A program made the translations under genes and the position numbers. From NCBI GenBank assembly GCA_004524445.1, contig SDNP01000024.1, forward strand, positions 1-48,109: a stretch of DNA of 48,109 bases, given 5' to 3'. The notes under the pieces are model-generated. The model was not told the DNA's origin, did not search any database, and saw only the letters and a list, made by a program, of their open reading frames with translations. Numbering within the stretch: the first letter of the stretch is position 1; each line of letters starts with the position of its first letter. Positions 1 to 48,109 of this stretch are shown in pieces. Origin of the DNA: Candidatus Thorarchaeota archaeon (GTDB lineage Archaea > Asgardarchaeota > Thorarchaeia > Thorarchaeales > Thorarchaeaceae).

Positions 1-1011
1 ACCATTCTCAACGAAGGTACTGATAATATCGACTTCAGTTGTATTGTAAGCTACATAGGATACCTGAAGTATCAGCAAATCACAGGCAGCAAGAATATCT
101 GCTGAAAATGTAGACATACTCGATACAGCATATCCCTGATTTACAAGCTCCATGCTTATGTTGACATAATCCCCTTGGATGTTGTAATGAGATGAATGGG
201 ACTGATCGAACACAACATGTCTAGTGAGCTGAATAGCATTGATGAGTATCTGCTCCTGAGCTTCTCCTGAATTGTACAGGTCGAAACCAAGGAGAGCAAT
301 GTGTCCTGAGCCTCTCGTGATATGATATACAGTAGAAGCGGTGCTATCCTCCACAACAGATACGCCCCCAGTTCCATTGAAACGCAATGCGCCATTGGTA
401 CCAGGAAATGTTGCATTGATGCCTCTTGATAACGCATCATCTGTATTCACTACAGTATTTGTTTCACCTGTATATGCATCAAGATTATATGTCATAATAA
501 GCCCTGTTTCGTTGAATAGGTGCAGGGTAGGACCATCTATTAATGCAGTGGCGGAATAGCAGTCCATTACTACAAGTACGCCACCGCCCTCCACAAAACT
601 ATCGAAGACTCCAGCCCAAGCAGCACCAATTGTTGTGATATTTTCACTGCTTAGTTTTTCCTGCTCCGGAACTAGTACCACATCATAATCCATTATGACT
701 GAGGCAAGTTCGGAATAATCAGTTAAGTTATCGACATGATAATCATTCAGAAAGTTTGCACGTACGATGTCCAAGGTGTTCTTGAGTTCTCCAGTTGCAG
801 AGATTTGAGAATCTGCAAACTCAGTGTAAACAAGCATTGACTTTGGAATCTTTTTGTTTGGCATGTCCTCTGAGAGTCCTACACCATCTGGACTATCAAA
901 TTCCGCAGAAATCGTCGGCATTGCATCCGATTCAATATTTGTGACAGAAACGGCAGATGATAGAAACAGCATGATAAGAAAAACACTCAGAAATCTTCTA
1001 TTCGTTTTCAA
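1..1011 (-). CDS. Secreted protein with tandem class I GATase-like (GIFT/DUF4350-like) domains; runs off the window start
   Basis: Not in the ORF track. TTG at 1011 has GGAG upstream (1021-1024) and the frame appears open to base 1. It begins MKTNRRFLSVFLIMLFLSSAVSV (signal peptide). Motifs include YDVVLVPEQ...FVEGGGVLVVM and HVVFDQSH...CDLLIL...EVDIISTFVENG. Confidence 0.8.
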   Translation of the reverse strand, partial: MKTNRRFLSVFLIMLFLSSAVSVTNIESDAMPTISAEFDSPDGVGLSEDMPNKKIPKSMLVYTEFADSQISATGELKNTLDIVRANFLNDYHVDNLTDYSELASVIMDYDVVLVPEQEKLSSENITTIGAAWAGVFDSFVEGGGVLVVMDCYSATALIDGPTLHLFNETGLIMTYNLDAYTGETNTVVNTDDALSRGINATFPGTNGALRFNGTGGVSVVEDSTASTVYHITRGSGHIALLGFDLYNSGEAQEQILINAIQLTRHVVFDQSHSSHYNIQGDYVNISMELVNQGYAVSSMSTFSADILAACDLLILQVSYVAYNTTEVDIISTFVENG

Positions 1012-1243
1012 AGATATATTCTCCTAACTCGCGGAGGATTAGAAGCAGAATTGGCGTGCTTCATCACTCCTTAGCGAAGCTAGAGAGGCGAGCATCAGAC
1101 GCATTTAAGTAGTTTGCTAGTCATAGCGTAATGCAAGAAAAAAGCCCCGTAGATTCCAGTTTCGCAGAAAAATATTCCTATCTCAAGAGACCTCAATTGA
1201 TTCAGCTTTGGATCAGTTAGAGGCATTAGAATGATGCATCCAC

Positions 1244-2326
1244 TCATTGAAACAAGTGAATCGCAAAAGAGCAAACATTATCACCATTCAGAATTGACTC
1301 TAGTATCTCAACCTTTACGGGCTTGCCGGTGATGCGTTCCCAGATGCCACGGTACCATCCAGCACCGCAATAGCAGTATGTTGGAGAAATGTCGATATCG
1401 GGATTCATCAATGATTCTCGAACGACACCACAGAAGCAATAATTGCACTTTTTTTCTAAATTTGATGTTGCATTCTCATAGCCTTCAGGATTTATGGGCC
1501 CTTTGGTTGAATAGATAGTGTTTTCCTCACGGTGAGGTTTTCCAAACCATGGATCTTCGGCCATGGCGACTAGGACTTCATCAATGTCTTTTGTTCTTTC
1601 ATAAGCAGCCCTTGGCTTTCTGAGACGTTCCTCGGGAAATCTATGCCCACACTCAGTAAGAATGTCATGCTTCTGGGATTCATCGGTTACGTCATCAAGC
1701 CTACTGATCGCTGAGCTGACCCATTGAGTTCTTGCTGTCGCCCCGGACTGGGGATGAAATGCCTCTAGCCCTTCGAGCACGGAGTTGCGCAAAACCGAGC
1801 CAAGTTCTCTGTCCAAGCCCTCAGAGAATTGCTCCAACCAAGGAAGAAGCTGAAATTGAATCTCAATGGTAGTTGACGGCTTGTTCTCGCCGAAATCAAA
1901 GAGAATCTCACGTTCGTAGCATTCAGAGAGGAGAAGTTTGTTTCTTCCCACGAAATCAACCAGCTTATTTCTGGTAGTATCAATCTCGTTTGCTGATCCT
2001 TTGTGCATTATCGAGAGAACCGTACCTCCTTCGAACTGGGAGCAATCAAATCCAGAATTCCCTGCAGAATTGGAAACAGGAAATCCGTACTCGATTTCAA
2101 TCGTTCCGTCTTGACGATTTGTTCCCCAGTGGTTGCGTACAAACGCCGGGCCTGCGATGTATTCTGTCAGCCCTTCCTCTAATTCAACTAGTTTGGAGCC
2201 AATCTCTGTAATCCATTTCTTGCCCCTGAATCTTTGACTGGCAACAGTCATGACATCCACTTGCTTGTAAATAATACCGAGACTCTCTAGAGAGATTGAT
2301 TGAGAATCAGAGTTAATATTCATCAT
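1244..2326 (-). CDS. GyrI-like small-molecule-binding domain fused to a Cys-rich DUF6144/V4R-like domain
   Basis: N-half has IEIEYGFPV...SIMHKGS...EIQF (GyrI-like). C-half has ECG, CNYCFC, YCYCGAGWY and PVKVEILESILNGDNVCSFAI. Confidence 0.65.
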   Translation of the reverse strand: MMNINSDSQSISLESLGIIYKQVDVMTVASQRFRGKKWITEIGSKLVELEEGLTEYIAGPAFVRNHWGTNRQDGTIEIEYGFPVSNSAGNSGFDCSQFEGGTVLSIMHKGSANEIDTTRNKLVDFVGRNKLLLSECYEREILFDFGENKPSTTIEIQFQLLPWLEQFSEGLDRELGSVLRNSVLEGLEAFHPQSGATARTQWVSSAISRLDDVTDESQKHDILTECGHRFPEERLRKPRAAYERTKDIDEVLVAMAEDPWFGKPHREENTIYSTKGPINPEGYENATSNLEKKCNYCFCGVVRESLMNPDIDISPTYCYCGAGWYRGIWERITGKPVKVEILESILNGDNVCSFAIHLFQ

Positions 2327-2406
2327 GAAGTGGAGAATTTGGATGCTATATATCCGGTTGCATCAACGTAGCTATTCATTGATTGAGATTCGAAGAAAGG
2401 TCCAGC

Positions 2407-2952
2407 TCACGCAATAGCTACCCTGATGGGGGTGAGTGGGGTCGTGACAATGGCTTCATTGGATCCGTCAAAGGTAACCAATACTCTCAGAAACAGATCT
2501 TCCTCATAGGCACGGAATCTACCTCGAGGCACAAATTTGCTGTGGATTTCATACAAGAACAGATTCCTTGATTCAGCCTGAACAGTACGGTTCTTCCGGT
2601 AAGATAAATCAAAGGTATAAATTATAGATAAATTCTGTCTGAATAGTGTTGCTTTCACAGTATCGAAATCTGTAATGTCACTTGCCCCAAGATTGGACAC
2701 ATTTACTGTGAGATCGAAACCAAGATGGTAGTATCCTTCGTGTCCTATGGCTCCGCGCAAGTTGTCCATTATTGCATTCATCTGTAGGTCCTGAACTTGA
2801 ACAGGATTCACGATATATCCTGGAGCTCTTGGTGGAGCGGGTAGGGGATCAGGTTCTGGCGGAGCCAGAGTCCATTGCCAAAGAAGAATAGCAGTGATAC
2901 CTATAACGGACAGAATTATGATTGCCGATGCTGCAGTCTTTCGATTCCTCAA
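2407..2952 (-). CDS. Hypothetical membrane-anchored protein
   Basis: N-terminal hydrophobic helix, Pro-rich linker, then a beta-rich domain. Confidence 0.7.
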   Translation of the reverse strand: MRNRKTAASAIIILSVIGITAILLWQWTLAPPEPDPLPAPPRAPGYIVNPVQVQDLQMNAIMDNLRGAIGHEGYYHLGFDLTVNVSNLGASDITDFDTVKATLFRQNLSIIYTFDLSYRKNRTVQAESRNLFLYEIHSKFVPRGRFRAYEEDLFLRVLVTFDGSNEAIVTTPLTPIRVAIA

Positions 2953-3196
2953 TTGGTTCCCCCGATGAATATTGCGACTTGTGCATCTAAATCCTTTATC
3001 CCAAAATTATACATTGCTTGTGAAAATGCTACGCCACCAAAGTAACTTGCATCTATTTCACAACAATTAACTTCTAGTTTAGCTCGCATATCCTGGCGAA
3101 AAAGATGGCCCTAAAGATGGAGTGTATTTCCGCATTGATATCATCACACACTAGACAGAGCATCTTGACCGCAACAGACACAATGATGGTGACCTA

Positions 3197-4495
3197 ATGA
3201 CCAAACTACAGAAATCCAAAGAAATCTATGAATCTGCAAAAGGGTACACTGTGAGAGGTGTACAGACTAATTTCAAATACATTCAGCCTCATCCAATTTA
3301 CTTCGAAAGAGCACAAGGATCCCGAATCTGGGATGTTGATGGAAACGAGTACATCGACTGCGTCATGAATTTTGGTCCCTGCATTCTTGGACATGGACAT
3401 CTGAAGGTCTTGGAAGCAGTAAGAAATCAGTTGGAAACCGGCCTTACAGTCGGACTGGAAACGGAGCTCAGTCTAGAGGTTTGCAAGAAACTTACTGGGA
3501 TGATTCCCTCAGCAGAATCCGTAAGATTATCGAACACTGGCACTGAAGCCATGATGCACACCATCCAGATGGCCAGAGCTTTCACTGGTAAATCCAAAAT
3601 CGCGAAGATTGAGGGGGGTTACAATGGCTGGTCTGACGATATGTTGATCAGCTATCACCCTCCATTGGACAAAGCAGGTCCTGCAGATTTACCGAATGCA
3701 GTTCCCGATTCTTCGGGGCTTCGAGCAGATAGCACAATTGTGATACCCTATAATAACGCGGATATTGCTAGAAAGATAATATCAAGAAATCATGATCAAT
3801 TAGCGGCTTTGATCATTGAGCCAATCATGATGAATTTAGGATGCGTGCTGCCTCGGGAAGGTTACCTTCAAGAGATAAGAGAAATCACAGAAGAGAATGA
3901 TGTACCACTCATTTTTGATGAGGTGAAGTGTGGATTCAAGCCAGCACCAGGCGGAGCACAGGAATACTACGGTGTAACTCCGGATGTGACTGTGCTGGCA
4001 AAGGCGATTGCAAACGGATTTCCACTGAGCGCAGTGGTTGGAAAGAGCGAAATAATAAATGTTACAGACCCAGTCGATGGCAAGGTATTGTACGGGGGCA
4101 CCTATAATGGCAACCAAATGGCGGTAGCTGCGGCGTCTGCAACATTAGATGAGTTGCGAACAGGAGAAGTACAAGCATACCTGAACAAGTCAACCCACAA
4201 TCTCATTGAGACCTTCCATCGAATAGCAGAAAATGAAGGAATCTCAGCTAGGATGCAAGGCATAGGAGGTAATTTTCAGACATACTTCACCGATGAAGAG
4301 GTTGTGGATTATCGGTCCACCTTCAGTGTTGAGAAGGAGAAATACGACATCTTCCAAAAGGTCATGTTTGAGGAAGGAATCTACTTCTGGCCTGCGCATC
4401 TGTTTTGCCATGGCATATCTGCGGCTCACGTTGAGCGGGATTTGGAGAAACTCTGCGATGCAATGGAAGCGGCAATGTCGGAGGTTAAAAAGTGA
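3197..4495 (+). CDS. Class III PLP aminotransferase, glutamate-1-semialdehyde aminomutase-like
   Basis: WDVDGNEYID, GPCILGH, NTGTEA, LIFDEV and PLP lysine in LAKAIANGFP. Several HemL-typical residues differ, so it is not called hemL. Confidence 0.9.
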   Translation: MTKLQKSKEIYESAKGYTVRGVQTNFKYIQPHPIYFERAQGSRIWDVDGNEYIDCVMNFGPCILGHGHLKVLEAVRNQLETGLTVGLETELSLEVCKKLTGMIPSAESVRLSNTGTEAMMHTIQMARAFTGKSKIAKIEGGYNGWSDDMLISYHPPLDKAGPADLPNAVPDSSGLRADSTIVIPYNNADIARKIISRNHDQLAALIIEPIMMNLGCVLPREGYLQEIREITEENDVPLIFDEVKCGFKPAPGGAQEYYGVTPDVTVLAKAIANGFPLSAVVGKSEIINVTDPVDGKVLYGGTYNGNQMAVAAASATLDELRTGEVQAYLNKSTHNLIETFHRIAENEGISARMQGIGGNFQTYFTDEEVVDYRSTFSVEKEKYDIFQKVMFEEGIYFWPAHLFCHGISAAHVERDLEKLCDAMEAAMSEVKK

Positions 4496-5664
4496 GAAGA
4501 AACAGAAACCAAATTGCAGATAGATCGAAAAGCGTCAGCCATTCCGGTATTCGCGAGATGTACAACCTGTCTCTTGGTGATACAGAGGCAATCCATCTGG
4601 AAATCGGAGAAGCAGACTTCCCCACACCTAGATTCATCATTGAGGCAGCTAAGAGAGCTATGGATGAAGGATTCACCGGTTATACGCCAAATTCGGGTTA
4701 TTTGGATTTAAGAGCCGCCATTTCAGAGAAATTGGAACGAGAAAACTCGATGATAGCAAATCCCGCATCCGAGATTATTGTGACTTCTGGTGCAATGCAA
4801 GCTCTATCCCTTGCAATTCTAGTTACAGTCAATCCGGGTGAAGAAGTCATTATTCCAGACCCGGGATACGAGAGCTTCAGTAGGCAAGTCAAATTTGCTG
4901 GTGGCGTGCCGATCCCCGTTCCAGTAAGGGAGAAGAACAATTTTTCCTTTGATAGTAGCGAACTAGCGCAAGCTATTAGCGGTAAATCGAAAATGATCAT
5001 CATAAACACCCCCAGCAATCCAACAGGAGGGATGATGAAAAAGGCGGAGTTAAGGGAAATAGCTGATCTCGCTGAACAGCACGACTTGCTGGTCCTATCT
5101 GATGAGATTTACGAGAAGATAGTATACAACGGAGAGGAGCACGTAAGCATCGCGTCAATATCGGGAATGGAGGAGAGAACCGTCACAATCTTTGGTTTCT
5201 CAAAATCACATTCTATGACCGGATGGAGAGTCGGTTATGCAGTTGGAAACAGCAAAATCGTTGAAGAGATGAACAAGATACAGGAATTCTATGTTACATG
5301 TGCTTCATCTATATCCCAGCGGGCAGCGCTTGCAGCCTTGCAGGAGGGTAACAAGTCGGTTAGCGAAATGGTCACTCAATTACAGCAAAGAAGAGATTTC
5401 CTTCATGAAGAACTATGCAGACATGACATGATTCACTCTACTAAACCAGTAGGAGCATTCTACCTTTTTCCAAATATAGCCAAATTTGGACGGCCATCTA
5501 CAGATGCCGCCAAGTTTCTCTATGAGAATGCATCTGTCGTTACTGTGCCCGGAGTGGCATTTGGCGAACATGGAGATAAGCACTTGCGTCTGTGTTTTGC
5601 CAAATCAAAAACTGACTTACAGGCTGCTGTAGAAAGAATACATACAGCTCTTGATGAGCTTTGA
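4492..5664 (+). CDS. Class I/II PLP aminotransferase (aspartate aminotransferase family)
   Basis: LEIGEADF, NTPSNPTG, SDEIYE, FSKSHSMTGWRVG, GAFYLF; GTGA overlap with the upstream gene. Confidence 0.93.
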   Translation: MRRNRNQIADRSKSVSHSGIREMYNLSLGDTEAIHLEIGEADFPTPRFIIEAAKRAMDEGFTGYTPNSGYLDLRAAISEKLERENSMIANPASEIIVTSGAMQALSLAILVTVNPGEEVIIPDPGYESFSRQVKFAGGVPIPVPVREKNNFSFDSSELAQAISGKSKMIIINTPSNPTGGMMKKAELREIADLAEQHDLLVLSDEIYEKIVYNGEEHVSIASISGMEERTVTIFGFSKSHSMTGWRVGYAVGNSKIVEEMNKIQEFYVTCASSISQRAALAALQEGNKSVSEMVTQLQQRRDFLHEELCRHDMIHSTKPVGAFYLFPNIAKFGRPSTDAAKFLYENASVVTVPGVAFGEHGDKHLRLCFAKSKTDLQAAVERIHTALDEL

Positions 5665-5779
5665 CGAATCTTCTGGGTGCCGAACTAATGTGACAAGGCG
5701 TTCATAATCCCAGAAAAATTAAGATACTAGAATCTCATAAGGCTGCTACCAGCTGAAGGTCTGGGTTCGGTGGGATATC

Positions 5780-7123
5780 GTGGAAGAAACAGGTTTGGAG
5801 AGAGTGGGAAAAGAGGTACTGCAGAAGGCGGGCATAGAGAAGAATGTTATTGTAAGAATGTCATCTGATGATTTGGGTCTAAAGCCAAGATTTGAAGTGA
5901 CACAGGATGGACAATTGGAAATCACTGCAATTCACGAGGCCGAGGTACGAAGGCTAACGGGAAGGTTTGTAGTAAAACAGATGTTTCCAGGTTACAAGTG
6001 GCTACTAGCTGCACATCCCTATCGATTCGCTGTGATTCCTTCACTTCTCATCGTACTCGTAACCCTCTTGGAGCTTCTCGGGATTACTGCGTTTCAGGAT
6101 TTGTCCATATCGATATCTATTATCAGTGAGATAATCATAGCGTCCATTCTAATCTTCTTTTCCTACACCGCATCCCTGAGATACCACAAATGGAAGAGTG
6201 AGTTCTCAGAGTATATGAGAGAAATTGATGCAGTGACAGCCTATGATGGAGATGAATATGAGACGGACCAACATGCATCAGTTCTTACCATGGCGTCCAG
6301 TGCCGGAATTTCTATCCTGTTGTTGATTCTCAAATCAGAGGTATCCGCTATTGAGTTAGATATCATCTCACCAATAGCCCTAGTAGCTCTATTTGCGTCG
6401 GCCCTCACCTTGTTTGTTGAGATGCAGAGGGGGTTCTTTGATGAGAGCTGTTTTGATGAAACTGACTGGATTGATGACGAACTTCGAGACCCTACTACAT
6501 CCGAAGCCAATATCGCCAGCAGACTAAGTGCCCAGATAGCGGGAGAGATAGATGAATTGAACCTCTCCGATTATTTCGAGAGAGAAACAGGATTGGATGC
6601 ATCGAAAATTGATGTTGATTATAGGGAGATTCCATTCCCACACTGCAGGCTATTCCATTATTATACAGACGAGGATACTCTCATCTTCGAAGTCAATGAT
6701 CTAAATCAATCATCAGCAATCCATTTTGTTGATTCCCGGCTTCGTAGATTAGCAACACCTTATTTCAAAGAATTGGGTCTTCGTTGGAGAGTGCTGATAA
6801 TTTTCAATCTACTATTTCTGATCTTTTTCTATTTGACACTTCCACTAGTTTGGTACGCATTCGGAATTTTAGGTGGCCAACTCACCCTGCTAGCTGGCGG
6901 TATCATAATGATGGTGACAAGTTGGATCAATTATAAAAATCACCAAAAAGCCCAGGAGTCTTACCGGTCATTGTTGGATGAGTCCAAGTATATGACCGAC
7001 TATGACAAGCAGTACTACTACGATAGCCTCTTTGCCAACATGACTGCATATGACATAAAATTGCTGGCGGCATTTCTAGTCTTAGCCGCCATTGTGGAGT
7101 TAATCATCTATCTGTTGCTCTAG
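5780..7123 (+). CDS. Hypothetical multi-pass membrane protein with internal duplication
   Basis: 447 aa ORF with about 7 hydrophobic segments in two similar halves. Confidence 0.75.
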   Translation: MEETGLERVGKEVLQKAGIEKNVIVRMSSDDLGLKPRFEVTQDGQLEITAIHEAEVRRLTGRFVVKQMFPGYKWLLAAHPYRFAVIPSLLIVLVTLLELLGITAFQDLSISISIISEIIIASILIFFSYTASLRYHKWKSEFSEYMREIDAVTAYDGDEYETDQHASVLTMASSAGISILLLILKSEVSAIELDIISPIALVALFASALTLFVEMQRGFFDESCFDETDWIDDELRDPTTSEANIASRLSAQIAGEIDELNLSDYFERETGLDASKIDVDYREIPFPHCRLFHYYTDEDTLIFEVNDLNQSSAIHFVDSRLRRLATPYFKELGLRWRVLIIFNLLFLIFFYLTLPLVWYAFGILGGQLTLLAGGIIMMVTSWINYKNHQKAQESYRSLLDESKYMTDYDKQYYYDSLFANMTAYDIKLLAAFLVLAAIVELIIYLLL

Positions 7124-7131
7124 AAGCTTGG

Positions 7132-7602
7132 CTAGCCTTTTGCATTCTTTAGCGGTTCGAGATGAGTCTTGTACTGCTCATCGTTGGGAACAAGCTCCAC
7201 AGCCTTTTCTGCTGCCGCAATGGCATCATCAAGCTTGTTTTTCTCCATGCTTGCACCAGACTTGATGTAGTACAACGCAGCTTTAGTTGTTAAATCATCC
7301 ATGTCATTCTGAAGCGCAGTGTCTGCGACAGATGCGGCATCATCCCAGCTCTTGTTCTTTACATAAGACATCGCTAGGAAGTAACTGATTTCAGGCAAGG
7401 GCTGTACAGAATGAGCTTTCTTGAAGTGTTCAATAGCCTTGTCAATTTCTCCAGTTTCAAGATAACATCTACCATAGTAGTATGCGACACGCCAATCGTC
7501 CGGCGCCATACCCTCAGCAGATTTCAAGTCTAGCAATGCGATCTTAACATTTCCTTCATTCAAATTTTTCTGAACTTTTTTTAGTATCGGTTCAAGCGAC
7601 AA
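7132..7602 (-). CDS. Tetratricopeptide repeat protein
   Basis: TPR patterns AYYYGRCYLETGEIDKAIEHFKKA and DDAIAAAEKAVELVPND. Confidence 0.9.
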   Translation of the reverse strand: MSLEPILKKVQKNLNEGNVKIALLDLKSAEGMAPDDWRVAYYYGRCYLETGEIDKAIEHFKKAHSVQPLPEISYFLAMSYVKNKSWDDAASVADTALQNDMDDLTTKAALYYIKSGASMEKNKLDDAIAAAEKAVELVPNDEQYKTHLEPLKNAKG

Positions 7603-7686
7603 ATTCGTACTTCATCGATGAATCTCAAACCCAATAATATAAGTCAATATTGGGTTTACTGCTCCAAATATACGAGGGTCGCTATC

Positions 7687-8517
7687 TCAGATTTCTTTGT
7701 ATGCCACATCAGGATCCTCAATGCCCTTTGTGATGTTATAGTCAATTATCCGACCCATGAGACGAGAGTCCAAAATGCAGGATATCGCATCTTCTGGGCA
7801 GACTATCTCGCAAGACAAACAAAGAATGCAGTCACGACCCCACTCTGGAAGTCCATCGTCATCAAGAAGGATGTTTTTGGTCGGGCACACATCGACACAT
7901 TTTCCACAACTTATGCAGGCTTCTTCATCAACAGAAAACGTCCGGCTAATCAGATTGTTAGTCACCCATCTCTTGGAAGCAAGTCGCTCAAGTCGATACA
8001 TTCTAGGAGGCTTGGGGTCCAATTCCTGTACTAGGAACCCACTATCGTGATATCTATTAACTAGAGAATCGGCGAATTCCGATAGTTTACTCATATCGGC
8101 TTCGGTTGGGTTATCAGGGCAAAAGAGAACCCCTTTTCTTGTGTATCCGGGGAAATGATTGGTGCCCCTTATTTTCATATAGCCTATATCACGGCCTCCC
8201 TTCTCTGCGAGTCGTTCTCTGATATCGTTTCCTGTATCGCCGACATGAAGGCTGTATAAAGCAAAAACAAAGAACGATTTCCCGTCTAATGCAGGGATTT
8301 CGTCAAGAATCTCCATAACGACAGCTGGAGGCCGAAAGAAAAATGTTGGCGCTCCGATGCCCAGGACATCATAGTCATCAATCAGTGGAAACGATTCTTC
8401 CAGAATGTTGACGGTATCAACTGACCAATCTTGTTCTTGCAAAGCTTCCGTTAATGATCTGGCAACCTCTGCGGTTGAACCCATCTGAGAGAAATAACCA
8501 ATTAGGCAGCTAACCAT
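7687..8517 (-). CDS. Flavodoxin-ferredoxin fusion (EFR1-like)
   Basis: YFSQMGST flavodoxin loop, GIGAPT, and two CxxCxxCxxxCP motifs (CISCGKCVDVCP, CILCLSCEIVCP). Confidence 0.9.
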   Translation of the reverse strand: MVSCLIGYFSQMGSTAEVARSLTEALQEQDWSVDTVNILEESFPLIDDYDVLGIGAPTFFFRPPAVVMEILDEIPALDGKSFFVFALYSLHVGDTGNDIRERLAEKGGRDIGYMKIRGTNHFPGYTRKGVLFCPDNPTEADMSKLSEFADSLVNRYHDSGFLVQELDPKPPRMYRLERLASKRWVTNNLISRTFSVDEEACISCGKCVDVCPTKNILLDDDGLPEWGRDCILCLSCEIVCPEDAISCILDSRLMGRIIDYNITKGIEDPDVAYKEI

Positions 8518-8768
8518 TCAATATGCCCCTGATGTGTTTCGGAGGGTATAATGCACGTTAACTCTTTTCATTGGGGTAATTCCGCTATTCTCGGAGCATT
8601 TTATTTTGTGCATATGCTCTATCCGCATCAGTTTTTGAAAGAGCCCCCCAGTTTGTATCAACTAAGAAAAGATGAAATACCCGCATGCGGGAAAAAAGAG
8701 TGGACATGGGCAAGTGTCCATGGATGAAAGAATGGACAACTCCGGCATAAGTTCATTTATTTGGACTG

Positions 8769-11753
8769 ATGCATGATTCACCATCCACGAGCCGAGAGGT
8801 AGATAACGTGACATCACAGACTGCAGAAACTGCAGATGAAACTCATAGAAAATTTCATGCGATGTCCCTTCAGGAAGTAATTGGTTCTTTGAAATCGAAC
8901 TCAGAACGGGGTCTCTCGAGCGGTGAAGCTAAGAATAGACTGGCAATTTACGGGCCAAACACAATCAAAAAAGTGAAGGGTTCCTTTTGGAAAGTGTATC
9001 TCGCTCCAATATTGAATTGGCTGATTAATATCTACCTCGTCAGTTCATTTGCTCTATTGATTCTTGCATTCTTTTTCCAATCTGCTGAAAACCAGGTGGG
9101 TCAAGCTCTTCTATGGCTAGGTGTGGTGAGCGTTAATTGTTTCGTGGCGATTTTCCAACAATTTCGAGCTCAGAAAAAGCTTGAAGCATTGGAGAAGCTA
9201 TCAGCGGGAGAGGCTCGAGTAGTACGTGATGGTTCTCAACTCAATCTACCTCCAGAGGAAATCGTCCCTGGAGATATCATAATACTTGAACAGGGAGATA
9301 AGATCCCCGCTGACTCAAGGATTCTGAATGAGAATAATCTGACGGTGAATGAAGCATCTCTGACGGGAGAAAGTGTCCCAGTTGATAAGGATGCCTCTAT
9401 TATTGTTGATGAAGATGCCCCATTAACAGATAGAAAGAATATGGTCTTCTTCGGAACGTATGTTGCAACAGGCACAGGAAGAGTCCTTGCCACCGAAACC
9501 GGGTCTGGAACACAGATTGGCAAGATTCAAGGAACCCTTGAGGAACTCAATACTGGCGATATTCCGCTACGGCGTAAGATAAATCGGCTGGCCAAATACT
9601 TGGGAATCGCTGCGATTTTTCTAATGATTCTCTCAGTCACTTGGGCACTCATTTGGGGACCGCTTCTCACTGCTCAACCAATTATGCTTGATCCCACTAC
9701 AATTGCTGACACGCTAACTTCAGGGATTACCAAGGCTATGACTATAATGCCAATCAACATTCCCTTGTTGTCCACCATTGTTCTTCTCACTGGTGTTCTA
9801 GCAATGGCTAAGATGGGAGTCATCATCAGAGACCTCTCAGCTGTTGAGAGCCTTGGAAGAGTCAGCCTAATCTGCTCCGATAAGACAGGAACTATGACAA
9901 GAAACCAGATGACGGTGAAATACATCTGGGATACTGAGAATCTGTATTCGGTGTCAGGCGCGGGTTACATACCGGAGGGAGGAATATACCGTGTTAAAGA
10001 TGGAACGCCTCTGGATACTTTCGAACCAGAAGAAGAGGTCAAAGTGACCGATGTTCTAGGATGGAAGAGCCTTCATAAACTGCTGGTATGTGGTGGAATC
10101 AATAATGATTCAGAGATAATAACAAAGGAGCTTCCCGAGCAGGGCATTGTTCATGTTCCGATGGGAGATCCAACAGATGCAGCTCTGCTTACTCTCTTTA
10201 GAAAGAGTGGGCTAAATGAGGAAGACATTGAGAAGAAATATCCAGTCGTGAAAGAGTTCCCATTTGAGTCAGACCTGAAGCGGATGTCGAAAATTTGTCG
10301 TGATGAAAATAGCTATATTGCATTCGTGAAGGGCGCCACAGAGATTTTGTTGCCTAGATGTACGAAACACGATGGCTCAAAGAATCCCAACAAAATGGAT
10401 TCAAGAATGAGAGAAAGAATAACGGAGATGACTACTGATTTTGCAGCGAAAGGATATCGTGTCATATCGTTAGCTTACAAAGAAATGAAATCAGTTCCAA
10501 GTAATCCCGATGCCAGAGAGTCAACAGAGCGCGATTTGACCTATCTCGGATTCACATGTATACTTGATCCTCCACGAGAAGGTGTGAAAGAAGCTGTGAA
10601 TGCGTGTCACAGTGCTGGCATCAATGTGATAATGATAACAGGAGATGCCGCAGCTACAGCTAAAACCATTGCAGCAGACTTGAACATCTTCAAACCAAAT
10701 TCACTCGCAATTGAAGGAAACGAAATTGATGAACTATCACCTGAAGACTTTCAGAATGTCAATGTGTTTGCACGGGTGAATCCAGCACATAAGCAGGTCA
10801 TCGTAGAGAGATACCAAGACCAGAAGAAGGTGGTGGCGATGACTGGCGACGGCGTTAACGATGCCTTGGCACTAGCCATGAGTGATGCAGGCATTGCCAT
10901 GGGGATAACAGGAACTGATGTGGCAAAAGAAGCTGCAGACTTGGTCATAACTGACGACAGCTTTTCGTCGATTGTCACTGGAGTGCATGAGGGAAGGGGA
11001 CTATTCAACAAAATCCGAATGATGGTCTACTTCTATGTCGCAATCAATCTGTTTGAATCAATTGTGTTCTTTGGAGGGATGTTCCTCTTGCCTGCTGGTT
11101 TTAATATGCTGACAGCTTGGCAAAGTCTCTACATTGTGGTTACTACGCATTCCTTCCCCGGACTCGCATTGGTATTTGACAAGACATCTCCTAGGGCAAT
11201 GGAAGAGAAACCACGAGATAGCGAGGAGATAATTACTAAGAAGCTTGCGAAATTTATGGGATTGAGCGTTGTATTGATGACCATTGGAGCTGCTATTGTC
11301 TATGGACTCACGTATTCTGGATGGGGTAACATTATTCCACTCTTTGTGGAGAATCAAGCAGGCTTCTATGCAGACTGGATTGACCCCATTAGCAGTGAGC
11401 CCTTTGCAATTACCAGCCCCGTCAAAGCCACCGTGATGCTGCTTACTATTTTGCTCTTAGTTGAGAGCTCAATGGTCCTCGTAATAAGACGGATCAATCT
11501 CCCACTTATTGATGCGATTAGAGAACCAGGCATCTGGCGATATGCTTTCCTTCTCGGACTCATATACCTAGCACATCTTCTTCTGATGTATGTTCCAATA
11601 GCGCAGGCCATCTTAGCTCCCCTTGGACTGCACTTCTATTTCATTCCGCTAACCACCTATGACTGGATTATCTGCATATTGGCTTCAGCTCCAGCTATTA
11701 TAGGAATGGAGATTTACAAGAAGTATTTGCGAATGAATGATGTTTCTCTGTGA
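8769..11753 (+). CDS. P-type ATPase, P2-like scaffold with non-canonical transport site
   Basis: TGES, CSDKTGT, KGATE, DPPR, MITGD and TGDGVNDA motifs; about 10 TM segments; M4 reads MPINIP instead of IPEGLP. Confidence 0.95.
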   Translation: MHDSPSTSREVDNVTSQTAETADETHRKFHAMSLQEVIGSLKSNSERGLSSGEAKNRLAIYGPNTIKKVKGSFWKVYLAPILNWLINIYLVSSFALLILAFFFQSAENQVGQALLWLGVVSVNCFVAIFQQFRAQKKLEALEKLSAGEARVVRDGSQLNLPPEEIVPGDIIILEQGDKIPADSRILNENNLTVNEASLTGESVPVDKDASIIVDEDAPLTDRKNMVFFGTYVATGTGRVLATETGSGTQIGKIQGTLEELNTGDIPLRRKINRLAKYLGIAAIFLMILSVTWALIWGPLLTAQPIMLDPTTIADTLTSGITKAMTIMPINIPLLSTIVLLTGVLAMAKMGVIIRDLSAVESLGRVSLICSDKTGTMTRNQMTVKYIWDTENLYSVSGAGYIPEGGIYRVKDGTPLDTFEPEEEVKVTDVLGWKSLHKLLVCGGINNDSEIITKELPEQGIVHVPMGDPTDAALLTLFRKSGLNEEDIEKKYPVVKEFPFESDLKRMSKICRDENSYIAFVKGATEILLPRCTKHDGSKNPNKMDSRMRERITEMTTDFAAKGYRVISLAYKEMKSVPSNPDARESTERDLTYLGFTCILDPPREGVKEAVNACHSAGINVIMITGDAAATAKTIAADLNIFKPNSLAIEGNEIDELSPEDFQNVNVFARVNPAHKQVIVERYQDQKKVVAMTGDGVNDALALAMSDAGIAMGITGTDVAKEAADLVITDDSFSSIVTGVHEGRGLFNKIRMMVYFYVAINLFESIVFFGGMFLLPAGFNMLTAWQSLYIVVTTHSFPGLALVFDKTSPRAMEEKPRDSEEIITKKLAKFMGLSVVLMTIGAAIVYGLTYSGWGNIIPLFVENQAGFYADWIDPISSEPFAITSPVKATVMLLTILLLVESSMVLVIRRINLPLIDAIREPGIWRYAFLLGLIYLAHLLLMYVPIAQAILAPLGLHFYFIPLTTYDWIICILASAPAIIGMEIYKKYLRMNDVSL

Positions 11754-11893
11754 CCTAACGAGAAGAAAATATGCGAAGACACTATCTAATTAACAGGTTG
11801 TAATTTTTTAATCAATTTGTATATACAGTAATGAATCCGCATGGGAACTACATAAATAACACATTTGACCTTAATCAAGTAGGCGATATACCC

Positions 11894-12751
11894 TTGGCTA
11901 GAATAACAACCCACAAAATTCGGTTGATGAAAGAGAAGGGCAAAAAGATTGTCATGTTGACAGCGTACGATGCCCCAACTGCCAACATTCTAAGCGAATG
12001 CGGAGTCGATATGATATTAGTTGGAGACTCCGTCGGAAATTCGTTGCTCGGGTATGAGAGCACCATCCCCGTGACATTGGAAGATGTAATCCATCATTGT
12101 GCGGCAGTTTCTAGAGCAAAACCCAACAGTTTCATTGTTGGCGATATGCCCTTCATGTCGTATAAAGTGAGCACTGAACAGGCTCTTGAAAACTGTGGAA
12201 AGATGCTTCAGAAGGGAGGAGCCGAAGCTGTGAAGATCGAGGGTGGGACGGCCAGGGTTGTTGAGATCGTCAAGTCTGTGGTGGATGCAGGAATTCCTGT
12301 TATGGGACACATTGGACTCACACCTCAATCAATCTATGAGCTGGGTGGGTATCGTGTCCAGGGAAGAACTAAGGAGACAACCGAGAGTCTTGTGTCCCAG
12401 GCAGTTGCATTGGAAAAGGCGGGTGCATTTTCAATTGTTATTGAGCTCGTTCCGTCACTGACCGCAAAAATGGTCACAGAATCAATTGATATTCCCACGA
12501 TTGGAATTGGTGCGGGCCCTCACTGCGATGGACAGGTCCTTGTTATTTGGGATATGCTAGGTCTCTTTGAGGAATTCAATCCGAAGTTTCTCAAGAAGTA
12601 CGCCAATATTCGCCAAGTCATCAAAGATGCTGTGAACGAATACTCAAAAGAAGTGCGAAATGGAGAATTTCCTGACCCGAAGCATAGTTTTGAAATGTCC
12701 GAAGAAGAATCGGGACGGTTGTATGGAAGAAATAAACCGAATGAGAAGTAG
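11894..12751 (+). CDS. panB: 3-methyl-2-oxobutanoate hydroxymethyltransferase
   Basis: MLTAYD, ILVGDS, GDMPFMSY, VKIEGG, GHIGLTPQ, IGIGAGPHCDGQVLV. Probable TTG start at 11894 (ORF track gives 11831). Confidence 0.97.
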   Translation: MARITTHKIRLMKEKGKKIVMLTAYDAPTANILSECGVDMILVGDSVGNSLLGYESTIPVTLEDVIHHCAAVSRAKPNSFIVGDMPFMSYKVSTEQALENCGKMLQKGGAEAVKIEGGTARVVEIVKSVVDAGIPVMGHIGLTPQSIYELGGYRVQGRTKETTESLVSQAVALEKAGAFSIVIELVPSLTAKMVTESIDIPTIGIGAGPHCDGQVLVIWDMLGLFEEFNPKFLKKYANIRQVIKDAVNEYSKEVRNGEFPDPKHSFEMSEEESGRLYGRNKPNEK

Positions 12752-12758
12752 ACGTTCT

Positions 12759-12980
12759 CTACTCCTCGTCCTTCTCTACTTTTTCATTTAGGGCTTCTAC
12801 CAGCTTATCAGGGTCAATGCCGTGTGCAACAGCGCCTTGCTCAACATTTTCATATTTGGCAACAGCGCAGCCATAGCAATGGAGACCCCACTCCATGAAA
12901 GTTCCTGCTGTTTCTGGCCACTTCATCACTACTTCAGCGATTGTCATGTCTTTCTTGATTGTTTGAGCCATTATGTTCAT
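12759..12980 (-). CDS. DUF1858 (hybrid-cluster-associated redox disulfide) domain protein
   Basis: IKKDMTIAEVV..WPET...GLHCYGC....ENVEQGAVAHGID. Confidence 0.9.
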   Translation of the reverse strand: MNIMAQTIKKDMTIAEVVMKWPETAGTFMEWGLHCYGCAVAKYENVEQGAVAHGIDPDKLVEALNEKVEKDEE

Positions 12981-13052
12981 CTCTCTATTAACTATGGTTA
13001 ATGTTTCTCACCCATACTTCATAATTTTTTCAATATATACCTTACGTTAGGG

Positions 13053-14012
13053 CTAGTTGAAGGTATATTGATCTCCGACACTGGAATATACTGCCGCAGT
13101 GCCGAGGGCGGACTTAATAGACTGCTGGGCTTTCCAACCGGTACAATGAGTCGCGGCTACAAGAGTAGGCTGTACTTCTTTCAATTCATGAACAGTAGAT
13201 TCAATGGTAGATTCCTTCTTTCTCGCCAGATGAAAGCCGCCAATGATGCCAGCAACTTTGTCGTCACCAGTAAGCTCCATGGCATATGTGACCATATTTA
13301 CAATGCCAGCATGACTACAACCCGTCACGATCACAAGTCCATTCTTTGTTTTGGCAGCAACGAATTGGTCTTCTATAAGGGAATGATCATCTTCCCATTT
13401 GCCATTGACCAATGCGTGGTGACCAGGGAAACCAGTTTCATAGGGGGTCCTTCTTGGCACTTCTCCTGAGATTAGCAGCAAGTCATTGTGAATTGTTTTT
13501 GCCTTACTGGAATCCATCAGAGTCCCTCCATGCTCTAGTATCTCATCACGACTGGGAATTGAATCTAGCTCGCGTATTCTAACATTGCCATCCTCTTGTG
13601 TGTGCACAGATTTTGGGAGAAACATCCTTGGATGAATGTATACAGGAAGGCCCTGCGTTTTCACTCTTTCAAGGAGCCACAGCAATCCGCCAAAATGATC
13701 CCAGTGCCCATGGGACAAGACAGCCGAGTCAACCCCATGAACATCAATTCCAAGCGCTCCTACGTTGTTTGACAATACAATGTCTGAGGGGCCAGTATCA
13801 TAGACTATCTCGTATCTGCGTTCGTCCTTTGATATTTCCATGAGAGCTGAAAATCCATGACCTGCTACTAGATAGTGAGGTGTGGCTTCTGCTGAATCTA
13901 CCCATGACCCTGCCCTCTTGGCACTCGGGTGAGATGCATCTGAAATCCATCCGATTTTATTATCAACAAGCAAGCGAATAACGACTTCATCTGCACAGTC
14001 TAGATTCTTCAA
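13053..14012 (-). CDS. MBL-fold metallo-hydrolase (MJ0301-like/dihydropteroate-synthase-associated family)
   Basis: LVDN, HGFSAL, YDTG, LSHGHWDHFGG, TGCSHAG, GGFHL, HCTG. Likely TTG start at 14012. Confidence 0.9.
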   Translation of the reverse strand: MKNLDCADEVVIRLLVDNKIGWISDASHPSAKRAGSWVDSAEATPHYLVAGHGFSALMEISKDERRYEIVYDTGPSDIVLSNNVGALGIDVHGVDSAVLSHGHWDHFGGLLWLLERVKTQGLPVYIHPRMFLPKSVHTQEDGNVRIRELDSIPSRDEILEHGGTLMDSSKAKTIHNDLLLISGEVPRRTPYETGFPGHHALVNGKWEDDHSLIEDQFVAAKTKNGLVIVTGCSHAGIVNMVTYAMELTGDDKVAGIIGGFHLARKKESTIESTVHELKEVQPTLVAATHCTGWKAQQSIKSALGTAAVYSSVGDQYTFN

Positions 14013-14028
14013 ATGACTACCCCGGGAT

Positions 14029-14451
14029 CTATAGTACCATATGGTCAAGCCCCATGTCCCTGAGAACCTCGGGGTAAATCTTGAACAGAGGTTTTATTTT
14101 GGACAGGAGTCCCAGAGCTTTTGCAATGGAACCATCCAGCTTAACCTCTCCTTTTGCCATTGCAATAGTCGTATTCAGTTTCCCCTGCCAGAATTTATTG
14201 GTAGTTTCAGAGGTGCTCCACACAGCAATCTCAGGTTCCACATCGGAGTCAAAGCTCAGTGTCCCCAACTTACCATCTTCGCCTTCCTCCTGGAAGTTGA
14301 TTGTGACATGAACTTCGGGTTGCTCGATATCAAATCTGACAATAATTCCAGATTTTGCCAATTTTTCATGTACCTCTTCTTGTTCCTTGGCACGAGGCCA
14401 GAAGTTGCGAAATACTTCCTTCAACTGCTCGCTATTTTCGTAATAAGGCAT
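14029..14451 (-). CDS. SCP2 sterol/lipid-binding domain protein
   Basis: FWQGKLNTTIAMAKGEVKLDGSIAKAL matches the SCP2 C-terminal pattern. Confidence 0.85.
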   Translation of the reverse strand: MPYYENSEQLKEVFRNFWPRAKEQEEVHEKLAKSGIIVRFDIEQPEVHVTINFQEEGEDGKLGTLSFDSDVEPEIAVWSTSETTNKFWQGKLNTTIAMAKGEVKLDGSIAKALGLLSKIKPLFKIYPEVLRDMGLDHMVL

Positions 14452-14506
14452 AATGAACTCACGGCATTGTAGATGCCATTACTATGATACAAACGTTTCG
14501 GGGCCT

Positions 14507-15805
14507 TCACATGGCTAAGAGATACCTATCAATCTCCCAGCTCGTGACCTGCATGGGACCGGGATCTCCAGTTACGGAAACGTAATCTCGCCACTCATTC
14601 AAACGCATTCTAGTAATCCACTCTATCAGTTCCTCTCCGAGGACCTCACGAAGGACACTGTCGCTTTCCAGTTCTGAAATCGCAATGCTCAACGACGGGG
14701 GAAGTTGCCTAGCTCCTTCTTGTGATTCGAATAAATCATCATCTCTGGGAGAGGGAGGCTCTAGTTCGTTCTCTACTCCATCAAGCCCCGCAGCGAGTAT
14801 GGCGGCTAGAGCAAGGTGGGGGCTACAGGAGGAATCAGGACATCGTAACTCGATTCTTGCATTCTTGTGGTTACCCATATAATGTGGGATTCGGATCATG
14901 GTGGTTCTGTTCATCGGTCCCCAAGCGATCTGTGTCGGGGCTTCGAAACCAGGCCTGAGTCGCTTATATGAGTTAACTGTTGGAGCTACCAATGCCGCAA
15001 GACCCGAAGCATGCCTGAGTAATCCGGCTGCAAAATGTTCTGCAGTCTTCGAGAGTGCGCCGTCTTCTCCTGAAAACAGGTTATTCTCACCCTTCAGATC
15101 CCAGAGACTCTGATGGATATGCAATCCGCTTCCATTTTCTTTTGCAAATGGCTTTGGCATAAAGGTTGCAATCAGTCCATCTCTTATCGCCCGTTCTGCG
15201 ATGCTTGCGCGAGCTACTAGAATTGCATCTGCGAGTTCCATGACATCACAGAATTTCAACCCAATCTCATGCTGACCTCTGGCAACTTCGTGATGATGGA
15301 CCGTAGTATGTAAGCCCATTCTCCTAAGCGTCATTGAAACATCTCTTCGAATGGATAATCCTCTGTCTGAAGGAGGTGCGGCGTAGTAGCCGCCGGAATC
15401 CGCTGGTATTATTCCAGATTTGCCCAACTCACGGACGAGAAAAAACTCAAGCTCTCCCCCAACCATAAACCTGAAACCCATCTCTCTTGCATTTGAGATT
15501 ACGCGCTCCAAGACAGTAATTGTGTCTAGACGATGTGGAATATCGTCCGTATCATATACTCTACATAGTGCTAATGCCATATCCTTATCCCAAGTTTCAT
15601 AGATTGGCTCCCCCCTTAGCTTCAATACTAGGTCGCTATTGTTCACCTTTGCGTAGCCCTTTACTGAGGAGCCATCAAAGCAGACACCAGAGTTAGATAT
15701 CTCACCTAGCCTATCAGATGCAATCTCAACAGCCTTTGTTTCACCGAGAGGAGTTGTAAAGAGGAGCCTAAGAAACTCCGGGATTCTTCCATCCATGTTA
15801 GTCAC
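14507..15805 (-). CDS. glnA: Glutamine synthetase type I
   Basis: FDGSS, ELEFF, HHEVARGQHEI, FMPKP, NGSGLHIHQSL, NSYKRL..GFEAP, NRT..IRIP, RIELR. Confidence 0.93.
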   Translation of the reverse strand: MTNMDGRIPEFLRLLFTTPLGETKAVEIASDRLGEISNSGVCFDGSSVKGYAKVNNSDLVLKLRGEPIYETWDKDMALALCRVYDTDDIPHRLDTITVLERVISNAREMGFRFMVGGELEFFLVRELGKSGIIPADSGGYYAAPPSDRGLSIRRDVSMTLRRMGLHTTVHHHEVARGQHEIGLKFCDVMELADAILVARASIAERAIRDGLIATFMPKPFAKENGSGLHIHQSLWDLKGENNLFSGEDGALSKTAEHFAAGLLRHASGLAALVAPTVNSYKRLRPGFEAPTQIAWGPMNRTTMIRIPHYMGNHKNARIELRCPDSSCSPHLALAAILAAGLDGVENELEPPSPRDDDLFESQEGARQLPPSLSIAISELESDSVLREVLGEELIEWITRMRLNEWRDYVSVTGDPGPMQVTSWEIDRYLLAM

Positions 15806-15900
15806 TTCATTCTAATAATGCAGTTTGAAGGAAGCTTGATTCAAAAGATTATCCCGAAAAAAAGCGAATCTTTTTCAGTTTATTCGGTATAGTATGATGT

Positions 15901-16398
15901 ATGACTGAAAAACATTCACCTCATTTGGATGATGATGATAAAGAAATTCTCCAACTCATTCAGAGTGACGCCAAGATGAGCATGAAGGAGATTTCCGAGC
16001 AGGTGGGCAAAGGGATATCGACCGTGCATTCACGGATTAAGCAGATGGAAGCTGATGGTGCAATTCGGGGATATACTGCTCTAGTGAATCCGGATGCAGT
16101 TAACCGGGCCGTTCTAGGGTTCATCCTCATCACTGTCCGCTACAGAGCCCCAGGAGAAAAACGGGTTCTATCTCAGAGGCAGTTCTGCCAAGATATTGCA
16201 AAGCATCCCTTTGTCATGGGGGTACATGTCCTGAGCGGTGAATATGATGTGATTCTCAAGGTGCGAACCTCCTCAATCAGGGAGATGAACGGGTTTATCG
16301 TTGATTTTCTTCGTGAAATTCCGGCAGTTGACAAGACCTTGACAATGTTTGTGATGGATACGTACAAGGACTCTCTAAGAATCGAGCAAATTCGATAG
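15901..16398 (+). CDS. Lrp/AsnC family transcriptional regulator
   Basis: LDDDDKEILQLIQSDAKMS HTH, GAIRGYTALVN, SGEYDVILKV; divergent from glnA. Confidence 0.95.
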   Translation: MTEKHSPHLDDDDKEILQLIQSDAKMSMKEISEQVGKGISTVHSRIKQMEADGAIRGYTALVNPDAVNRAVLGFILITVRYRAPGEKRVLSQRQFCQDIAKHPFVMGVHVLSGEYDVILKVRTSSIREMNGFIVDFLREIPAVDKTLTMFVMDTYKDSLRIEQIR

Positions 16399-16582
16399 AA
16401 CCGAATCATATCAAGAACACCATCCCCTTCCAAAGATTGATTTTTCAGCGTATTCCCGGCGAACCCCCCAAAAAAACCGATGTAAGATTTGCAATATAAT
16501 CGCTGAAAAACTATAAGCAAATGCGACAAGGACTAGATGAAGCACAAGCCACCATTGTGGGTTGGGAGGCGACTATTGCATC

Positions 16583-17362
16583 ATGCAAGAAGTACAGGCC
16601 TACGGGGTATCAGCTAGTTGTGTCAGAGATGAAATCTCTACTATTATGGGAGCGCAGATGGAAGATGATTCGGTTAGGAGTGAAAAGACGGGAGAAGTAA
16701 AGGTCCAACCAGAAATCTACTCATCGACCGTAGCGTATTGTGCACCAACAGCTTCGACAGATAGTTGTGAGGGGGCAGCCCTTTGTATTATCATCATTGG
16801 TGTTATAATGGCGCTTTTCGCTGTTGTGTGGGCAATTGTCATGCTGGCATTTTCAATCATGACCTTTGGGGGCTTCATCAAAAGGCGTTACAGGACCATT
16901 GTGCTTTTCGAGAAAGAACACAAGCCGTTCCTTTCAAAGCTAGCTCTTCTATCAGTTAGGAACGAGGGGGTCATCAATTATCCATTAGGAATTCCAATGT
17001 ATGATGAATGGATGAGAAGAACATTCGGATTATTCAGTAGAAAGAAGTACATGCGACAGCTCAGCCTTTTCCTAGCAGGCATTTGGGGACTGCTTGAGGT
17101 TGGCTTTAAGCTCAATCAGATTCTGTTTGACCCTACCTTTTCATACAATCTCTGGCCTCTAAGAATTGTCATGGTTGCAATTTTCCTGCCTCTGTTGTTC
17201 TACGCTCCAATCTTGGAGATTCAATTTCGCCGCGCGTTTGACAAGGGGAAGGAGATTGTAGACCGAGTTCTACTTGATGAACCGAGTTATCGTCCGGATC
17301 CAGCTCCAGATACCGTCAGTTACCAAAGCGGATTAGGAAAGAGTGAGGAATTCTTTGGTTGA
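16583..17362 (+). CDS. Hypothetical membrane protein (paralog of 34643-35374)
   Basis: ATG at 16583 with GGAGG upstream; about 4 TM segments. Confidence 0.75.
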   Translation: MQEVQAYGVSASCVRDEISTIMGAQMEDDSVRSEKTGEVKVQPEIYSSTVAYCAPTASTDSCEGAALCIIIIGVIMALFAVVWAIVMLAFSIMTFGGFIKRRYRTIVLFEKEHKPFLSKLALLSVRNEGVINYPLGIPMYDEWMRRTFGLFSRKKYMRQLSLFLAGIWGLLEVGFKLNQILFDPTFSYNLWPLRIVMVAIFLPLLFYAPILEIQFRRAFDKGKEIVDRVLLDEPSYRPDPAPDTVSYQSGLGKSEEFFG

Positions 17363-17504
17363 GATCGCACCAAGATTCCTTTCAGTTCTACTTGGTGTAG
17401 CAGCATGTTTTCTCCGGATATAGGCAATGTATAAGTAGTAGAATCCGAAGGCGAGCATATGGAATTCACTCTTCTTAGGAAGAGATTGAGGAATTGATGA
17501 ATAA

Positions 17505-18767
17505 ATGAGTCGAAAAGTTTGCATCGCAGGCGGTGCCGCTACACCGTTCGACTACCCAATGCATATCACGCCAGAGGGAATGGCTGCTAACTGTATTGTA
17601 GAAACCCAGGAGGATATACCTGACTTCACCTTGAGAGATTTGGAATTCATGGTATATTCCCATTTCTCAGTACACTTTGGTAAGCAACTCTGTCCTGAGT
17701 GGATCGTTCATGACCACCTTGGGCTAGTCGGGCTGCCGCATGTGCGAATAGAAAATGGAGGAAATACAGGCGGCTCCGCCTTATATGGAGCATTCATGGC
17801 AGTAAAATCCGGGCTGTTTGATGTCGTTGGCGTCTACGGCTGGGAAGCTATGGACAATGTGACCCAGTCGCAGGGGTCGGAGTTCATTGCACTGGCATCC
17901 GACACACGATACGAAGCACTTGCTGGCGGGATCTACCCCATATACTACGCTGCTATGGCGTATAAGTTCATGAAAGAACACGACCTGACAGAAGAGGACT
18001 TTGCCCTAGCTGCTCTGAAGAACAGGAACTACGCGACTGACAACGAGAAGACCCAGTGGTATCGTGGCGAGTATCAGAAGTACAAGAGAGACCTGACCGT
18101 TGATGATATTATGAAAAGCAGACTCATCAGCTACCCGCTGAAGAGATATGACTGCTGTCTGATGAGTCGCGGAGGTGCCTTTGCTCTCGTGACCAGCGAA
18201 GAGTGGGCGAAGAAACACGCTCCCAATACCTATGTCGAAATCGATGGTGCTGGTCTTAGTAGCTGTACCATTCGAGCTGGCGATAGAATCGACTTCCCAG
18301 GTTGGAATGAGATGTATGGGAAGGGTTACCCAGACATGACAGAGTTCGCAGCGTGTCGCCGTTCTGGTGAGGTTGCCTATGATATGGCAGGTATCGAGTA
18401 CAAGGATGCCGCGAAGGAGATTGATGTGGCTGAGATCCACGATGCGTTCAGCTCGTCTGAGGTCCAGATTTACAAGGCGCTCCACTGGTGCGATAAGGAC
18501 AACATGAAGGACTTCATCCGCGAGAAGCAGACCTTTATGGAGGGCGAAGTGCCGACCAATGTCGGCGGTGGTCTGATGGGCTACGGTCATCCAGTAGGCG
18601 CAACGGGAATCATGTCAGCTATCGAGTGTTCATATCACCTTAATGATCTAGCACCAAAGAAACATCGCAGCTCCAAGACCTATGTTAAGGACGCAGAAAC
18701 AGGGCTAGTGAATAGTCATGCTGGAACAGGAACCAGTATCTCGAACTTCATTCTGAGGAGGCCATAG
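17505..18767 (+). CDS. Thiolase-fold protein (SCP-x-like) lacking the N-terminal catalytic Cys
   Basis: RIENGGNTGG in place of ExACASG; EIHDAF, GGLMGYGHPVGATG, SHAGTGT. Confidence 0.9.
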   Translation: MSRKVCIAGGAATPFDYPMHITPEGMAANCIVETQEDIPDFTLRDLEFMVYSHFSVHFGKQLCPEWIVHDHLGLVGLPHVRIENGGNTGGSALYGAFMAVKSGLFDVVGVYGWEAMDNVTQSQGSEFIALASDTRYEALAGGIYPIYYAAMAYKFMKEHDLTEEDFALAALKNRNYATDNEKTQWYRGEYQKYKRDLTVDDIMKSRLISYPLKRYDCCLMSRGGAFALVTSEEWAKKHAPNTYVEIDGAGLSSCTIRAGDRIDFPGWNEMYGKGYPDMTEFAACRRSGEVAYDMAGIEYKDAAKEIDVAEIHDAFSSSEVQIYKALHWCDKDNMKDFIREKQTFMEGEVPTNVGGGLMGYGHPVGATGIMSAIECSYHLNDLAPKKHRSSKTYVKDAETGLVNSHAGTGTSISNFILRRP

Positions 18768-18769
18768 AG

Positions 18770-19429
18770 ATGGTTGATAAACGACTGCATAAGACACCTG
18801 GGAAGGTAGATTGGGATGAAAAACACCCAGACAAGTTCCGCGGTGACGTCGAGGAGACCGGCATCGGCTTCATGGGCTATGACTGGTCCTCAAAGGATGA
18901 CCAATTCAAAGTCTACCTACACTACGACCAGCTATACTACTGGAAATATGGCGAGGTATCTAGGCTAGGTAAAGGCTTCATCGATGGTGAGTTTTGGGGA
19001 ACTAAATGTCCCAAGTGTGGAGACAAGTTCTTCCCGCCACGAGTGAACTGCTGGAATCTCGATGACAATCTTGAGAAGACCGAATGGATTGAGCTTAAGC
19101 AGGAAGGTATTGTACATACCTACACAATCGCCGGATGGAGCGGCAAATCTTCTCTGAAGCGTTTACCCTTTGTATTGGCCTATGTCATCGTCGATGGTTG
19201 CAAGACAGCCATTGCCAATGAGCTGCGGAACATCGAACCGTGGGATGCGGAGTTTGGCATGCCGGTAAAGGTGGTCTGGAAGCCCAAGGATGAACGTCAA
19301 GGCACGGTCACTGACTGGTGGTTTGAGCCTGCTGATGGCTGGGAACCCACAGTTGGAGATACTCCTGAGAAAGAGCGAATCAAAGAGCTCTGCGCGCCCG
19401 TCTATGAATGGGTCGAATCAATGAAGTAG
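18770..19429 (+). CDS. DUF35 Zn-ribbon/OB-fold thiolase partner
   Basis: GTKCPKCG..FFPPR..C, GIVHTYT, PFVLAYV, GMPVKVVW. Confidence 0.9.
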   Translation: MVDKRLHKTPGKVDWDEKHPDKFRGDVEETGIGFMGYDWSSKDDQFKVYLHYDQLYYWKYGEVSRLGKGFIDGEFWGTKCPKCGDKFFPPRVNCWNLDDNLEKTEWIELKQEGIVHTYTIAGWSGKSSLKRLPFVLAYVIVDGCKTAIANELRNIEPWDAEFGMPVKVVWKPKDERQGTVTDWWFEPADGWEPTVGDTPEKERIKELCAPVYEWVESMK

Positions 19430-19438
19430 AATCCTAGT

Positions 19439-19480
19439 GAGGAAGCATCTTGTCGATGCTTCCTCGTTCTTCTTTATTCT
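19439..19480 (+). terminator. Hairpin plus T-rich tract after the thiolase/DUF35 operon
   Basis: Perfect 11-bp inverted repeat GAGGAAGCATC-ttgtc-GATGCTTCCTC (19439-19465) followed by GTTCTTCTTTATTCT. Confidence 0.7.
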
Positions 19481-19635
19481 CTCAAAAATAATTCACTCTG
19501 ATTGTCACCCGAACCTCGATTTTTGCGCGAAAATTTTGTCCATGACAGAAAACGGATCATAGGAACAGACTGATGTACCTAGCGAACAGCAGGACTTCCA
19601 CTATTCTTAAGGGGCGTGTATCATTCTAGCCTGAT

Positions 19636-20304
19636 ATGGCACTCTTGGAACATGGCATCATCTTCTGGTCTTTTGCGATACTATACACACTACTTGAGGC
19701 AAAAGAAAAGACAGGAAATACGCCAAGCACAATAGTGAAGGCGGTTCCTGCATTGTCGGCCGTTGTGTTTGTTTTGGTGGTCACGTCCCAGATAATCCTC
19801 TTCCATCTGCTCCTGATTTTCGCCCTATTCTTCTGCGGATTGGGAGATATAGCTATGGAACATAGTATATTGCCAGGTCTGGGCATGTTCCTCATTAGTC
19901 ATGTCCTATTCGTAGCCAATTTCATGATTCATGCATTCGCGAGACTAACAGGGTATGCAATTCTTGGCTTTGTAGGCGCCTTTATTGTGTTGCTGATTTA
20001 TGTTATTCTGTATCATCGGTACATCAACACCGCGGAGAAGCCAACTGAACTCTTACCTGCGGTAGATTTGTATGCAGTAATAATCTCATTGACACTTAGT
20101 TCATCTGTGATGCTTTGGCTATCGACAGGATTCATCGCAGGAATTATTCCCGTCATAGGAGCAATTTCCTTCATAATTAGTGATTCATTCATTGGAATCA
20201 GGGAATTCCACCACCGGTTTCGATATGATGAGCCCATGAGCATGATTACCTACTACCTCGCAATATTCCTGCTTTCAACCGCAGCACTCGTCTATAGTTT
20301 TTGA
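19636..20304 (+). CDS. YhhN/lysoplasmalogenase family membrane protein
   Basis: K.VP, CGLGDIAM, GLGMFLISH, F.ISDS.IG and TYYLA motifs; multiple TM segments. Confidence 0.85.
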   Translation: MALLEHGIIFWSFAILYTLLEAKEKTGNTPSTIVKAVPALSAVVFVLVVTSQIILFHLLLIFALFFCGLGDIAMEHSILPGLGMFLISHVLFVANFMIHAFARLTGYAILGFVGAFIVLLIYVILYHRYINTAEKPTELLPAVDLYAVIISLTLSSSVMLWLSTGFIAGIIPVIGAISFIISDSFIGIREFHHRFRYDEPMSMITYYLAIFLLSTAALVYSF

Positions 20305-20382
20305 GATGGCTTCAGATACTATTTGGGAAAGCAAAGACCTTACTAGGGAAAAAATGCAATAGAGCCTGTTTGGCGGGTCAAA

Positions 20383-21216
20383 TTGACACGTATTTCAGAA
20401 TCGGCTATCAAGGGGCTTTTTGCAGAACATGACCTAGAGGTCGTTTCCGTGGATATTGGAGAAAAGCGCACCAAGAGAGAATTGAGGGTAGTATTTTCGC
20501 ATCTGTCATATCCCAATGTTGAAGCCCATATCTTCACCGCCGCAGATGCAGCCGGATGGACACCGAGATTAGATTCCGTCGGTGATATAGAAATCAGACA
20601 TCCTATTGTGAAGTCAGAAAATGAAACGGAGTCAGGTCTTACAAAACTGTCAGGCTCATTTAGACTATTGATGGGACGCTTAAGAGCTTTCAGACAGAAT
20701 ATTGGCAAAGGAGAGATTCCAGATACGATTTGGGCACATTATGAACCTAGGTGGCACAGAGCCCTATGGAGTCCACCTCACCATACTCCTCGACATGTTG
20801 AGGAGTTTATTCGGTATGTCGACCCTTCAATTCGAAGGCACATTTCTCAGCTGAACGACCTTGGCTTTGCAACCATAGAGAGTTGTTCCGGTCTTCTTGA
20901 AGAACACCAAGATCGAGAGCCATACTGGCCCTATGTGATGTTTGATGAGAGAGTATATCCGGGAGCAGCGCCGCATCTGTTCACATTAGGCAATGTTGCA
21001 GGATGGGATGTAGGCTATGCACCACATAACTTCGATATCTACCTCAGAGTGAAAAGAGGGAAGGTGATTCTACAATCATTTGACAGGCTTGTCGGATCAG
21101 CGGCATTCTTATGTTCACTAATCAGGAATTATAGAGAGATGCTAAATTCTACTGGAATCACCTTCCAAGAGTGGTGGCAGCGGGCATTTTCTTACGGACA
21201 AGAAGGATATTCGTAG
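20383..21216 (+). CDS. Hypothetical protein with TYW3-like motif and internal repeat
   Basis: VDPSIRRHISQLNDLGFATIESCSG motif. Confidence 0.7.
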   Translation: MTRISESAIKGLFAEHDLEVVSVDIGEKRTKRELRVVFSHLSYPNVEAHIFTAADAAGWTPRLDSVGDIEIRHPIVKSENETESGLTKLSGSFRLLMGRLRAFRQNIGKGEIPDTIWAHYEPRWHRALWSPPHHTPRHVEEFIRYVDPSIRRHISQLNDLGFATIESCSGLLEEHQDREPYWPYVMFDERVYPGAAPHLFTLGNVAGWDVGYAPHNFDIYLRVKRGKVILQSFDRLVGSAAFLCSLIRNYREMLNSTGITFQEWWQRAFSYGQEGYS

Positions 21217-21352
21217 TAGCTCAAGTGATTTTCATTATTGCTGGAATTCCACAAGTCGGGTATGAAATCTCTATTGAGATTCAGTAGTCAAAGAAATCCC
21301 AAATCCAGTTTATTTATCTATGAAAAGCCGATAGTACACTAGGCGAGTATTC

Positions 21353-21766
21353 TTGAAAACTAAATTAGAACTCTCACGAGGCCTTGGCAAAACACTACTT
21401 GTATGGAGCCTAGGAAGCTTCATTGTTGGTCTAATTCTTTTCTTTACAACATTTCCAATAGCTCAGGGAATTGGTCTTCAGGCAATATTGTGGGCAGTTA
21501 TTGATGGCGTTGTGGCCTCATATACGCTGTTTAGGCAGAAGGACGAACCAGCTAGCAAATTGGCAAGGATTCTCAAAATAAACACAGGATTGGATATCAT
21601 CTACCAAGTTGTGGGGGTCTTGCTGGTTGTATTTGCAGGGCAAAATAAATTCATTGTAGGCAATGGTCTAGGAATTATTGTACAAGGGGCATTTCTATTC
21701 TTTCTCGATCTCTCTTACTACCGCAAATTCAAACCTCTCGTCCTGGAGCAGGTATCGAGTGACTGA
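21353..21766 (+). CDS. Small 4-TM membrane protein (DUF6992-like)
   Basis: GLQAILWAVID, INTGLDIIY, GIIVQGAFLFFLD. Confidence 0.7.
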   Translation: MKTKLELSRGLGKTLLVWSLGSFIVGLILFFTTFPIAQGIGLQAILWAVIDGVVASYTLFRQKDEPASKLARILKINTGLDIIYQVVGVLLVVFAGQNKFIVGNGLGIIVQGAFLFFLDLSYYRKFKPLVLEQVSSD

Positions 21767-21868
21767 CTCCCTCAAGTCGTTTTTGATTCGGATTCCAAAA
21801 CCAGAAAGACACAAGTATAGGCATTTCATGGGATGCCATGGGCCACCATCGGCATCAGGAAAGATCAC

Positions 21869-24790
21869 TTGAATAGAAAATTCTTATCACTAGCGGTTGT
21901 AATTATCATCCTGGGAGCTTCTGTATTTGCCGTTTTTCTTCTGTTTCAGCAAAACCGCATCAGCCCAGAGCCAACAGATACACCTTCCACTGAGGGCGGT
22001 ACAGTTTCAATAAATGAAATACACTTCAATGAAACGTTAACAGTGAACGAAGAATTCTTCGAACTATACATTCAAACATGGAAGTCGGGGATGAGTATTG
22101 ATGGTTGGTATGTCACAACCTTTGACGGTGAGGGAATGTTGTCTCTGCCTTCCATTGCCAATTTAGATGAAGAGGACTACATCGCCATTTTCTCAGGAGA
22201 AGGAGAAGATGATCTGGATGCGATCGATGGAACAGCAAAGGTTTTCCTCAATTTACCGAACCGAATACTGGACCCATCGGGCGATGAAATTGGTCTATTC
22301 GATAGAGAAGGACACGTAATTGATTTCATTCGTTATGAAGGTGGAAATGGAGATGCGATATATTCCGGTTGGCAAGAAGCAAATATGGGACCACATCTCC
22401 CCGATAATCACACAGGCTCAATCTCCCTATTTGGTTATGACTCAAGTAATGCGAGTAAATGGTTGGAAAGCTTACCTTCGCCCGGTAGGCCAAATGTGTA
22501 CAGTTTCTTTGATTCTGAGACCGGGTACACTGTAACGATTACTAATGGCCTACACCAGCTATTCTCATTTAACGGAATTGATGATTCATTAATTGCCGGG
22601 AAGGGAGAAAAAGTCGATGCCTATCCAAAGGGAGGAGTCGATGAGAAATATATCAAGGAAATCAAGAAGCACATTGCATTCAGTTTGGATTTCTATCACA
22701 AGAAGGGATTCACTAGAGGACCGGCTACATATAAACCAGGAAAAATCAATGTGACTTTACTTAATAGCACCACAACCGAAACCGTTGGAGCAGCATCAAC
22801 GAGGGGACATATCGTCATTAAGATTGGAACAATCAAGAGCGATGTGGATTTGAAGTATGTATGTGAACATGAACTGATGCACCTATTCCAATTCAAGACA
22901 GAGAAGAAAGGGAATGATACTGTTGATCATGCACCAGTAGGCAATAAATTCTGGATTGAGGGTCAAGCTACTTATTGGGGAGTTGAGTCAACACGGGCGA
23001 ATTATAATTTGACTCATAAAGAAATTCAGGATGAATTCAAGAGAGTTGGAGATCACAATTGGCATGAGCATTACACCGATTTGAATAGGTCAATATTCAA
23101 GGGATGGGGCGGCGGGTATTCCGACTACATGGGTTCTTATCTGTTCAATAAGTTCATAGCTGAGAAGTTCGGGGAAGATAAACTCAAACAGATATTTGAT
23201 ACTGCACAGGATAATTTCAACAATAATTCTAGGGATGTCAGTCCAAAAGAAGCGATCACGCTGGTACTCGGAAAGACCTGGGAACAGGTGCTAGCTGAGT
23301 TTCATGCATGGATGCTGACTGATGCTATAGAAGACAATGGCGTTCCTGAGAGAAAAGGACATGTCAATGTTACATATAATAATGATACGATTGGTGACAG
23401 CATCAAAGTAGGCTCGTATGCAGCTGGCGTTGAGAGAATCAAAGTAAATAGCTCACAACCTTTCAAGATTAAACTCAATGCAAAAGCAGGAAGTAAGTGG
23501 AAGATTACAATCATCTATGTCTATGAAGATGGGACACGAAAACAAATGATAGGTTCACCCTATGATCACGGTTCAAGCTATCCGCATATTGCTGTCAATC
23601 CTGAGGGTCATGAGAAGAAGCTTGTAGAGGTTATTGTAATCAAGAGCCATGTTGAAGACTCAGTCGCGAGAATCAACATGACTGTCTCGCCAATTCCCCG
23701 ACCAGGACCAGTACAGATTACCCCGAATGGAGGCCCCTACTTCTTCGAACTGCCTTGGGGCATGGGAAATAGCACTCGACTGAATTGGCCGTGGGAGGTC
23801 TTTTGGAACTTCTCATATTATCAGGATAATTTGAACTATACCCTAAGAATCAACCATACATCGGTAAGAAGTGATAGCGCATTCAATATAACAATCGAAT
23901 CGCCAAACGCGACTGTCTTTGAGGAAACGGGAATATACGGCAATGGACAAATCCTGGTTTATTTCGATCCAGAATATACCTGGCCCTTTGGTGAATACAA
24001 GATAACAGTGGCACAATACAACTGGACTTCTGAGGTCAACGGAACAATAGAAATCCTAGAGGGCTGGAGAGATGGAGCGGCTGCGGATTATCCAATCGTA
24101 ATAGTTCCTGATGAGCCTCATGAAATCAACAACGAACTATGGCGAACGCCTGAATCTATATGGTACAATCTCACGCTGGTTCCAGATTTCGACTATACTT
24201 TGTTCCTGGAAATAGATGCCGGATATGAAACGGAGGCAGACTGGTATATTGAGGTATATAATTCCACCAATCTAGAAAGCCCCATATCTTCGAACGAAGG
24301 AGAGTATTCGGACGGTGAGTGGCCACGAGAGCTACTTTTGCCACGTTTCTTTGAAGAGAAATATCCATGCGATGGCTTTGCTCTACTAAAGGTCATTCTA
24401 AGTGGATCTTCATCAGCAGCAATAGGTCAACTCACTGTTCTGGAACAGCCAATCTCGGGGTCATCAATTGATAATCCATTGTGGTATAATCCAAATACAA
24501 CAGAATACTTTGGAATTCCTCTTCCATACTCAATTCATGAAATGGGCCTGCTTTTCATCAATACAACCTTGACAAGCGGGAAAATGTATTCAACCCAATT
24601 CAACTGCTCTGAGCAGATAACAGCCGAGCTCTGGAACGGGGAAAACTGGCTACTATTTGAATATGATAACCCAAGTGATTTCTATAATGTGACTTACGAA
24701 GCGATATCGGAAGTTATCTGCATAAGATTCGATGTTGCGCCATCTCCTGAATCTGTTCTATTCTATATGCTGACAGAAGTTTCCACATAG
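21869..24790 (+). CDS. Membrane-anchored extracellular zinc metallopeptidase (gluzincin, HExxH) with N-terminal lamin-tail-like domain
   Basis: N-terminal TM; VSINEI...EFFELY...SPGRPN (LTD); HELMHLFQ plus WIEGQATY; more than 20 N-x-S/T sequons. Start is TTG 21869 or ATG 21833. Confidence 0.8.
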   Translation: MNRKFLSLAVVIIILGASVFAVFLLFQQNRISPEPTDTPSTEGGTVSINEIHFNETLTVNEEFFELYIQTWKSGMSIDGWYVTTFDGEGMLSLPSIANLDEEDYIAIFSGEGEDDLDAIDGTAKVFLNLPNRILDPSGDEIGLFDREGHVIDFIRYEGGNGDAIYSGWQEANMGPHLPDNHTGSISLFGYDSSNASKWLESLPSPGRPNVYSFFDSETGYTVTITNGLHQLFSFNGIDDSLIAGKGEKVDAYPKGGVDEKYIKEIKKHIAFSLDFYHKKGFTRGPATYKPGKINVTLLNSTTTETVGAASTRGHIVIKIGTIKSDVDLKYVCEHELMHLFQFKTEKKGNDTVDHAPVGNKFWIEGQATYWGVESTRANYNLTHKEIQDEFKRVGDHNWHEHYTDLNRSIFKGWGGGYSDYMGSYLFNKFIAEKFGEDKLKQIFDTAQDNFNNNSRDVSPKEAITLVLGKTWEQVLAEFHAWMLTDAIEDNGVPERKGHVNVTYNNDTIGDSIKVGSYAAGVERIKVNSSQPFKIKLNAKAGSKWKITIIYVYEDGTRKQMIGSPYDHGSSYPHIAVNPEGHEKKLVEVIVIKSHVEDSVARINMTVSPIPRPGPVQITPNGGPYFFELPWGMGNSTRLNWPWEVFWNFSYYQDNLNYTLRINHTSVRSDSAFNITIESPNATVFEETGIYGNGQILVYFDPEYTWPFGEYKITVAQYNWTSEVNGTIEILEGWRDGAAADYPIVIVPDEPHEINNELWRTPESIWYNLTLVPDFDYTLFLEIDAGYETEADWYIEVYNSTNLESPISSNEGEYSDGEWPRELLLPRFFEEKYPCDGFALLKVILSGSSSAAIGQLTVLEQPISGSSIDNPLWYNPNTTEYFGIPLPYSIHEMGLLFINTTLTSGKMYSTQFNCSEQITAELWNGENWLLFEYDNPSDFYNVTYEAISEVICIRFDVAPSPESVLFYMLTEVST

Positions 24791-24879
24791 ATTCCTCGGG
24801 TAGCTCTGTTTTGGAGAACAGAAAGAGAACGCCTGCACACTATTCTCGGTTCTGTTGATCAGAGGTTTGCATGCTCGAG

Positions 24880-25515
24880 CTACAATCTGATACCTTCAGG
24901 CAGTTCATTCAAGAGCAAACCCTTCTTCTCTGCCGTCTCTATTGCCTTCATTGCTTTTGAACCGCCGATAGATTCCAGAGATCCAGCCGCTGTCTGTCTA
25001 ACAAAGAGGGAGTCATCATCCAATGCGTCTATCAATGGGTCGATTGCCTTCTTATCGCCACGTTTGCCAAGATTCAATGCTGCTTGCAGTCGAACCATGT
25101 ATCTGCAATCACCGAGAAGATCAATCAAGACATCAGTTGCCAAGTCATTTTTCATGTATGCCAGGCGGTCAACAGCACCTAGGGCGACTTGTTGGTCGGC
25201 ACTCTGAAGCTCAACGATGAGTTCGTCAATCATTTGTTCAGAAGGAGGTTTTTCTTTTGCAACTTTCTGCTTTGTTGATTTCTCTTTAGACGGTTTTTTC
25301 CTAGGCTTCTTGGATGAAATTTTCTTAGCTGCCTTTACTATCTTTTCTGCTGTACTCATACCTAGTCCATCTACTTTTTTAGATAGCTTAGCAGGGTCAG
25401 ATTTTGCAAGTCTGACCACAGTCTTTACACCTGCTTCTCGAAGCTTTTCTACTGTCTTAGGGCCAACTCCCCTGATATCTGACATCTCAGGCGTCTTGGA
25501 TTTCTTTGGCATCAT
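24880..25515 (-). CDS. Helix-hairpin-helix domain plus HEAT (PBS-lyase-like) repeat protein
   Basis: IRGVGPKTVEKLREAG...DGLGMSTAEKI; Lys-rich linker; VRLQAALNLG and VRQTAAGSL. Confidence 0.85.
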   Translation of the reverse strand: MMPKKSKTPEMSDIRGVGPKTVEKLREAGVKTVVRLAKSDPAKLSKKVDGLGMSTAEKIVKAAKKISSKKPRKKPSKEKSTKQKVAKEKPPSEQMIDELIVELQSADQQVALGAVDRLAYMKNDLATDVLIDLLGDCRYMVRLQAALNLGKRGDKKAIDPLIDALDDDSLFVRQTAAGSLESIGGSKAMKAIETAEKKGLLLNELPEGIRL

Positions 25516-25542
25516 TTAGCCCCCATTGTGAGAAGTAAATCA

Positions 25543-27411
25543 TCATGCCTTAATTCTCTTTCTTAGTAGCAACAGAATTCCGAACAGAATGATGGGCGTG
25601 GTGAACATAACTGCAAACAGATACACGTTATCCCACTGATTTGCATGTAGTCCAAGCTTGTACTCATCAATATTGAGGATCAAATCTCCATCACTGTCAA
25701 GCAAGGCGTCATTGTGGAGCGGGTCCAGCCCCATTCTGTGTTCCCATCCGTCCGGCATTCCATCTTTGTCAGTATCACTGACGTTCACGAGAGTGCCTAG
25801 CACATATTCATCAACATTCGTCAGTTCGTCATTGTCCAAGTCGAGCTGATCATCCTTTTCAGTCGGATCAAGTCCGAACTCGACTTCAAAACCGTCAGGC
25901 ATACCGTCAGAGTCCGAGTCCGTCAAAATCGGATTCGTACCATAAACATACACCTCAAGACCGTCAAGAAGGCCATCTGAATCTGTATCGTTGCTGAGCT
26001 TGTTTGTGCCCATTAATCTTTCATCGGCGTCCGAGAGTAAATCACCGTCAGAGTCCTTGAGAAATTCACTTAGCCAAGGTTCCTCGCTCTCGGCAATCTC
26101 ATTTCCATCCACATCTAAATCATACGACAGAACAAGGTCAACATTGGATGTGCTATCACCCATGTTCGATATTGTTATCGTGTGCATGCCTAAGTCTTGA
26201 AGGTTGATCGAGATGACCCCCATTGTTCCCGCCAACTGACAAACCTTGCTCGATAAGGACATGCCTTGTGGGTCCAAGACCTCGATTGCGGGGCTAGTGC
26301 TTCCGGTCCAATTGTAGTGTATATTGAGCTCCGTGGACATACTGGCTTCAATGAAGTATTGCTCCTTACTTCCCACAGAGACGCTTTTCTGGATTAGTTC
26401 CATAGTCTGTTGTCCTAATGGGCTTGAGAGAACAAAAGCAATACTTGCTCCGATACTGGAGACCGTATCAGCGGCTATCGAATAATCATATTGCGGATTA
26501 TCCCATGTGTCGTTGACAGTGTGGTATGCATGGTCAATATGGGCTCCAGTTTCAAAGGCAAAAAGAACACTCTTGTATCCGGCTCTTTGAAAAGATCGGT
26601 GATCAGAATAGTCCCAATACGGAAAACCGATGTGAGAGCGAGGATTGATGATTGGACTGTCAAAATTAGCATTCATCACTCTGGTGAGTTCAGCCCAGAA
26701 CTGTGCATCATGAAATGATGCATCTAATCCATCATAGTATGTCATGTCCACTCTCTGATCAGTGGGACGCTCAGGGTCTTGTACGAGGAGCATGTCAACA
26801 TTATAGTAGACCAGAATATCAGTATCATTAGCTGCAAAACTCTGAGAGGCTTCGTAGCTGCCCCATAGCCCTAATTCTTCTGCATTCCAAAAGACGAAGT
26901 AAATATCGATAGGCCATTGCCGCTTTGAGAGTATTCGGGCTAACTCTAAAGCCGTCGCAACTCCGGTTCCATCATCATTTGCACCAGGAGCAGTTGCCAC
27001 GGTATCGTAGTGACCACCTACCATGATACAAGGACCATCCTCTCCTGCCGTTCCCGGCAGTCTGGCAATGATTGACTCATAATTACCAAAAATGGAAACC
27101 TCTGCTTTGTTCTCCGTTAAATCAGCCATTTTGCTTACAATCCAATCCCGGGCCTTGGTGTTGTTTTCAGACCCATATGGTCTTGGACCTATAGACGTCA
27201 TCTCGATAATTAGTGAGCGGTAAGAGGTCTTTGATACATTGTTGTAGACATTTTGTGCAAGGTCTGACGCATAGACAATCTCACCTGATGATGTCCTGAA
27301 TGATTCTTGACTAATGTCAGTCGAAGTTGTGATAAGCGGTTTAACTGGTGCCAGTCCAAGTAATACTAATGTCAGCAATGCAAAGATCTTGTTTACTTCC
27401 ATTGAGCCCAC
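25543..27411 (-). CDS. M28 family aminopeptidase, secreted, with Ca-binding repeats and C-terminal membrane anchor
   Basis: Signal peptide; GGHYDT, GANDDGTG, AEELGL, NVDM, SDH, YHT; C-terminal TM followed by RKRIKA. Confidence 0.92.
   Translation of the reverse strand: MGSMEVNKIFALLTLVLLGLAPVKPLITTSTDISQESFRTSSGEIVYASDLAQNVYNNVSKTSYRSLIIEMTSIGPRPYGSENNTKARDWIVSKMADLTENKAEVSIFGNYESIIARLPGTAGEDGPCIMVGGHYDTVATAPGANDDGTGVATALELARILSKRQWPIDIYFVFWNAEELGLWGSYEASQSFAANDTDILVYYNVDMLLVQDPERPTDQRVDMTYYDGLDASFHDAQFWAELTRVMNANFDSPIINPRSHIGFPYWDYSDHRSFQRAGYKSVLFAFETGAHIDHAYHTVNDTWDNPQYDYSIAADTVSSIGASIAFVLSSPLGQQTMELIQKSVSVGSKEQYFIEASMSTELNIHYNWTGSTSPAIEVLDPQGMSLSSKVCQLAGTMGVISINLQDLGMHTITISNMGDSTSNVDLVLSYDLDVDGNEIAESEEPWLSEFLKDSDGDLLSDADERLMGTNKLSNDTDSDGLLDGLEVYVYGTNPILTDSDSDGMPDGFEVEFGLDPTEKDDQLDLDNDELTNVDEYVLGTLVNVSDTDKDGMPDGWEHRMGLDPLHNDALLDSDGDLILNIDEYKLGLHANQWDNVYLFAVMFTTPIILFGILLLLRKRIKA
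25663..26055 (-). repeat. Six TSP3-like DxDxDG Ca-binding repeats within the M28 peptidase
   Basis: DSDGDLLSDADE, DTDSDGLLDGLE, DSDSDGMPDGFE, DLDNDELTNVDE, DTDKDGMPDGWE, DSDGDLILNIDE. Confidence 0.85.
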
Positions 27412-27566
27412 AAACCAGCAGAATCGAGCTTCTTATGCCTACACATACTTTGATTGCCTTTTCTTTGTTTTTGCTTCAGCAGTTCAACGATGGTAGTTTA
27501 TTTGGATTTAACAAAAGACTTTACGGGGAGATAAGCACCGTACTAGACAAGCGGATGTGTCCTCCT

Positions 27567-29237
27567 ATGCGAATAGCCCTTGCACAAGTAAATCCAACAG
27601 TCGGCGACATCAGTGGAAATCAGAATCTGATTAGGAAGTATCTAAATCAAGCTAAGGACCTGGATACTGACATAATCGCATTTCCAGAAATGGTCATCAA
27701 CGGATATCCACCTCAGGATTTGCTCTATGAGAAGAGATTCATTTCCGACGCAAAAGATGCAGTGGAAGAGCTAGCAGATGACACCAAAGGTTTGGTTATG
27801 GTTATCGGTTTTGTGGATTATGATTCCGATTGGAATCTCTATAACGCAGCGATGGTCTTTGATGACGGGAAAATCGCAGGAACGACCTACAAAACACTCC
27901 TGCCCACCTATGATGTATTTGACGAAGAGAGATACTTCAAACCACTCTCAGCTGCAGATATCGCTCCCTTCTCTGTTCGAGTTGATGGTACTGAGGTTGA
28001 TTTGGGTGTAGAGATATGCGAGGATCTCTGGGACGAAACCTACCCTACGAAGGTATCCAAATTACTCTGCCAGCGCGGGGCAGACGTAATCATAAACATC
28101 TCAGCATCGCCCTTTCACGTGGGGAAACGATTTGACCGAATGGGACTAGTATCCGATAAGGCAAAGAAACTCGAAACCCCCATTTTTCTTGTGAATCTAG
28201 TTGGAGGACAAGATGAGTTAGTATTTGACGGACAGAGTGTTGGAGCCGATAAGTCGGGTAAGATGATATCTTTTGGAAAACCATTCCAAGAAGAAATGAT
28301 TATGGTTGACATTGATTTGGATGAAGGTATAGCTGATGTGGCTGAGATACCCGAATATGACAAAGATGAGGAAGTTTTCAATGCACTGGTCCTTGGCATC
28401 AGGGATTACTTCAGAAAAACGGGCTTCAAACGCGGTATTATTGGACTGAGCGGAGGAATTGACTCTGCTGTGTCAGCTTGCATTGCTTCGAATGCCTTGG
28501 GCACTGATAATGTGGTTGGAGTATACATGCCCTCCAAGTACTCGAGCGATCATAGTAAGAGGGATGCAGAAAAGCTGGCAGAAAATCTAGACATACTCTT
28601 CCTGCAGTTTTCCATTCAGGAAATCATGCGGTCATATCAAGAAACGCTTGATAAACCTCTGGAAGAAACTCGTGATCATTATTCAATTAATGCGAGTCAA
28701 GACGATCCCGTTGCTGATGAGAACATTCAACCTCGAATTCGTGCAAACTGCATGATGGATTTTTCAAACAGATTACGTGATCTTAGGATTCTTGTACTGA
28801 ACACAGGAAACAAGACTGAACTGGCTCTAGGTTATTCAACACTATACGGAGACCTAACGGGGGGAATAAGTGTACTCGGAGATGTAAGCAAGCTTCAAGT
28901 CTACAGTCTTGCCAGGTATATCAATAGAAGACATGGCACTGAGATAATTCCTGAGAGTTCAATCACAAAACGGCCATCAGCCGAGCTCAAACCCAATCAG
29001 TATGATCCATTCAATTTTGATATCGTTAGTCCCATGGTCGATGAAATCGTGGAGAATCGCAAGGGTAAGCAAGAGCTGATTCAGATGGGTTTCCCTGAAG
29101 AAGCTATAGAGGATGTATACTCACGATTTCGCAATGCAGAATACAAGCGATGGCAGGCACCTCCAGCAATCAAGATAACTAAGAAAGCATTTGGCATGGG
29201 TTGGAAGATGCCCATAGTCAATAAGTACCATGACTAG
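27567..29237 (+). CDS. nadE: Glutamine-dependent NAD+ synthetase
   Basis: MRIALAQ start; nitrilase-type triad (FPE, K, ICEDLW); GLSGGIDS, ENIQPRIR, NTGNKTE, YSTLYGD, PSAEL. Start moved from 27348 to 27567. Confidence 0.97.
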   Translation: MRIALAQVNPTVGDISGNQNLIRKYLNQAKDLDTDIIAFPEMVINGYPPQDLLYEKRFISDAKDAVEELADDTKGLVMVIGFVDYDSDWNLYNAAMVFDDGKIAGTTYKTLLPTYDVFDEERYFKPLSAADIAPFSVRVDGTEVDLGVEICEDLWDETYPTKVSKLLCQRGADVIINISASPFHVGKRFDRMGLVSDKAKKLETPIFLVNLVGGQDELVFDGQSVGADKSGKMISFGKPFQEEMIMVDIDLDEGIADVAEIPEYDKDEEVFNALVLGIRDYFRKTGFKRGIIGLSGGIDSAVSACIASNALGTDNVVGVYMPSKYSSDHSKRDAEKLAENLDILFLQFSIQEIMRSYQETLDKPLEETRDHYSINASQDDPVADENIQPRIRANCMMDFSNRLRDLRILVLNTGNKTELALGYSTLYGDLTGGISVLGDVSKLQVYSLARYINRRHGTEIIPESSITKRPSAELKPNQYDPFNFDIVSPMVDEIVENRKGKQELIQMGFPEEAIEDVYSRFRNAEYKRWQAPPAIKITKKAFGMGWKMPIVNKYHD

Positions 29238-29284
29238 CGTTTGGCAATTCTTGCGTATTCAGGAAAGTAGTGTCTCTACGATCA

Positions 29285-29932
29285 TCAAACTAGAATGAGC
29301 CGCTCGAGCAGGAAATAGAAGAAGGACGCACTACCGATATAGAAAATCATCACAACAAACGCCAGCACGACTTTGAGGACGAGTTTCCTTCCTTGAACAA
29401 TCTCGTAAGCAAGAAACGTGGAAACTCCTAGTAGAATTTCAGGAATGATGATATACAGAGCAACATGTGAAATGGTTAGTACATTCTGCGCAGTCCACGC
29501 GGGTAACATCCAGAGCGTGGCTTCAGCGCTAACAAACAGGATAAGGGATAGGATGGATACAAGAATGAGTGCAACGTTTTCGCCACGCAGTTCCTTTACT
29601 CTCAAGCCAACATATATGATAACAAATAGAGGAATAGCCCATAATCCTGCCATATATGCCGGGACTTCTCCAATCATAGTGTATGGGTCGGTTTCGAAAG
29701 ATATGGAATTCAACACCTCAGTAAGAAACCAGTCCGGGAATATCTGTAAGATACTCAGCGGCATAACAAACATCCAGATATCAAGCCAAACCGATTGTCG
29801 ATCTATGAGAGACCACAATGGAAGCAGAATATTGTAGCTGATTACAATTACAAGCATCTTGAGCCCAATTGTGAGCACCGGAAGAAATAGGGTGATAGCT
29901 GCAATCAGAGAAAAGACAACGTAGATTTTCAC
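29285..29932 (-). CDS. Hypothetical multi-pass membrane protein (DUF6989-like)
   Basis: QIFPDWFL, YMAGLWAIP, YIIIPEILLG; about 6-7 TM segments. Start uncertain (ORF open to 30055). Confidence 0.7.
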   Translation of the reverse strand: MKIYVVFSLIAAITLFLPVLTIGLKMLVIVISYNILLPLWSLIDRQSVWLDIWMFVMPLSILQIFPDWFLTEVLNSISFETDPYTMIGEVPAYMAGLWAIPLFVIIYVGLRVKELRGENVALILVSILSLILFVSAEATLWMLPAWTAQNVLTISHVALYIIIPEILLGVSTFLAYEIVQGRKLVLKVVLAFVVMIFYIGSASFFYFLLERLILV

Positions 29933-30060
29933 GAGGCTTATGTCTGATTTGGAGGTGAATGGCAGCAAAGATATCAGCAAATTGTGTTTTGCTATTCTAC
30001 ATAAATGGTTCGTGACCGGAATTGGCTGCGACAAATTGAATAAGTAACGCTCCATAAATA

Positions 30061-30999
30061 TTGAAAATCATGAAGTCCCCAAAGCTGACCGAAGACAGAC
30101 TCCAAGATGCTGTTAGGTTTATTGAATCAAACGCTAGGCAGCTGGACAGAAGATATTACGAATATTTCTTCGAAGATGCCAGCAGTAAGGATGTTCTATC
30201 AGAGCTTTCAAAATATCAGAACAAAGATGGGGGATTTGGCCATGCTATCGAACCGGATTTCAGAATGCGATCATCTTCACCTATGGCAACATCAGTAGCA
30301 TTGCAATACTACACAGGGGTAGATGGACCAGAAGAGGAAGAGCTGATTGAAAGGGCAATCAAGTATCTCATTCAGACCTTTGATGTAGAGCAAAAATACT
30401 GGCCCGCCACCACAATGGAGGTGAATGATTCTCCGCATGCACCATGGTGGCACCTAAGGGAAGTCAAGCGTCCACAGGGTGCTGACTGGGCCAACCCAAG
30501 TGCAGAGCTAGCAGGATATCTGTTCAAGTACCCATATTATGTGCCTGAGGACCTACTCGATACTCTTTCGGACATCGTAATGGATTATGTCGAGATGCAT
30601 GACTATGTGGACAGCTGGTTGTATAATGTGATGTGCTGGGAAAGAGTCTATTATTGTTTCCCGACCCCTTTACGAACCAAGATAGAACAGATGATAAGAG
30701 CCACATTCCAGCATTATCGGCCGATGCAGAAGGACACCCTGAACGAAATCAGGATATTCTGGATTGCGCCACATCCTACTTCTCTCATGGCACAGGTTGA
30801 CCGAGATACTGTCATGAGCATGCTCGAAGAGGAGATCGACAATCAGGCCGCTGATGGAGGCTGGTGGCCTACTTGGAGATGGGGACAGTATGAGGAGGTC
30901 TGGCCCACGGCAGAGAAGGAATGGGCCGGGAAAATAACCACTGAGGCGCTGAGAGGTTTAGATTCATTCAATATGATACGAGGCCGTAACGGATGGTAG
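30061..30999 (+). CDS. Prenyltransferase/terpene-cyclase-like alpha/alpha-barrel protein of unknown function
   Basis: QW-like repeats YQNKDGGFG and QAADGGW; HAPWW. Confidence 0.7.
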   Translation: MKIMKSPKLTEDRLQDAVRFIESNARQLDRRYYEYFFEDASSKDVLSELSKYQNKDGGFGHAIEPDFRMRSSSPMATSVALQYYTGVDGPEEEELIERAIKYLIQTFDVEQKYWPATTMEVNDSPHAPWWHLREVKRPQGADWANPSAELAGYLFKYPYYVPEDLLDTLSDIVMDYVEMHDYVDSWLYNVMCWERVYYCFPTPLRTKIEQMIRATFQHYRPMQKDTLNEIRIFWIAPHPTSLMAQVDRDTVMSMLEEEIDNQAADGGWWPTWRWGQYEEVWPTAEKEWAGKITTEALRGLDSFNMIRGRNGW

Positions 31000-31024
31000 T
31001 TTGGTGGATAGAACTGGGGGTCAC

Positions 31025-31147
31025 AAAAACATAGTGACTGATTTATAGAAGTTGGCGGCCAGTGCCGGCGGGGCGAACTGGTAGGAGGGGGGAGTTATGA
31101 GGGCATGTTACAGAAAATAGTCGCCCTGCTAGCCACCTGACCACCAT
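31025..31147 (-). ncRNA. Candidate long-hairpin small RNA
   Basis: Arms 31121-31146 and 31053-31076 pair over about 22 bp. A TATA-like CTTATTA lies on the minus strand at 31168-31174 and a T5 tract at 31025-31029. The element is GC-rich within an AT-rich intergenic region. Confidence 0.5.
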
Positions 31148-31333
31148 TTAACCATCGTCAAGGTCCCTAATAAGCACTACCATAAATTCAATTTTCGTTA
31201 TTTCTTTTAAACAAGGGCATTTCCATACAATTTTACAGCGGTTGTGGGGTTGAGAATACATGAATTTCTTACTCGATTCCACCGGACCGAAATTCTATTT
31301 TAGCACTAAATAGCGCAATTATCTGAATACACA

Positions 31334-31777
31334 ATGACGGAAGAGCATAGATACTCGGTGAAGAGCAGATGGGTAGAGGACCGCATAGTCACAATGGAGA
31401 TCGAAGGAAAGACCATGTTGAAATCCGCGCCACCTCGGGATTTTTGGGAAGATTGCCCAGATGAAACTTATTCACCCGAGGACCTATTCCTAGCGAGCGC
31501 AGTGACATGCTATAGTGTCAGCATTCCAGGGGTCGCAAAAAGATTCCACGCAGACTTCGATGATTTTGAAGTGACAGGAAAGGGACATCTAGCAAAGGGA
31601 GAACATGGATGGGAATTCGAAGAAATAACGATTGATGCCAAAATCACTGTGTCCTCAGAATCCGACGAGAAGAAAATGAAGAAAGTTGCAGAGAGGGCTC
31701 ATACGTATTGTGTCGTTGCAAATTCTATGAGCTGCCCGGTCAAACTGAAATATAAGATTCTTCGAACCGATACCTGA
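31334..31777 (+). CDS. OsmC/Ohr family protein
   Basis: SPEDLFLASAVTC and AHTYCVVANS carry the two conserved Cys. Confidence 0.92.
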   Translation: MTEEHRYSVKSRWVEDRIVTMEIEGKTMLKSAPPRDFWEDCPDETYSPEDLFLASAVTCYSVSIPGVAKRFHADFDDFEVTGKGHLAKGEHGWEFEEITIDAKITVSSESDEKKMKKVAERAHTYCVVANSMSCPVKLKYKILRTDT

Positions 31778-31781
31778 TTAG

Positions 31782-32165
31782 CTAGATGTCTTCAAATCGC
31801 GCAAGTGGGATACTTGCTACGTATTCAGCCCCGCACTCGCAGTTCAATTCAACAGACCATTGCTCAGGCAATGGAACCTCAAACTGCTCAATGATTTCAC
31901 CGAGGCTTGAGCGGATTCCAGCGATGAGTTCAACATATGCCAACGAAATGGAATAAATCTCCTTTGGAAAGTCTAGATCAGAAACAAAATATCGAACTGA
32001 TTCTTTGCAGTCTGGACATGCTGTAATCAAGATATTCGTAGAATCACCACATGAATGACAATCAATCGAATATTCTTTCATGTCAGGGGCAGCTGGAACC
32101 TCGTATCTGAGATCCTCTCTGTGACCACAAACATGGCAGAAGTATTCAAATGCTATTTCTGGCAT
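31782..32165 (-). CDS. Hypothetical multi-zinc-ribbon protein
   Basis: CHVC, CHSC, CPDC, CEC; ATG at 32165 with AGGAGA upstream. Confidence 0.75.
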   Translation of the reverse strand: MPEIAFEYFCHVCGHREDLRYEVPAAPDMKEYSIDCHSCGDSTNILITACPDCKESVRYFVSDLDFPKEIYSISLAYVELIAGIRSSLGEIIEQFEVPLPEQWSVELNCECGAEYVASIPLARFEDI

Positions 32166-32253
32166 GAAGATATCTCCTTGGAGCAACATATTAGAGACCA
32201 TAACATGCTAAAAGTGTGATGTCCGTCATTTTTCACATCGCAAGGGTGTATAG

Positions 32254-32901
32254 TTGAGAATGAAAACCTCCAAAACTCACTCGAATGAAAACCAGACTGG
32301 TAGTGAAATGCAGCGAGAAGCAGTCTTGGCATATCTAACAAAAAAAAATAGCGTAATGGCAGCATTCAGTGCAATATTATCTATCATGCTATTCTCAATT
32401 TGGACTCTAAGGTCGGGGTTGGATCTACTAACAAGTTTGCTACTAGTGACCAGTTATGGTATGGCGAGTGTAATAGTTGCCTTGAGTGATTATAGGGAGA
32501 TTAAGGCAGTAGGAAAACATCATTTTCTTTTGAGAAAGACTGCCGTATCGTGGAAGCTGGTCACTGATGCTTTGATTGGATTGGCCCTCTCTTTCTTCTT
32601 CTTATGGTTCGTTTTTGCAAGTAACGAAGCTAACAGCCAGATTGTTGGCCAATTGATCATGCTCATAGCAATGATATGCACTGTCATTGTGATGCCCCTC
32701 TTGCCACTTCTTGGTGTCATATCAAAACTAAGCTCGATGAAATCCAAAATTACTGCCCAAGTAGATGAAAATTATTCTTCAATCATAAGCCTAAATGTCA
32801 AAATTCATCCATTAGACATTCAGGGGATCAGATTGTCAGGCACACAGTCATTCAATGGTATTGTAAAAGAAATCATACTAGAATTCGTGACAGATGAATG
32901 A
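32254..32901 (+). CDS. Hypothetical 4-TM membrane protein
   Basis: 215 aa ORF filling the gap, with four hydrophobic segments. Confidence 0.6.
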   Translation: MRMKTSKTHSNENQTGSEMQREAVLAYLTKKNSVMAAFSAILSIMLFSIWTLRSGLDLLTSLLLVTSYGMASVIVALSDYREIKAVGKHHFLLRKTAVSWKLVTDALIGLALSFFFLWFVFASNEANSQIVGQLIMLIAMICTVIVMPLLPLLGVISKLSSMKSKITAQVDENYSSIISLNVKIHPLDIQGIRLSGTQSFNGIVKEIILEFVTDE

Positions 32902-32914
32902 CTTAATCACACTT

Positions 32915-33205
32915 TCAAGTTGTGACAGCAGTTGTCTTCCTTTTTGACTGAGGTGCGGGCTGAGATGGGGCGCGTCTAATATGACGTGCAACAAGGATGT
33001 CCGTCGAACCGAGATGTTCTACTTCCACCTCAATTTCAGCTCCAATTTCGAAATCGATGCCTTCATGATACTCTGTGTAGTTATCGACCTTGAATCTTTC
33101 CTGCTGGCCATTGGTGGTTTCTATTCCTACATAGCCATAGACTATTTCCTCGGAGCCAAACCGACCAAGTTGGGTTGAAACTATTCTTCCTTCCATTTTC
33201 GTCAA
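32915..33205 (-). CDS. Small OB-fold-like hypothetical protein (paralog of 38133-38405)
   Basis: G.IVS.QL, YGY..IET, RFKVD.YTEY and LG.T are shared with 38133-38405. Confidence 0.8.
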   Translation of the reverse strand: MTKMEGRIVSTQLGRFGSEEIVYGYVGIETTNGQQERFKVDNYTEYHEGIDFEIGAEIEVEVEHLGSTDILVARHIRRAPSQPAPQSKRKTTAVTT

Positions 33206-33282
33206 TATTGTTTCACTAATTAATTATAGTTAATTTGACCATATATGGCTTGTCATATGTTCCTAGCATTCTAAGAAAACTG

Positions 33283-33825
33283 CTACTCATCAAGCCGATT
33301 CAAAGTCTTTTTGAAAAGCTCAGTGTTGTCGACATAGGACTGAACATATTTTTCAATCGTCTTTCTAGCAATATCGTCCGATGTCATTTTTCGTAATAGC
33401 TTCGCTGGCACACCAGCATAAACGCCGTCCTCTTCTGTAGCAGTCTTGGGATGTAATACAGCACCATTCCCAATGAGAGACCGCTTAGCTACTTTGGCAC
33501 CCACCATAATGACAGTATTCATTCCTATTGCCGCATCATCTTCAATCTGTTCACCATGAACGGATGCATTGTGCCCGATATTGACTCGCTTGCCAATAAT
33601 GGTCGTATAAGTGTCAGTAGAATGGACGACTGCACCATCCTGTACATTTGTCTCATCGCCAATAACTATCGGTCCACGGTCGCCTCGAATCGATGCCATA
33701 GGAGCTATAAAGACCCTCTGTCCGATTTTGACATCCCCAACAATACTTGCTTGGGGATGAACATATGCCGATTCATGTATTTCAGGAGTTTTTCCATTAA
33801 GCGAGTATATTGCCATATTAATCAC
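33283..33825 (-). CDS. Gamma-carbonic anhydrase family (hexapeptide repeat) protein
   Basis: SIRGD, TNVQDGAVVH, IGHNASVHG, GVPAK. Confidence 0.93.
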   Translation of the reverse strand: MINMAIYSLNGKTPEIHESAYVHPQASIVGDVKIGQRVFIAPMASIRGDRGPIVIGDETNVQDGAVVHSTDTYTTIIGKRVNIGHNASVHGEQIEDDAAIGMNTVIMVGAKVAKRSLIGNGAVLHPKTATEEDGVYAGVPAKLLRKMTSDDIARKTIEKYVQSYVDNTELFKKTLNRLDE

Positions 33826-34532
33826 TTCTTCTGCAAAAGCCCAACGTAGAGATTACGTTCACCGAATACTCTCTTCAGTGACCAAACTGTTTGATCAGCC
33901 AGTTTACTCATCTCTTCAGGACTACATAAAAGCAAGTCTATCCAGTCACTTACTTCACCTTTGTACCTTATGTGGAACTTAACGAGTCCGGGAGGCCGCC
34001 CACGTTCCAAATTTATTTCGTGGTATTGATGATGGGCTGGCTCATCTGTTGCTTTGGGGTCCCGCGATTGCGCAAGAATGATGGCGTCTTCAGATATCAA
34101 GTCATGTAGATCTCGGAGAAGGTCTATTATTCCGTCGTAATTGCCGGGAATGCCGAAATTATTCCCAAACATCAGTACGGTCTTGAAACAATTTGGTTGA
34201 AAGCGGAGATGCGTTAATGACATCAGAATTACCTTCCGAAACCCCCGCGTCAAGCAAGCGTCAAGGGCGCCAGGCGAAGTGTCAATGCCTATATATTCCT
34301 GACCAATCGTATTAAAATAGACATCTGGTCGCCCTCCCCCACAGCCCAAATCTAGTACTGGACCCCTAGCGAGGCGAATAGCTTCTCGCTCGGAAAAATG
34401 CCATTTCTCATGTGGCAGAAGGTACTGCAATCCTGAACTGGGTGGAGCGTATCCATCATCCCTCTCATTGAAGTGCTCGGTTCTGTCACCGTCTAGCGCA
34501 TCCAAGATGATTCTTTCAAAGAGGTCAGGCAT
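33822..34532 (-). CDS. Class I SAM-dependent methyltransferase
   Basis: VLDLGCGGG, GIDTS, LMFGNNFG. Probable start ATG 34532 (or 34544). Confidence 0.88.
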   Translation of the reverse strand: MPDLFERIILDALDGDRTEHFNERDDGYAPPSSGLQYLLPHEKWHFSEREAIRLARGPVLDLGCGGGRPDVYFNTIGQEYIGIDTSPGALDACLTRGFRKVILMSLTHLRFQPNCFKTVLMFGNNFGIPGNYDGIIDLLRDLHDLISEDAIILAQSRDPKATDEPAHHQYHEINLERGRPPGLVKFHIRYKGEVSDWIDLLLCSPEEMSKLADQTVWSLKRVFGERNLYVGLLQKK

Positions 34533-34642
34533 GCTTCGAGCCATGACAAATTCATGGGAAAAGGGTTTTGTCACTAGCGAAAAATATTCAGGCAACTCTT
34601 ATATCACAGGGAATGCTTGTGTCCTATTTGGAGTTACAATTT

Positions 34643-35374
34643 ATGGAAGCCGGTGACCATGATTCTCACAATAACTCAGAAACTGCGCAGGACAAAGACG
34701 AATCTGAAGCGACTCTTGAAATTGCTGTGTATGGAGGGAGCAAGGAAGAAATAGGAGAATCATTTGCCAAATATCAATCATCTGATGTTCATATCTACCA
34801 GACGTGGGTGAACATCAGAGCATTGCGGAGGCTAGGCTTTCTATTTGAGGGAGGAGTCGAGAGCGCGGGAGGACTCTTTGAAGTAGTGATAATGCTCCTG
34901 GCAATCGTTCTAGTAGTGGCAATGTTCGCTTTCTACCATCTTGTGATTTTCTTCATTGTTTTCGCAGTTTTAGCGGTATTGAGCGGAGGCGTTGCACTGA
35001 AATATTTGCGAGGAACCTTCATTGAAGGTGATGAGTCGAAGATTGATCTCAATGATTTAGTGCCCTTCGTGAAAGAACAGATTAAGGGGGGCTATTTTGT
35101 GGAAGTACAAACAAGATCTGGTGAAATTGAGAGTGAAACGATAAAGCGTTCAAATAGAGACACAATGCTATTCAAACGTGGGATTCACCTTTCATTAATT
35201 GTGTCAACGCTCTTTTTTGTGATTGAAGTGATATATAGGCTATTCTTTTTGGATTGGTTGACTAATACCGGCATACTCCTTGTATTTGGATTAGTATTTC
35301 TTGGAGGGGTATTCATTATGAATAGTGGGGCATTTCTTCGTCGCAGATTTGAGAAGATCTTAGAGGACAACTGA
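34643..35374 (+). CDS. Hypothetical membrane protein (paralog of 16583-17362)
   Basis: ATG at 34643 with GGAG upstream; about 4 TM segments. Confidence 0.75.
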   Translation: MEAGDHDSHNNSETAQDKDESEATLEIAVYGGSKEEIGESFAKYQSSDVHIYQTWVNIRALRRLGFLFEGGVESAGGLFEVVIMLLAIVLVVAMFAFYHLVIFFIVFAVLAVLSGGVALKYLRGTFIEGDESKIDLNDLVPFVKEQIKGGYFVEVQTRSGEIESETIKRSNRDTMLFKRGIHLSLIVSTLFFVIEVIYRLFFLDWLTNTGILLVFGLVFLGGVFIMNSGAFLRRRFEKILEDN

Positions 35375-35384
35375 TTCAGAAATG

Positions 35385-36650
35385 TCAGATTACCTCGAAA
35401 ACAATTGCCCAAAATTCTCTCTCGGAAACTCCAGTTCGAAGATTCTTCAGCTTGGATTTGATTTTGTCAAATGATTCCTTGGTCTGCCTTTTCTTCTGCT
35501 CCTCGTGGGTCTTTTTGACACGATTGGCAATCTCTCTAGCTTGTTTCTCTGTAGCTGTTACGCCGCCCATCTTCAATAGATATTCAACAAAATGACGACC
35601 TACAAACTTGCCCAAATGGAACTCGCGTCTTCGACCAACTTCAGATGGACTAATTGGTTCGTATGTCATAGAGTGAGTAAGCTGGCCATGGGAATGTATT
35701 CCGCTTGAATGAGTGAATGCATTGTCTCCGGAGATTGCTTTATGCAAGGGCAAAGGAATCATGAAGTGCCTTTCAACGAGTCTGGAGAGATTGTAGAGTT
35801 TCTCGGTGTCAATACCAGTATTGACATTATGGAGCTCTTCCAGAGCCATGACAACCTCCTCAAAAGCTGCATTTCCGGCTCTCTCACCGTAGCCGTTAAC
35901 GCAGACATGAGCAAAGGATGCACCTTCTTCAATAGCTGCCAGCGTATTTGCATTTGCTAGTCCAAAGTCATTGTGGCAATGAACTGCTATTGGCACTTTG
36001 TACTTGGAATCTGATGAGAGTCCCTTCTTTATCTGCTGCATAATGTATTTCATGACAGAGGGCCGCACAAAGCCAACAGTGTCAGCAACACAGATTTTGT
36101 CAGCACCAGCATCTATGGCTGCTTTGTACGCTTTGCATAAGAAGTCCATGTCACTACGGGTCGAGTCCTCAGCAATGTAATCTATTACAAGCCCATGGTC
36201 CGTCCCATATTCGATGCATTCAGTAAGACGCGCAAGCATTTCTTCTCTCGTCATTTGAAGCTGATATTTGAGACGAAAGTCAGATGTCGCAATGAAAATG
36301 GGAACTTCAGATACATCAGCCTTCAGACAAGCATCGATGTCTGTTTTTACAGCCCGAGCTGGTGCTGCAACACTGGCGTTGGTAAGCCCCTCTTTGGCAA
36401 TGGCAGCAACTGCATTTGCTTCGCCCTCAGACACTGCGGGAAAGCCAACAGCGACGATGGATGCCCCCACTTCATCAAGCATCTTTGCAATCTCAATCTT
36501 CTCGTCAATTGTTAGAGCAACGCCGGGTGTTTGCTCGCCATCACGGAGAGTCTCGTCCCAGATGTGTACTCTCTCGGGCAGTGATTTAGGTCTCGTTGAT
36601 GATACCTTGTTGTAATTCACAGCGAGACCAGCTTTTTCTAGAGATTCCAT
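35385..36650 (-). CDS. Homocitrate/isopropylmalate/citramalate synthase family (DRE-TIM) without LeuA regulatory domain
   Basis: DETLRDGEQTPG, ADTVG, HCHNDFG, NGYGERAGN, HSSGIH. At 421 aa it lacks the C-terminal allosteric domain, so it is homocitrate-synthase-like. Confidence 0.9.
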   Translation of the reverse strand: MESLEKAGLAVNYNKVSSTRPKSLPERVHIWDETLRDGEQTPGVALTIDEKIEIAKMLDEVGASIVAVGFPAVSEGEANAVAAIAKEGLTNASVAAPARAVKTDIDACLKADVSEVPIFIATSDFRLKYQLQMTREEMLARLTECIEYGTDHGLVIDYIAEDSTRSDMDFLCKAYKAAIDAGADKICVADTVGFVRPSVMKYIMQQIKKGLSSDSKYKVPIAVHCHNDFGLANANTLAAIEEGASFAHVCVNGYGERAGNAAFEEVVMALEELHNVNTGIDTEKLYNLSRLVERHFMIPLPLHKAISGDNAFTHSSGIHSHGQLTHSMTYEPISPSEVGRRREFHLGKFVGRHFVEYLLKMGGVTATEKQAREIANRVKKTHEEQKKRQTKESFDKIKSKLKNLRTGVSEREFWAIVFEVI

Positions 36651-36695
36651 TGGAATTCGTCACCCTTGACGATAATAGCATATCGTTTACTATTT

Positions 36696-37247
36696 CTATT
36701 TGTATTGGTAGCGCCCAAATTCAGGAATTTTCTCTATTTCACTGTCAAGTTCGTCAATAGTCGTCTGATACTCATCTTTTGAGATCTTGCCAGCCTTCAA
36801 TGCCTTACTCGCCTTTGATTTCTTATATTCATTTTTCCCTCTCGCGACATGATTGAGTCGCAATGAGCTCTTCATCATTGGTCTGACACCAAACTGTTCT
36901 CCTATACCCTCGAGTAGAGGCATCCAACATATTTCTTCGATATGAAAAGAATACTCAAGACCTTCTTCCAGAATTCTGTTCCAAAAAGGACATTCCTTGA
37001 CAATGACTTCGATTCCATCAGATTCTGCTTCCAGACCTAGTGAACCCATCAGAGTAGAGGCTGCTTGTGCTGCACCTTCTGCGCCATTCCCATCTGACTG
37101 CTTTGCCATTTCTCTCCCGATTTGTTTGAAGCCATTCGCATAACCCTCATACATTGATAGGGCACCAACATTATCACGAAGACCCCACCAGAGGCCATCT
37201 ATGAAAGCCACGAAGCTATTTCTTATAGTAGTGAGTTCGTTCATCAT
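36696..37247 (-). CDS. V4R/DUF6125-like hypothetical protein
   Basis: FIDGLWWG, IVKECPF, EEIC; SHOCT-like GKISKDEY near the C-terminus. Confidence 0.65.
   Translation of the reverse strand: MMNELTTIRNSFVAFIDGLWWGLRDNVGALSMYEGYANGFKQIGREMAKQSDGNGAEGAAQAASTLMGSLGLEAESDGIEVIVKECPFWNRILEEGLEYSFHIEEICWMPLLEGIGEQFGVRPMMKSSLRLNHVARGKNEYKKSKASKALKAGKISKDEYQTTIDELDSEIEKIPEFGRYQYK

Positions 37248-48109: not shown

Follow-up and report, generated by a model that had tools for sequence, protein, structure and literature searches.

A P-type ATPase is assigned to its class, and its substrate inferred, on the basis of a few residues in membrane helices M4, M5, M6 and M8. What, then, is moved by a pump in which the most conserved of these, the M4 Glu and the M6 Asp, are both replaced? 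The question is raised by an open reading frame at positions 8769..11753 of the window, the 48,109-nucleotide stretch of Candidatus Thorarchaeota DNA that was analyzed; the frame and all features described below lie on the + strand. The frame has no internal stop and translates into a 994-residue P-type ATPase, an assignment that draws on the open frame itself, on Pfam domains (Cation_ATPase_N, E1-E2_ATPase, Cation_ATPase, Hydrolase and Cation_ATPase_C) and on an AF2 model. Its first 31 codons are possibly untranslated: in the sister genome G143 the longer frame carries a TGA at codon 9 and the ORF opens at the counterpart of M32, which makes M32 (8862..8864) a possible true start. Residues 1-24 have pLDDT values below 50 in the model.

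The catalytic motifs that a first-pass annotation of this DNA had reported as intact are all present. TGES, the dephosphorylation loop of the A domain, occupies residues 199-202 (9363..9374), with T199, G200 and E201 invariant or nearly so, while DKTGT, which contains the phosphorylated Asp371 (residues 371-375, 9879..9893), and the hinge motif TGDGVND (residues 692-698, 10842..10862) are invariant in the family. A score of 268 bits against TIGR01494 (cut-off 62.3), together with the presence of DKTGT, TGES and GDGxND, places the protein in the P-type superfamily (HAD-IC), and the dN/dS ratio against the sister genome is 0.068 overall and 0.042 in the transmembrane helices. Judged from its sequence, the frame encodes a working P-type ATPase with an intact catalytic machinery, and purifying selection on the gene is strong.

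The departures from known pumps lie in the membrane helices. M4 reads MPINIP (residues 327-332, 9747..9764), with P328, I329 in the slot of SERCA E309, N330 in the slot of G310, and P332; M6 reads LYIVVTTHSFP (residues 787-797, 11127..11159), with V790 in the N796 slot, T793 in the T799 slot and H794 (11148-11150) in the D800 slot. The M4 and His codons thus lie where they were first reported, and the alleged retention of an Asn and a Glu in M5 and of a Glu in M8 also holds: M5 contains N760-L-F-E763 within AINLFE (11046..11057; equivalents of SERCA N768 and E771, conserved in canonical pumps too), and M8 contains Glu899 within LLVES (11463..11465; the E908 slot). M1 has Pro80 where canonical pumps have Gln (SERCA Q56; 9006..9008), and M2 has Gln131 where they have Glu (SERCA E109; 9159..9161). 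A HMMER alignment to Listeria LMCA1 sets PINI under PEAL and V...H under N...D, which supports the assignments E309 to Ile, N796 to Val and D800 to His as correct.

In SERCA, Ca2+ site I is formed by E771, T799, D800, E908 and N768, site II by E309, N796, D800 and M4 carbonyls, and a pore between M1, M2 and M4 connects E309 with the cytosol (10.1101/470948). With I329, V790 and H794 in the E309, N796 and D800 slots, canonical site II cannot form, as had been claimed from the first reading. Across the family the site II slots are hydrophobic or aromatic (E309 to Ile, N796 to Val, Tyr or Phe, and L764 to Tyr or Phe), while of site I the family retains N760, E763 and E899, with His replacing D800, and adds an essentially invariant Asn where the M4 helix is unwound. 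Among the slots that border the entry path from the cytoplasm between M1, M2 and M4, those of Q56 and E109 are Pro and Gln throughout the family; that of D59 is in most members Asn, a residue that is frequent there in canonical pumps as well.

The first-pass annotation had asked whether PINI and His persist in orthologs. MPINIP is identical in all 121 orthologs of at least 64% identity, and H794 is kept in 29 of 30 cluster representatives that span the family down to about 37% identity, so neither a private mutation nor a sequencing error is at issue. When these 30 representatives are compared with 109 canonical PEGL pumps, the contrast is sharp at several positions: no canonical pump has His in the D800 slot or Asn in the G310 slot (N330 is kept in 27 of the 30 representatives), slot 790 holds Tyr, Phe, Val or Ile in family members versus Asn in 107/109, the Q56 slot is Pro in 26/30 versus Gln in 100/109, and the E109 slot is Gln in 25/30 versus Glu in 105/109. 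E763 is found in every representative, N760 in 26 and the M8 Glu in 28; the canonical pumps have Gln (64 sequences) or Glu (40) at this last position. The catalytic motifs and the new site residues alike are conserved down to 37% identity. As far as residue patterns can tell, the M4 and M6 substitutions are a conserved design, far beyond chance or sequencing error, in which the clade breaks the superfamily's most conserved positions in a coordinated fashion. In a single family member, P0143, N330, N760 and H794 have all been lost.

To which class does such a protein belong? P2 models score highest in an HMM search (390-474 bits), and no equivalog cut-off is reached. For P2A, TIGR01116 gives 419 bits against a cut-off of 703.4 and TIGR01522 gives 474 against 798.3, and the site II signature of that class (the PEGL Glu in M4, Asn...Asp in M6) is replaced by I329, V790 and H794. 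The P3A model TIGR01647 gives 331 bits (cut-off 615.5), with H794 and E763 where P3A has its M6 Asp and M5 Arg; the P3B (MgtA) model TIGR01524 gives 297 bits (cut-off 610.75), with PINIP rather than PEMLP and a position outside the P3B references; and the P5 model TIGR01657 gives 231 bits (cut-off 618.25), with MPINIP rather than PP(E/A)LP. The combination of PINIP and an M6 His also separates the protein from the P6 class, whose mycobacterial representative CtpE retains PEGL and carries Ile in place of the M6 Asp (Palmgren 2023, PMC10654040); both groups are prokaryotic, P2-related and lack the otherwise universal M6 Asp. The protein instead shows every feature of an unnamed Asgard clade that we define by P-[IVFWL]-N-[ILF]-[PV] in M4, N..E in M5, His at the D800 slot of M6, Glu in M8 and placement within the clade, and to which we refer as PxNxP/His.

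Trees were built with IQ-TREE (LG+G4) and with FastTree on 144 rows, and were rooted on the P1B pumps of the same genome; the references are prokaryotic, without eukaryotic P2A-D, P4 or P5 sequences, and a search for P2C (TIGR01106) in five genomes gave no match, so the tree contains no P2C reference. In the IQ-TREE analysis the PINIP family is monophyletic at an SH-aLRT support of 100, with the 994-residue pump nested inside, and the PEGL group is supported at 99. Family and PEGL pumps join, with a support of 93, in a group that leaves out P3A and P3B, and FastTree agrees; the P3A references form a clade of their own (support 100) that leaves the Asgard family outside. Among these prokaryotic references, the core phylogeny that had been proposed as a check thus upholds the P2-like affinity, with the family as sister to the PEGL pumps, and disfavors the suggested position between P2 and P4. 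The clade is old and almost confined to Asgard archaea, and on its tree position its sister group is formed by the PEGL (P2A-like) cation pumps of prokaryotes.

The predicted structure is in keeping with this placement. The AF2 model (pLDDT 86, pTM 0.79) has ten transmembrane helices, with M4 broken at residues 327-329 and M6 at 794-795, and its best structural matches are P2A, P2B and P2C pumps and Pma1 (Z 30-35); LMCA1, SPCA1, SERCA and PMCA align with it at Z 31-35, as expected of a ten-helix P2 fold. P2A Ca2+-ATPases (LMCA1, 6zhf/9evc; human SPCA1, 8iwp-8iww; SERCA1/2) are also the best sequence matches (E values of 1e-123 to 1e-98), and they have in common with the Asgard pump the ten-helix architecture, the N- and C-terminal cation-ATPase domains, the M5 N/E pair, the M8 Glu, N101 and Q108 in M2, and Q791 and P803 in M6. 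The Asgard family differs from them in PINIP for PEGLP, in V/Y/F...H for N...D, and in the exchange of the M1 Gln for Pro and of the M2 Glu for Gln.

With one Ca2+ site filled in and the other rebuilt from two Glu, one His and two Asn, the pump probably transports a small non-calcium cation, a claim that we consider likely on the residues involved. We propose, at a little short of even confidence, that the protein is a single-site cation pump for which a divalent transition metal would be the likeliest substrate and protons the second. One small cation would arrive from the cytoplasm and bind in a pocket lined by E763, H794, E899, N760 and N330, would be occluded upon phosphorylation of D371, and would then be released to the outside in the E2P state, after which H794 and the glutamates could take up protons as return charge. 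This pocket geometry is modeled on SERCA by homology, and the putative role of N330 is its weakest link. Such a ligand set, with its two carboxylates, single imidazole, pair of amides and net charge of -2, would suit one divalent metal that accepts nitrogen and oxygen ligands (Mn2+, Fe2+, Co2+, Ni2+ or Zn2+) better than Ca2+, Na+ or K+. In P1B-4 pumps for Co2+, Fe2+ and Zn2+ (SPC ... HEGxT), a His beside a carboxylate on the helix equivalent to M6 is a transition-metal ligand, although those pumps have eight transmembrane helices and an SPC motif in M4 and show no close sequence relationship to the Asgard pump. Counting against a metal, the Asgard pump has no N-terminal metal-binding domain, and an entry funnel whose acidic residues are neutralized would be no worse a match for protons or monovalent ions than for a divalent metal. 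The more specific proposal that the substrate is a divalent transition metal is accordingly a tentative one, which may well prove wrong.

The alternative that survives best, though we consider it unlikely, is a proton pump. Here the E763-H794 pair and E899 would hold a single proton in E1, a role comparable to that of the Asp-Asn pair in P3A pumps, and would release it outside when the pair separates in E2P, with I329, Y/F/V790 and Y/F756 forming a plug against back-leak. Glu-His pairs are classic proton relays, as in LacY, and the neutralized entry funnel would suit a water wire or proton path. SERCA E771 and E908, moreover, carry counter-transported protons (10.1101/470948). P3A pumps (Pma1, AHA2 and the prokaryotic references from Crocosphaera and Methanobacterium) also have a hydrophobic residue in the E309 slot, in PVAMP or PVAQP versus PINIP, and like the Asgard family they have a single remodeled site deep in the membrane; Pma1 structures match the model at Z of about 31-32. 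Yet the clade groups with P2-like pumps and not with P3A, and TIGR01647 scores well below the best P2 model (331 vs 474 bits). The working residues of P3A are also missing, since P3A keeps the M6 Asp and uses an M5 Arg where the Asgard pumps show His in M6 and Glu in M5, and five conserved polar ligands exceed the need of one proton.

Still less probable is an ordinary pump for an alkali or alkaline-earth cation (Ca2+, Na+, K+ or Mg2+) that works with a site-I-like pocket only and tolerates a His in place of D800. The family does retain four of the five site-I residues of SERCA, every source annotates the protein as a Ca2+ or cation ATPase, and its nearest solved relatives are Ca2+ pumps. To our knowledge, however, all known single-site Ca2+ pumps (LMCA1, SPCA and PMCA) keep site II (E309, N796 and D800) and not site I, and this, their sole site, is the one erased in the Asgard family, as the LMCA1 alignment also indicates. 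Further points against an ordinary cation pump are that His occupies the D800 slot in none of the 109 canonical relatives, that no equivalog cut-off is reached, and that the genome already has three PEGL pumps. Besides these three canonical pumps it carries three P1B pumps (CPC, CPC and CPH), none of them of the SPC type, which indicates that the PINIP pump is not redundant with them.

A flippase-like transporter of lipids or organic cations, or an evolutionary link between P2 and P4, is the reading that the first-pass annotation had raised; the Ile that P4 PISL has at the E309 slot and the Asgard host speak for it. The host is indeed an Asgard archaeon, and 218 of 301 Asgard genomes searched carry a match to the family, but the flippase reading now appears very improbable. 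The Ile after the M4 Pro is the sole feature in common with P4 flippases (ATP8A, Drs2), and since a hydrophobic E309 slot is the rule in P3A proton pumps, Ile by itself does not mark a flippase. The P4 model TIGR01652 gives 106 bits (cut-off 431.25), the A domain has TGES and not DGET, the absence of which had already been noted, and no P4 chain occurs among the best 50 structural matches listed in either search. The essentially invariant, membrane-buried E763, E899 and H794 speak for a site that takes ions or protons and against a lipid groove, in a clade that is sister to prokaryotic P2-like pumps. P4 flippases, of the M5 Lys/Asn type, have no carboxylates buried at the canonical ion site. 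In 201 Asgard genomes, TIGR01652 finds no match at E<=1e-40, a search whose control genomes cannot show a family confined to eukaryotes. We conclude that the protein very probably belongs to a distinct clade with a rebuilt ion site and is not a flippase; the clade has no bearing on the origin of eukaryotic flippases. Equally hard to credit is the idea that the ATPase has lost its ion sites and is decaying or no longer transports, for which the erasure of site II and the missing N330, N760 and H794 of P0143 might speak, but against which stand a dN/dS of 0.07 (0.04 in transmembrane helices), the conservation of catalytic and new site residues to 37% identity, and the presence of the family in most Asgard genomes searched.

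Identification of the substrate would give the superfamily a further specificity class and would fill a gap in the ion and metal physiology of Asgard archaea, most of whose genomes carry the gene. A transition metal would make this the first P2-type heavy-metal pump, while protons would mean that a Glu-His relay has arisen independently of P3A. A review of the field expects further prokaryotic P-type families (PMC10654040). We suggest, with some reserve, that the clade could be a never-assayed founding subfamily with an imidazole-centered Glu-His-Glu site, completed by two Asn, on a ten-helix P2 scaffold, and with a substrate not known as the specialty of any P2 pump, either a transition metal such as Fe2+ or Mn2+ or protons moved through the Glu-His relay.

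The family matches in Asgard genomes were counted at E<=1e-150, and among high-quality genomes 72 of 90 have one. When contigs were searched with the generic motifs DKTGT and GDGVND, all matches were PEGL pumps of bacteria and archaea, at 30-37% identity. Our literature search found no description of the PxNxP/His family; a study of the Asgard transportome lists only a "putative Ca2+ ATPase (TC 3.A.3.2.21)" for each of its five proteomes, an entry that is not linkable to the PINIP pump (PMC7997004). No partner gene recurs next to the pump across the 15 loci examined, where nothing hints at a substrate or at a subunit such as the CDC50-like beta subunit of P4 flippases and no metal-related neighbor or regulator is conserved; in the three more distant contigs no neighbor recurs. 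The gene panB lies downstream of the pump in six close loci, and a divergent S8 subtilase gene lies upstream in nine loci of the same family.

The P-type ATPase gene at 8769-11753 (+), an open frame of 994 amino acids, encodes a pump on a P2 scaffold whose catalytic core is intact and strongly constrained, and in which cation site II has been erased and the residues of site I are kept, with His for Asp. Its translation contains the complete P2-type Pfam domain set (Cation_ATPase_N, E1-E2_ATPase, Cation_ATPase, Hydrolase and Cation_ATPase_C) and intact TGES (9363-9374, +), DKTGT (9879-9893, +) and TGDGVND (10842-10862, +) motifs. Transmembrane helix M4 reads MPINIP (9747-9764, +) and M6 reads LYIVVTTHSFP (His codon 11148-11150, +); M5 retains its Asn and Glu (N760, E763), and M8 its Glu (E899). 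The M4 and M6 His positions agree exactly with the first-pass annotation, and the substitutions it read, E309 to Ile, N796 to Val and D800 to His in SERCA numbering, are upheld by a HMMER alignment that sets PINI against PEAL, and V...H against N...D, of Listeria LMCA1. The true start may be the ATG at 8862 (M32) instead of 8769, since in the sister genome G143 codon 9 of the 8769 frame is a TGA (L092:1501-1600) and the ORF begins at the M32 equivalent, and since residues 1-24 are disordered in the AF2 model.

The altered M4 is no private mutation. Searching 5.8 billion proteins gave 120 orthologues at 64-92% identity, nearly all of the named ones from MAGs of Thor-, Loki- or Promethearchaeota, and MPINIP is identical in 121/121 sequences including the pump. 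When 1.84 billion cluster representatives were scanned without a profile, they delimited a family of ~35-40 representatives, reaching down to ~37% identity, whose M4 lacks Glu and whose M6, wherever that region is present, carries His. The edge of this family is sharp, as every match below ~520 bits in the same scan is a canonical PEGL / N..D pump. Among 30 full-length representatives, P328 and E763 are each present in 30/30, Q785, H794 and P797 each in 29/30, E899 in 28/30, N330 in 27/30 and N760 in 26/30. Against 109 canonical relatives, the family's Asn at the G310 slot and His at the D800 slot are each found in 0/109, and its Tyr/Phe/Val/Ile at the N796 slot and Tyr/Phe at the L764 slot replace Asn (107/109) and mostly Leu. 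The M1 Q56 slot holds Pro in 26/30 (Gln in 100/109 canonical pumps) and the M2 E109 slot Gln in 25/30 (Glu in 105/109); at the D59 slot, Asn in 24/30 family members, canonical pumps vary too (Asp 51, Asn 24, Ser 21 of 109). By this slot comparison, site II is filled in, site I is kept with His replacing Asp, and the M1/M2/M4 entry path, which serves E309 in SERCA (10.1101/470948), lacks the Gln and Glu conserved in canonical pumps. N330, N760 and H794 are missing together from one divergent member, P0143, a weak hint that the three work as a unit.

By homology to SERCA, E763, H794, E899 and N760 would face one pocket, as do E771, D800, E908 and N768, and N330, where M4 is unwound, may close it. 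Two carboxylates, one imidazole and two amides would give this pocket a net charge of -2, which fits either one divalent cation accepting N/O ligands or a proton relay. We tentatively favor a pump that exports one divalent transition metal per cycle, with H794 and the glutamates protonated in the return half-cycle. The relay alternative, a proton pump operating through the Glu-His pair, is possible and ranks second.

Database annotation calls the pump a cation or Ca2+ P-type ATPase, and P2-type models rank first among NCBIfam P-type ATPase models: IIA2 at 474 bits, IIA1 at 419, IID at 415, IIB at 390 and IIC at 352, followed by IIIA at 331, IIIB at 297, V at 231 and IV (P4) at 106, with no equivalog cut-off reached. 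A conventional pump for Ca2+, Na+, K+ or Mg2+ is unlikely and ranks third. In a 144-row FastTree rooted on P1B pumps of the window's genome, the 30 family representatives all group in a single clade, whose sister group comprises 111 PEGL pumps. A second tree (IQ-TREE, LG+G4, 76 rows) without eukaryotic references included three P3A references, of which two are from Crocosphaera and one is from Methanobacterium (all scoring 920 bits or more on TIGR01647), and two P3B references from Paraburkholderia; SH-aLRT is 100 for the family and 99 for the PEGL group, and the two join at support 93, with P3A and P3B left outside. The AF2 model (pLDDT 86, pTM 0.79) shows ten TM helices, of which M4 is unwound at residues 327-329 and M6 at 794-795; its top structural matches are LMCA1, SPCA1, SERCA, PMCA, PfATP4, Pma1 and Na,K-ATPase (Z 30-35), and no P4 chain is among the top 50. 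A flippase had been proposed from the Ile at the E309 slot, reminiscent of the P4 motif PISL, but that residue is not diagnostic, since PVAMP or PVAQP stands in place of PINIP in the P3A references, and we consider a flippase very improbable. A dead enzyme is scarcely credible, as dN/dS against the sister genome is 0.068 overall and falls to 0.042 in the TM helices. We found no paper describing the clade or its site; a 2023 review of the field notes that the P6 family (CtpE) keeps PEGL and has Asp replaced by Ile, and expects more prokaryotic P-type families (PMC10654040).

The pump is an additional paralogue and not a mutated copy of a sole Ca2+ pump, because three canonical PEGL pumps are present in the same genome, along with three P1B pumps (CPC, CPC and CPH). 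These pumps, together with one more P-type fragment that sits at the C42 end, are found on contigs C2, C16, C53, C5, C13 and C42; a contig end truncates one of the PEGL pumps, and no SPC-type P1B pump was seen in this genome. Within the phylum, 218/301 genomes, and 72/90 high-quality ones, have a match at E<=1e-150, several taxonomic families have two copies, and about ten families are without a match among the genomes searched. Many Asgard genomes hold two family copies (taxonomic families f9, f14 and f24), which may match the PINIP and P[VF]NFP / PW[NS]FP subclades; such a correspondence would suggest sub-functionalization within the clade. Named members of distant subclades come from Odin-, Hel- and Promethearchaeota, and one is labeled 'Korarchaeota'. 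In that MAG, which carries P0127, the second gene downstream of the pump encodes a small GTPase of Arf/Ras/Roc type (L103:9548-10129); the bin may be mislabeled and the contig Asgard-archaeal.

Downstream of the pump lies panB; on the upstream side are a divergent flavodoxin/4Fe-4S gene and one for a TPR protein. In nine genomes of the same taxonomic family (L093-L101) the upstream neighbor is a divergent S8 subtilase (~420 aa), and in six of the nine a ~480-aa membrane-anchored protein with a weak UFL1-like winged-helix match lies downstream. In the window's genus the flavodoxin/4Fe-4S and TPR genes replace these two, and the subtilase orthologue is on contig C38. Three more distant contigs have no recurrent neighbor, and no subunit, chaperone or regulator gene was seen around the pump in any of these loci. 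Elsewhere in the window, a 447-aa ORF at 5780-7123 (+) has zero Pfam matches at E<=0.001, and the sole Pfam match of a 985-aa ORF at 21833-24790 (+) is a Lamin Tail Domain below cut-off (32.9 vs 34.3 bits). A small SCP2 sterol-transfer-family protein at 14029-14451 (-) adjoins glutamine synthetase, and family member P0139, on a different contig, has an SCP2 gene close by as well.
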